A stretch of DNA of 62,693 nucleotides, counting the filler, from Basidiobolus ranarum (lineage: Eukaryota), in NCBI GenBank assembly GCA_040143965.1. It is 36 parts of 36 records of this genome, joined end to end, with 100 filler letters (N's around TTAATTAATTAA, not from the genome) between each part and the next. Parts side by side here need not be neighbours in the genome. Positions count along the whole stretch, not along the records: positions 19,241 to 20,887 come from JASJQH010004635.1; 35 more parts are not named here. One strand, given 5' to 3'. The notes beneath the pieces are model-generated. The model made no database searches, was not told the origin of the DNA, and was given only the letters and a program-made list of their open reading frames with translations. Positions 1 to 62,693 of this stretch are shown in pieces. The first letter of the stretch is position 1. The number at the start of each line of letters is the position of its first letter. A program made the position numbers and the translations under genes.

Positions 1-167
1 ATAAGATTATAATCAACACTAGAAGAAACAAATATGCAAAAGATACTTGATTCATGAAATAAAATGGTATTAATTGAGGCATAAGTTAGTTGGCTTACCA
101 ATGAACCGCTACCGGTTTTCCTTCTTCACTCACTCACGAACTCACTCACACACCTTCTAACCCCCCC

Positions 168-228
168 TCTCCTGCCTTCTAGCCACTTGTCATTGTTTCC
201 AGTCCTTGTTCAGTTCCTCATGGTGACT
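168..228 (+). repeat. 3' end fragment of Gypsy LTR family D
   Basis: ctcctgccttctagcc...ccagtccttg..cagttcct matches copies at 5251, 26226, 38438 and 34543 (reverse). Confidence 0.75.
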
Positions 229-497
229 GTAATCACGCATGCTAAAATATTGATCTTCAACATGCTTTCTTGAATATCCAGCACTTTTAGGGAAGAACCA
301 CTTTTCAAACAGCACACTACCAGGCTTACTACTTTCAGAATTCAAGTTGTTTTACAAGAATCTCATTGTATTGAGTCCATACTTATTCACATACTTGACT
401 GATCAGTCATTACTCAGCAATATCAATATGCTTTGCCAGCAAACTAAAGGTATCTATATCATTCTGGTCATATAACTGTGGTAACTCCACAGTATTG

Positions 498-1650
498 TCA
501 AGGTAGATTACCACAAATGGATCAAGATGCTCTCTGAAGATGTCATTCATCATGTGTTGACAGACTGCAGGGGCATTGGTAAGTCCAAATGGCATTACAT
601 TGTATTCAAAGTGTCCATAGCAAGTTTGAAAGGCAGTTCTCCATTGGTCTCCAGGTTTGATTCTTACAACATGGCAAGCACTTCTTAGATCAATCTTTGT
701 AAACACCTTGGCTAAAGCAAGCTGATCCAAGAGTGAGTTGATTAATGGCAAGGGGTACCAATTTTTGACTATAATGCTATTTAGGCCTTGATAATCAACA
801 CAGAGACAGAAGGATCCATCCTTTTTCCTAACAAATAGATTGGAGAGCCTGCTGGGGACTTTGAATGTTGAATAAATCCCTTCTCCAGAATTTTGGCAAC
901 ATACTCTTTCAGAATCTTGAGTTCCGGCTGGGTCAGCCCATATATAGGCCCAAATGGTGGTTGTTTTCCTTCTTGTAGATCTATAGGGCAATTATATGGG
1001 CAGTGAGCTGGAAGTATATCAGATTTCTTCTTGTCAAAGACATCAGCAAAGGCTTGGTATTTGGGCGGGAACTTATGATCCATAGGTTTTGTTGGTTTCA
1101 GCTCTTCTGCAATACTGTCAATGGATATTGGCTATATAAATGTTCTTAGGAGTCAGGCTGGTGATGAGTTGGATACTTTGCAGGTTGGCAAGTATGGACT
1201 AGGAGGTGGAGTTTGCTTGAACATTCTAATCTTCTTCCAATTGATTACTGGGTTGTGCTGCATGAGCCACAAGTTACCAAGGATGACTGGGTGGTGAGGT
1301 GAAGAAATGATAATAAAGGCTATTTCTTCTTGATGAGCAATGGACATGAGTGTCATAATGGTTGTCTCATGTGTTACAGCACCTGATGATAGCAGCCTAC
1401 AATCAATTACTTCTACAAGGGCTGGACTAGATTTCTTGATTGTTGGGATAGAGTGGGATTTTACAATGGCAGAGTCAATAAAACAGGAGGAAGCACCTTA
1501 ATCAAGAAGTGCAGTTGTTTTTATTGACTTGGAATTTGGTAGCAGGAGTGTATTAGGCAGCTTAAATGATTCATATGACTGCAGAGATTGCAATGTATGG
1601 TGAAGATAAATTTTTGAAGATGGTTTGCCCAACTGCATGCCCATTATTGC
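498..1650 (-). pseudogene. Ty3/Gypsy protease-reverse transcriptase fragment, decayed
   Basis: ALLD*GASSCFID protease motif; PPFGPIYGL, KKDGSxxLCVDY, YPLPLI, FTKIDL, FEYNVMPFGLTNAP, YLD(N); frameshifts and stops. Confidence 0.95.
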
Positions 1651-1750
1651 NNNNNNNNNNNNNNNNNNNNNNNNNNNNNNNNNNNNNNNNNNNNTTAATT
1701 AATTAANNNNNNNNNNNNNNNNNNNNNNNNNNNNNNNNNNNNNNNNNNNN
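1651..1750. other. Artificial contig spacer, first of 35
   Basis: N44-TTAATTAATTAA-N44 (stops in all six frames) recurs about every 1.74 kb, e.g. 3401, 5151, 6901, 8650 ... 60958. Contig lengths fall steadily from 1650 to 1636 bp. Confidence 0.99.
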
Positions 1751-1969
1751 AGCAATTCCATATTGTAAATTTCAAACTTGTCCAAATTGCCCCAACAATC
1801 GCTCATTTTACTCCCACAGATGTTCTGAACATAACCTCCATGTTAGTTTTTTGAATTTCCACCATAATGTATAAATGCGTTATTTCTGAACAATCAGTAA
1901 TTATCTCACAAAGCTATTCATATCTCCACTTTTCTAAAGTTTCTCCAAACAGCCCATATTTTCCCAATA
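1751..1969 (+). repeat. Copia family A 5' LTR (partial)
   Basis: Matches full copies at 25263-25640 and 49099-49475; followed by primer site and gag. Confidence 0.85.
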
Positions 1970-1981
1970 GGTTATGAGCCC
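1970..1981 (+). promoter_or_regulatory. Primer binding site GGTTATGAGCCC (half-tRNA iMet type)
   Basis: Immediately after the LTR end; complementary to the initiator tRNA-Met anticodon arm GGGCUCAUAACC. Confidence 0.8.
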
Positions 1982-2001
1982 CATTTTCTAACCTTTACAG
2001 C

Positions 2002-3400
2002 ATGACAGGCATCACTACTACCACTCTTATCAACTCAAGGGCTGAAAAGCTTGATGGAGAAAATTACAATTTCTGGAAGTTCAAGATGCAAATCATACTG
2101 GAATACAGGGAGTTTTGGGATGTAGTCTCTGGAGATGAAAAGGAACCTTCTGATACTTCTTTATTGGAAGCTTACAAGAAAATAGACAAGAAGGCCTTTA
2201 ATGTCATTTGTCAAAGTTTCAAGGATTCACAACTTGTGAATATTCAATATGGAAACACTTCCCATCAAGCTTGGACTATATTGGAAGAGTGTAATGAAGC
2301 AAAGAGTATTGTTAATAGACTCTCCCTCAGACAACAATTTATCAATATAAAGATGGAAAAGTCTGAAAGCATGGTTACTCATAATTCAAATGTGTGATCT
2401 TTGGCAAAACAACTGGAAAATATTGGTGCAACTTTACAGGAAGAAGTTGTCATTATGACTCATCTAAGTAGACTACCAGAACAGTATTCCAACTTGGTCT
2501 CAGCTTTGGAAGCAAGATCTGACAAGTTGTCTCTGGAGTTTGTGATGGCAAGGCTAATGGATCAACACTCCAGAAGTAAGAATTTAGTAAAAGAATCCAA
2601 GGTAGTGGCTCTTTTTGGAGCTGGAAAATGTAGCTTTGGCAAGTGCAAAGGTTACAAAAGAAGGAAACCAGGTTTATGCTATGGTTGTTACAAACCAGGA
2701 CACCAGATAAAAGTTTGAAACTCAAGAAATTGCAACAAAAATGAGAAGTCAGAACAAGCAAATCAGGTTTCAAACAAAGAGGAAGTTTTATTCATTTCTG
2801 CCCTATCAGTGATCTCCAAACAAGACTGTATGTTGTGGTATATTGATTCTGGAGCCTCTCAACATTTCTCCATTCAAAAAAACTGGTTCAAGACACTCAA
2901 AACTGACATGAACAAGAAGGTTTATATGGTAGATGACCGGGCACTAGAAGCTCTGGGAGTGGAAGAACTTGAAGTGGATCTTGGGGGCATCTTGAGAGAT
3001 ATGTATTTGACACCAAATAATGTGCTATATGTGCCTGGGATAGCAAAAAATTTGTTATCAGCAAGTAAAGCTACATCTGCGGGATATAACTTTAATTTTG
3101 ATTAAAATGGCAGCACAATCAGAGATCAAAAAGGGAATTATCTAGCTTCTGGAGCTAAGCAAAATAACTTGTATTAACTTCATTATATTAGGCCAATATA
3201 TGTACAAGATAGTACTGCCAAAAGAGATAGACTGGAAAATCTGGCATATGAGATTGGGTCATCTTGGAGCTGAAAATATGAGAAATGTAATCAAAAACAA
3301 GATGGTTTTAGGAATATTCTGTAATTCCACCGGATCTGAAGCTATGTGAAGGTTGCCTATATGGTAGACAACACAGAAAGCCGTTTGTGGGCTCTGGAAT
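2002..3400 (+). pseudogene. Ty1/Copia family A gag-protease-GAG-pre-integrase, decayed
   Basis: KLDGENYxFWKFKM gag start, CYGCYKPGH knuckle remnant, WYIDSGASQH protease, NVLYVPGIAKNLLS, WH.RLGH; in-frame stops. Confidence 0.95.
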
Positions 3401-3501
3401 NNNNNNNNNNNNNNNNNNNNNNNNNNNNNNNNNNNNNNNNNNNNTTAATTAATTAANNNNNNNNNNNNNNNNNNNNNNNNNNNNNNNNNNNNNNNNNNNN
3501 A

Positions 3502-3981
3502 GAAGGATCTGGTTCATACAGTCCTGGCAGCGGGGTAGGAGGCAACAGTGGTGGCTCTGGCGGTAATGGTGGTGGAGCATATGGTCCTGGTGGTGGTTCA
3601 GGTGGCAATGGAGCTAGCTCTGGTGGTAATGGTGGAGGAGCTAGAGCATATGATACCGGTAATGGGTCAGGAGGAAACGGTGGTGGATCAGGCGGTAATG
3701 GTGGAGGAGCATATGGTACTGGTGGTGGTTCAGGCGGCAACGGAGGAGGAGGCGGTGGTAATGGTGGAGGGGCAGGAGGAAACGGTGGCGGATCTATTGG
3801 TAATGGAGGCGGCTCTGGTGGTAGTGGCGGAGGAGCTGGAGCATACGATATCGGTAGTGGGGTAAGAGGAAACGGTGGTGGCTCTGGCGGCAACAGCGGC
3901 GGAAGCGGTGGCAATGGAGGTGGCGCTGGAGGAGCTGGCTATGATACTTCTGATCATAGTGGAGAAGGAGAAAGCAGCTGA
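3502..3981 (+). CDS. 3' part of a glycine-rich, Tyr-periodic repeat protein (5' truncated)
   Basis: Open frame from the contig edge: EGSGSYSPGSGVGGNSGGSGGNGGGAYGPGGGSGGNG...GAGYDTSDHSGEGESS*, TGA at 3979-3981. GGN codons vary at position 3. Confidence 0.85.
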   Translation, partial: EGSGSYSPGSGVGGNSGGSGGNGGGAYGPGGGSGGNGASSGGNGGGARAYDTGNGSGGNGGGSGGNGGGAYGTGGGSGGNGGGGGGNGGGAGGNGGGSIGNGGGSGGSGGGAGAYDIGSGVRGNGGGSGGNSGGSGGNGGGAGGAGYDTSDHSGEGESS

Positions 3982-4897
3982 ATTATACAAAAGATTTTTG
4001 ACCAAGAAGTGCACTTTTGTATATGGTCTTGTAGCAAATATACCGTAGGGAGAACCTAAATACATAACCAATAAATCCTTTCTTCTATAAAAAAGATCGT
4101 TGCCTGTCACTTTTTGTTTATAGTGTTGTAAGTTTCTTTGGCAATGATTACTAGTTACAGCACTCATTTCTATGACTATTGACTTTTCTACCAGAAGATA
4201 CTTTGAGTCACTATTACTCTGTATATGTAAAGCAACGGTGATGACTGTAATAGGGTAGTTGTACACCAATGGCAAGGCAGGAGACAAAATATATACAGCA
4301 AGTCCGGGATAAGTTGAATAACCCATTTAGCACAGGTATTGACACCGAGAATAGTTCAGTGTCTGACTAAAGTGTAACGCTGTCAAAGCCATAATATAGT
4401 GTGATGCCATATGGTAGTGGGTGATTATTGTGAGAAATATAAACTTAGCATGCAAATTATCTCCAACACTTCCTGCATCACTAATTGCCTCACCCCCTTG
4501 GCTGAAGCTACTAGCAATGAACTCAGTATTGTTGAAAGTCTGAGGATCACTTCCACTCGAAAGACTGCTAAAGGCCTTTCAGGTATAAACAGCATATCTT
4601 GCATATTTGGAGGTCAAATATAGTAGTCTTGTTACAGAAATATATGCTATGTTACATCAATTGCAGATATAGAGTGCACTTGAGCTATGATTGCTAATAA
4701 CAGAAACGGCTTTTTGCTTATACAAATGATAACTGATTATGTCACTTGTCAGTATTTTGTTATACGATAACTCTCCTGTTATCAGAGACCAGGATGTCTT
4801 ATCTCCATCACGGCTTTTCTTCTTCTCTGATGCAGTGGCAATGACCCTTTACTTTGCAAACTTTCATTCAGGGTGTAGCTCGCCTTGTGCAATTTCT

Positions 4898-5149
4898 TGG
4901 ATGCTCTTCAAACGAGATGTCAGTGTGCCATTATCCTTTGCGATAGAGTCCATCTATGTATGAAGAGGTTCTTCCAGCTCCAGATGGAATCACAATTTCT
5001 GGATGGGAGTCGGGAGTAGGGATATATGGATGAATATGGAGCTCACCCAGTCGTCGGCCAAATGCCACTTCATCTTCTTGACTGAACTCCTGCTCACGGA
5101 AAAATACAACACCACGCTCAGCAGCTAGAGCTAAGAGATCCTCAAGCTG
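4898..5149 (-). pseudogene. TauD/TfdA-family alpha-ketoglutarate-dependent dioxygenase fragment
   Basis: AERGVVFFREQ...FGRRLGELHIHP...KG*WHTDISFEEHP. In-frame TAA at 4931-4933 just before the HxD iron motif; similarity ends after EEHP. Confidence 0.85.
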
Positions 5150-5250
5150 GNNNNNNNNNNNNNNNNNNNNNNNNNNNNNNNNNNNNNNNNNNNNTTAATT
5201 AATTAANNNNNNNNNNNNNNNNNNNNNNNNNNNNNNNNNNNNNNNNNNNN

Positions 5251-5361
5251 TTCCTTGTCCAGTCTTGTCTTGTCTTGTCTTGTGGTCTACACCCAAGTAC
5301 TCTCCTGCCTTCTAGCCTCTTGTTGTTGTTCCCAGTCCTTGTCCAGTTCCTTATTGTGATA
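5251..5361 (+). repeat. LTR family D 3' end
   Basis: (GTCTT)n tract, ends TTATTGTGATA; near-identical to 26310-26419. Confidence 0.85.
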
Positions 5362-5399
5362 CTCTAGGGGCTATAGATATGTTGCTTTCTGTTTCTGAT

Positions 5400-6082
5400 A
5401 TATGTATCATAACTAAAGTTAACTATGATGTTGAATAAAGATTAATTATCCAACAATAACATGGCTGGAACATGGCCAGATATTGCATATTCTGTGGGAG
5501 TTATGTGCCAATATCTTGAAAATTATGGATCTGATCAAATCATAGCAATTAAGTGGATTTTCAGATATTGGAAAGGTACTGTGGATCTATGCTTAAAATA
5601 AACATATTCTGGATCAAACTTTGATCTGTAAGGATATTCAGATGCAGATTGGGGAAGAGATATAGAAGATAGGAGATCTACAACCTAACACTTATTTCTT
5701 TGCTGTAATGGAGCTATTTCTTGGAATTCAAACAAACAACCTACTGTAGCACTTTCAACCACAGAAGCTGTATACATGGCTGCCTGTAAAGCAACAAAAG
5801 AAGCAATATGGTTAAGAAGACTCTTAATGGATTTAGATTATTGTCAAAATTCATCAACTGCAATATCACAAGATAATCAATGTTGTATCAAATTAGCTAA
5901 AAGTTCCACATCTCATAATTGAAGCAAACATATAAATATTAGATATCACTTCATTAGAGAGACTATGGAGAATAATTTTAGTGATTTAACTTATTGTTCT
6001 TCCAAAGACATGGTTGCTGATTTATTAACCAAACCATTAGCTAGACAGAAATTTGAGAAATTCAGACTTTTATTAGGATGAG
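5400..6082 (+). pseudogene. Copia family B RT C-terminus and RNase H, decayed
   Basis: PDIAYSVG, GYSDADWG, SNKQPTVALSTTEA, SKHINIRYHFIRE, MVADLLTKPL. Confidence 0.93.
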
Positions 6083-6101
6083 TTTATATGACTATTTAGT
6101 T

Positions 6102-6450
6102 GAGGGAGAGTGTTGAAATTAGCATTGCCTAAACACCTATATTGTCATATATAGCTTAGTACTTAGTTTTCTTATGTTGAACTAAGATATTATCCATTAT
6201 TTGCAATTGCAACTTACTTAGATTATTTTTACCACCTTATAAGTTCTCAGATATATAGATTTTTTAAAGAAGCCCCAAACTTTGCACACATGTTCCTGGG
6301 ACCTTCCTTAACACATTCTACATATTAGTTTGCTTACATCTTGACAAAACCAACAATGTCCACTTTCAACTCAATAAATCAACAAGTGGAAACCGCCAAT
6401 TTCTCTAAATTGTACAAACCACTTCCAACAGGCTCCCAAATACTTTAACA
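6102..6450 (+). repeat. Polypurine tract (GAGGGAGAG) and Copia family B 3' LTR (6111-6450)
   Basis: TGTTGAAATTAGC...TACTTTAACA, 340 bp, directly after RNase H and the purine tract. Confidence 0.9.
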
Positions 6451-8068
6451 TCAACACTATACCTAAGTCAATTGTTTGTTTAAAAGCAATCAACACTATA
6501 CCCAAATATCCATGCTGCCTGTGCTCTGAAAGTTTTAAATTGAGTTTACGTGTCTATACTCTAACACACACTACAAAGAGCTCTCTTCTAAATAATATAA
6601 ATATTAAACACATCAAGCAAGATTTGACGATGGTCAATGTACACCTACTATGAAAGGAGTTGTGTTATATTCATACAGATAAGAAGTTAGAGATTAATTA
6701 GCTGTGGATCAGATATAGAATTGATTTGCATCCAACCTTTAGTATTTCACCCATCCGATACATTTAGGGTTAGGGTTAACATAACCACAGACCACGATAT
6801 CATGGCAATTGGGATCCATCCGTTATTCTTGAACTTGATGTTTGAAGGATTTACGTAGAAGAAAAGCACTACATCTAATGATTCTTGAGAGATCAGGGTT
6901 NNNNNNNNNNNNNNNNNNNNNNNNNNNNNNNNNNNNNNNNNNNNTTAATTAATTAANNNNNNNNNNNNNNNNNNNNNNNNNNNNNNNNNNNNNNNNNNNN
7001 CTATCACAACCCATTGTCTTGGTAGAAATTAGCCGAATTGGCTTGCAGATATTAAATTGTTGATGAATAGAGTTGCATTCTTGTAGTTACTCCGGGTTGG
7101 GATAGGATTTGTCAGGTTTAGGATTTGTGAATTGGCATGGGTATTGATAGATGTGATGATCAGCGTCCGAATTTAACTTTTGAAACAGATCTTTATTTTT
7201 TTTGGTAACTTTTGAAACTGGAGCTTGCTTAATCAATCAATAGAGGACAGATAAATCATGTCCATGAATCACTAGGGTTAAGTAGCGTTTAAGACTGAAA
7301 GCTTAGCATTCACTAGTTGGCAATTGGAGTTCGAACTTATTGCTCCAATTAAGTCTATTTAGGTCAGTTCCTGACGAGGAAAGCATGCTAGTCACTATTT
7401 AGATAAGAAAGAAGTTGACGCGACAAATCGTAAACAACGGAGAGCAAGCAATGGGAAATTTGTACTCCGACCAATTCTAATTATGTAAGTTGCATATTAG
7501 AATTCAAGCTTACAAATATTTGCATAGGATGTATGCATGTATGCATAAATATGTACATACGTCCTCAACTAATCTTAATTCAGCCTTGATATTGCAGGTA
7601 AAAACTCGGTTTAGGTCGATCGAAATATGTATTAACTATCTTCAGGTGTTTATCTTTTATGGAGTATATTCATGGGTGATATAGGAAATGACAGAGTAAA
7701 TTTACAGTCTATAAGTAGACAACTAACAGATATAGAAGGAAAAGAGGCACAGGGTGACATGAAATAAACTTGAGAAATGCAAAGAAAATGGGAAAATACG
7801 AAAGTGAAAGCAGACATGAAGGGTAGGTTGTGACTAACTGTGTTGAACAAAAGTTAAATAAAAAACATATGTTATCGTTATTAATATACCAATGTCAACT
7901 TGGATATAAAATAGCTCAGTATATATAGGTCATTTTTACATTGAAATAAGGCAACTCACAGTATACTTATCTCATAGAGACTAAGATTTTCGTTCGTAAC
8001 GTATTTAAGCTTCCAGTTGATTACTTCTTTCTAAGGTTAAGAAGAAATATACTGATTGAATATTCTCT

Positions 8069-8647
8069 TTACGCTGCGCACGCAATATGACCATATTCAA
8101 ATTGAACAGAGTAGAGACAGTTATGAGTAAGTAGTTTGCGTAAACGATAATTCGACATTTGATCTCCAGAAGAGGCAGCACGTTGAAACCACACAGCAGC
8201 CTCTTCTAGATTTTGCTCGGCTCCAATTCCTTTCTCAAGGCAATTACCTAGGTGATATTGTGCAGATATATAGCCCTTATTTGCTGCGCGTCTGAACCAG
8301 TACACTGCCGCAGAACTATCTTTTTCTATTCCTTGACCAAGTTGCAAACAAAGACCTAGCTTATCTTGAGCTCTCGGATGATCCTTCTGGGATGCTTTGA
8401 AATACCATTTAACAGCCTCAACTTCGCTTTTATCAATGCCGATTCCATTGGCGTAGCAGTAGCCGATATTACATTGAGCCCATGGATTTCCCTGCTGAGC
8501 GGAACGCATATACCAGTAAACAGCCTGTTTCAAGTCCTGCTTAACACCTAGCCCTTCTTCAAAGCAAAATCCTAGAGAATTTTGTGCAATTATGTTTCCT
8601 TGTTCGGAAGCACAGCGAAACCATCTAACAGCCTCCGAGTCATTGCG
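8069..8647 (-). CDS. Sel1-like repeat protein, C-terminal part
   Basis: Consecutive SLR units A..W...A.QG...AQ..LG.C...G.G; frame stays open to the contig edge; ends GHIACAA*. Confidence 0.92.
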   Translation of the reverse strand, partial: RNDSEAVRWFRCASEQGNIIAQNSLGFCFEEGLGVKQDLKQAVYWYMRSAQQGNPWAQCNIGYCYANGIGIDKSEVEAVKWYFKASQKDHPRAQDKLGLCLQLGQGIEKDSSAAVYWFRRAANKGYISAQYHLGNCLEKGIGAEQNLEEAAVWFQRAASSGDQMSNYRLRKLLTHNCLYSVQFEYGHIACAA

Positions 8648-9448
8648 ATNNNNNNNNNNNNNNNNNNNNNNNNNNNNNNNNNNNNNNNNNNNNTTAATTA
8701 ATTAANNNNNNNNNNNNNNNNNNNNNNNNNNNNNNNNNNNNNNNNNNNNGACCAAATTCAACATTTAATAGTGGCGGTTTTACCATGACCTATAGTCTTT
8801 CAAAAGATCAACAATCCCAGCCTGAGATTTAAACCATTTAGCCTCAGATATTAGATTCACTCCATATTTATTATGCTTAGAGAATGATCGAGATGATGAG
8901 TCAATTGCTCGCTAAATCATCGTATTCCGATCAATTTACTGATCGGTATTGGTTCGGGGAATCCAGTAAACCTGATGGTCTATTCTATCTTGGGCAGATA
9001 AGTTCGAGTTCTAGATTCAAGTACAAGTCTAGGCCCTTCAATAAAAATCACCAATATCAGTGACTGTTGACCCATAAGACACGCCGATAACCGTCACGTT
9101 TGATCAACTGGTAACTTACGGAGCCATTTTTGCAGTGGATAGTTAGTCACACACAACCCCAAATCAAATCAATTCAAATCAAGCTGGAAATAGTACATAT
9201 TTACTATATATTATACTACACTAATATAGTATTTGGCACAACCGAGCCATCGAATTCGCACCGTCAAAGGGGACGGTAAAGTTCAATCGCTTGTTTGAAA
9301 GAGAATTCATGTTACTGTGGGTTTATTGTATGTATATGTATATTCATATTGTATATGGTGGGTCAAAGGATATATTCTACATTCATGGGTGTTGATATGC
9401 TCCCGTCTAAAATAAATGTAATATTGATAAAACTATGCTTAGGTATAG

Positions 9449-9467
9449 ATATATATATATATATATA
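9449..9467. repeat. (AT)n microsatellite
   Basis: atatatatatatatatata just downstream of the 9497 stop codon. Confidence 0.8.
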
Positions 9468-9496
9468 GATAGACACGATTCCTAAAAAAGAACTAT

Positions 9497-10398
9497 CTAG
9501 GCTTTGGTGGTAGTGTTGTTAATACAAGGATGGCCATTATCGGAACTACAGTCTTCACAGAGGACAAGATGACAAGTATTGCATGCGAGCAGCTCATTGG
9601 GGACCGCACACTCTGGGCTACAGAACATTCGTACTTGGCATATGTCACAGCGCGATATGGCCTTATCATTATGCAGACAGCGGGAGCAGAAATGCTTGGC
9701 GCAACTATGACAGATAATATTATCTACACAAGAGGTGCAGTAATGTTGGTAACATCTACGGCAAACATAGGATTTTAGGGTTACACTCTCCTGGGCTTTA
9801 CAATAATAATGTCCACAATCTAAGCAGGAATATTCTTGTTGGCATGATTCACAAACCAACTCGACTTTTTGACATGCTTGACACCACACTTTAACTATAG
9901 ATTCCCGTGGATTGTAGCATTGTCGGCACCTGCCCTCGCCACACGATGAGCAATATGAGACATTCTTGCGTAAACCTTCGCAATTAGGAAGGATATCCAA
10001 GTGGAAGTTTGAATTGTTGGTAAATTTGAAGAGTCCTGAACGTAAACGTGGAAGTAACCAAGTGATAGTGCCTCTGAAAGTTTCATTCAATTCAGCTTCA
10101 GTAGGATGACCGAAATATTGTAATGTCGACAATTTACGGGAGTATTCAAGACTTTCGGTATTTGCTAGTCTTTCAACGAAGCAAACTAAGCTGACAAACT
10201 CGATGTTGTTACAGTGACGGATCGACAATGAATGTAGTTGCGGACAGGAGCGAAGTATGCGATCGATACTTTTTGTGGTAATGTTAGTATAGTCAAGCAC
10301 AAGCTCCCGTATTGATGTACGAGTGGCGGCAATTAATCCTTGGGAGAGTGCCTTTTCGAGGATAGTATCGGCAGGAGAAGAGCAGACCTCCACGGTTC
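9497..10398 (-). CDS. LRR (F-box/RNI-like) protein with Cys-rich C-terminus, 5' truncated
   Basis: IRELVLDYTNIT..SI..IL.SCPQLHSLSIRHCNNI is an FBXL-type LRR; followed by 12 CxxC pairs. Intact 298-aa frame, CpG-rich unlike the repeats. Confidence 0.8.
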
Positions 10399-10498
10399 NN
10401 NNNNNNNNNNNNNNNNNNNNNNNNNNNNNNNNNNNNNNNNNNTTAATTAATTAANNNNNNNNNNNNNNNNNNNNNNNNNNNNNNNNNNNNNNNNNNNN

Positions 10499-10786
10499 CA
10501 ATCAAAGTTAGGCAAAGTAGTCAAAATCTTGATTAATTCTCAATACATCCATACTCAAAGATATCCATTGAGAGCTCTAGACTTAAGACACTATGAATAA
10601 AGCTTTCATCATCTTTTGAATGTGCAATAATGTCTAAAAGTACTTTTCTTAAACATACCACATAAGTAAAACAAACTGTTTCCAAAATGGTAAATAACAT
10701 TGTGCTGGATAGTGCCCAATCATGCCAATTTGTGCTGGCACTCTTTTTAGCTGGCCTGATCTGGCTCAATAAAATGGAACAAGTCT
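10499..10786 (+). mobile_element. 3' end of DDE_Tnp_4 (PIF/Harbinger/ISL2-like) element
   Basis: Aligns with 58547-58834; ends AATGGAACAAGTCT. Confidence 0.8.
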
Positions 10787-10789
10787 AGA

Positions 10790-12147
10790 TTTACATATTT
10801 ACTACTTCAATGGTAATTTGTCACCTTCAAAATTCCTGGCTTCTTTGATATATTTTTCTGAATATTTTTATAGAGCTCTTCATACCCACAGTTTAGCTCA
10901 TATCCATGATTTAGCTCTTATCTGACATGAGTTTGTATCAATATCTCCATCAAAGTCCACCATTTACATTAATGTTGCTGAATCAACATTCTTCCTGCTA
11001 TCTGGCAGGTACCCTGCAATATTGTGCCACTCTGTATTGAGTTTGTCCCATATATCTGCATGGTCAATACCAGACTGAATGTCAATTTGAATGTTCTTTT
11101 TTTGATGCCACTTACTGCATACTTGCACTGCATTTCTCCCTTCATACTTTTGATAATACTCCTCAAGCCCGTTTACTATTATCATATGTCTGGTAGTGTG
11201 ACACTACTGAGGATGCTTTGCAGTGTTTGTGTGGCTTTTTGCTTGCCTTTAACTTTGAGGCTAATTTCAGTACTTTGAGAAATACCAGTCAAGGTTGGAG
11301 AGCTGTGTGTTTTATTTGCTGGTGCTTTGGCTTGTTTAGAGGTGACAGGAGTTGAATAAACTTCCTAATTTAGCACTTTTCCAATAGGTGTACCTAGTTC
11401 TGTGATGAAAACAAACCTTTTGGCCAGTATATCTGACTCTGGAAATGCAGATCTTCATGATGGTGTGAAGAATTTGGTAAGTGGGACAGTATAGCCTGAA
11501 CTCACTAGCTCCTTTACTTTTACCTTGGGTTTACTAACTTCCTACTTCTTGAATATTTCTTTAGCTGCTTTTCTTTCTTTTCCAAGTCAATAATTGGGTA
11601 CATTTTTGAGATGTTTCATGAATGGGCCCACCCTAGCCCAATTATCATTTGCTTGCAAAAACCCAGAATAAGCTACATGAACTAAGTCAAGGACCTTCAA
11701 AGTAACACCCAGTTTTTGGTTTTTCCATGATTTGCTCAAATCCAGAGGATTTTGTCAAGATTCTGCACAGTTTCAAAGATGTTCTACCACTCATCAACAG
11801 AGCAAGTGATGGCAGATGTGACATTTAGAGTCTTTTGGTTTGCTGGTTTTGCTATGAGATTTCTACTTTGATTTGCCCAAGCAATTTCCGGTTGTTGTGC
11901 AGGCTCAATGGCCCCACACATATTCCACTATGCCAGATTGTTGCAGTGACGTACATATGTCTGATGTGGGATTCATTGAAATCCCATATGAGAATGAATG
12001 GAGGGAGCAGCATGTTGCTATAGCTCAAGTACAGCATTCTGAAGGTCTTGTATGATTGTTGAGTCACTCTCTAACTGTTGACTAGTTGCTTCCAAATGCT
12101 GCTTTAATTGCAATATTACAGTGTTATTGCTTGTCATAGTATGTAGC
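10790..12147 (-). mobile_element. CACTA-like element accessory ORF2, decayed
   Basis: Homologous to 32502-32983, 59321-60150, 29717-29995 and 44290-44470 (LDLSKSWKNQK...FLQANxNWA; YYQKYEGRNA). Confidence 0.75.
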
Positions 12148-12247
12148 NNNNNNNNNNNNNNNNNNNNNNNNNNNNNNNNNNNNNNNNNNNNTTAATTAAT
12201 TAANNNNNNNNNNNNNNNNNNNNNNNNNNNNNNNNNNNNNNNNNNNN

Positions 12248-13580
12248 ATGGTTGTGATAGTGCTTTGGTTGAACTTTGCTCAACTATTGATTTACTATGT
12301 AATTGGGGGATTACAATCTCTTCACTAGCACTATTACTGGAAAGGAACACATCTGGTAAATTGATCAATGCTTCATCATTACTTGATTTAGTTTCTGGCA
12401 TGTTAATGCCTACCAAAGTGGATAGTGGATTGCTACACTCCTCATCAATTAAGTCTTCTGTTCTTGCTGTTTTTTTCCTTTTGTGCCAGCAGGCTTTGGC
12501 TTGGAAGCCAATTTTGACTTAGATTATGAATGCTTTTTGAATGGCTTTAAAATTTCAGATGGTAAACTTGGTATAATGAATAGGGTTAGAATGAGCTTAT
12601 AATAAAACAAAATTGCCATCTATTACCAGATATATCTTATAAATGCCCTGAAGAGTGTTCTATGGCACCATCTCAGAATTGGCTGATGATATTGATGGGC
12701 TATATCTAATATACTACCCTTATGTTTGAGGTGTTCTTTTTGCTACAATATCATTCTCATGCCACAACACAAATGTTTAAAGAAGCCCTACTATTCTTGT
12801 CTCAAAATCTTATGCTATGAAAGCCAGAGGCTTCATAGAAAAAACAATCACAAGCACAGTCACTGTACAAAGCCACTAGCTGCACAAAGCCTGGTGTATA
12901 ACAACAGTACTAAGTGCACTAAAGCAACTTTAGTTTTGCCCATTGTGTTCACTGATGCTACTTTGTCTCAAAGTTTTGTTAACACTGCCTAAAGTCAAGA
13001 TACTGTGATGTTACCACAGTTATATGACCAGAATGATGTAGGTAGAAATGCAACTTTGGTCAAACCTGTTAGTTCAGACAACTTTGAGGACTTGCTGCTA
13101 GATGTTGGCCTTTTTTATTTAAGCACCAATGGTAGTATATCAGAAGCTGAAGAAGAAGACAACCATTTTGTAAAGGACTGTTGGTTGTTGGCAAACATTA
13201 GTCCATTCATAACACTTACAGTAAAGGAAGCAGCTTTGATTATTGAGGAGTGGAGAGTTCAATCCAATATTAGCAACCAGGTGTTTACTGGTTTTCTTAC
13301 ACTTTTACCACAGTTGATTGGCAATTGTTGCTTGCCACAGACCTGGTACAAGTGTGAAACACTTATCAATTATATGTCTTATAATTATGTTGTAATTAAA
13401 CTACCATCATGCCCAAATGGTTGTTTGTCTTCCACCAGTGATCTGAGAAATCTGAACTCATGTACTATTTGAACATAATTGGCAATTACTGAATCAAGTA
13501 AATATTGTTCATATTTGGCTTATGTATCATTGATTCCCTGTCCTAAAGCTTTGATGAAATCACCCAAATATAGATCATTG
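12248..13580 (+). mobile_element. CACTA-like element: ORF2 5' part (minus) and transposase 5' part (plus, ATG about 12759)
   Basis: MPQHKCLKK..., LPQTWYKC, CPNGC, YISLIP.LK precede the Tnp2 core seen at 52400-53832; same layout at 38636-39969 and 44290-45303. Confidence 0.8.
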
Positions 13581-13752
13581 TGTGCAACTCTCATAACTTC
13601 CTGAGCCAATAAAATTCCTATTGGGGTTCCGGGTTCCATAATTCACATATATTATTTCTCGTTGAATTTTATAATGTTACATTTTTTTGGATTGAACATT
13701 TCAACTTCATTACTAAATGGGAATTATTTAAGATTCATAAAATAAATCATCA

Positions 13753-13896
13753 ATGAGTCAGGATAACTTGGAAAAGAAAACATTTGAGGAGATTGTTGGA
13801 TCTGCCAACAAGATTGTTGCGGATATAATTTATACAGTTATGTCCGATTTGAGCAGTGAGCTTATCAAGGAAGGTTTAGATTCCAACACTGTTCTT
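13753..13896 (+). CDS. Possible 5' end of an unknown ORF
   Basis: ATG after AT-rich sequence, open to the contig edge (MSQDNLEKKTFEEIV...); no recognisable motif. Confidence 0.3.
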
Positions 13897-13996
13897 NNNN
13901 NNNNNNNNNNNNNNNNNNNNNNNNNNNNNNNNNNNNNNNNTTAATTAATTAANNNNNNNNNNNNNNNNNNNNNNNNNNNNNNNNNNNNNNNNNNNN

Positions 13997-14336
13997 GTTG
14001 TGAATAGCTTTGTGAAATAGTTATTGATTGTCCAGAAATGAAGTATTTATACATTTTGGTAGAGATACAGAAAACTAACACTGGGGTTGTGTTCAGAGCG
14101 TTTGTGGAAGTAAGATGAGCTATCATTGGGGCAATGTAGAAAAGTTTGAAATTTCCAACATGGATTTGCTAATTCTCATATTATTCACGTATTATATAAA
14201 ATATGTTCCAACTTTCAGTAAGTGATATTTGACTAAGCAATGTTAATTAACTTATATGTGATATATGAAATAGTTGGGTGTATAAAGATAGTGATAACAA
14301 ATATGATAAAGACAATAAACTTCAACACTCCCACTC
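13997..14336 (-). repeat. Copia family A 3' LTR (partial, to 14327) and polypurine tract
   Basis: Reverse reads GAGTGGGAG then TGTTGAAGTTTATTGTC, as at 49090. Confidence 0.88.
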
Positions 14337-14359
14337 AACTAAATACTCATATATCTTAA

Positions 14360-15644
14360 TCCTAACTTAAATCATAATTCTTCAAATTTTGGCTAGGGTA
14401 ATGGCATGGTAAGGATGTCTGCAATCATGTCCTCAGTTAGATAGTACTCTAGTTGGACATGCTTATTCTCAATAGCTTCCCTAACAAAGTGATATTCAAT
14501 GTCAATGTGCTTACTTCTAGCATGAAATTTGGGATTTTTAGCTAAAGAAACACAACTTTAATTATCCTTAAAAATTATGGTTGGTGAACTTTAATAAATG
14601 CTCAAGTCTTTGAACAGTTTCCTTAACTGCATAGCTTCCTTTGTTATATGTGATGCTGCCATGTACTCTGCTTCAGTTGTTGAAAGTGCTACAGTAGGTT
14701 GTTTCTTGCTAATCCAAGATATGGCTACTTCACTATAGAGAAAGATATACCCAGTGATAGATCTTCTGTCCTCAATGTCATGTCCCCAATATGCATCACT
14801 AAACCCAGTTGGATCCTTATTCTCATGAGAATGTGTGTATCTTAAGCCCAGAACAATAGTACCCTTCAAATATCTGAAAATCCACTTAACTCCTGCATAA
14901 TGCTCAGATCCTGGGTTTTGCACATGTTGACTAACTGCTCCCACTGCAAAAGAGATATCTGGCCTAGTTCCAGTAATAGCATGGACTGAACAACCTACCA
15001 TAGATTGTTAAGGGAACTCAGGGCTCTCTAATGACATTTTTTGAGCCATATTTGGCTATTTTCATCATATTTGATGGGATTTTTTACTAGTTTACACCAG
15101 GATCCATGGGAGTTGCTACCGGCTTTCAATTTTCCATCCTGTAATGTCAGAGAATGTCTGAGATGTATTTAGATTGACTCAGAGTAATAGATTTGTGCAA
15201 AATATCTGTATGGATCTGCAGGCCTAAAAAATACGCAAGTTCACCTAGATCAGTTATCTTTAATTGGACTGAGAAGTCTCTTTTGGTGTTCCTGAGAGCT
15301 TCATCATTATTGGTAGCTATAATCAGATCATCTACATATAAGGCAAGTAGCATCTTACTGTCCTTATCTGTCTTAAAGTAGATCCCAAAATCAGCTGTAC
15401 TCTTTTGGAAATCAAGTGATTCCAAGTATGTGTCTATCTTAGTGTACCAGGCCCTGGGTGATTGTTTAAGTCCATAAAATGATATTTGTAGCTTACACAC
15501 ATCCTCAGGGTGCTCCAGATCTACACAACCATCTGGTTGATCCATGAGTATATCCTCTTCCAAGTCCCCATTCAAAAAAGCAGCTTTAACATCCATTTGA
15601 TGGATTTTTAGCTGAATTTTGATGCCACTGCTAGTACAGAACTG
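14360..15644 (-). pseudogene. Copia family A reverse transcriptase and RNase H
   Basis: QMDVKAAFLNG, YGLKQSPRAW, LYVDDL, TRPDI, SKKQPTVALSTTEAEY, SKHIDI. Confidence 0.96.
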
Positions 15645-15744
15645 NNNNNNNNNNNNNNNNNNNNNNNNNNNNNNNNNNNNNNNNNNNNTTAATTAATTAA
15701 NNNNNNNNNNNNNNNNNNNNNNNNNNNNNNNNNNNNNNNNNNNN

Positions 15745-16057
15745 CATATATAGCTTAGTACTTAGTTATCTTATAATTCACTAAGATATTATCAATTATT
15801 CTCAATTGGAATTTACTTAGAATATTTTTACCAACATAGAAGTTCTCATATATATAGATTTTTCAAACTTTTGCTAGAAGCCCCAAACTTTGAACACATG
15901 TTCCTGAGACCTTCCTTAGCACATTCTACATGTTAGTTTGTTTACATCTTGACAAAACTATCAGTATCAACTTTCTACACAATAAATCACTAAGTGAAAA
16001 CCATCAAATCCTCTATTTCTCCAAACCACTTCCAACAGGCTCCCATATACTTTAACA
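15745..16057 (+). repeat. Copia family B LTR (partial)
   Basis: Matches 6145-6450. Confidence 0.88.
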
Positions 16058-16230
16058 CTAAATAGCCTGCCACATTTGTTTCAGAGACTAGTAATGGCTA
16101 TAGAATCAAGAACTGAATATTTGACCTTAAATTATGTATTCAGCAGGTATCTGAATGAAGATTACACAAATTGTGATACAACAAAAAGAATGAGGAAAAT
16201 GCTTTAATAGGCTTTGGGAAGCCTCCCTAT

Positions 16231-16499
16231 TGTTAAAGTATTTGGTAGCCAGTTGGAAGTGGTTAGGAGAATTAGAGGAATTAGTGGTTTTCACATATTA
16301 ATTTAAAAGTAGAAAGTTGACATTTATAGCTTTATCAAGATGTAGACAAACAGGGGTGTAGAATGAGTTAAGGAATGGTAAAAATATCCTAAGTAAGTTC
16401 CAATTGAAAATAATGGATTATATCTTAGTGAATTATATGACAACTAAGTACTAAGCTATATGTGACTATATAGGTGTTTATGCAAAGCCAATTTCAACA
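16231..16499 (-). repeat. Copia family B solo LTR, internally deleted
   Basis: Both LTR ends present in reverse; flanks CCTAT and CTTAT form a near-perfect 5-bp target duplication. Confidence 0.85.
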
Positions 16500-16582
16500 C
16501 TTATAGAAGTAAAAAGCACTTTGAGACAAAAAGTAACACATTCTGTGATTACTATAACAGAACTGACCTTTTAAGCAAAGAT

Positions 16583-16941
16583 TGTTGAAATTAGCTTTGC
16601 ATAAACACCTATATAGTAATATAGAGCTTAGTACTTAGTTGTCATATAATTCACTAAGATATAATCCTTTATTCTCAACTGGAATATACTTAGAAAATTT
16701 TTACCAACTTAAAAGTTCACAGATATTTAGATTTTTCAAACTTGAGCTAGAAACCTCAAACTTTGCACACAAGCTCCTGGGACCTTCCTTAGCACATTCT
16801 ACATGTTTGTTTCTTTTCATCTTGACAAAACTAAAAATGTCAACTTTAGACTCAATAAATCAATAAGTGAAGACTATCAATTCCACTAATTTTCCAAACA
16901 CTTCCAACAGGCTTCCAAATACTTTAACAGGTTATAAGCCC
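16583..16941 (+). repeat. Copia family B 5' LTR (16583-16929) and primer site GGTTATAAGCCC
   Basis: TGTTG...TAACA followed by a one-mismatch version of the family A primer site. Confidence 0.88.
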
Positions 16942-16979
16942 CAAGCTTGCACTCTCTGTAATCTCTATTTCTCAAATTT

Positions 16980-17392
16980 ATGGAACTTTTCCCTCTTCTG
17001 AAAAATTGGATGGAAACAATTATCAAGTTTGAAAATTAAAATATTAAATGCTGCTGCAAGAAAAAGGACCTTGGGACACTGTTGTAGGAGAAGAAAACAA
17101 TGCAAAACTATCTGAAACCAAAATTTCACTCCAAGTTAAAAAAGAACAAAATGCCTTTAACACAATTTGTCTTAATGTTAAAGACACATCGCTAATTCAA
17201 TGTTCAAGAGCTAAAACTACCAAGCAGGTATGCAAAGGCTTGGAAGACACCTACCAAACAAGTTCTGCTGCCAACAAGATGTTTCTAAGAAGGCAATTCT
17301 TTAACTTAAAGATGAAGCCTGAAGAAGACATTAAATCACTAATTCAAAGAGTCACTATTTTAGTGGATGAAATGGAATGCATTGGAGTATCT
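16980..17392 (+). pseudogene. Copia family B gag fragment
   Basis: EKLDGNNYQV*KLKI, ANKMFLRRQFFNLKM. Confidence 0.9.
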
Positions 17393-19241
17393 NNNNNNNN
17401 NNNNNNNNNNNNNNNNNNNNNNNNNNNNNNNNNNNNTTAATTAATTAANNNNNNNNNNNNNNNNNNNNNNNNNNNNNNNNNNNNNNNNNNNNCACCCCCC
17501 TGTAACAAAACAAATCAAAATAACTGCGTTCATTACATCACAAAGCAAGGATATTTAGCATGTATATTACTGAAATTTTGTTAAAACGACTTGCTACTCG
17601 AAATCAACCAATAGAGTCCATTGTTTTTTGGAAATTAACAGCAAATCAAATGGATTTGATATCTCTGAGTATACCGGTTATTATTGGCTCCCATGCTAAT
17701 GTAAACAAACCCTTCAACTCCTCATCTATTTAGTTAGTCTGGAACATCATACTCAGCTTTCGGATTGGAGTTTTAAGGCTAAACATAAGTATCTCCTTTC
17801 CTCCATATTGACATGAGAAACTCAATCGTCCGACGTGGGTTGATTGGATTCAATGAAATCTGATGTTTAAATTGGTTTCATACTGGGTTGTTCATTATAT
17901 CATAACAAAGTGAGTAATGTGAGTGATTCTTGAAAAATATGGTATCTGCCAGGACCCATCATAATGATTACCGTAACTATTTTTCGAGAAGCTGTAAATT
18001 GAAAGGAAATAAAAGAAGAGTTTAACACACCAAGATTAACAGGTGCTAAGAGGTGAATGTATTAGCACTAGCACTAATCAAAGTTACAGTATAGATCGTG
18101 AAATTGCTCAGTGGAGCTATTTGGCATATTTCTGAATGAAGTTTACTGGAAAATTAGCTTCTTATTGTGGCATTCATAGCCAATACCAACGACTTACTAC
18201 TGGTAAGTCAATGTAGTAATTCTATTATTCATATGACATTCAGTTCAGTCCATACTTGTGAGATTTGGAAGGCAATTAGTCTTGCATATTCACTTGATAA
18301 TTCCATATCACAGTAACTAGAAGGTGCAATGTCATTAATAGAAGTGAAGAAATCATTACAAGTACCTAGAAAACAAAGGGGTTCCCTTAATTTGATGTAC
18401 GTGATCAATTCATCGGAACATGTAAGGAAATGCAGTGAACTACGCCATAGAGTAAGAATGGAAAACGACTTACAAGGATAAATTGAATTACCTGTGGTAC
18501 AATGGTTGAAATTTTTTTGAGGTTCCAACATTCAATGGTGATCTTAGGTGGACCAAACCAGTTGACTATGTCAACAACGAACTTGTGAATGCTCATGCAA
18601 GTTGGTTAGTCAAGGGAAATTCGTGAAAATTAATTTCTGAATCATAGTTTCATTACAAGATGGATGTTTGATTGTCACTCATTATCGAGATGTACAAGTA
18701 GTGTCTAATTTTAGAATCCAATATCAATATCGAGTGGATGGATATAATACAATCAAATCTTCGTTTATGAGGAAATTCAAATCTTACGAATTATTAAATG
18801 CTATTTTTAAATTTGAAGTGAAACAATTTATATCAAATATTTTTAACCCTATTTGCAATAGGTGCCATTAAAGAGATAACCAGCGGTAAGACCGAAATTT
18901 GTGAGGGCCATTCCCTATATATATTGGGATTTTTGAAGTAGGACAAAGGTAAATGTATAGATAGATATTCATGGAATACAAAGTTATAGTGAACTGACTG
19001 GGATAGTCAGGTACAATCGAAGGGAGATGTGTATGAGAGCGGGCATACGATATGGATGATATAATGTACGTACAGTAGTGGTATTGAAAGCAGCTACACA
19101 CACAGGGTGAAAATCTATTAAAAAACCAATACTAGCAAATNNNNNNNNNNNNNNNNNNNNNNNNNNNNNNNNNNNNNNNNNNNNTTAATTAATTAANNNN
19201 NNNNNNNNNNNNNNNNNNNNNNNNNNNNNNNNNNNNNNNNT

Positions 19242-19526
19242 ACGGAGTGGTGGGGTGATGCTCGCACCTGGCCCAACAGTGCCCGCAATGTCAACGGATG
19301 GGTTGTCTCTAGTCAACCACGCGTTCCCTCCATCATTGTCATTCAGCCAGGGTATCAAGGCTGCGGATCAACTGGTCATGTCGCCGTTGTAGAGCGTATA
19401 AATAATGATGGAAGCGTGTACACCAGCAACTGGAACTACAAGTTCAACGGACAAGGTGGAGTTTATTCTACATCCTATGGAAACTTCAATACTGGCAGTG
19501 GAATATCCTTCCTCTGGCATCAGTAG
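19242..19526 (+). CDS. CHAP-domain protein, C-terminal half (copy 1)
   Basis: TEWWGDARTWPNSA...PSIIVIQPGYQGCGSTGHVAVVERINNDGSVYTSNWN...FLWHQ*; GHVAVVE is the CHAP catalytic His motif. Not in the supplied ORF track. Confidence 0.9.
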   Translation, partial: TEWWGDARTWPNSARNVNGWVVSSQPRVPSIIVIQPGYQGCGSTGHVAVVERINNDGSVYTSNWNYKFNGQGGVYSTSYGNFNTGSGISFLWHQ

Positions 19527-20568
19527 AGCCATCGTTAAAGCCTAAAAGAAATCCAGAATAGACAAACTATCTGCTGTGCAGATTTTAAACTTCATGTTCA
19601 ATGAGCGCAAATAAAAAACCTTCTACTCATAAAAACTACATGGAATCAAATTGCGAATGTTTAAAATTTCCGATCAATTTTGTCTAGTTTCAAGGGGTTT
19701 TATGTCATTAAGATATATTTCCAAATTTTATCAATCTACATTTCTAGCTTACTCTCAGATTATCCAACTATTTGCTACCTGCTAGTACAATGAAAACGTG
19801 GCGGATCGAAAATGTCTAATCTAGATTAGTTTTATCCATATAGAGATTTAGTGCATTATGATCAAATTTATTTGAATCGATCAGTAACTTTGTGGAGGAA
19901 CATGTTCGACGTATTAGATGTTCTTATTTGATACAAAACTATAAAATAACCCTAGTTTATGAAACTTAAGCCTTTTAGTCAGAATGGTAAAGTGTTCTAT
20001 TGACTCATTTATGATACTATGATAAATTGGATTTTTTCATTAGTAGGATTGGACATATGGATCGGGACCTAGGAAGTCATAGGCTGAATAAGACACATTG
20101 TTTTCTATTCGCAAACACTGATTTTTATCTGAGAAAACCCCAAAAAGTCAACTTTCAGCTCATGGAAGCAAATCATTGTTAATGGTAATAGCACACAACT
20201 TAAACTCGCCAAGATTAGATTTTGCGTTAATACTAACTCCAATTCCGTAATAGTTACAACCTCCAGTGAAGAATCAACCACTTGTATAATCAAACTTACT
20301 GAACTGGTCAGCTCACAATTAACGTAATTGGTTTATTTCTTATCACGCCTTATCCTTTCACAAATCGCTTGTTGAAGTCACATCAAATTGATTCTTGATT
20401 CGCTCAAATACACTGTCAATAGATGAAACTTGGAGTATTGGTAACCATAGAAGCTCCTTTTGTGACTCCCGCAGTCCTAGAATCTTTAAGAATGGAAAAT
20501 GGTGGATTGGGATCTTGGAGTCACTTTGAACGATTGCCAACACACGTGGGGAGAGGAGACAGGAGAAA

Positions 20569-20578
20569 TATATAAAAG
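20569..20578 (+). promoter_or_regulatory. TATA box of the CHAP gene
   Basis: TATATAAAAG 77 bp upstream of ATG 20646. Confidence 0.6.
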
Positions 20579-20645
20579 CTGGAGTAGAAGTTCAGTTACA
20601 AAACAGTACTAACTTACTATTAGAAACTTACTACTAAATATCAGA

Positions 20646-20887
20646 ATGGTCAATCTTACATCTGCTTTATCTTGCGTGTTCCTCGCAGCCGCCACTTTCA
20701 TGGCCTCTTCCGTTAATGCCCTACCAACTCACAATACAGTTGCTGCTCCTAGTTCCTTAAACCAAACTGAGGTAGTTAGCACATCCAGTAAACTCGCTAA
20801 TATCAGCGTGCTGGCCTCTTGCTCTCGCAGCTTCCGCTTCAACAATGGCCAATGTACCGACTGGGCTGATGCCCGCTACTATGAGCT
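20646..20887 (+). CDS. Secreted CHAP-domain protein, N-terminal half (copy 2)
   Basis: Signal peptide MVNLTSALSCVFLAAATFMASSVNA, Ser/Thr-rich linker, then FNNGQCTDWADARYYE carrying the CHAP catalytic Cys motif GQCT. Confidence 0.88.
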
Positions 20888-20987
20888 NNNNNNNNNNNNN
20901 NNNNNNNNNNNNNNNNNNNNNNNNNNNNNNNTTAATTAATTAANNNNNNNNNNNNNNNNNNNNNNNNNNNNNNNNNNNNNNNNNNNN

Positions 20988-22098
20988 TGAAAAACTTTAT
21001 TTTGGGTTTAAAGAAGATAGACAGAATATATGCTGGTGTTTGATACATTCCCTGCTGCATCTTTCACAATGCTTAGAGATTATTGGCCCTTGCTATACAT
21101 TCTGGGAGTTCCCAATGGAGTGCACCTGTAGTGAAATGATGCTCCATGTGAAATTGTCAGTATTACCATATGCTAATCTGATTAACAATGTATCAGCAAA
21201 ATCAGTGATGGATGTAATGCAATGGGTTAAGGAGACTCCAGAGTATATTAACCTGCCAACAAAGGGCTCTTTCAATGTGCACATTAGTTTTTGCATTGTT
21301 TGAGCACAATAACAGCAACAAAGCCCAATCCATGGACACTGAGTAAGTACCTCTATAATTGGACTAATTTGTTTGTGTGTTAATCTGATGGTATTTTTAG
21401 GAAAGCTGCAAAACAGACTTCTTGGTGAGATAGATCAAGATAAACAATATTATTATTTATCCATGGGGTAACCTATTCAAGCAATGTCACATCTACTTGT
21501 GGCAGGACATTTGTTGACCACAAGTTGGGGATATATTGGCTGAGTTCTTTGTGGAAATTTGCCAAATTCCAGGAGCTTATTCTCATTGTGAATGGTAACA
21601 AGAGTCAGCTATTTGCCAACTGTCAGTGCTATTCAAAATTTCAGATGTTTAGCAATTTTTCCACCATCAGTTTGCTGGTAAAGCATATTTATGTTGTTGA
21701 GTTATGTCTAATCAGTCAAGTATGTGCATATGTAGAGACTAAACACAACAAGATTCTTATATTTTTTGACTCTCATTATGGCTGGAATGCAAAGCCTAAA
21801 ATAACTAAATAAAGGCATGCATATTAAATCAAATTCCTACAGCAGTAAACCCAGTAATGTGCCATTCAAAAATTATATTTTTGCCAAAATTAGTGGATAT
21901 TGAATGATGCATGCCAATTTGAGGATCAATATTTTAACCTGTATGAATACCATAGAAAATACCATCAAGTAACTGCTGTCACACCATCAAAATCTCTGGC
22001 AGAATGCAAGCTACCAGTATTGTGATGGTCCTCTGATGGTTTTGCTCTTTTGAAGGGTGGATCCAATCTGGATCAAATTGATTTTATTTTTGTTAGGG
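20988..22098 (+). mobile_element. CACTA-like transposase C-terminus and right terminus
   Basis: IHSLLH...IIGPCY.FWEFPME motif; similarity to other copies ends at ATTTTTGTTAGGG. Confidence 0.85.
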
Positions 22099-22633
22099 GT
22101 CAATATCACTTAACTGCAAATCAGGACATATTATATATATGTGAACATTGTGAGGATCAGCAATTCCATATTGAAATTTCAAACTTGTCTAAAACACCCA
22201 AAAGATAGTTCATTTATTCCCACAGAAGTTCTGAACACACCTCCAGTGTTATTCTTCTGCATTTACATCAAAATGTATAAATGCTCCATTCCTGGACAAC
22301 AAATAATTATCTTATAACAGCTGTTCACAACTCCACTTTTCTAAAGTTCCTCCAAACAGCACTTAATTTTAGCAACAGGTTATGAGCCCATGTTCTAACA
22401 TTTACAGCATGACAGAAACCTCTACTATCCCTTTTATTATCTCCAGTGTTGAAAAGCTTGAGAGAGAAAATTACAATTTCCGGCAGTTCAAGATGCAAAT
22501 TATGCTGGAAGACAGGAAGCTTTGGGATGTAGTCTCTGGTGATGAAAAGAGACCTTCTGATCCTTCTTCATTAGAAGCTTACAAGAAAAGAGACAAGAAG
22601 GCCTTTCATGTCATTTGTCAAAGTTTGAAGGAT
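22099..22633 (+). mobile_element. Copia family A truncated 5' LTR (to 22377), primer site (22378-22389), gag start (22409)
   Basis: ...GCAACA GGTTATGAGCCC ... MTETSTIP...EKLERENYNF. Confidence 0.9.
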
Positions 22634-22733
22634 NNNNNNNNNNNNNNNNNNNNNNNNNNNNNNNNNNNNNNNNNNNNTTAATTAATTAANNNNNNNNNNN
22701 NNNNNNNNNNNNNNNNNNNNNNNNNNNNNNNNN

Positions 22734-24379
22734 CTTCTTTAGTGATGTCTTCTAGACATCATAGGGCCAGGTTTTTCTGGGTAGGCTTCATGAAACTCCT
22801 GGCAAAGTTCCTTGGAATTGGAAAGATTTGATGCTGGCTCCCATGATTGATCATTTGTTGAGTATCCTTTCCAATCCACCATATTTTGCAACTTACATCA
22901 ATAAATTCTAGAATCTAGGATTTTGCTAACTTCATAATCAGGGTGTTCTTCCACCTGGATTGCTGGGGGTGGGGCAATGGATTGGCCCTGGAAGGTGTTT
23001 CTGGCATGTGGCTCTAAGAGAGACACATGGAATACATTGTGGACTTTGAAATGGCCTGGGAGTTCAAAGCAGAAGGCTACTGAATTGATTTGCTTAATAA
23101 TATAAAAGGCCCTAGTCTTTTATGTTCAAGTTTATCACAAGGTCTAGTGGTTTCAATATTTTTCCAGAGTAGCCAAACATAAGCTCCTGGCTTGAGATCT
23201 GGGCTAAGCTTTCTTTTCTTATCAGCAAAGTTCTTGTACTTGGATTGAGCATGTTCCAACTTGGATATTAACTGTTTATGGATGTCCTTAAGGAAAGTGG
23301 TGTGGTCTGAGGCAGCAGGGCAAGGTAGATTGGATAGTGGGTGAATTGAGAAACAAGGATGGTATCCATAATTTGCAAAGAAAGGAGTTTGCTTTGTAGA
23401 GGTTTGATAAGAGGTGTTGTAAGCAAATTCAGCAAGAGGCAAGAGTTGTGTCCAATTAACCTGATTATAGTTGATAGTGCATTGTAAATATTGTTCCAAT
23501 ACTTGATTAACTCTGTCTGTTTGGCCATCAGATTGGGGATGGAAGGCAGTGGAGAGATTGGCTGACATACCCAAGGTATGGAGGAGGCTTTTCCAGAATT
23601 TGGAAGCAAACTGAGGTCCTTGGTCAGAGATGATAGTTTCAGAGAGTCCATGTATATGGATGATGTTTTGAGTTACCAATTCTGCTGTATATTTTGCATC
23701 AATTGACTTGTTGTAGGGCACAAAGTGAGCCATCTTTGTTAGATGGTCAACAATTACCAGAATTGAATCATATTTGGCAGACATGGGTAGATCAGTTATG
23801 AAATCCAGTGATATGGATTTCCACTGTTGATCAGGAATTGGAAGTGGCTGCAGGAGGCCATAGGGCTGATGTCTTGGAGTCTTCACTCAAGCACAAGTAT
23901 CACAGGTGGAAACATAAGTCTTGACAAATGCAAACATTTTGGGCCACCAATAATCCCTGGATACCAACATATATAATTTGGCAACACCAAAGTGTCCTGC
24001 CAGTGGCTTGTCATGTCTTTCCTGCATGATTTTGAGTCTAGAAGTGTGGTCTGGAATGTAAACTTGCATCTTGTAAAACAAAAGATCATCAATGATAGAG
24101 AAATGGCGGTACAGGTTGAAGCTGGAGAGGTCTTTGGGTGTTTCCTGCTCATTCTTGATTGATATTACCAATGCATCTTCAGATTGGAGTTTGCAGAAGT
24201 CTTCATGGAATGTGCTTGAACTAGGAAGAGAAGGGGCAGTTGCACTAATTTGAAGTTGGTGGGGCTTGAGTAAGGAAGTATTTTGTTGGCCAAAGGCCTC
24301 ATCCCCTTCTTTAGGCTGATATTCTGCTCTACATGATAAGGCATCAGGCTTTCCTTGCTGGCTACCTGGTCAATATGTA
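22734..24379 (-). pseudogene. Ty3/Gypsy chromovirus family 1 integrase and chromodomain
   Basis: HDKPLAGHFG...YWWP...CDTC zinc finger, ISLDFITDLP, SDQGPQF, HPQSDGQT, LGPF, then ILDSR...VDWKGY...SWEPASNL. Confidence 0.96.
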
Positions 24380-24479
24380 NNNNNNNNNNNNNNNNNNNNN
24401 NNNNNNNNNNNNNNNNNNNNNNNTTAATTAATTAANNNNNNNNNNNNNNNNNNNNNNNNNNNNNNNNNNNNNNNNNNNN

Positions 24480-24865
24480 ATCAGCCATTGCAGATCTCCA
24501 AAGTTTTGTGTGAGGGCCATTCAGGGCCTCTCTTACAGTATGGGGTTCAAGTATTTTGGCTGTGCAGGCATAGGCCCAATTTTGGAACTCATTGATATAA
24601 TAATCAGGGCTATTTCTGATCCAATTTGATCTTCTGGTTTGGCATAAAGGTTCTACAACTTCTGGCATTGTATTGCACCCTTCAGTAGGTAAATTTTAGT
24701 TGAAGGGTCCACAGGTATACTATTTTCTTCATTGTTTTGGTTTGAATCAATTTGAATGATTAGATCAGGAGGAAATTGATTTTTGTCACCATCTGAGATC
24801 ATTTTGGGTGAAAATTTTTTATTTTCAATAAACAAAACATCCCTGGATTACCTTGGAAATTTTGG
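24480..24865 (-). pseudogene. Copia integrase-RT linker fragment
   Basis: RDVLFIEN, RRSN.IR.SP, EPHTVREAL...W..AM. Confidence 0.85.
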
Positions 24866-25262
24866 TGTCATGATTCAGATCTTGGCACACTGATCCACTG
24901 CAAATAGAACTCTTCTATTATTAGATTATGACATCATATCTGCTATGCCATCCCTTATTGGCAATCTGGTGTTAGTTCATCCAGATTGCCTTATATGGAA
25001 GTTGTGATCTTTGGAAGATTTCATGATACCTAACCAATCATGTCATCTCACATGTAGTGTATTTCCACCAAGACCTTCCATGGGAGGTCACCTGATCATC
25101 CTTACATCATCCCTCTTTGTATTGGTCCTTGTAGTCCCTAACACCCCACCTCTCAAACTTGCCACAGTATATTCCCTATTCAGTATATTATGTTTCACCT
25201 TTCAATATCTATGTAAGCCCCTTTTATTCCTTGATCAAACCTCAGTCTGATCAATACCAGTT
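24866..25262 (+). repeat. LTR family D, 5' portion
   Basis: Begins TGTCATGATTC as at 29375; its end overlaps the start of 26226-26419 and 38438-38635. Confidence 0.82.
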
Positions 25263-26125
25263 TGTTAAAGTTTATTGTCTTTATCACATTTGTTATCTCT
25301 ATCTTTATATACCTAACTATTTCATATATCACATGGAAGTTAGTTAACATTACTTAGTCAAATAGCACTTAGCTAAAAATCCAAACATTTATTATATACA
25401 TATGCAAATAATGTGAGAATTAGCAATTCCATATTTGAAATTTCAAACTTGTCCAAATTGTCCCAAAGATAGCTCATTTTACTCCCACAGATGTTCTGAA
25501 CACAACCCCAGTGTTAGTTTTCTATATTTCCATCAAAAAGTATAAATGCTTTACTTCTGGACAATAAACAATTATCTCACAAAGCCATTCACAACTCCAC
25601 TTTTCTAAAGTTCCTCCAAACAGCCCATATTTTCCCAATAGGTTATGAGCCTCATGTTCTAACCTTTACAGTATGACAGAAACCAATACTATCACTTTTA
25701 TCAACTCCAGTGTTGAAAAGCTTGATGGAGAAAATTACAATTTCTGGAAGTTGAAGATGCAAATCATGCTGGAAGAAAGGGAGCTTTGTGATGTAGTCTC
25801 TGGAAATGAAAAGGAACCTTCTGACCCTTCTTTACTGGAAGCTTACAAGAAAAGAGACAAGAAGGCCTTTAATGTCATTTGTCAAAGTTTGAAGGATTGA
25901 AAACTTGTGAATATTGAATATGCAAAGACTGCCCATCAAGCTTGGACTATATTGGAGGAATGTTATGTAGCAAAGATTCTGGCTAATAGACTCTTTCTCA
26001 GACAGAAATTCTTTGATACAAAAATGGAAAAGTCTGAAAGCATGGTTACTTATATTGCAAATGTGAGATCTTTGGCAAAACAACTGGAAAATATTGGTGC
26101 AACTTTACAGGAAGAAGATGTCATT
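25263..26125 (+). mobile_element. Copia family A 5' LTR (25263-25640), primer site (25641-25651), gag (from 25673)
   Basis: TGTT...CCCAATA GGTTATGAGCC; gag closely similar to 2002-2460. Confidence 0.92.
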
Positions 26126-26225
26126 NNNNNNNNNNNNNNNNNNNNNNNNNNNNNNNNNNNNNNNNNNNNTTAATTAATTAANNNNNNNNNNNNNNNNNNN
26201 NNNNNNNNNNNNNNNNNNNNNNNNN

Positions 26226-26419
26226 ATCTATATAAGCCCCATGTATTCCTTGATCAGACCTCAGTCTGATCAATGCCAGTTATCAATAAAGATTCTTACC
26301 AAAGTATCTTCCTTGTCCAGTCTTGTCTTGTCTTGTCTTGTGGTCTACACCCAAGTACTCTCCTGCCTTCTAGCCTCTTGTTGTTGTTTCCAGTCCTTGT
26401 CCAGTTCCTTATTGTGACA
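26226..26419 (+). repeat. LTR family D 3' portion (TATA, hairpin, AATAAA, ends TGTGACA)
   Basis: ATCTATATAAG, TTGATCAGAC-CTCA-GTCTGATCAA, AATAAA, (GTCTT)n, TGTGACA. Confidence 0.85.
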
Positions 26420-27326
26420 GAATATGAAAGAGTTACTTGGAGAAATTAGAGATGTGTTTCAGGGTACAGGCAAAGCATTAATTCAAGCTGCTATTTGAAA
26501 GTCAAGCTATTCAGGTATGACAAGATATCAATACATTGTGGCATGGCAAAGCTAATAGCTCCTTAAGGAAGGTCAACAGCGGTATGAATTGGTTGATTAT
26601 ATCAGTAGTCTAATCAATCCGATCTAAGGGTTGCCTGATTATATTAAGAGCCAATTGATCAAGTCTGATTGTAGTGCAAGATGGGACACAAGATTGCAAT
26701 GTAAACCCATACCCTATTGCAAAAAAATATGGTTTGTGGGAGGAGATTTTAAGAAATAGTGTTTGAAAATTTAAGAAATGAATACAAATTATCAAGAAAT
26801 GAAGTATTTTTGGTTTTTGGAGCAATTATAGAGACAAAAATTTGCTTGTGTTGAGAATATCCCTGAGAGTAAGACTACTCAACCTAGGATCAACTTAGAG
26901 GACCTTGGCATTTCAAGTCCAATCGGTATACATTTGAATAATTCAGATATAAGAAGATTATATGTATACTTAAGTGATCTTTGACTAATTATATATAAAT
27001 ATTGTGAACCAGCTTAGATATAATATAAGAAATAAACAGATGCATAAACAGGCGGATAACAAATACAATAGAGGTACTAACCTTCAACAGTTTTATCGCT
27101 ATTCAAGGCTAAGCTACAGTATCTTTGGGGAGGAGAGTAAATTTGAGAGATATTTATTAATGCTTCATACTTAAAATAGAGTAATTAACAGCTGAGAGAT
27201 ACATATTGGTAATCAAGGAATAGGAAAAGTAATAGCACCAACAGGAAATGCTGAGTAATTTGCATGTTCATTATGTTGGCTAACTCGGCAGGAATATCGT
27301 TGTAGTTCTTTGAACGTGTGTGGGCC

Positions 27327-27869
27327 TCATAGTAGGCAAAGCGATATTACCGAACCAAGAAGGTTAGCTCTCAAGTTGATTAACCTATTACAAGCAGTTG
27401 GTGCTGCAGGCGGACTTGAAGCTGTGGTGCTACCAGAAGGAGAGACTACAGCTAGGCTATTTGTCGGCTTTGGGGCATCACTAATTGTGGATTCTAGAGA
27501 GCTTGTAGCAGATGGTTCATTCCCTCGAACATTTGTAGTGGTTAATTCGTTCTCTGGGGCAGTACTATCTCTCGTGGGTGTTGGATTGCCGCTAGGATCT
27601 GAAGTTCTACTCCGACTAAGTACTGAGTCTGAAGCTCTATCTCTCTGTTGATTAGATTTATCATCATTACCAGTATCTCCATCACGCCCACTAACATTGC
27701 GATCAGTAGGATTCGTGTTCTGGTCCTCATTGCCTATGGATCTATGAAAATCATCGTCTGTCGCATATTGCGGCAGATGTTGAGGCTTTGTTCGGCCGTC
27801 AGTGGATGAGTTATCCAGGTCATTTTTTTCTTGGGTTTCAAGTGACTCCCTGAATGACTGAGAAGTGTC
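27327..27869 (-). CDS. 3' part of a Ser/Thr/Asp-rich disordered protein with a hydrophobic, Cys-flanked C-terminus
   Basis: 180-codon frame open from the contig edge: DTSQSFRES...SSPPAAPTACNRLINLRANLLGSVISLCLL*. Confidence 0.65.
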   Translation of the reverse strand, partial: DTSQSFRESLETQEKNDLDNSSTDGRTKPQHLPQYATDDDFHRSIGNEDQNTNPTDRNVSGRDGDTGNDDKSNQQRDRASDSVLSRSRTSDPSGNPTPTRDSTAPENELTTTNVRGNEPSATSSLESTISDAPKPTNSLAVVSPSGSTTASSPPAAPTACNRLINLRANLLGSVISLCLL

Positions 27870-27971
27870 CGNNNNNNNNNNNNNNNNNNNNNNNNNNNNN
27901 NNNNNNNNNNNNNNNTTAATTAATTAANNNNNNNNNNNNNNNNNNNNNNNNNNNNNNNNNNNNNNNNNNNN

Positions 27972-28044
27972 AGATTGCACCAGAGGGTGTGTTAGCAGGT
28001 GGGAATGAGCAGCAAAATCTGACCTGGTCCAATGGAACAAGTCT
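27972..28044. mobile_element. Terminal fragment of the DDE_Tnp_4 element family
   Basis: Ends AATGGAACAAGTCT; shares CCAGAGGGTG with 39970-40079. Confidence 0.5.
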
Positions 28045-28139
28045 CATGTTCTGAGACTCTGTTTTACTGCAGAGTGTAAGCTACAGTAATTTATTGCTTA
28101 ATTCCAGGTTAAGAAAAAAAACTAGCAAAGTCTTTAGAG

Positions 28140-29210
28140 CAGTATTCTGCACCATTTTCACTACTTAACAAAGTAGAATTGATTTCTCCAGAGCTTGAAA
28201 ATGGCTGTCCTATATGCAACCTTCACACAGATCAAATTAAGTGATATTTTCAATTTTAGGCCTAAAACAAGCTGATTTTGGATAATTTGGGTTAGTTTTG
28301 GTTCCTCAATGTGGCCCAATTTTCTATGCCACCTTTGATAGATTATTTCATTGTTTTGGCTAAGCTTGCATGCTCAGAATGCCATTTGTAGATTTTTAGC
28401 TTATACAAGTTTTGAGTTTTGACCCCAGTAGCAAATTTGGTATTGTTCTGATCTTTGTTAGTGCATCCAACCTTGCTGAACATGAAAGTTAGGCCTTGAG
28501 TGGTTTTCTGGGTTACAGAGAGTAAATTCTTGGCTACACTTGGAACATATAGTACAACATATAATTTTGCAGATGGTGTGGCTAAATTTTGGTATAAATT
28601 GAGCACAGCTGCGCCCTTACCAACTGCATCTAGTGCAAGTCATCACCTAAGTAGACTATCCTTGTTTGGATTGGTTTTAGCTAGAAATCAGTGCTTACTT
28701 GTTTTGCTTGCTCCAATTTTAGCTTTTAAGCCAAAATCCTTTTTCTGCAATCTGTGATTAAAGGGCCTGGTTTCTTACAATACTTGCAGATGACTAATTT
28801 CCTATTAGAGGCACCATTTTTGAAGCCTGTTGGACAGTTTACAGCTCCAAAAATTGCCTGTTATGCATTATTTTGCTGAGAATTATATCTCCTTAATTCC
28901 TCATTCAAAAGCCTAGCACCTACATATTCCATTGTGAGTGGCTCTGCTCTTGTTTCTAGGGCAAATATGAGGTTCCCAAACTCATCTGGCAGGCTTGCAA
29001 ATAGTGCCATGACTAATTCATCTCTGTTTAGAGGTGGCGCAATATACAAGAGCTGATCTGCAATATTTTTTATCCCACTTGTACAATTAAGCATTGAATC
29101 ATTGGAACACATCTGCATTGAGAGTAATTTTCACCTAAGTTATAGCCTATTAGCCAGACCTGTAGTCTCATAGAGTCCCTCAAGTGTTTCCAAAGCATTT
29201 TGGATGCTTT
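28140..29210 (-). pseudogene. Copia gag-pol remnant with internal deletions
   Basis: SLPDEFGNLIFALETR, CKYCKKPG, VLYVPSVAKNLLSV, WHR.LGH. Confidence 0.85.
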
Positions 29211-29374
29211 TGAATAAATATTTAGAAAAAAGATTACCTTCTATGTAAGGGTGGTGTTTTAGGTATAGCCCATCAATATCATGAGATGATTTGGAGATGG
29301 TGTCTCAAATGAGTCAACAGGGGATTTCAAGATATTTCTGATTATGGACAGCAATTTTGGTGTATTAAAAGCCC

Positions 29375-29616
29375 TGTCATGATTCTGATCTTGGCATACT
29401 GATCCACTACAAATAGAACTTCTCTTTTATTAGATTATGACATCATATCTGCTGTGCCATCCCTTCTTGGCAATCTGGTGTCAGTTCATCCAGATTACCT
29501 TTATGGAAATCATGTTCTTTGGAACATTCCATGAAGCCTAACCAATCATGTCATCCCACACATAGTGTATTTCCACCAAGACCTTCCATGGAAGGTCACC
29601 TGATCATCCTTACATC
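29375..29616 (+). repeat. LTR family D 5' portion inserted in the CACTA-like intergenic segment (about 29215-29374)
   Basis: Matches 24866-25110; left flank matches 39600-39750. Confidence 0.8.
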
Positions 29617-29716
29617 NNNNNNNNNNNNNNNNNNNNNNNNNNNNNNNNNNNNNNNNNNNNTTAATTAATTAANNNNNNNNNNNNNNNNNNNNNNNNNNNN
29701 NNNNNNNNNNNNNNNN

Positions 29717-29995
29717 GTGTTTTGCAGTGTTTGGGTGACTTTTTGCTTGCCTTTGAGTTTGAGGATAATTTTGACACTTTGAAAGATACCAGCTGAGGTT
29801 GGACAGCCATGAGTTTTATTTCCTGATTTTTTGGCTTGTTAAGAGGTTCCAGGTATTGAATAAAGCCCAACTTTTGACTTTTGATTTGATGGTTTCCTAT
29901 TAGATTTCTACTTTCACATGCCCTAGCAGTTTTAGGTTGCTGTGTAGGCTGGATGGTCCAACACATATTCTGCTCCACAAGACTGTCATGGTGAT
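29717..29995 (-). mobile_element. CACTA-like ORF2 fragment with internal deletion
   Basis: Matches 11215-11365 joined to 11830-11930. Confidence 0.7.
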
Positions 29996-29999
29996 GTTC

Positions 30000-31361
30000 A
30001 TATATGTGGTACTGGATTGATTGACATCAAGTATTTGATAAAGTTGGGTTTATCTCTCTTGATTTGGATTTCAAGAAAATAACTTATTTCACCAATATCA
30101 ATCATCTGAAATTGGATTGATGAGTTTCTTTTTGTCTGATTAAGAGCTTCTAGATCATTTTTAGCTATGATCAAGCCATGCACATGTAGTGCCAAGTTGA
30201 GATCCTATTTCCGGTTGTTTTGATATTCATACTGTAATCTGCTGTGCATTTTTGGAATTCCATTGATTCCAAATAGGTATCTATCTTGTTGTACCATGCC
30301 TTGGGTGCTTGCTTGATTCCATATAGCAATTTTTGCAATTTACTTACCATATCAGGATGTTTTGTGTTAACAAATTCATCTGGTTGCTCCATATAGATCA
30401 CTTCTTATAGAATTCCAATCAGAAAGGCTGTTTTTACATCCATGTGATGTGAATCAACATTTTGTATGGCTGAGAGTGCCAAGATTGATCTAACAGAGCC
30501 AATCTTAGCTACTGGAGCAAAAGCTTCTATAAAAGTAACTCCAGGAGTCTGGGAATATCCTTTTTCAACTAATCTTGCTTTGTACCTTTCTAAGGTTCCA
30601 TCAGCTTGGTTTTTGACTTTGTAGACCTACTTGCAACCTATTGGCTTTCTCCCTTATGGTAGAGGACTTAAAACCACATTTTATTGTCCTGAAGTGAAGA
30701 AAACTCATTCAATATTGCTTTTTCCCATAATTTTGACTCTGGACACTCCAGAGCTTGATCTGGAGTGTGTAGCTTCACATAGAATGTTGCACAAGCATAT
30801 ACAACATCATTAGAAGTGTTCCACCAGTTTCTTGGCCTATTTCTGCTTCTGGATTATCTTCTGGGTCCTGCATCAACTTCTGATGTAATTGAGACTGGAA
30901 TTTAAGTTGAATAGGTCTCAGATATAGCAGGAATTTAGTCAGAAACTTCCTGTATAGTGCTGATTGCGTTTTCTGGATCAAAACTGTGATTTGAGGTGAA
31001 TAATTTGCTTTTTCATCAAAATCCCGTCTTTGCACTGATCAACTTCAGATTTTTGGTACCAGACAGTTGGTAGGCCTTAGATCCATCATAGTAATTAAGA
31101 AATAAGCATTTTCTGCTTTTGGGTTCCAATTTAAAGCATTTTTGAGCTGGAATTAGGCAATATGCTGTGCAACCAAAGATACTGAGATGATCCACACTGG
31201 GTTTTGATCTATTTAGGGCCTCAAATGGAGTAGAATATGGTAGCAATTTTGTTGCACATCTGTTTTTGATATTGACTGCAGTGGAGCCAGATTCAGCCCA
31301 ATATAGGTAATCTAACTTTTGGTCATGTAACACTGATCTTGCCATCTTCACTATGGTCCTA
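30000..31361 (-). pseudogene. Copia integrase-RT, decayed
   Basis: MARS.L...YWAE..TAV.IKNR, FGC.AY, KLEPKSRKC.F, RYKARLV.KGYSQ, MDVKTAFL, YG.KQAP.AW. Confidence 0.93.
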
Positions 31362-31461
31362 NNNNNNNNNNNNNNNNNNNNNNNNNNNNNNNNNNNNNNN
31401 NNNNNTTAATTAATTAANNNNNNNNNNNNNNNNNNNNNNNNNNNNNNNNNNNNNNNNNNNN

Positions 31462-32983
31462 CTTTTGCAATGCTTAGAGATTATAGGCCCTTGCTATATA
31501 TTCTGGGGGTTCCCAATGGAGCACACCTGTGGTGAAATGATGCTCTGTGTGAAATCATCAGTATTACCTTATGCTAATCTGATTAACAATGTATCAGCAA
31601 AATCAGTGATGGATGTAATGCAATGGGTTAAGGAGACTCCAGAGTATATTAACCTGCCAACAAAGGGCTCTTTTCATTGTGCTCATGGGTTTTTGCATAG
31701 TTTGAGCACAATAACAGCAACAAAGCCCAATCCATGGACACAGAGTAAATACCTCTATAATTGGACTATTTTGCTTGTGTGATAATCTGAAGGTATTTTT
31801 AGGCAAGCTGCAGGATAGACTTCTTGGTGAGAAAGATCAAGCTACACAGTATTATTGTTTTAGCCATGGGGTAATCTATTCAAGCAATGACACAACTACT
31901 TGTGGAAGGACATTTGTTGACTGCAAGTTGGGGATATATTGGCTGAATTCTTTACGGAATTTTGCCAAAATCCAGGAGCTTATTCACATTGTGAATAGTT
32001 ACAAGAGTCAGCTATTTGCCAAGTGTCAGTTCTATTCAAAATTTCAGATGTTTAGCAATTTCTCTAACATTAGTTTGCTGTTAAAGAATATTGTTGTTGT
32101 TGAGTTATGTCTAATCAGTCAAGTATGTGCATATGTAGAGTCCAAACACAACAAAATTCTTGTATTTTATGACTCTCAATATGGCTGGAATACAAAGCCT
32201 AAAATATCTCAATAAAGGCATGTATATTAATTCAAATCCCTACAGCAGTAAACCCAGTAATTTGCCATTCAAAAATTATATTTTTTTGAAAATTGCCAGA
32301 TATTCAATAATGCATGCCAAATTTGAGGATCAATGTTTTAACATGTATGAATACCGTCAAAATACCATCAAGAAACCACCATCACACCATCAAAATCCCT
32401 GGCAGAATGCAAGCCACCAATATTGAGATGGTTCTCTGATGATTTTGCTTCTTTGGAAGGTGGATTGGATTTGGATCAAATTGATTTTATTTTTGTTGGG
32501 GTAACATTTTGGAAACTGTGTGGAATCTTGCCCAAAATCACCTGGATTTGAGACAATTGTGGAAAAACCAAAAACCAGGTGTTACTCTGAAGGTTCTTGA
32601 CTTATTTCATGTGGCTTATCCTGGGTTTTTGCAAGCAAATGGCAATTGGGCTAGTATAGACCTATTTATGAAACATCTCCAAAATATACGCAATTATTGA
32701 CTTGCAAAAGAAAAAAAAGCAGCTAAAGAAGTACTGAAGGAGCAGGAAGTTAGGAAACTCAAGGGAAAAGCAAAGGAGCCAGTGAGTTTAGGCTCTACTG
32801 TCCCACTTACCAAATTGTTCACACCATTACAAAGATCTGCATTCTCAGAGTCAGATATATTGGAAAAAAGCATAATTTCACCTTGGAACCAGGTAAACCA
32901 GTTAGAAGAGTGCTAAATTTGGAAGTTCATCCAACACCTGGCACCTCTGAACAAGCCAAAACACCAGTAAATGAAACTCACAG
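31462..32983 (+). mobile_element. CACTA-like transposase C-terminus and right terminus (to 32501) abutting ORF2 of another copy
   Basis: Aligns with 21065-22098 up to ATTTTTGTTGGGG, then switches to ORF2 sequence. Confidence 0.82.
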
Positions 32984-33206
32984 TGTAGTTGTTTTAGGGT
33001 GTAAGCAGCAACTATAACTGCAATATCATCTGGGGTTTTGTGAGGTTTCCAACGGGTGCAATAACTATGGTTGAATAAATCTGGGATGTACTGTAATATG
33101 GGTCTANNNNNNNNNNNNNNNNNNNNNNNNNNNNNNNNNNNNNNNNNNNNTTAATTAATTAANNNNNNNNNNNNNNNNNNNNNNNNNNNNNNNNNNNNNN
33201 NNNNNN

Positions 33207-34070
33207 GCATTGGGCTTTGTTGCTGTTATTGTTTTCAAACAATGCAAAAACCCATGAGCAAATTGAAAAGTGCCCTCTGTTGGAAGGTTAATTTACTCTG
33301 GAGTCTCCTTAACCCACTGCATTACACCCATCACTGATTTTGCTAATACATTATTAATCAGGTTAGCGTATGGTAATACTGACAATTTCACATGGAGCAT
33401 CATTTCACCACAGGTGTGCTCTATTGGGAGCTCCCAGGCTATATAGCAAGGGCCTATAATCTCTAAGAAATGAGAGAGATGCCACAGGGAATGTATTGAA
33501 TACCAGCATAAATTCAGTCTAGCATCTTCAAACCTGTAATAAAGTTTTTCATATCCAATTTCAAAATCTTTGCACAGTTGCCATATCTGCCTGAGATATG
33601 CCAATGTGAGTTGATGCCATAAGAGTATACTAACAATATCCATAAACAATTCCCAATGTTGCCAATACTTAATAGGCAGCAATCTTTTCAAAATGCCACT
33701 TGAATATATACAAATTCAACACTTCCAGTCTCTGCATTTGACTAAATGCCTGGATGAGTGGGTAATGATGGGAGTCCTGTAAAATATGATGGTATTTTGA
33801 TGTTTCAAGTATTTTCACAATTGATTCAAACTTTGATCCTTTCTCATATGGCTCATTCATATTGAATTTTCCACTACATAGCTGAGTAAGTAGTAGCAGA
33901 ATGTTATTGAATAGTAAGTACATAGTTCCTAATGGGAAGCTCTGGCTCCAGCTGATCCCCTTTAGCAATATAAGCTTAGGCTTATGGCTAATACCAAGTT
34001 TGATGTTGGACTGACTATTTGGTGAATTGATATCTACAATCATGTTAAAATCTGATAAGGCTCTTGATGG
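33207..34070 (-). mobile_element. CACTA-like transposase middle and C-terminal fragment
   Basis: FPLGTMxLLFNN, YWQHW, IHSLxH...GPCY..WE.P.E. Confidence 0.85.
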
Positions 34071-34542
34071 TGTAGTGTAGATAGGGATGTTAACTTAAAT
34101 ATTCAGTAATAAAGCCTAATCCCACTAAAAATCTCCCACAAAGCTGAATATTTCATACTGGAAGCTTAAAAATATTGATAGGAGATATATTCTTCACTCT
34201 ATCTTGTAGTGGTAAAGACACACTTTAGTATATCCATAGCTTGAAGACTTTAAAGAAAAGATTATTTCTGATATTTGAACTATCAAGAATCCTTAATACA
34301 ACAAGGGTAGATAAATCCCTGGTGGTTTCTCTAACTTGATGTCAGAAGACAAAGATGTAGTCCTTTTGAGATTAGCAAAGACCTTGATTGAGATTTAGAT
34401 ATATTCTATGGCTGTAAAAGTGAAGTCACTACAAAAGAATCTTAACTGCAATCTTCCATAGTCATGCCTAGTTGAGTTGCAGCAGGAATCTCTATTATCT
34501 TACTATGATACAGGGTAAAATATCTAGTTAAGGAAAGGATAA

Positions 34543-34660
34543 TGTCACAGTAAGGTACTGGACAAGGACTGGAAACAATGACAAGAGGCTAGAAGGCAGG
34601 ATAGTACTTGGGTGTAGACCAAAAGACAAGACAAGACAAGACTGGACAAGGAAGATACTT
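34543..34660 (-). repeat. LTR family D 3' end, reverse
   Basis: TGTCACAGTAAGGTACTGGACAAGG is the reverse complement of the family D end. Confidence 0.82.
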
Positions 34661-34950
34661 TCTTGATTGTCACTTTGTTTAGATTAGTATTTAAGCTAAA
34701 TAAAGTCTACACCATCTGGTGCTTTTCATCCCCCCTACCCTTTTGCTAAGTAACCAAGTGCTTAAGCAAGAGAACCAGGAGCTGTCAACCAGATGTCAGA
34801 ACATTGAAAAGATGCTGAAAAGTCAGGAGAGAAGATATGAACACCTACCANNNNNNNNNNNNNNNNNNNNNNNNNNNNNNNNNNNNNNNNNNNNTTAATT
34901 AATTAANNNNNNNNNNNNNNNNNNNNNNNNNNNNNNNNNNNNNNNNNNNN

Positions 34951-35963
34951 CTATCATCCTAAAGCTAATGGACTTGCAGAAAGATATGTTCAAACTTCTG
35001 TGAACATAATCCAAAAATCTATCAAAGGAGTCAAGAAGAATTGGGACAAGATTGCTGCACTCCATGGAGCCACTCCATTTTCACTTATGTTTGGAAGAAT
35101 GTTCAACCCACTACAGTACTATCAAGATGATGTACTCAAACCAATTGACACTGAAGACTTAGACAAATGCCTTCAATTTCTAACAGATATAGTCTACCCT
35201 GGAATCAACTCAAGAAGCAAAAGTAGTCAACAGAAGATGATATCCAAGCACACTTCTAGGCACAAGACCACTAGTTTTCCTGAAGGTTCTTTTGTCATGA
35301 CTTTAGATCCCATCCGCCAATCCAAACTTGATCCCAAGTATGAAGGTCCATTCAAGATTATCAGAAGAACCACTGGAGGATCTTATATACTTCAAGACAA
35401 CACTGGAGCCTTACTACCCAAGAACTTTGCACCATCTTCCCTTAAACTTAGTTATCACTAACTAGTTACCTGACTTTATCCAGTGACTTTATCATGTGAC
35501 TGATCACAAGACTATCTATCTATTTTCTTATCCCTTCTATCAGATCATATGACCAATCACATGTTCATTATCCAATCAGTATTAACCTATGAGTTCTCTG
35601 CCTAGACACCAGTCAATATGAGTCATAAGATTCATAACCAATGATCTTACACTGCCAAGACTTCAGCTGATACATGACTCACTTATCTATCTATCTATCT
35701 ATCCAATCACATTTTCTTTTATCAGAATTAGACATCCAATATCTTGGCGCTGACTAATTCACTTTGCTATCATAGAGTATAAATAAAGCTAACTGAACCT
35801 TTTGGTTTAATGTGTGTCTCAACAAATACAGGATCTCAACACTTCTCTGTGTTTCTCAAACAAATTCAATATTCCTCTCTCATTTCTATCCAAGCCTAGT
35901 ATCTACTAGCATCTACAGAACACCAAGCCTAGCTGCCTAGCAAACCTACTCTCTACCGTAACA
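34951..35963 (+). mobile_element. Gypsy family 2 integrase C-terminus fused to LTR family C (ends CGTAACA)
   Basis: YHPKANGLAER, TPFSLMFGR, KLDPKYEGPF, GGSYILQD; LTR part aligns with 49975-50335. The chromodomain and purine tract seen at 49680-49886 are deleted here. Confidence 0.88.
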
Positions 35964-36164
35964 TAGCAATCCATTGCTATTCCCAAGACAAATACTAGTT
36001 AGATCTGCTCTGCAGATATATCCTGCTTGAACAGTTCTAAGATTCTGCACTTAACTGTTTCTTTGGTTTAGTAAAGTTCAAGACTTTTAATCCACTTTTC
36101 TCTTGAACACAACAGTCAAGATTTCTTTGAGAACACTTGTAATCATACATTTGTATTGGTTCTG

Positions 36165-36594
36165 GATAGTTTCTCACCAAACAAATATACCATTGGAAAG
36201 GCTTGCTGACCAACAATTTTTATCAACTTAAATCTTCCTCCTTCTGAATGATAAAAGAGTTATAATATTTTGATACTATCCATCATATCTGGACCTATAT
36301 AATCATTGCTTATAGATAGCTTCTTGGAGCCTTTGATTGCGGAATTTGAATGGTTATCTAATGGGGCACAGTTGGGTGAATATTTTATTAAAGATAATAT
36401 CATTGTATGTATTGGTTACACTCCTGCCATCAGTAAACTTGGAGGTTTTCTCAGGCACAACACACTATCTTTCTGTAGAGTTTCTATACAGGCCATGACA
36501 AGCAATAATGCCACAATATTGCAATTAATGCAGCATTTGGAAGCAACTAGTCAACAGTTAGAGAGTCACTCAACAATGATACAAGACCTTCAGA
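36165..36594 (+). mobile_element. CACTA-like Tnp2 core fragment joined to an ORF2 fragment
   Basis: NLNLPPSE, DSFLEPL, TPAISKLGGF..HN...FCR, then QAMTSNNATILQL. Confidence 0.78.
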
Positions 36595-36696
36595 NNNNNN
36601 NNNNNNNNNNNNNNNNNNNNNNNNNNNNNNNNNNNNNNTTAATTAATTAANNNNNNNNNNNNNNNNNNNNNNNNNNNNNNNNNNNNNNNNNNNNCA

Positions 36697-38337
36697 AAAG
36701 TTGCTCTAGCAGCTTCTCCGGCATCAACTGGATTCTCCTTTGCCAGTAAACCAGCTGACTCACCAGAAGTTACTCCGGCATCTACTGGATTTTCTTTTGC
36801 CAGCAAGGCAGCTGACTCCTCAAAAACTTCTCCGGTATCCACTGGATCTCCTTCAACCACTAAGCCAGTCGAGTCCCCAACAACTACTCCAGCATCCGCT
36901 GGATTCTCATTTGCTACTAAGCCAGCTGATTCATCAGCAGCTCCTCCAGCGTCAACTGGGTTTTCCTTTGCTAGTAAGCCAACTGACTCTCCAGTAACTT
37001 CCCCAGCATCAACTGGATTCTCCTTTGCCAGTAAACCAGCTGACTCACCAGAAGTTGCTCCAGCATCTACTGGATTTTCTTTTGCTAGTAAGCCAACTGA
37101 CTCCTCAAAAACTTCTCCGGTATCCACTGGATCTTCTTCAACCACTAAGCCAGTCGAGTCCACAACAACTGCTCCAGCATCCACTGGATTCTCGTTTGCT
37201 ACTAAGCCAGCTGATTCATCAGCAGCTCCTCCAGCGTCAACTGGGTTTTCCTTCGCTAGTAAGCCAACTGACTCCTCAGCGGCTTCTCCAGCATCTACTG
37301 GATTCTCCTTTGCCAGTAAACCAGCTAACTCACCAGAAGTTACTCCGGCATCTACTGGATTTTCTTTTGCCAGCAAGCCAGTCGATACTTCGTCTGAAGT
37401 GAGCGCCAATGCCGCTGTAGAAGAACCTGTAGGATCCTATACAACTGTTAATAAAGCTGATTCAATCACCGAAGTTGAATGTTTGCCGGAAAAGGATGGT
37501 AGTGCGGATAACTCAAAGAAATTGGAGATAGCAGGTAACTCCGAAGTTGAATCCAAGCAATTTAATGTAAATAGAGTGGAGTTCAGCAATTCAGAAGATA
37601 AAATAGAGACAAAGCCACTTGCTGCTTCGCCAACATTCACTACACAAGACATAGAAAAAACTGAGAACAGTATCTTACCCGTAGCACCTACTACGAGCCT
37701 TCTTGAATCTGTTTCAGATAACGAGAATCAAGATGGAACGAAAGAAACTGCCAACTTTTCCAGCGACATGTACGCAGAAAAAGAAGAGGTCAGTGACGAT
37801 AGCATGATGTCCGACGAAGATTCACCACAAGATGCTTTGAATCTGGACAGTATCAATATTTGTGAGCCAACTAGAGATGAAAAGACTTCACCAGCCTTTG
37901 GTATAGGGAATGCGATATTTGGATCGACATTTACTTCTTCTACTCCAACATCGAATACCTTCGGCTCTAGTACTGCTGCACCCGCCTTTGGTTCGACTAC
38001 GTCATTTGGCTCTGCTACACCAACTAGTAAGCCATCGACTTTTGGCCTTAGTACTGCTACACCCGCCTTTGGCTCAACTACATCATTTGGTTCTGCTACA
38101 TCCCTCACCTCTCCTTCTAGTACTCCGACTTTCGGGTCGACTACTTTTGGCTCTACCGCTCCTGCCTTTAGTTCTGTCACACCTAGTGCACCAGCCTTCG
38201 GCTCATCTACTCCTCTTGGATCAAATGTGTCTACTTTTGGGACTAGCAGTTCTTTCGGATCTAGTACACCTACCTTTGGTTCTAACACTTCCTTTGGGAC
38301 AGCAGCACCTGCATTTGGCTCTACCACTACTATAGGT
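36697..38337 (+). CDS. FG-repeat nucleoporin, internal fragment (Nup159/Nup214- or Nup1/Nup153-like)
   Basis: One frame open across the whole contig: 19-aa PASTGFSFASKP repeats, acidic spacer, then PAFG/TFG/SFG repeats. Confidence 0.8.
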
Positions 38338-38437
38338 NNNNNNNNNNNNNNNNNNNNNNNNNNNNNNNNNNNNNNNNNNNNTTAATTAATTAANNNNNNN
38401 NNNNNNNNNNNNNNNNNNNNNNNNNNNNNNNNNNNNN

Positions 38438-38635
38438 TTATGTTTCATCTTGCAATATCTATATAAGTCCCATGTATTCCTTGATCAGACCTCAGTCTGA
38501 TCAACACCAGTTATCAATAAAGATTCTTGCCAAAGTATCTTCCTTGTCTTGTCTTGTGGTCTACACCCAAGTACTCTCCTGCCTTCTAGCCTCTTGTCAT
38601 TGCTTCCAGTCCTTGTCCAGTTCCTTATTGTGACA
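38438..38635 (+). repeat. LTR family D 3' portion
   Basis: Matches 26226-26419; ends TGTGACA. Confidence 0.85.
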
Positions 38636-39969
38636 TCCAGAGCCAATACAAATGCATGATCATATATGTTCTCAAAGAAAGCTTGACTTTTCAGATTCTG
38701 GTGGTGATATCCATCCAGTATATTGGTAATACCATCAGCTTTGTGATGAGTACTTTGAAATTGGATCAATGATCTATATTTGGGTGATCTCATTAAAACT
38801 TCAAGATGTGGAATCAATGGTATACAAGCCAAATATGAATCATATATACCTGATTTAGTGATTTCCAATTGAGTGGAAATAGTACATGACTTCAGGTTCT
38901 TCAGATCCCCAGTCAAAGCCAAACAACCATTTAGACATGAAGGTAGTTTAATTACTGAAGGATTATAAGTCATATTATTGACAAGTGTTTTCCACTTGTA
39001 CAAGGTCTGTAGCAAGCAACAGTTGCCTATCAAATGTGGTAAAAGGGTATGAAAACCAATAAACACCTGGTTGCTAAGATTGGAGTGAACTCTCTACTCC
39101 TCAATAATCTAAGCTGCTTCCTTTACGGTAAGTGTTATGAGTGGCCTAATGTTTGCCAATAACAAAGAGTCTGTAACAACACCATCATCTTCTTTTTCAA
39201 CTTCTGATATACTACCATTGGTACTGGAATTACCAAGGTAAACATCTAGAAGCAAGTCCTCAAAGCTGGCTGGACTTACTGGTTTGGCCAATGTTGCATT
39301 TCTACCCTTGTTATTCTGGTCATAAAAATGCGGTAACTTCATGATGTCTTGACTTTTGGCAGTGTTATCAAAACTTTGAGACCAAGTAAAATGAGCGTAC
39401 TTCATGGGCAGAACTAAAGTTAATTTGGTGTACTTATGACTGTTGTTATACACCAGGCTTTGTGCAGCTGGTGGCTTTGTACAGTGACTGTGCTTGTGAT
39501 TATTGTTTCTATGAGGCCTCCAGCTTTCATAGCACAAGAATTTGTGAGAATAATAGTTAGGCTTCTTTAAACATTTGTGTTGTGGCATGAGAAGGAAATT
39601 GTAGAAAAAAGAACACCTCCTGTGTAAGGGTGGTATTTTAGGTATAGCCCATCAATATCATCAGCAGATTCCAAGATGGTGTCATAGATGAGTCATCAGG
39701 GGATTTACAAGATATTTCCAGTAATGGATGGCAATGTTGGTTTATTAAAAATGTTTCTAAGCAATTTCATTACACCAAGGTTACCATCTGAAAATGTCAA
39801 TGCCATTCAAACAAAATTCAAAATCTAACTAAAAATTGGCTTCCAAGCCAAAGCCTGCTGGCATGACAGGAAAAAATCCAGCAAGAACTGAAGTCTGAGT
39901 TGATGAGTAGTATAGCAATTGACTATCCACTTTGGAAGGTATTAACATGTGGAAACTAACTCAAGTAAT
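38636..39969 (-). mobile_element. CACTA-like transposase 5' half (ATG 39588) with divergent ORF2 start
   Basis: Reverse copy of 12370-13580 extending to ILDGYH...ALD. Confidence 0.82.
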
Positions 39970-40079
39970 GGACTTGTTCCATTGTGCCAAGATTTATCGG
40001 ACCTTGGATCAATATATTAGAGTAAATGTGATTGAAATTGATCATGCCAGAGGGTGATGGATAGTGCCAAATTGTGCCG
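39970..40079 (+). mobile_element. Probable left end of the DDE_Tnp_4 element
   Basis: Starts GGACTTGTTCCATT, the inverted form of the end at 10773-10786; shares ATGGATAGTGCC. Confidence 0.55.
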
Positions 40080-40180
40080 NNNNNNNNNNNNNNNNNNNNN
40101 NNNNNNNNNNNNNNNNNNNNNNNTTAATTAATTAANNNNNNNNNNNNNNNNNNNNNNNNNNNNNNNNNNNNNNNNNNNNT

Positions 40181-40258
40181 CGTGTCTCTAGAATCGATGA
40201 TGCCTATGGTGACCGTAACCTCATTTGCTCTTGCCCACCAGTCAGCGATTACGAGTAA
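40181..40258 (+). CDS. GCV2: Glycine decarboxylase (glycine cleavage P-protein) C-terminus, copy 1
   Basis: VSRIDDAYGDRNLICSCPPVSDYE* is the conserved GcvP/GLDC C-terminal motif. Confidence 0.92.
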   Translation, partial: RVSRIDDAYGDRNLICSCPPVSDYE

Positions 40259-40785
40259 AGCATTATTAATCTAAGGTGATTAGAATATGAAAGCATAACT
40301 TAGGGACTTTTACCATTCATTTCATAATTTACCGAATCATTGTACAGAAAGTCACATTTCCATAACATATGCAAACCATCTATATTTCAAGAAATTTATT
40401 TTAATAATAAAATAAATAATAACTACTTATTTAACCTAACTCCGGAATGTAAACTTCCTTTATATCCATTTTCATAAACTAAATCGCGGAGATACGGGAA
40501 TCATTTTAACTGGATCCTTCTGTTGGTATTTTCCAAATGGCTATCATGGCATATCAACATGTGTTCACTGCTGATAAACACCAATGATATCATTGCATCA
40601 TGCTGATCTAAGTTCGCACTTTAATTGCTCACGATGTAAGTCAAATTACCTAACAGGTCATGATATAGGTTTTTCCATTACCAATACTGAATCCAACGGA
40701 GGATACTCATTGGGCTAGGTGACGTCAAGATGAAAATGCCAAGTAAGCTAACCATTTTGGATCATTGATTTGGCGATTTTCAAGA

Positions 40786-40793
40786 TATATAAA
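40786..40793 (+). promoter_or_regulatory. TATA box of the synaptobrevin gene
   Basis: TATATAAA 47 bp upstream of the predicted start. Confidence 0.55.
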
Positions 40794-40832
40794 CAACAAG
40801 TCGACTAGGCATCACGGAAAATCTATTTCAAC

Positions 40833-41436
40833 ATGTAAGTTTACTCCCATCCATTCCCCTCTTCTTTCAATTCACTAATAAAATTACTTAGGTCTTACGA
40901 TCCTAGTGTCTCTATGAACAGCGGTCATCAATATGACCCTACTTCAACGTCTATCCCTACCTACAACAACAACACAGTCAGACAACCTGAGAATGAACGT
41001 ACCAAAATGGTGCAAAAGCAAGTGGACGAAGTAGTTAATATAATGCAAGACAATATCAACAACGTGATGGATCGCGGTGAGAAGCTTGAGAGTCTGAATC
41101 ACAAAGCGGGTAAGTGCTAGTAATGTTGAATTGACCGGCGACACGTTAATAACATAGTTCTAGATGATCTGGAAATGGGATCCCGTCAATTTAAACGTAG
41201 TGCCCATGGTGTTAGAAAGAAGATGTGGTGGAAGAACATGAAAATGAGACTGGCAGTCATTGCTCTCTTGATCATAATATTGATCTGTATCATTGGTAAG
41301 CCTTATTCATCTTTTGCTTTCTCTTTTTGACGCGAAATCTAATCGGCTTATTATAGTTCCAATTGTTGTGAAAGTAAAGAGGTCTAATCACTCTTCCTCA
41401 TCTGCGCCTGTACCTACACCATCCCCAACACCTTAA
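40833..41436 (+). CDS. Synaptobrevin/VAMP R-SNARE (Snc1/2-like), 4 exons: 40833-40834, 40892-41109, 41164-41295, 41357-41436
   Basis: QKQVDEVVNIMQDNINNVMDRGEKL (zero-layer Arg), F.R.A..VRKKMWWKNMK, transmembrane helix. Three GTAAG..TAG introns restore the frame. Confidence 0.93.
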
Positions 41437-41742
41437 ACCTTGTCCATATTAATTTTATAATGATTGGTTTATCTGTAACTATATCCGTATCTATAAATAA
41501 CTGTTTTTCGTGACCGTTTCGTTGCTTTGTTTCGGTTAGTCTTCAGTTAACTTAATAATAAATCAATATACGTAACAGAATTGGAGAGTGCTATTTTATT
41601 GAATACTGATGTAATTAACTGTAACGATGCATAATGAACAGATTTCTATTTGGGAAATATGTGTGCATGAGTATATGGAATATCTTATTTGTTCAAGGTG
41701 ATGATGATTGAATTATGCTGAGAATGGTCGGTATGTTGAAAT

Positions 41743-41820
41743 TTACTCGTAATCACTAACTGGTGGGCAAGAGCAAATGAGGTTACGGTCACCATAGGCA
41801 TCATCAATTCTGGAGACGCT
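41743..41820 (-). CDS. GCV2: Glycine decarboxylase C-terminus, copy 2
   Basis: Reverse strand SVSRIDDAYGDRNLICSCPPVSDYE*. Confidence 0.92.
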   Translation of the reverse strand, partial: SVSRIDDAYGDRNLICSCPPVSDYE

Positions 41821-43440
41821 GNNNNNNNNNNNNNNNNNNNNNNNNNNNNNNNNNNNNNNNNNNNNTTAATTAATTAANNNNNNNNNNNNNNNNNNNNNNN
41901 NNNNNNNNNNNNNNNNNNNNNTCTCCCTTCAGACAATCTCTGGTGAGAGTTCACAAGATATTTTACAGAGGTTGGGTTGTTACGTGCATCTGATCCTGTT
42001 ATATATTACTCAGACCCCGCATATATATATGTTCGAAGATTATAATAATCAAGGTGTATTCGACCGAATGAGTCTAACGATAAACCGTGTCTTAAATGTA
42101 TCACATACATTTAAACTTGTCAAGATTCATATCTTAGACATATCATGGATAACAGTAGCATATCCATAACATTGCATGTTGATGACATGGACACGGTATT
42201 AAACCATGTACATAGAGTAAAAATATGGGATATGCAATACGCTGCTCGATTGGAATGCACGGTTGAATATGATCTCAAGATAAGAAAAAAGCTGTTTATG
42301 CCTTGAATGTCTGGATACCCGGTAGAGGTGGTGCATTCTCAAGAAACAATGTATACCTCAAATATTGTGAGTATTCAAACTTACGTTGAAGATGGGGTTC
42401 TAGTACAGATATTGATGTAGGCAAATGCATGCCTTTCTAAACTTGATAAATATAGATGATTTCACTGAATTCAAACTCAGCAGAAAAACAAGGCATGTGA
42501 TAATTGCTACACTACCTTTTTAAACCCAATTCTTATCAAGTAGCTAGTTTTCGTGCTGTTTTGTAACATGGGAACATCATGTAGGCCATCCAAATGCCAC
42601 CATTGATACAGCACCTATTGCTGTTGAAGTATAGTTAAGGATCTAAATATAATGCAGACACTGCCCTTCACTAGAGCCACTATGAGCATTGATCTAAAAG
42701 GTGAATGGAGAAAGAATAACTGATGTAGCACAGGATCTCGTGTGGGTATGACTGTTCAGTAACTAATCAGAGATTCTATCTGCATATATGTATGGTCAAG
42801 TTGAGACCAATCCATAGAAACAACTCTAACTATACCTTAGTTATATGTTTCATCAAGCTAGGGGTTGACCAACCTCGACTACAGAATTATATTAGCAATA
42901 AAGATTGATCAGGCCAGACTGTGCTTGGGAACACAAAACGGGCCACCTATAGCTCATATACCGGCATCGGAACTGAAGTAGAGCACTATTCGTCATATAT
43001 ACAGCATAATCGATATCTTGGTAGTGAAATGGCAAAAGACATATTTCATCAACATTAATGAAATTCATATTGATCCCAGTTATCCCCAGATTACAGCCTT
43101 ACCGGGGACTTTCTTCTTTTCTACTATACGCATGGCCATTTACTTCTGAAACACCTCCAGAAACTTCTACACATGCACATACAGGCAGAAGAGTCGAGAA
43201 ATCAAAGCGTTTAAGGTTTGAGATGTATGACTGGCATCAACTTCGACGTCAATGGATGATAGTGCCAGTGGATGTCTTAATTCTGAACTAATTAAAGGAA
43301 CCTCGCTTATGCCAAATCTCGCAGAGAAATTAATCCAGAACCTAGAGATTGCAGAATTACAGGAATCGGGTTTTCATAATGTTTCGTGGGTTAGCTCATT
43401 CTCAGTAAATATCACTTAATCTGGTGGGTTCTGTAGTAAA

Positions 43441-43562
43441 GCAAAATAATTGTCACCGCGATCATCTAATTGTGTATGGTGTGACTCAACCAAACATTCC
43501 AAGAAGGACTGTCCTGAATTGAATGAACTACTTGACAAAGGAGAGCTCCAATTGGACTCAAG
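43441..43562 (+). pseudogene. Gag-like zinc knuckle remnant
   Basis: CVWCDSTKHSKKDC (CX2CX4HX4C) at 43471-43512. Confidence 0.6.
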
Positions 43563-44289
43563 NNNNNNNNNNNNNNNNNNNNNNNNNNNNNNNNNNNNNN
43601 NNNNNNTTAATTAATTAANNNNNNNNNNNNNNNNNNNNNNNNNNNNNNNNNNNNNNNNNNNNCAGAAATATCGTTTGTTAATTTGTTGGGTACCGAAGAG
43701 GTATTTCCATCGGTTTTGTTGCCATTTGGTGCTGCCTTCGAGTCGGAAACCTTGGACAGATTTGTAGGTATGAATCTCAGTTTGCTATTCCCCTTCTTTG
43801 TAACATGCCTAACAAGCATATATCTGAATTGCTTAACTTCTTGAGGGCTGTTGTTGCCACTGCAAATCTAGAAAGTAGCAAGTCTCTCTGGAGTTACTCT
43901 GATGCTAACATTGTTGTCTAGTGGCTCTCTTTCCAGATTGGCTGGTCTTTTTCTATCAGTAAGTGCTTCAAGGGAAGGTTTTACTTTAGTAGCAACTGTT
44001 TTGCACTAGGTCCTAACAATGGCTTCTTATATTCTAGGTCCTAAAGCTGCCCCCCAAGCTAAGTTTTGGTTGAATAAATAAAGTATTTGGTAGTGATTAT
44101 ATTTGCTGATGGAGCTTCCATACTCTGGTTGAGTTCTATGGTCAGAAGCTGGTGCTTCACAAAAGTTAGCAAGTAGTACTGTGTTGCTTCCATGAATGTT
44201 GCACCAAACAGATTCATTGGGTTTATTCATTACTGTTACTTTTACTTATGACTCCCAAGGTCGTCAAAGCAGTAGGTAGAAGTTTGTAA

Positions 44290-45303
44290 GGTGTAGGATT
44301 GATTCAAATCTTGTATGAGAATGGATGAAGGGAGCAGCATTTTGCTGTAGATCAAGTGTGGCATTCTGAAGTTCTTCTATCATTTCTGAGAGACTGTCTA
44401 GCTATTGACTAGTTCTTTCACAATGCTGCATTAATGGTAATATTGTAGCATTATTGCTTGTTAGGGCCTGCATAACAACTTAATATTTTTTCTTTATGAT
44501 TACAACAAATTATTATGGTGTTTTGCCTGAAATTCCTTTGTTCTAATAACTCTATCTAAATGTTATAGAGTGGTATGTGACATAATTGGCAAAGTTGCCA
44601 TTTGGGAAGCTGATGGTCTTGATGGTGTTTCTGTTAAACTTTGCTCAACTATTGCTTTTATAAAAAATTCGGGGATTCTGATCTCTTGACTTGCACTATT
44701 GCTGGAAAGAAATACATCTGGTCAATGTGTTAATACTTCATGATTACTTGAGTTAGTTTCCAGCATGTTAATGCCTTTTAAAGTAGATAGTTGCTTACTA
44801 GATTGCTCATCAATTAAGTCCTCAGTTCTGGCTGGTTTTTTTCTTTTGTGCCAGCAAGCTTTTGCCTGGAACTCAATTTTGTTTAGATTTGAAAGCATTT
44901 TGAATGGTATTGAAAATTTCAAGTTGTAAACTTGGTGTATAGAAATTGATCAGAAACTGCTTACAACAAACTAAAATTGCCATTCGTTACTGGAAATGTC
45001 TTGTAAATACCCTGTTCACTCATCTGTGACATCTTCTTTGAATTAGCTGATAATATTGAAGAGATATACCTAAAATACTACCATTATGTAGCAGGTGACC
45101 TTTGTTCTACAATATTGTTCTCATGACACAGCCCACATATTCAAAGAAGCACTATACTTTAATTCTTGTGTTACAAAAGCCAGAGGACTCATAGAAAAAG
45201 TAAACACAAGCACATTCACTGTACAAAGCCACCAGCTACTGAATGCCCAGTAGACTTCAACAGTAATAAGTACAGAAAATCAACTTTAGTTCTGCCCACT
45301 TTG
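44290..45303. mobile_element. CACTA-like ORF2 5' half (minus) and transposase start (plus)
   Basis: Bridges sequence at 11985-12147 with 12248-12940. Confidence 0.78.
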
Positions 45304-45403
45304 NNNNNNNNNNNNNNNNNNNNNNNNNNNNNNNNNNNNNNNNNNNNTTAATTAATTAANNNNNNNNNNNNNNNNNNNNNNNNNNNNNNNNNNNNNNNNN
45401 NNN

Positions 45404-45829
45404 GCTAAACCCAACTCCTCATTTCTTGAGCCTTTAAATAGAGAATATGGTCATGTACTGGAAGAAAAGCGTGACTTTGTCCGAGTTCAATCTACCATGC
45501 AACTGGAATCTTCCGAACTTTCTCACATTTTTGCTGTTGGAGATGTTTGCAATGGATGGAGTGAGAAAATTGCGGGTGTAGCTTACGGACAAGGAACTAT
45601 TGCCTCAGAAAACATCTTTAAATTAATTCTCGAACGAGTTGGCAGACCTTCTCAAAAACTGAGTACTTTCAAGCCTCCTAGACAAATGATTTCATTTAGT
45701 ATTGGACGTACTGGAGGTGTTACACAAGTGGGTTTCATTGTGGTAGGCGATTTTCTTACCAGTAAATTCAAGAAGGATGCTGGTGTTCCTCGATTCTGGA
45801 AGTATTTCGGTTATGAGCTATCTGATTAG
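45404..45829 (+). CDS. AIF/AMID(FSP1)-like FAD-dependent oxidoreductase, C-terminal part
   Basis: KPNSSFL...VRVQSTMQL...HIFAVGDV...GQG.IA.ENI...SIGR.GG; frame open from the contig edge. Confidence 0.85.
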   Translation, partial: AKPNSSFLEPLNREYGHVLEEKRDFVRVQSTMQLESSELSHIFAVGDVCNGWSEKIAGVAYGQGTIASENIFKLILERVGRPSQKLSTFKPPRQMISFSIGRTGGVTQVGFIVVGDFLTSKFKKDAGVPRFWKYFGYELSD

Positions 45830-47873
45830 TGGTTCAATCCTCCTTAATTTACAATAACTATTGCTAGATCTTAAATATGTATATCCTTATCGGGTCGAGA
45901 GACTCTTGTTAGTTTAAACTGTTTTTTCAAGAAGATTTGTCGATAAGAGTATCATTTGTTTAGACAAGAGTGTACATGACATATGCTGATCTTCTTGGGA
46001 AAGGTTTACTACAACTAAACCCTGCTTTCCATCATTGAGGTTACAACGCTAGTAGGCCTCCTTTATCTAAAGGATTAAGCCTATTATTCAATTAAAGATT
46101 AACTTCCATTAGTGATATTTTGTTCCCAGTACTCTCAGTGTAATATTTCGCAGTAACAAGACCCACTAACAGAAATAATACGCTAACCTCATGTAGTAAG
46201 GAATTCTGCTTGATGGTTAGACGCTTGAGTGTTCCTAATGCAGATATTTCTCGAAGTTTACTATGTTGAAAACATCTGAATGTGGGTGCGAGCTGTTAGG
46301 AGTCCCTCAAAATAATAGTAGCAGGAATTTTTACTATTAAAATTAGAAGGCTTTGTGAGTAATAGAAAATCGTAGTATCTTCAAAGACTAGGGTTATTTT
46401 AAGTAACCAACTGGCACTAGTAAGGTTCTCAATTTGTCGTCAAGTATCTTATACCACTAGTAGATATATTTTGAAGTTGAAAATAGAAATGTGCTAAGTT
46501 AAAGGATGTATGGGCCAAGCCTAGAATTTGAATAATTGTACTACTTCGAGGCTACCATATATAACAGTTAGATAGTAAGACAAGGGATCTATCGTCTCTT
46601 GGCCAATCTGCCTAATAATATTCATAAAAATAATTATGTAATAATCATTAGCCTAAATGAGGGTTACTCTATTTTGAATTAGTATGACTTTTTTTATTGC
46701 AACCCAGCACAGGGTAAAGCTTACCTTTCAATAGCGATATTCAGGGACACCAAGTGTCACTGATTCAGATCACTTTTAAGCAGGGCCTTAGAGCGTATGT
46801 GTCAAACACCTTTTGATAGGCTTTCTGTTTTGTTGTATTGGAAACTCGATACGCTTAGAAGTGTGATCCTGTCTAACAAATAAGTATGCTTATCGTGAAA
46901 ATTCCCAAGAACTTTATGCACGAGTGGTGGCCTAATTTGCTCTGGGTCCTAGATTTCACCAAGCGATCAGCCAACACTATCAAATCCTTTTTACAACGTT
47001 TTTCATCTCTGCCGCTTCATTTCCGAGAGTCCTTACTTGATGAGNNNNNNNNNNNNNNNNNNNNNNNNNNNNNNNNNNNNNNNNNNNNTTAATTAATTAA
47101 NNNNNNNNNNNNNNNNNNNNNNNNNNNNNNNNNNNNNNNNNNNNGAGTTGTTAATGGGTGATTGTAGTTTAATATCCCACGTGGGTAAAATATATCGCAC
47201 TTTTGAAAAAATCTATGCAATTTCAAATTGGCCTTCTATTCAGAGAAATTTCCGATTTTTCATAACAATCCTTGGATGCAATTGACATTCGTTTAGGATA
47301 GTTACCATTTACCAGCACAAGGAAAATGTACCTGTTCCCTGATCCAAAAGCCTTGACAATTGACCAGCCTTCTCATTGTCAATAGAGTAAAATCAATTCC
47401 ATTCTTCGGCAATCAGATGCTTGTTTGTAAAATATCCGATATTGAAGAGATGTGAGAAACTCCAGTGCCTTAGTGTTTGGCTCTTAATCATCCAGATTCG
47501 TTCGTTCGAATTACTGTCGTCTACGGATACCCACTTACTATTCATCTCTATTGTGAACAACCGATGAGATCCTGAGGTTACGGATTTGATTAAAATAGGG
47601 GTATTCGATACTCTGGCTAGTCAATGTAATCCTGGAATCACTACACCGGTTGTTAGCCTGGCCCTGGGGAGAGAGAAGGGGTTGTAGTGTAGCTTTGGCG
47701 AGCTCATGGACGTTAAATTCGAGTGAATTTATACCACACATAGCCACCTGTCTCTAGGCACTTATAAATCCAGTTGATCCGCTCTTTCTTTTCACCTATC
47801 TTCTCATCCACAATCATTGAATTTCTAAGATTCTCATCTCTCTTTTGTTATACTTACAGAAAGTACATACACT

Positions 47874-48441
47874 ATGAACACCGTCGCGGTAAACTCTCTG
47901 CTTCATCAGGACTCAGTAAGTACCGTATCGCATTCAAGGGAGCCTTCTAATTACTAATACATTGATTACTCTTTAGCATACTCTGAGGTACGCATTCTTG
48001 GAAGGTTTCCTGACAACTATTAGTGGATCGATCGAGATGGTGGAACCAAAAGACGCTGATAACGAAGAGGAAAAGGAACAGCCTAATCCAAAAAGACAAA
48101 AAACCGATAATGATGACAAAGTAAAGAACAAGTCCAAGGCGAAGATGATGGTAACGATCAAGAAGAAGGCGGTGAAGGCGAGGGAGAGGGAGAGGATGCT
48201 AATGGAGATGAAGAAGATGGTGAGGAAGGTGAAGAACAAGCTGGGGATAATGACGATGAGGAAGAGGGGGATGCTGGTGGTGAGGATGAAGAGGAGGTGG
48301 ATGATGAAGATGATGGAGAGTTTCAAGGAGAGGAGTAAGCGCCACTTCAGCATGATTCATGTTAACCATCATTAACTAATATTTTATTATAGAGAAGGAG
48401 AGGAGGATGGTGAAGAAGCCGAAGAAGGAGAGGAAGATTAA
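47874..48441 (+). CDS. Small hyperacidic protein with NLS-like PKRQKT; spliced, one apparent frameshift
   Basis: TATAAA at about 47763. Predicted introns 47916-47976, 47988-48023, 48335-48392. The D/E/G-rich frame from 48123 needs one extra base near 48121 to join the upstream frame. Confidence 0.65.
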
Positions 48442-48884
48442 AAGCTGCAATAGATCAGGGTTGATTATAGACTTCCTCCTTCAATGTGAAGATAGTTTCC
48501 GCATTTTTCTTCTAGTCTTTGCCTAATGTTTCATGGTATTTCTCAGCCTTCGGCCTTTTCATGTTTATTTTTCCATTTGTTCTTGTATTATTTCTAAGCC
48601 ACTGATCTAATAAACAATAATCCCAATTTTGTTTTGAGCATTGCATAGGATCTGGATGATTGTAAAAGAGCGATATAACTCCCTGATCACAGTTGTAAAA
48701 GAAACTGCATTATCTTTCATCACTGGCATATTGCATCCAACTAGCCCATTTTGAAGTAATCAGCGGTGTTTAAGATGGAGTTTGNNNNNNNNNNNNNNNN
48801 NNNNNNNNNNNNNNNNNNNNNNNNNNNNTTAATTAATTAANNNNNNNNNNNNNNNNNNNNNNNNNNNNNNNNNNNNNNNNNNNN

Positions 48885-49475
48885 CTCAAAATCCCCAATT
48901 TCATGCTAGAAGTAAGCACATTGACATTCAACATCACTTTGATAGGGAAGCTATTGAGAATAAGCACATCCAATCAGAGTTCTGTCCAACTGGCAACATG
49001 ATTGCTGACATCCTTACCAGACCATTACCCAAGCCAGAATTTGAAGATTTAAGATGTTAGTTAGGATATTGATATATGAATATTTATTTGAGTGGGAGTG
49101 TTGAAGTTTATTGTCTTTGTCATATTTGTTATCTCTATCTTTATACACCTAACCACTTCTTATATCACATATAAGTTAGTAACGTACTTAGTCAAATGTC
49201 ACTTAACTGAAAATTGGAACATAAATTACATATATATGTGAATAATGTGAGAATTAGCAATTCCATATTTGAAATTGCAAACTTGTCCCAATTACACCAA
49301 AGATAGCTCATTTTACTCCCACAGATGTTCTGAACGCAACCCTAGTGTTAGTTTTCTGTATTTCCACTAATATGTATAAATGCTCTATTTCTGGACAAGA
49401 AATAGTTATCTCACAAAGCTATTCACAAACTCCACTTTTCTAAAGTTCCTCCAAACAGCCTATATTTTCCCAATA
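48885..49475 (+). mobile_element. Copia family A RNase H end, polypurine tract and full 3' LTR (49099-49475)
   Basis: FHARSKHIDIQHH, MIADILT; GAGTGGGAG TGTTG...CAATA. Confidence 0.92.
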
Positions 49476-50335
49476 AAGACCACTAGTTTTCCTCAAGGTG
49501 CTTTTGTCAATACTTTGGATTTAATCCACCAATTCGAGCTTGATCCAAAGGATGAAGTTCCATTGAAGATAATCAAAAGATCCACTGGAGGATCTTATGT
49601 ACTTCAAAACAACACAGAAGCCCTGCTGCCAAAGAGTTTTCCACCATCTTCCCAGAAACTTATTTCACAATATCAAACATCTACAGAATCATATTAAGCA
49701 GAAGCAATAGTTGGCCATGATGGTGAAGAACCCAACTGCCTTTACTTGGTGAAGTGGAAAGGCTATGATGCCAAATATGATACCTGGGGGCCCTACAGCC
49801 AATTTGATGATATCTCTATCATTGACCAATATTAGAAATATAGAGGATCATCTACTAAGAATAGTCCTTATCAAGGGAGGGAATGATGTTATGCACCAAC
49901 ATAAAAAGTTGTTTAAACTTAAGCCATATCTGTACAACTTGCATGAATATCTCTTTAGTTTATCATCATTGCCAACTAGTCACCTCACCATATCCTGTGA
50001 CCCTGTCATGTGACTTATCACATGACTAACTATCTGGTCTCTTATCACTTCTATCAGATCATTTTCCCAATCACATGAGCATTATCCAATTGGTATTAGC
50101 CTCCGAGTCATCTGCCTAGACACAAGTAAATATTAGTCACAAGATTCATAATCAATGATCTTTCACTGCCAAGACTTCAGCTGATGCATGACTTAGTTAT
50201 CTATCTATCTATCTATCCAACCACAGTTTCTTTTATCAGAATTAGTCATCTAATATCTTAGTGCTGACTAATTTGCTTTGCTATCAAAAAGTATAAGTAA
50301 AGCTAACTAAACCTTTGGTTTAGTGTGTGTCTCAA
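49476..50335 (+). mobile_element. Gypsy family 2 integrase end, chromodomain, purine tract and LTR family C (from 49887)
   Basis: EAIVGH...YLVKWKGYD...DTW; AAGGGAGGGAA then TGTTATG. Confidence 0.88.
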
Positions 50336-50524
50336 TGTAGTCTCTGGAGATGAAAAGGAACATTCTGTTTGTTCTTTATTGGAAGATTACAAGAAAAGAG
50401 ACAGAAGGCCTTTAATTGTTGAAATTAGCATTGCCTAAACACCTATATAGTCATATATAGCTTAGTACTTAGTTATCTTATAATTCACTAAGATATTATC
50501 AATTATTCTCAATCGGAATTTACT
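50336..50524 (+). mobile_element. Copia A gag fragment interrupted by a Copia B LTR (from 50417)
   Basis: VVSGDEKE...YKKRD, then TGTTGAAATTAGC. Confidence 0.82.
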
Positions 50525-50624
50525 NNNNNNNNNNNNNNNNNNNNNNNNNNNNNNNNNNNNNNNNNNNNTTAATTAATTAANNNNNNNNNNNNNNNNNNNN
50601 NNNNNNNNNNNNNNNNNNNNNNNN

Positions 50625-50765
50625 CTGTTCAAAGACTTGGGCATTATTCAAAGTTCACCCACCATAATTTTCAAGGATAATCAAAGTTGTATTTCTTTAG
50701 CTAAAAATCCCAAATTTCATGCTAGAAGTAAGCACATTGATATTCAACATCACTTTGTTAGGGAA
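50625..50765 (+). pseudogene. Copia RNase H fragment
   Basis: DNQSCISLAKNPKFHARSKHIDIQHHFVRE. Confidence 0.9.
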
Positions 50766-52028
50766 TTTTATACACTTTGGTATAACCACTTTGCATCTTA
50801 TTGGCATGTAAATATTTTGTCATGGTGTCAGAAATGTTTTATTCAATAGAGCTGTTTTGATTTATACACTTGTTATTATATTTTGGGGATACTAAACATT
50901 ACTGCTTCAACTCCAAGTTCTGAAGAAGTCATTTTTTACACAACCATTGTGTATGTTATAAACATGCCATGGGAAAATGTCACTTCAGGAGTTACCTCTA
51001 ACAAATTGAATGAGGAAAAGCATCATCTTCTTTACACAAATGTATTCAAGCTAAATAGCAATATAGAGAAATTTGACAAATCAACCATCTGATACTTTAG
51101 TAGGCTCCTATACAATATTTGTTGATTGTAAGAGACCCAAACAAGCAATCAATATGTAAATAAACATGTAACAACAGTAAACACAATCCTAATGTTAAGA
51201 TTTTCAATATTTTATAGCATGCAATTTAGTAATATAACCCACTCTATATAATATTAGTACAAAATTAAAGTCAAGCTCAGTACTGATTCACCCACTATAA
51301 TTAATGTTAATATGTAAAATTTCACAATAAGTAGTGGAATTGCCTTCATAACATAAGGACAATTGTTTGATCATTGTATAGGCAATATAGCAAATGTCAA
51401 GTTAATACAATGAGTAAATGCTGAAATATTGGGACTTCAGAAGCATATGCAAAAAAAGAGAATCATTTATGAGCCCTAGTGTATTACAGGTCAAGGTGCC
51501 ATCCAATAAGGTAAGTATGTAGGGTATAGGATGACTGACCAAGCACAAAGTACCACATAATGGAATGGCAGTTTGAGGAATTTTCAAAATGTTTACAAGC
51601 CATTTGTTAACCAAGTCACTTTGTACTACTTCACTTGTAGAATTCCTGCTCACTCAGAAGTTCCTCACCAACCTGATAAGCTTCCCAATCAGTTAGTAAG
51701 GTTTTCTAGAACCATGCATTGAAATTGAAATTCGGTTCAATGGTATGTGTATTGGTATGTGTATGTGTATAGGTATTTATCACTAGTGAATACAGGTGCT
51801 TTTAAAATAATCAATAGAACCACGGAATTGGATGGTGGTTCCATGGAGATGGAGTGTTAAAAAATACATAGTGTAATAAATGATATGCTATCTCTCAAAG
51901 CGTGTGAATTCGAATGTGAGATGCAACTGGGATCGATGATTGGATAAGATGTGGGTTGATTATGTGCACAAATACTAGATTGATAAAGTGATAGGCTTTA
52001 ATCCAAACGAATGATTGGCTATGACTGC

Positions 52029-52262
52029 CTATTCGCCACCCGCACCACCACCCCCATCGGCACCGGCACCAGCACCGGCATCGGCATGTGCATAATTCCT
52101 GGACTGGAATTTCTCTGTGCGATAGTTGGGTGGAATCTCCAGAGTGAGGGAATCTTTGGTGGGAGTAAGTGGCTCCGCCAAGCTCCAGCTATCAATGGAA
52201 GGCGCAGCAACATTAATGCTCGCCAGCATCGCTTGTTTAGCGCTTTCGCAAAGCCTTTCCAA
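52029..52262 (-). CDS. C-terminus of an unidentified host protein
   Basis: GC/CpG-rich frame open from the contig edge, ends AGAGAGADGGGGAGGE*, followed by an AT-rich 3' flank. Confidence 0.45.
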   Translation of the reverse strand: MERLCESAKQAMLASINVAAPSIDSWSLAEPLTPTKDSLTLEIPPNYRTEKFQSRNYAHADAGAGAGADGGGGAGGE

Positions 52263-52399
52263 AGNNNNNNNNNNNNNNNNNNNNNNNNNNNNNNNNNNNN
52301 NNNNNNNNTTAATTAATTAANNNNNNNNNNNNNNNNNNNNNNNNNNNNNNNNNNNNNNNNNNNNACTACATTACATCGATAACTTTTATTTCTGATACA

Positions 52400-53832
52400 T
52401 TTTTAATCAGATTAGCATATAGTAATACTGACAATTTCACATGGAGCATCATTTCACCACTGGTGTGCTCCATTGGGAACTCCCAGAATGTATAGCAAGG
52501 GCCTCTAATCCCTAAGCATTGTGAAAGATGCAGCAGGGAATGTATTGAATACTGGCATAGATTTGGTCTATCTTCATTAAACCTGTAATAAAGTTTTTCA
52601 TATCCAATTGCAAAATCTTTGCACAGTCACAGTATTTGCCTGAGATCTGCCAATGTGAGTTTATGCCATAAGAATATATTAACAATATCCACAAACAACT
52701 TCCCATGTTGCCAATACTTATCAGGCAGAAATCTTTACAAGATTCCAATTGAATATATTCAAATGCAATACTTCCAGTCTTTGCATTTGAATAAATATAT
52801 AGATGAGTGGATATTCATGGGAGTCCTGGTAAAATATGATGGTATATTGATGTTTTCAAGCATTTTCCCAATTGATTCAAACTTTGATCCTATCTTGAAT
52901 GGCTCATTCATATTGAATTTTCCACTATATAGCTGGGTAAGTTGTGTTCAAATGGTGTTGAATAGTAAGTGTGTAGTGCCTAATGGGAAACTCTGGCTCC
53001 AGCTGATCCTCTTCAACAATATAATCTTAGGTTTACAGCTTATGCCAAGTTTGATGTTAGACTGACTGTTTGATGAATTGATATCAGTGATCATGTTCAA
53101 ATCTGACCAAGCTCTTGATAGTAATATCATGGAGTCTGATGTTGTATTTGGATAGTAGTAATGCATATGCCTGATAGAGTAGACTCATTGAATTGACAAA
53201 ATCTACAGCAAGATAGTGCATTGTGCCCACAAAAACCTCCAAGTTTACTGATGGCAGGAGTGTTGCTAATACATACAATGATATTAGCTTTAACAAAATA
53301 TTCACCTATCTGAACCCCATCAGATAGGCATTCAAATTCTGCCATCAAAGGCTCCAAGAAGCTATCTAAAAGCACTGGTGATTTAGGTCCAGATATGATG
53401 GATAGTATTGAAATATTATGACTCTTATATCATTCGGAAGGAGGAAGATTTAAGTTGATTAAAATTATTGACCAGTAAGCCTTTCCAACAGTATATTTGT
53501 TTAGTTGGAAACCATCCAGAGCCAATGCAAATACATGATCATATGTGTTCTGCAAGAATCCTTGACTTTTCAGATTCTGGTAGTGATATCCATCAAGTAT
53601 ATTGTTAATACCATCAGCTTTGTGGTGAGTACTTTGGTATGGGATTAATGATCTATATTTGGGTGATGTCATCAAGACTTTCAGATGGGGAATCAATGAT
53701 ATGTAAGCCAAATATGAACAATATTCACCTGATTCAGTGATTGCAAATTGTGCACAGACAGTACATGACTTCAGGTTTTTCAGATCACTGGTAAAAGCCA
53801 AACAACCATTTGGACATAAAGGTAGTTTAATT
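52400..53832 (-). mobile_element. CACTA/EnSpm-like Tnp2 transposase core, decayed
   Basis: LALDGF...W...INLNLPPSE...ISGPKSP..LDSFLEPL..E, (D)TPAISKLGGF.GHN...CRFC, H...H....GP....WEFPME: the Transposase_21/Tnp2 pattern. Confidence 0.88.
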
Positions 53833-54004
53833 TATTGGGAAAATATGAGCTGTTTGGAGGAACTTTAGAAAAGTGGAGTTATGAATAGCTTTGTGAGATA
53901 ATTGTTTATTGTTCAGAAATAAAGCATTTATACTTTTTGGTGGAAATACAGAAAACTAACACTGGGGTTGTGTTCAGAACATCTGTGGGAGTAAAATGAG
54001 CTAT
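53833..54004 (-). repeat. Copia family A LTR 3' end inserted in the transposase
   Basis: TATTGGGAAAATAT is the reverse of the family A LTR end. Confidence 0.85.
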
Positions 54005-54104
54005 NNNNNNNNNNNNNNNNNNNNNNNNNNNNNNNNNNNNNNNNNNNNTTAATTAATTAANNNNNNNNNNNNNNNNNNNNNNNNNNNNNNNNNNNNNNNN
54101 NNNN

Positions 54105-54335
54105 CTGTGGGAGTACAATAGGCTATCTTTGGGGCAAATTGGACAAGTTTAAAACTTCCCATATGGAATTGCTAATTCTCACATTATTCACATATATATT
54201 ATATAATAAATGTTCCAATTTTCAGCAAAGTGATGTTTGACTAAGAAATATTACCCAACTTATATGTGATATATGAAATAGTTAGATGTATAAAGATAGA
54301 GATAACAAATATGATAAAGACAATAAACTTAAACA
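54105..54335 (-). repeat. Copia family A LTR 5' portion
   Basis: Matches 14100-14327. Confidence 0.85.
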
Positions 54336-54611
54336 AGGCAAAGGTACCTTCCACCTTTGGATAATTGCTCTAAGTGCATCCTTGTCAAGACACTACTGGT
54401 GGAGTTTACAGTTGTGTTTGATCAAAGAAGCTTTAGTACTTGATCAAGATCAAAGGACATTAATACCAGCATATACTTTTGTCAAGGCATCAGTCATTTC
54501 TTCAACAGAAAGTTGGACATTCCATTGTGATTATCACTCCTAGAGAAACTTGTGGTTATAAAACTTCCCCCTCCCAACAGAGTAAGTATTATGTCTATAC
54601 CAGCACCCATA

Positions 54612-55743
54612 ATGGGAGATATCTTGCAAGCTCTTACCCAGCTTCAGTAAGAAAATCAAGAACTTTGTGCTTCTCTTGCTCCAGTAGAGAATCCAGCTCC
54701 ACCCAACTATCCTGCTAATCCAACTCCTGAACCCAAGATCTCCTTATCAAATAAGTTTGATGGCACTTGCCAAAACTATTGTGGATTTATCAACCAAGTA
54801 AAGCTCATCATCCAGTTACATCCCCATTGCTACCCCTCTGACTAAACAAAAGTAGGCTTAGGGGGAACACTATCATCAGGAACAGCTCTATCTAGGTATG
54901 CTCCTTTGACGCAAAGTCAATCTGAACTTATTTCAAACTTCCTTGCCTCTCTTACTGAATTGGAAGCCACATTTGGAAGTGCAGATAAGGAAAGAACTTC
55001 AGCCACCAAGCTCCATGCACTTAAACAAGGGTCAAACCCAGCATCAACTTATGCTGCAGAAATCTGCCTTCTTGCCTGTGATCTCAATTGGGGAGAATCT
55101 GCCCTGATCAACCAATTCCAATATGGACTCCAAGAAAGCATTAAGGATCTTTTACTAACCATGGCTGACCCAGTAACCTTGACTGATGCTATCCATCAGG
55201 TAGTAAAATGTGACAACTGGTTGTTTCAAAGACAACAACACAGAAATATGGCTCCTTTCTCCTCTCCTTCCTCATCTACTATCAGACCTCCCTTCCATCA
55301 AACACAACATACAGCTCTAGCAGATAACACAATGCAAATTGAAGGAACTTGCTTCAAAAGCTTAGCCCTGAGTAGAAATATCAAGGCCAACAAGAGAATC
55401 TATGCCTCTATTGTGGAGCTCCTGGACATGTAGCAAAAACCTATCCAAAAAGAAATCCTGGATTTAAGATCAACAATACCCAAGTATGAGAACTCTTCCC
55501 AGCCAGTGGAAAACTTCGATGCCCAGCTGCAATAATGGGTATGCAGTTGGGCCAATCATCTTCAAAAATGTTTCTTCACCATACATTGCAATCTCTGGAG
55601 TCTTCTCAATCATTAAAGCTGTGCATTACACTCCTACTACCAAATTCCAAGACAATACAAACAACTGCACTTCTTGATTCAGGTGCTTCCTCCTGATTTA
55701 TTGACTCTGCCTTTGTAAAATCCCACTCTATCCCAACAATCAA
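54612..55743 (+). pseudogene. Ty3/Gypsy family 1 gag and protease
   Basis: PEPKI..KFDG, LKQG...S.YA.E, F.YGL...IKD.L, LCLYCG..GH, ALLDSGAS; overlaps the reverse complement of 1435-1650. Confidence 0.93.
55508..55552 (+). promoter_or_regulatory. Candidate -1 ribosomal frameshift signal
   Basis: G GAA AAC, 6-nt spacer, 11-bp stem GCCCAGCTGCA/TGCAGTTGGGC; the -1 frame runs into the protease DSG motif. Confidence 0.6.
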
Positions 55744-55843
55744 NNNNNNNNNNNNNNNNNNNNNNNNNNNNNNNNNNNNNNNNNNNNTTAATTAATTAAN
55801 NNNNNNNNNNNNNNNNNNNNNNNNNNNNNNNNNNNNNNNNNNN

Positions 55844-57018
55844 TCAGAATTCTGTCAAGAAACCGCCATCACACCATCAAAATTGCTGGCTGAATGTAAG
55901 CCACCAATTTTGTGCCAGTTCTCTGATGGTTTTGCAACTTATAAGGGTGGATCTGATCTGGATCAAATTGATTTTATTTTTGTAAGGGGATGTGTTATTG
56001 CTTGAATAGATAAACCTATGTTAAAATGTTAATACTGTATATCTTGATCTATCTTGCCAAGAAGTCTGTCTGGCAGCATTCCTATAAATACCATCAGAAT
56101 ATAACACAAACAAAATAGTCCAAATTATAAAGATACTTATACTAAATCCATAAATAGGGTTTTGTTGCTGTTATTATGCTCAAACAATGCAAAAACCTGT
56201 GAGCATATTGAAAAAAGACCTTTGTTGGGAGATTCATAGAGTTTGAAGTCTCCTTAACCCATTGCTTCACATCTGTCACTGATTTTGCCAATGTATTGTT
56301 GATCAGATTAGCATATGGTAATACTGACAATTTTGCACAGAGCATAATTTCAACACAGGTGCACTCTATTGGAAACCAGAATGTTTAGCAAGGGCCTATT
56401 ATCTTGAAGCATTGTGAAATATGCAGCAGGGAATGTACTTAATAACAGCATCGATTCAGTCTATCTTCTCTAAACTGGTAATAAAGTTTTTCATATCTAA
56501 CTACAAAATCTTTGCATAGTTGCCATATCTGCCTGAGATCTGCCAATCTGAGTTGATGCCATAAAACTATATTGACAATATCCACAAACAACTCCCAATG
56601 TAGCCAATACTTACCAGGCAGAAATTTCTTCAAGATTTGACCTGAATGTGCACAAAACCAATGCTTCCAGTTTTGTATTTGAATAAATACCTGGATGAGT
56701 AGATATTGAAGGGAGTTCTGGTAAAACATGATGGTATCTTGACTTTCACAAGCATTTCCCAATCAGTTCAAATGTTAATCCTAACTCATATGGTGCATTC
56801 AGATTAAATTTTCCACTATACAGCTGAGTAAGTAGTATCAGAGTGTTCTTGAATAGTAAAAGCATAGTGCCTAATGGGAAACTCTGCCTCCAGTGGATCC
56901 TTTTCAGCAATGCAATCTTAGGCCTACACCTAATCCAAGCTTTCTGTTAGACTGACTATTGAATGAATTGCTGTTGGTGAGCATATTGAAATCTGACCAG
57001 GCTCTTGATGACAAAATC
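55844..57018. mobile_element. CACTA-like right terminus (plus, ends 55988) abutting a reversed transposase of the same family
   Basis: ATTTTTGTAAGGG, then reverse-strand transposase (WKHW, YWLHW, YANLINN). Confidence 0.8.
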
Positions 57019-57482
57019 TGTTATAGTGTTTGGGAGCCTGTTGGAGGTGGTTTGGGGAATTAGAGGAATTTGTGGTTTTCACTTGTTCATTTATTGAGTA
57101 AAAGGTGACATTTATAGTTTTGTCAAGATGCAAACCAACTAATGTGAAGTATGTGCTAAGGGAGGTCTCAGGAACATGTGTGCAAGGTTTGGAGCTTCTA
57201 GCACAAGTTTGAAAAATCTATATATCTGAGAACTTACAAGTTGGTAAATATATTCTAAGTGAGTTCCAATTGAGAATAATGGATAATATCTTACTGAACT
57301 ATAAGATAACTAAGTACTATGCTATATTTGACTATATAGGTGTTTATGCAATGCTAATTTCAACACTCTTCCTCAACTAAGTAGCCATATAAACTAATCC
57401 TAATAAAGGTTTAAATTTCTTAAATTTCTGTCTAGCTAATGGTTTGGTTAATATATCAGCAATCATGTCTTCTATAGAACAG
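57019..57482 (-). mobile_element. Copia family B RNase H end, purine tract and full 3' LTR (57019-57365)
   Basis: Reverse copy of 5995-6450. Confidence 0.9.
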
Positions 57483-57721
57483 NNNNNNNNNNNNNNNNNN
57501 NNNNNNNNNNNNNNNNNNNNNNNNNNTTAATTAATTAANNNNNNNNNNNNNNNNNNNNNNNNNNNNNNNNNNNNNNNNNNNNGCTGATGCAGTTTATTAT
57601 ATAATTTCCCTGCAATTACACATAATTGAAATAGTTAGGATATTAAATGCAAACAGAAATTTTATTATACAGAATGTAGGGATTTTTACCATGATAATTG
57701 AAATTCTTAGATAAATAACTC

Positions 57722-58647
57722 ATGCATGCCATATCAGTCACTATCATGTCAACTCAATACAAGATTAATATCATGCTCTCCATTGACTCTAAATGGTCAT
57801 TCCTCATTAATTCAAAAGCAACTACTGGCTTTCCTATCACCACCCTAGAAGCTATATTTGAGAAATACTGTGGCTCATATACTCCATTACCTACCAGAAA
57901 GCGGCTAGTCAATTTGTTTTGTTACTACAGAAACTATTGTCCAATCAGATTTTGGTGCACTATTAATGGTAGCAAAAGTGGGAGAAGCTTCCATACCAGG
58001 CTTAAGAATTCTCTAGCTTCAGTGATGAATGATGTTGAAGGTGCCTGGGACAAAAGATTTAGAGACTCTAGTTTCCTTCCGTTTCCTGGAGTATTTCCCA
58101 ATAGAGTTCATATCAGAAGTATTTCTAACACATTTCCTGTAAGAATTAACAGGCCTAAAAGCAATCAAAAGCCATTCTATTCTAGCAAGTACAAAGCCCA
58201 CTGTGTAAAGTTCCAGGCTTTGAAAGATTTGGAAGGAAACATCATTTGGTTTAGGGGGCAACATCCAGGGAGACACCCTCACAAAAGGCTTTGGGTTGAG
58301 AGGCATGCACCATTTGTAAGATATGAGAAGACTATGGCTGCTTTGGCATATGTTGGGGAAGAATGCAGAAGGCTATGATGTGTCACAGCTAACAAGAGGC
58401 CCACAGGAGGGATACTCACAGAGAGGCAAGTGCTTTATAATGACATTTTTTCCCATTTTAGAGCAAGAGTATAACATAGCTTTGGTTTTCTAAAGAGATA
58501 TAACATTGTAGCAAGAAAGTACAAAGGAAAATCACTTTGTGAGACTCAATCAAAGTTAGGCAAAGTCATCAAAATCTTGATTAATTCTCAATACATTCAT
58601 ACTCAAAGATGTCCATTGCGAGCTCTAGACTTACGACACTATGAATA
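57722..58647 (+). pseudogene. DDE_Tnp_4-type transposase (IS5/ISL2/PIF-Harbinger-like), inactivated
   Basis: (N)TFPVRINRP...FYS.K.K.H..KFQ...D.EG.I...PG; MA(A)LAYVG; KRP.GG.L...Q..YN......RARV*H.FG.LK. One frame with two in-frame stops. Confidence 0.85.
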
Positions 58648-59320
58648 ATGCTTTCATCATCTTTTGAATGTGCAATAATGTCTAAAAGTACTTTTCCTAA
58701 ATATACCACATATGTAAAATAAACTGTTTCCAAAATGGTAAATAACATTGTAATGGATAGTGCCCAAGCATGCTAATTTGTGCTGGCTCACTTTTTGGCT
58801 GGCATGATTGGGCTCAATAAAATGAAACAAGTCTTTTAATTTCACAATCAATTATTTGATGTTATAGCACCATCCTCTATTGTGTGAACTAACCTGAGCA
58901 AATCCAATATAGTAGGCTCTAAGTAAGAATGAAAATTGCTGAGATCTACAGTGTTACATAGTCTAACCCTAAATAATGTGACCTACCCAATGATGCATAT
59001 AGCAACTAATTACTACTTATCATATGCCAAATAACATAGATAAATCATATGTTATGTTAAATACCTTTGTGATTGGCCTGGTTACATGTGTAAGTAGCCA
59101 TCTATCAATATGCAATTAGGTGTGTATATATTTCCCTGAACATGGGATCAGCAAGTGTATGGTACTGCACCACTAAGGAACTTTGACATTTATAGGCTGG
59201 GGCATGATGTCAATCAATCTNNNNNNNNNNNNNNNNNNNNNNNNNNNNNNNNNNNNNNNNNNNNTTAATTAATTAANNNNNNNNNNNNNNNNNNNNNNNN
59301 NNNNNNNNNNNNNNNNNNNN

Positions 59321-60368
59321 CAAGCAAATGGCAATTGGGCTAGTATAGGCCTATTCATCAAACATCACAAAAATGTACGCAATTTTCAACTTGGAAAGAA
59401 AGAAAAGCAGCTAAAGAAGTACTGAAGGAGCAGAAGCTAGTAAACCCAAGGGAAAAGCAAAGAAGCCGGTGAGCTTAGGCTCTACTGTCCTACTTATCAA
59501 ATTGTTAACACAATTACACAGATCTGTATTTCCAGAGTAAGATATACTGGCAAAAGTGGTTAATTTCACCATGGAACCAGGTACAGCAGTTGGCAGAGTG
59601 CTAAATTTGGAAGTATATCCAACACCTGGCACCTCTCAACAACCAAAATCATCAGCAAATAAAATTCACGGCTGTCCAACATCAACTGGTACTTTTCAAA
59701 GTGTTAAAATTGGCCTCAAACTTAAAGGCAAGCAAGATGCAGCTCAAATACTGCAAAGCATCCTCAGTAGTGTCACAATACAAGGACATATAAAAGTAGT
59801 AAAGGTGCTTGAGAAGTATTTTCAAAATTATGAAGGGAAAAATGCAGTGCTAGTATGCAGAAAGTAGCTTCAGAAGAAGGATATTCACTTGACATTCTGT
59901 CTGGTGTTGACCAAGCATATATCAGGGAAGAATATAACACAAAGTGGCACAATATCACAGGGTATCTGCCTGATAGCTGGAAGAATGTTGATTCCGCAAT
60001 GTTAATAAAATGATGTGCTTTGCCAGCAATATTGATACAGACTTGTGTAGGATATGAGCTAGACCTTAGGTATCAAAAGCTCTATAAAAGTATTTAAGAG
60101 AATATATCAAAGAAACTAGGGATTTCAATGATGACTAATTAGCATTGATGTGGTAAACATGTAACATTTGAGTTATGTTTTTTGCATATGTGTTGATTCA
60201 TTGTGCAGCTATTTTGCAAGATCTCAAATTTCACTCCTGAAACTGAAAAAATTGATTAAAATCCAATTTAACTTGTCAATTTTATGACAGTAAGTAAACA
60301 GTCAATCCAAATTAGATTAAAATTGTGATGGTTTTCCTATGGTAACAATCCTCAAATTTCTGTTAGGT
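59321..60368 (+). mobile_element. CACTA-like ORF2 3' part and left terminus
   Basis: ORF2 similarity, then a non-coding end shared with 61058-61432 that stops at AATTTCTGTTAGG. Confidence 0.8.
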
Positions 60369-60734
60369 TATTATTAGAAAAGAACACATGTGGTAAATAG
60401 CTTAATGTTGATCATTACTTGAGTTAGTTTCCCACATGTTAATGCCTTCCAAAGTGGATGGTGGATTGATGGACTGCTCATCATTTAAGTCCTTTGTTTT
60501 TACTGTTTTTTTCCTTTCCTGCCGGCAGGTTTTTGCTCGGAAGCCAATATTGATTTAGATTGTCAAAGCTTTTTGATTGGCATTGAAATATTCAGGTGGT
60601 AATCTTGGTGTACTGAAATTGCTTAGAAACAGCTTGTAATAATCTGAATTACTATTTATTACCTGATATATCTTGCAAATCCCCTGTTGACTCATCTATA
60701 CTACTGTCTGTGAATCAGCTGATACTATTGATGG

Positions 60735-60957
60735 GATAGTAGAAGAGTTCAATATGTAGTAGTTGAGAAGCCCAAGATTAGAATTATGATAGTATCCCCT
60801 CCTTTAGTGATGGCTTCCAGACATCATAGGGCTAGGTTTTTCAGGGTAGGCTTCATGAAACCCCTAGCAAAGTTCCTTAGAATTGCAGAGATTTGTTGCT
60901 GGCTCCCATGATTTATCATTTGTGGAGTATCCCTTCCAGTCCACTAAATATTGCAGT
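60735..60957 (-). mobile_element. Gypsy family 1 chromodomain end, purine tract and start of LTR family D
   Basis: [28 protein letters not shown] followed by a decayed match to 24866-24925, which links LTR D to family 1. Confidence 0.8.
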
Positions 60958-61057
60958 NNNNNNNNNNNNNNNNNNNNNNNNNNNNNNNNNNNNNNNNNNN
61001 NTTAATTAATTAANNNNNNNNNNNNNNNNNNNNNNNNNNNNNNNNNNNNNNNNNNNN

Positions 61058-61432
61058 TGATGGAGATATTGACACAAACTTGTGTTGGGTATGAGCTAAA
61101 CCTTGGGTATGAAGAACTCTATAAAAATATTCAGGAGAATGTATCAAAGAAACTAGAGATTTCAAAGATGACAAATTAGTGTTCAAGTGGTAATTGTGTA
61201 AAATTTGAGTTACGTTTTTTTGCACATGTGTTGATCCATAGTTCTCTGAGATTTTAGCCAATTGTTTGCAACTATTTTGCGAGATCTTGAAATTTCACTC
61301 CCATAACTGAAAAAATTGATTAAAATCAAATCTAACTTGACAATTTTATAATGGTAAGTAGACAGTCAATCTACAATGTATTAAAGGTGTGATGGTTTTC
61401 CTACAATAACAATCCTCAAATTTCTGTTAGGG
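61058..61432 (+). mobile_element. CACTA-like left terminus
   Basis: Ends ATTTCTGTTAGGG at 61432. Confidence 0.75.
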
Positions 61433-62620
61433 ATCATAAACTTGTTTTGTGGGCAATAAAATGTTTATAAGAAACTAAAACCTCAAATTAAACATAAAGT
61501 CACAAGAAGCCATTGCATCAGTAAATATTGAAGTCACTGTTTTAATGAATGAAATGGAATGTACTACAATATGTACCACTGATTATGATATCATGGTTAT
61601 GTTTATTAAGAGCCTGCCACCCCATTCTCATAGTCTAACAATGGCTCTTAAACCAAGAACTGAGAATTTGACCCTAAATTATGTATTAGGCAGACTCCTA
61701 GATAAAGTTTTATTTGAATTAGGAACTAACCAGCAGAATGCACAAATGCTCAATAGGCTTTGAGATATTTCCTCTCAAAGTCAAAGGTGCTTGAATAACA
61801 AAAGCAACCCATTCTGTTATTTGTATAAAAGAACTGATCATCTAAGTGAATATCTTGTAAATGAATTACAGAAGAAGAAAAATGTAATAAATCTGGAAAT
61901 GTGATTATGATTGAATCTCACTTGTTCCTGACTACTACCTGTATGTCCACCAACAAGAGTTTACAGAAGTGGTATATAGATTCCCAAGGCTCCCAACATT
62001 TCAAAATTGAAAAATATTGGTTTCTGGATTATGAAGAGATCCAAATTAGAATAATTTTCATGGGAGATGATAACACCTTGAAATCCATTGGAATATGAAC
62101 AATTCAAGTCAATTTAAATATTACTGCTGAAGAGAAAAGTTATACTTTCATGAATCTACTGCATGGTCCCAATATTACCAAGAAATGAATAACTTTATAC
62201 AAGGCCACCAAAGATGGCCTAGAGTAAAATTATAATAAGTCTGGATGCACTATCACTGCTGAAAATGATATTATTCAGCTTTGGGGCAAAGGGATTAGAG
62301 CTTGTACAAATTTGTGATATAAATATAAGTTGTTCCGATTAAAAAGCTATTCAATTGTGACAGAATTAATTTAGCCTTATTCAAATATATTGCTTGAGCA
62401 AGATAATAAATACACTTAGCTCAGTGAGATTGGGTTTACAAAAGAGTTAACCAAAACACATTCAAATTGCTAAGATCTAAAATGATGGCCAAAGTATATC
62501 TCAGAACTGTTGGTCAGAATCAGTTGCTACAGCTGTATATCTGAAGACTAGTAGTCACACAAGAAGTTTGTAAAACTTTACACCATACCTAGGTTGATTT
62601 GGAGCTAAACCAGAGACAAA
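61433..62620 (+). pseudogene. Highly decayed Copia gag-pol
   Basis: SLP....L.MAL..R...LTL.YV..RLL, WYIDS.GSQH, IFMGDD, WSESVATAVYL. Confidence 0.8.
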
Positions 62621-62693
62621 ATGTGACCTATCCTGGGTTCTTGCAAGCAAATGGCAATTGGGCTAGTATAGGCCTATTCACGAAACATCTCAA

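Follow-up and report, generated by a model that had tools for sequence, protein, structure and literature searches.

The contig described here carries parts of two genes for CHAP-domain proteins, whose closest relatives are proteins of the fungal genus Basidiobolus. The explanation proposed as a whole is that the contig is nuclear Basidiobolus DNA, and that its genes belong to a secreted CHAP family which originated from one transfer from a Ktedonobacteria-like bacterium and expanded in tandem. The probability of this explanation is estimated at roughly 70%; the single transfer, the donor, the cause of the contig break, the secretion, and the lytic activity are its inferred parts. The genes are small and intronless and would be Basidiobolus-specific. 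Each encodes a presumably secreted CHAP (peptidase C51) protein in which a predicted signal peptide and a short, variable linker precede a single CHAP domain; the domain retains the Cys-His pair and the following Glu/Asn. A single entry into the Basidiobolus lineage is most likely for the family; the cytoplasmic and transmembrane N-terminus of the bacterial protein would have been lost, and a eukaryotic signal peptide and promoter gained. Multiplication, largely through local tandem duplication, would have followed. The secreted enzyme may cut bacterial walls around the fungus, for competition or feeding.

The contig and its two partial CHAP genes

The window, the whole stretch of 62,693 nt that was analyzed, consists of 36 contigs with sizes from 1650 down to 1636 nt, and N44-TTAATTAATTAA-N44 is placed between neighbours. 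The contig under study is a single assembly contig of 1647 nt (19241..20887, no strand assigned) with these spacers on either side; its start had been given as 19242 in the earlier note, which is off by one. Comparison of the contig against the entire window with blastn returned only the self-match, and the window covers a small portion of the assembly. Other contigs of the window bear domains of Ty1/copia and Ty3/gypsy retroelements.

Both CHAP gene halves are on the plus strand of the contig. The first, designated gene A, is the 3' part of a gene with 94 codons and the stop codon TAG (19242..19526, plus strand), recognized through translation, Pfam, and alignment with homologues. Its coding frame, 19242-19523, is followed by TAG and includes the motifs WWGDARTW, GHVAVVE, and TSNWN. 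The putative catalytic His is encoded by CAT at 19377-19379, within GHVAVVE. The gene A half matches the Pfam CHAP profile PF05257 at profile positions 24-80 of 81 with the E-value 9.2e-12 and 45.7 bits, above the cut-off of 26 bits, and the CHAP assignment proposed earlier is thus upheld. It is 92.6% identical to residues 86-179 of the B. meristosporus protein K493DRAFT_368928 (P0003).

The second half, gene B, runs from the ATG at 20646 to 20887 and encodes 80 residues that include a hydrophobic N-terminus and GQCTDWADARYYE. The contig stops in this gene after YYE and the first two bases of the Leu codon that follows. The predicted signal peptide, MVNLTSALSCVFLAAATFMASSVNA, was recognized by translation at 20646..20720 on the plus strand, and cleavage is expected before LP according to the -3/-1 rule. 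An ALP motif behind the hydrophobic stretch is common to the paralogues. The secretion signal mentioned in the earlier note thus corresponds to a signal-peptide-like N-terminus. The remaining part (20721..20887, plus strand; translation and homologue alignment) is a linker with the sequons NQT and NIS, followed by the start of the CHAP domain. The putative catalytic Cys is encoded by TGT at 20853-20855, within GQCTDW. Pfam gave no match for the gene B half alone; in the alignment, this half provides the beginning of the CHAP domain that the gene A half lacks.

Aligned by tblastn with residues 1-81 of P0003, the gene B half shows 69% identity (E-value 2.7e-32). The difference between 69% for the N-terminal half and 93% for the C-terminal half is explained by the contrast seen in the orthologue pair P0006/P0007, in which the N-terminal part is 48% identical versus 95% for the domain.

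The spacer and its predicted signals

The two halves are separated by an AT-rich intergenic spacer of 1,119 nt (19527..20645, plus strand), with 34% GC versus about 50% for the coding sequence. ORFs in the spacer do not exceed 62 aa, Rfam gave no match on the contig at E-values up to 1, and a repeat search of the contig revealed nothing notable, only two weak 30-nt pairs. The spacer is unique and continuous over its 1,119 nt, as judged by blastn within the window and by the repeat search.

Three sequence signals of eukaryotic kind were recognized, and their functions are predictions. AATAAA, similar to a polyadenylation signal, is located at 19610..19615 on the plus strand, 84 nt past the stop codon of gene A. 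A TATA-box-like sequence, TATATAAAAG, is located at 20569..20578 on the plus strand and precedes the start codon of gene B by 68-77 nt; TATATAA starts at 20569. The ATG of gene B lies in the context cagaATGg, with A at -3 and G at +4 (Kozak). The TATA box and the eukaryotic promoter noticed earlier agree with this AT-rich spacer and its TATA, Kozak, and AATAAA signals.

Head-to-tail arrangement of the two genes

Translations and the homologue alignment bear out the earlier description of a C-terminal half at the start of the contig and an N-terminal half at its end, on the same strand. The two are of the same protein type, as had been proposed, and P0003 is the best paralogue for both. Alignment with homologues of 179 aa shows that the end and the start of the contig are just 12 nt short of joining: the third base of the Leu codon, the three codons after it, which read T-C-Q in the homologue nearest to the contig protein, and two of the three bases of a His codon are absent. 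The joined protein has 80 + 1 + 4 + 94 = 179 residues, exactly the length of the homologues. Therefore, the covered parts have no intron, and the earlier remark that no introns are visible holds for these parts. The earlier period near 1.66 kb is likewise reproduced (1647 + 12 = 1659).

Given this 12-nt gap, the contig represents either two copies in head-to-tail order, spaced by about 1,659 bp, or nearly identical units collapsed in assembly. A single contig thus holds two partial copies on one strand with 1,119 nt between them. It is inferred that the contig spans the gap between two head-to-tail CHAP genes of about 540 nt each, with a start-to-start distance of about 1,659 nt. The count of at least two copies is deduced from this one contig, which cannot give a copy number above two. 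The break in both genes may be due to the variation among paralogues: the flanks of the 12-nt site appear nearly invariant, while the site itself appears variable. Judging from the behaviour of assemblers, a variable site between invariant flanks would make a short-read assembly graph branch, and contigs would break in both genes at this point.

It is unlikely, but still worth consideration, that an array of at least three near-identical 1,659-nt repeats was collapsed into this one contig; the locus would then be truly amplified, as the earlier note proposed, and would not consist of two diverged neighbours. P0003 is the closest B. meristosporus paralogue for both halves, the contig ends abut in frame except for the 12 missing nt, and up to three CHAP genes are found on one contig in relatives, all of which are consistent with a collapsed array. 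However, a perfect repeat would normally be expected to give overlapping ends rather than a 12-nt gap, and no part of the contig recurs elsewhere in the window, which samples little of the assembly.

That the head-to-tail layout is an artefact of assembly, either a chimeric join or a falsely circularized single gene, is very improbable. The assembly is highly fragmented, the window being made up of 36 contigs that each measure about 1.64 kb, and the family is repetitive, which would favour such errors. Against this, the spacer runs through its 1,119 nt unbroken and has no second copy in the window, and the consecutive locus tags K7432_005993, K7432_005994, and K7432_005995 of B. ranarum independently indicate adjacent CHAP genes on the same strand. 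Simple circularization was rejected because a gap of 12 nt, not an overlap, lies between the ends.

CHAP paralogues in Basidiobolus

The best-scoring proteins, about 17-18 of 83 matches, all carry Basidiobolus names, with identity up to 93%. The contig comes from a Basidiobolus fungus that closely resembles B. meristosporus CBS 931.73 without being identical to it, and the eukaryotic host assumed earlier is thereby confirmed. P0003 and its paralogues from B. meristosporus and B. ranarum, annotated as "Peptidase C51 domain-containing protein", share the same architecture with 179 aa; these names come from automatic annotation, P0003 is from a different species or strain, and the two copies on the contig are seen as halves only.

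At least 17 named paralogues were found from B. meristosporus CBS 931.73 and 11 from B. ranarum, and several of them share a contig, in line with the description of the family as amplified. Relatives have two or three CHAP genes per contig. Sets that are located on contigs of equal size are P0003 and P0004; P0005, P0008, and P0009; P0011 and P0227; and P0093 and P0225. P0005, P0008, and P0009 constitute one clade with P0231 of B. ranarum (100/99). All fungal copies fall into one clade (34 rows, 100/99) with a branch length of 0.67, and the same was seen in a quick tree with 28 rows (SH-aLRT 99). The contig protein and P0003 belong to the same clade (99/92) and both have three extra cysteines.

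Contamination of the fungal assembly by a bacterium is effectively refuted. CHAP domains are mainly borne by bacteria and phages, the gene has no intron, and the contig has no other gene, all of which would suit a bacterial contig. However, Basidiobolus proteins encoded on contigs of up to 160 kb are 93% identical, while the best bacterial match is 63% identical over the C-terminal half (protein) or 61% over the CHAP domain (genome locus). The protein shows the fungal architecture, a signal peptide and a domain with CTDWADARY, rather than the bacterial transmembrane form of roughly 320 aa, and the 1.1-kb spacer with 34% GC, TATA, and AATAAA is unlike the bacterial tandem pairs. As the contig has no unrelated second fungal gene, its putative integration into the fungal genome is argued from this eukaryote-like spacer and from the orthologues, which are located on contigs of about 120-270 kb in B. 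meristosporus.

The earlier note regarded the locus as the best candidate for an undescribed system, which is overstated: the orthologues are deposited and automatically annotated as Peptidase C51 (CHAP), and both the uptake of bacterial genes by Basidiobolus and expansions of secreted CHAP proteins in Saprolegnia are published. No paper mentioning the CHAP domain and Basidiobolus together was found in the library that was searched. According to a survey of Basidiobolus genomes, 2-5% of the genes are bacterial transfers, and these are mostly intronless (Tabima et al. 2020, PMC7466969).

The CHAP domain and its predicted activity

Among the 33 fungal rows, Cys70 and His131 are each conserved in 32, and Glu136 and Asn150 in all 33. 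The contig halves keep all the visible residues of these four, although its Cys and His sit on different gene copies, B and A, respectively. The columns of the catalytic Cys and His are invariant in the 83-sequence alignment, and so are those of Asn150 and Glu136. Polar residues downstream from the His, Glu at +5 and Asn at +17 and +19 (TSNWN), are candidates for the third member of a triad.

The fold was examined on the full-length orthologue P0003, 93% identical, instead of the split contig protein. In the AlphaFold model of P0003, 112 residues have pLDDT of 90 or higher, and residues 70-179 are above 90 by 10-residue blocks. The model has an isolated helix at residues 9-18 and disorder at residues 21-52. 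The top Foldseek matches are the Staphylococcus aureus amidase 5t1q, the phage phi812 CHAP domain, 2k3a, and LysK CHAPK. The sequence matches in PDB are also CHAP chains, with E-values of 5e-7 for 2k3a and 2e-6 for 5t1q. The predicted structure of the orthologue thus has the papain-like alpha+beta fold of CHAP domains.

These similarities suggest that the gene product is a secreted peptidoglycan amidase or endopeptidase. It is improbable, to a lesser degree than an assembly artefact, that the secreted proteins spare bacterial walls and instead act on another amide or peptide substrate, or have a non-catalytic or host-directed role. The CHAP superfamily includes glutathionylspermidine amidase, to which Foldseek found weak matches (3a2z, E-value 5e-3, and 2io9), and Tyr replaces the catalytic His in P0092. 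The conservation of the catalytic residues in 32 of 33 rows speaks against such a role, as do the closest structures, which by both sequence and fold are all staphylococcal or phage peptidoglycan hydrolases. Activity on bacterial walls is also favoured by the location of the bacterial relatives, which, like wall enzymes, lie outside the cytoplasm and are anchored in the membrane.

Bacterial relatives and probable transfer

The nearest non-fungal relatives are bacterial and, where named, belong to Ktedonobacteria or other Chloroflexota, as expected from the earlier designation as bacterial-type. All six organism-named bacterial protein matches (6/6) are from Chloroflexota, and the best bacterial genome loci are from Ktedonobacteria or other Chloroflexota without exception (69/69). 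Because the peptide patterns for the genome scan were derived from the CHAP subfamily studied, the scan is biased towards Ktedonobacteria. These loci are 40-61% identical along the segment that matches and 48-61% identical within the CHAP domain.

Ktedonobacteria are filamentous soil Chloroflexota, and Basidiobolus inhabits the gut of reptiles or amphibians, dung, and soil. The Ktedonobacterial CHAP proteins, annotated as "surface antigen" in Thermogemmatispora, Ktedonobacter, Dictyobacter, and Tengunoibacter, can be aligned from F..GQCT to the C-terminal VSFVWH. Unlike the fungal proteins, they are about 270-410 aa in length and possess an extended N-terminal region as well as a hydrophobic transmembrane segment, and they have neither the CTDWADARY signature nor the three extra cysteines.

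In the unrooted tree, the fungal clade is placed among Ktedonobacterial lineages, with backbone support from 36/20 to 73/0 and 36/20 for the sister branch. The more distant representatives fall within the Ktedonobacterial diversity, and three of the non-fungal proteins from the exhaustive search, P0096, P0097, and P0111, group with Ktedonobacteria/Chloroflexota loci. With such support and no root, the tree proves neither the donor nor the direction. The gene was apparently acquired from bacteria, considering that the relatives outside Basidiobolus are bacterial and that the named eukaryotic matches are from Basidiobolus only.

Vertical descent from ancient fungi, with loss outside Basidiobolus, has an even lower probability than an assembly artefact. 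It would be compatible with an unrooted tree. On the other hand, word-based protein searches returned no other eukaryote among the named matches, a statement that covers named matches and leaves aside the fungal-type proteins P0086, P0090, P0091, P0092, P0094, and P0095. An identity of 48-61% in the CHAP domain to one bacterial class is high for such an old split, and introns are absent from the genes. In 241 million metagenome records, the fungal signature was not found: the protein scan gave 166 pattern matches with no relative among them, and a degenerate DNA pattern for GQCTDWADARY gave none. Vertical inheritance was thus rejected for the lack of other eukaryotes among named matches, the high bacterial identity, and the lack of introns.

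The Ktedonobacterial CHAP genes, like the fungal ones, are often in same-strand tandem. Pairs or triplets on the same strand within 2 kb were found for 22 of the 69 loci, with start-to-start distances of about 1.1-1.8 kb. The tandem partners belong to different bacterial subclades outside the fungal clade, which indicates that the fungal arrays arose after the split. Inheritance of the fungal layout from bacterial pairs was dropped as a possibility for this reason, the fungal copies being one clade.

A more specific scenario, somewhat less probable than even odds, is that one wall-remodelling Ktedonobacteria gene, its membrane anchor exchanged for a secretion signal, gave rise to at least 17 tandem-arrayed paralogues with fast-changing N-terminal linkers, which would rank among the largest sets of lytic enzymes in eukaryotes. 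A young subclade, to which the contig protein belongs, would have gained three cysteines, possibly for a stabilizing disulfide, and the paralogues together would serve as a diversified bacteriolytic arsenal with which a fungus of gut and dung kills or eats different bacteria.

Significance and comparison with known systems

The kind of event is already known, and it opens no new kind of biology. The family offers a clean case of a bacterial gene with a changed targeting signal and tandem expansion, in a fungus with heavy uptake of bacterial genes. The main text of the Basidiobolus transfer survey names Proteobacteria, Firmicutes, Actinobacteria, and Bacteroidetes as donors (Tabima et al. 2020, PMC7466969); the Ktedonobacteria, indicated here as the probable donor group, are not highlighted in that text. 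If active, the proteins would represent small single-domain peptidoglycan hydrolases adapted to eukaryotes, available in many natural variants. They could then help the study of fungi that compete with or feed on gut bacteria, and could be a source of lysin-like enzymes suited to secretion by a eukaryotic host.

The oomycete Saprolegnia parasitica has a secreted CHAP family of bacterial origin with repeated duplication, described with seven genes (Jiang et al. 2013, PMC3681718). The oomycete belongs to another eukaryotic kingdom and its transfer was presumably independent; the likeness to Basidiobolus is by description. The tick protein Dae2 descends from the Tae effectors of type VI secretion, not from the CHAP subfamily of Basidiobolus. 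It is a "domesticated amidase effector", a bacterial wall amidase gene in a eukaryote, and it is reported to be secreted and used against bacteria (bioRxiv 10.1101/2020.04.10.036376), which makes it a working model for the Basidiobolus CHAP proteins. Its host is an animal and its activity is proven by experiment, whereas the activity of the Basidiobolus proteins is predicted.

The CHAP domains of staphylococcal autolysins and phage lysins (5t1q, 2k3a, the phi812 hub 9eum, and LysK CHAPK 4csh) share the fold and the Cys/His positions with the fungal proteins, with Foldseek E-values from 2e-6 to 3e-4 for the orthologue model and sequence E-values from 5e-7 to 1e-4. The identity is only 18-29%, and these proteins carry wall-binding or other modules, whereas the fungal protein is a lone domain. 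At the position 17 residues past the His, Asn is observed in the contig protein and Glu in 2k3a.

Structure of the CHAP contig

The CHAP locus is one entire contig of the window (19241-20887, 1647 nt), and the statements on it rest on these 1647 bases and on comparison with relatives. The gene part at its start (gene A), on the + strand, is read in frame from 19242 to a TAG stop at 19524-19526, and encodes 94 residues (the C-half, TEWWGDARTW...GHVAVVERINNDGSVYTSNWNY...SFLWHQ). The C-half matches the Pfam CHAP profile with the e-value 9.2e-12 (45.7 bits, cut-off 26), which bears out the CHAP identity claimed from the sequence alone; the match covers profile positions 24-80 of 81, and thus the first quarter of the domain is absent from this part. 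The gene part at the contig end (gene B) begins with an ATG at 20646, also on the + strand, 1,119 nt from gene A. It runs off the contig end after 80 codons (the N-half), which encode a hydrophobic N-terminus, a linker, and then SCSRSFRFNNGQCTDWADARYYE. The closest full-length homologue, the 179-aa Basidiobolus meristosporus protein K493DRAFT_368928 (P0003), was compared with the whole window using tblastn, and matched two places, gene A and gene B (e-values 2e-57 and 3e-32), while the remaining three matches had e-values of 0.03 or worse. Translation, Pfam and tblastn therefore agree with the layout described in the earlier note: a C-terminal half at the start and an N-terminal half at the end, on the same strand.

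Alignment with the 179-aa homologues revealed that the contig end and the contig start nearly abut within the gene, with 12 nt absent. These comprise the third position of a Leu codon, three whole codons that read Thr-Cys-Gln in the nearest homologue, and two positions of a His codon. The sum of residues, 80 + 1 + 4 + 94, equals the 179 residues of the homologue exactly, so the parts seen are without introns, as had been claimed, and the period proposed to be near 1.66 kb is calculated as 1659 nt (1647 + 12). The TATA box reported in the earlier note was located as TATATAAAAG, 68-77 nt upstream of the gene B ATG on the + strand. This ATG has A at -3 and G at +4, and an AATAAA lies 84 nt downstream of the gene A stop on the same strand. 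The GC content is 50% in the coding parts versus 34% in the spacer.

Distribution in Basidiobolus

With the C-half as query, the best 18 of 83 significant proteins were all from Basidiobolus, and one more was found just below them. Of the 17 named Basidiobolus proteins of this search, B. meristosporus CBS 931.73 contributed 11 and B. ranarum 6, with P0003 at the top (93% identity). Further protein searches added 6 and 5 proteins, giving 17 and 11 named paralogues, respectively, and no eukaryote other than Basidiobolus was among the named matches. Exhaustive HMMER over 1.84 billion representatives found 955 proteins with e-values of 1e-3 or lower, of which 14 reach 1e-30 or lower. The top representatives have the fungal signature FRFxNGQCTDWADARY in common, and four of ten that initially carried no name were identified as Basidiobolus. 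Because the best matches are all from Basidiobolus and P0003 reaches 93%, the contig is assigned on sequence similarity to a Basidiobolus species that is closely related to, yet different from, B. meristosporus CBS 931.73. Derivation from a bacterial contaminant is excluded, as identity reaches 63% at most for a bacterial protein and 61% for a bacterial genome locus, and the architecture of the bacterial relatives also differs from that of the fungal proteins. The eukaryotic host assumed by the earlier note thus stands.

Phylogenetic relationship to bacterial CHAP proteins

All six named bacterial matches of the C-half were from Chloroflexota (Ktedonobacteraceae, Thermogemmatispora, Ktedonobacteria brp13, and Tengunoibacter). 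A scan of one genome per prokaryotic species yielded 215 relatives, and the best 69 loci all belong to Ktedonobacteria or unclassified Chloroflexota, in a list that is biased since the scan patterns were derived from the same subfamily. They share 40-61% identity across the segment matched, or 48-61% when the CHAP domain alone is considered. Three non-fungal proteins obtained by a pattern-free search (P0096, P0097, and P0111) also group with Ktedonobacteria/Chloroflexota loci in the trees. Ktedonobacterial proteins are about 270-410 aa long and have a long N-terminal region with a hydrophobic membrane stretch before the domain, and the fungal-bacterial similarity extends from just before GQCT to the common C-terminus. 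Two bacterial representatives, P0103 and P0104, contain the same CHAP subfamily fused to other parts, an architecture distinct from the Ktedonobacterial one: P0103 has an N-terminal region resembling lytic transglycosylase, as judged by eye, and both have a common C-terminal region ending in hydrophobic stretches.

A careful tree was built from 73 rows and 119 columns, including 34 fungal sequences, 28 bacterial ones left from 86 by thinning at a 72% identity limit, and 11 from a set of 20 more distant representatives, and leaving out P0095, taken as a faulty gene model. All 34 fungal rows form one clade (100/99, branch 0.67), and the window protein falls in a five-row clade with P0003, P0004, P0006, and P0007 (99/92). 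A quick tree of 134 rows recovered the same fungal clade (SH-aLRT 99). The phylogeny called for as a check on horizontal transfer thus places the fungal clade among Ktedonobacterial lineages, with Chloroflexota as the nearest non-fungal relatives, while the sister branch is unsupported (36/20) and the tree is unrooted. One transfer from a Ktedonobacteria-like donor would be the simplest reading, though not a proven one.

Probable tandem duplication of CHAP genes

Of the 69 bacterial loci, 22 contain two or three CHAP genes arranged head to tail within 2 kb on the same strand, such as L001 (457-792 and 2001-2336) and L012 (831-1181, 2184-2510, and 3550-3876). The partners in these loci fall into separate bacterial subclades, suggesting that the genes duplicated long ago in bacteria. 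Since all fungal copies are in one clade, the trees date the fungal arrays to after the fungal-bacterial split.

Contig sharing among the fungal paralogues was judged from equal contig sizes in the database table. P0003 and P0004 (160,813 nt), P0005, P0008, and P0009 (122,520 nt), P0011 and P0227 (176,536 nt), and P0093 and P0225 (145,671 nt) are very probably each on one contig, as are P0089, P0018, and P0020 from B. ranarum (19,377 nt), whose locus tags run consecutively from K7432_005993 to 005995. P0005, P0008, P0009, and B. ranarum P0231 constitute one clade in the tree (100/99), and P0018 and P0020 group together (95/92). The probable contig sharing and these groupings indicate that local duplication is habitual in the Basidiobolus CHAP family, which fits the two-gene layout of the window contig. 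P0004 is K493DRAFT_349802, and Table 3 of Tabima et al. 2020 (PMC7466969) includes the NRPS 349800, whose number differs by two, among the candidates for bacterial transfer; if protein numbers follow scaffold order, this CHAP gene would lie beside another transferred gene.

The best paralogue of the N-half and of the C-half alike is P0003, and thus the genes on either side of the spacer both belong to the P0003 type. That the N-half is less similar (69% identity) follows a family-wide pattern, as in the B. meristosporus/B. ranarum pair P0006/P0007, which are 95% identical in the domain and 48% in the first 60 residues. The 12 absent nucleotides include the single position that varies between paralogues (Q, W, K, Y, or H) within the otherwise nearly invariant block ADARYY(E/Q)LTC-x-HT-x-WWGDA. 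A short-read assembly graph presumably branches at this residue, where at least two copies with common flanks would differ, and such branching would account for the cut at one site in both genes, with a gap and not an overlap. The branching would be compatible with any number of copies from two upward. A chimeric contig, in which the two parts were wrongly joined, is unlikely, as the 1,119-nt spacer is unique and continuous.

Predicted structure and function

An AlphaFold model of P0003, based on an alignment of 83 sequences, reaches pLDDT 90 or more at 112 residues. It consists of a lone N-terminal helix (9-18), a disordered segment (21-52), and, from about residue 60 onward, a compact domain. 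The top ranks of Foldseek against PDB were only CHAP peptidoglycan hydrolases: the Staphylococcus aureus amidase 5t1q (e-value 2e-6), the phage phi812 hub CHAP domain, S. saprophyticus 2k3a, the phage Andhra tail tip, and LysK CHAPK. These PDB chains were also retrieved by direct sequence search. Glu136 and Asn150 are invariant across 33 fungal rows, of which 32 keep Cys70 and 32 keep His131. Cys70 is missing from P0095, a doubtful model without the Cys-bearing domain start, and P0092 has Tyr for the catalytic His; these two proteins may represent degenerating genes or incorrect gene models. In the window, the Cys is encoded by gene B, and the His, Glu, and Asn by gene A.

The N-terminus of gene B resembles a eukaryotic signal peptide, with VNA before the conserved LP, where the -3/-1 rule would place the cut. 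The linker contains NQT and NIS sequons. The fold matches, the kept catalytic residues, and this N-terminus suggest a secreted enzyme that would be expected to cut peptide or amide bonds of bacterial peptidoglycan. Basidiobolus inhabits amphibian and reptile guts, dung, and litter (PMC7466969, PMC9391592), where such enzymes could serve competition or feeding.

The 11 proteins P0003 to P0013, the subclade including the window protein, have three cysteines without counterpart in other fungal paralogues and bacteria: one each in the motifs LTC and QGC, and one in xCS, which precedes the domain. They co-occur in 11 of 11 and are jointly absent elsewhere, except for one lone Cys in P0087. From this co-occurrence, a disulfide is a reasonable guess. 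The LTC codon falls within the 12 nt absent from the window contig.

Comparison with described transfers

Orthologues are already deposited under the automatic name "Peptidase C51 domain-containing protein". Ticks reportedly use a domesticated bacterial amidase against skin bacteria. Tabima et al. 2020 (PMC7466969) assign an apparent bacterial origin to 2-5% of Basidiobolus genes, 61% of which are without introns; CHAP, peptidoglycan, and Chloroflexi go unmentioned in the main text, except for one "GNS bacteria" NRPS-like gene. For Saprolegnia parasitica, PMC3681718 describes 7 genes for secreted CHAP proteins and attributes them to transfer from bacteria and repeated duplication. These precedents establish the kind of event. 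No paper combining "CHAP domain" and "Basidiobolus" was found in the literature searched, and a term search of two papers on zygomycete secretomes and family expansion found no mention of the CHAP domain. There appears to be no published account yet of the Basidiobolus CHAP family, its size, its arrays, or its likely donor. The interpretation of the earlier note largely holds, with the copy number at the locus and the lytic function as its tentative parts; its "undescribed system" is too strong, given the deposited orthologues and the comparable published transfers.

Other contigs of the window

The 36 contigs (window 1-62693) are sorted by size from 1650 down to 1636 nt and separated by N44-TTAATTAATTAA-N44, so features adjacent in the window are not genomic neighbours. 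Fragments of mobile elements, with matches to RVT_1, RVT_2 (copia-type), integrase core and H2C2 zinc domain (gypsy-type), retrotransposon gag, and DDE_Tnp_4 transposase, are at 410-991 (-), 15147-15644 (-), 23077-24369 (-), 54846-55433 (+), and 57719-58378 (+). An open frame at 8069-8647 (-) contains four Sel1 repeats (Pfam e-value 6e-46). This content of reverse transcriptase, integrase, gag, transposase, and Sel1 is as expected from a fragmented draft assembly of a eukaryote. An open frame of 547 codons at 36697-38337 (+), with no match in the Pfam search, spans a whole contig of unusually high GC content (46%), the opposite strand of which also has long open frames.
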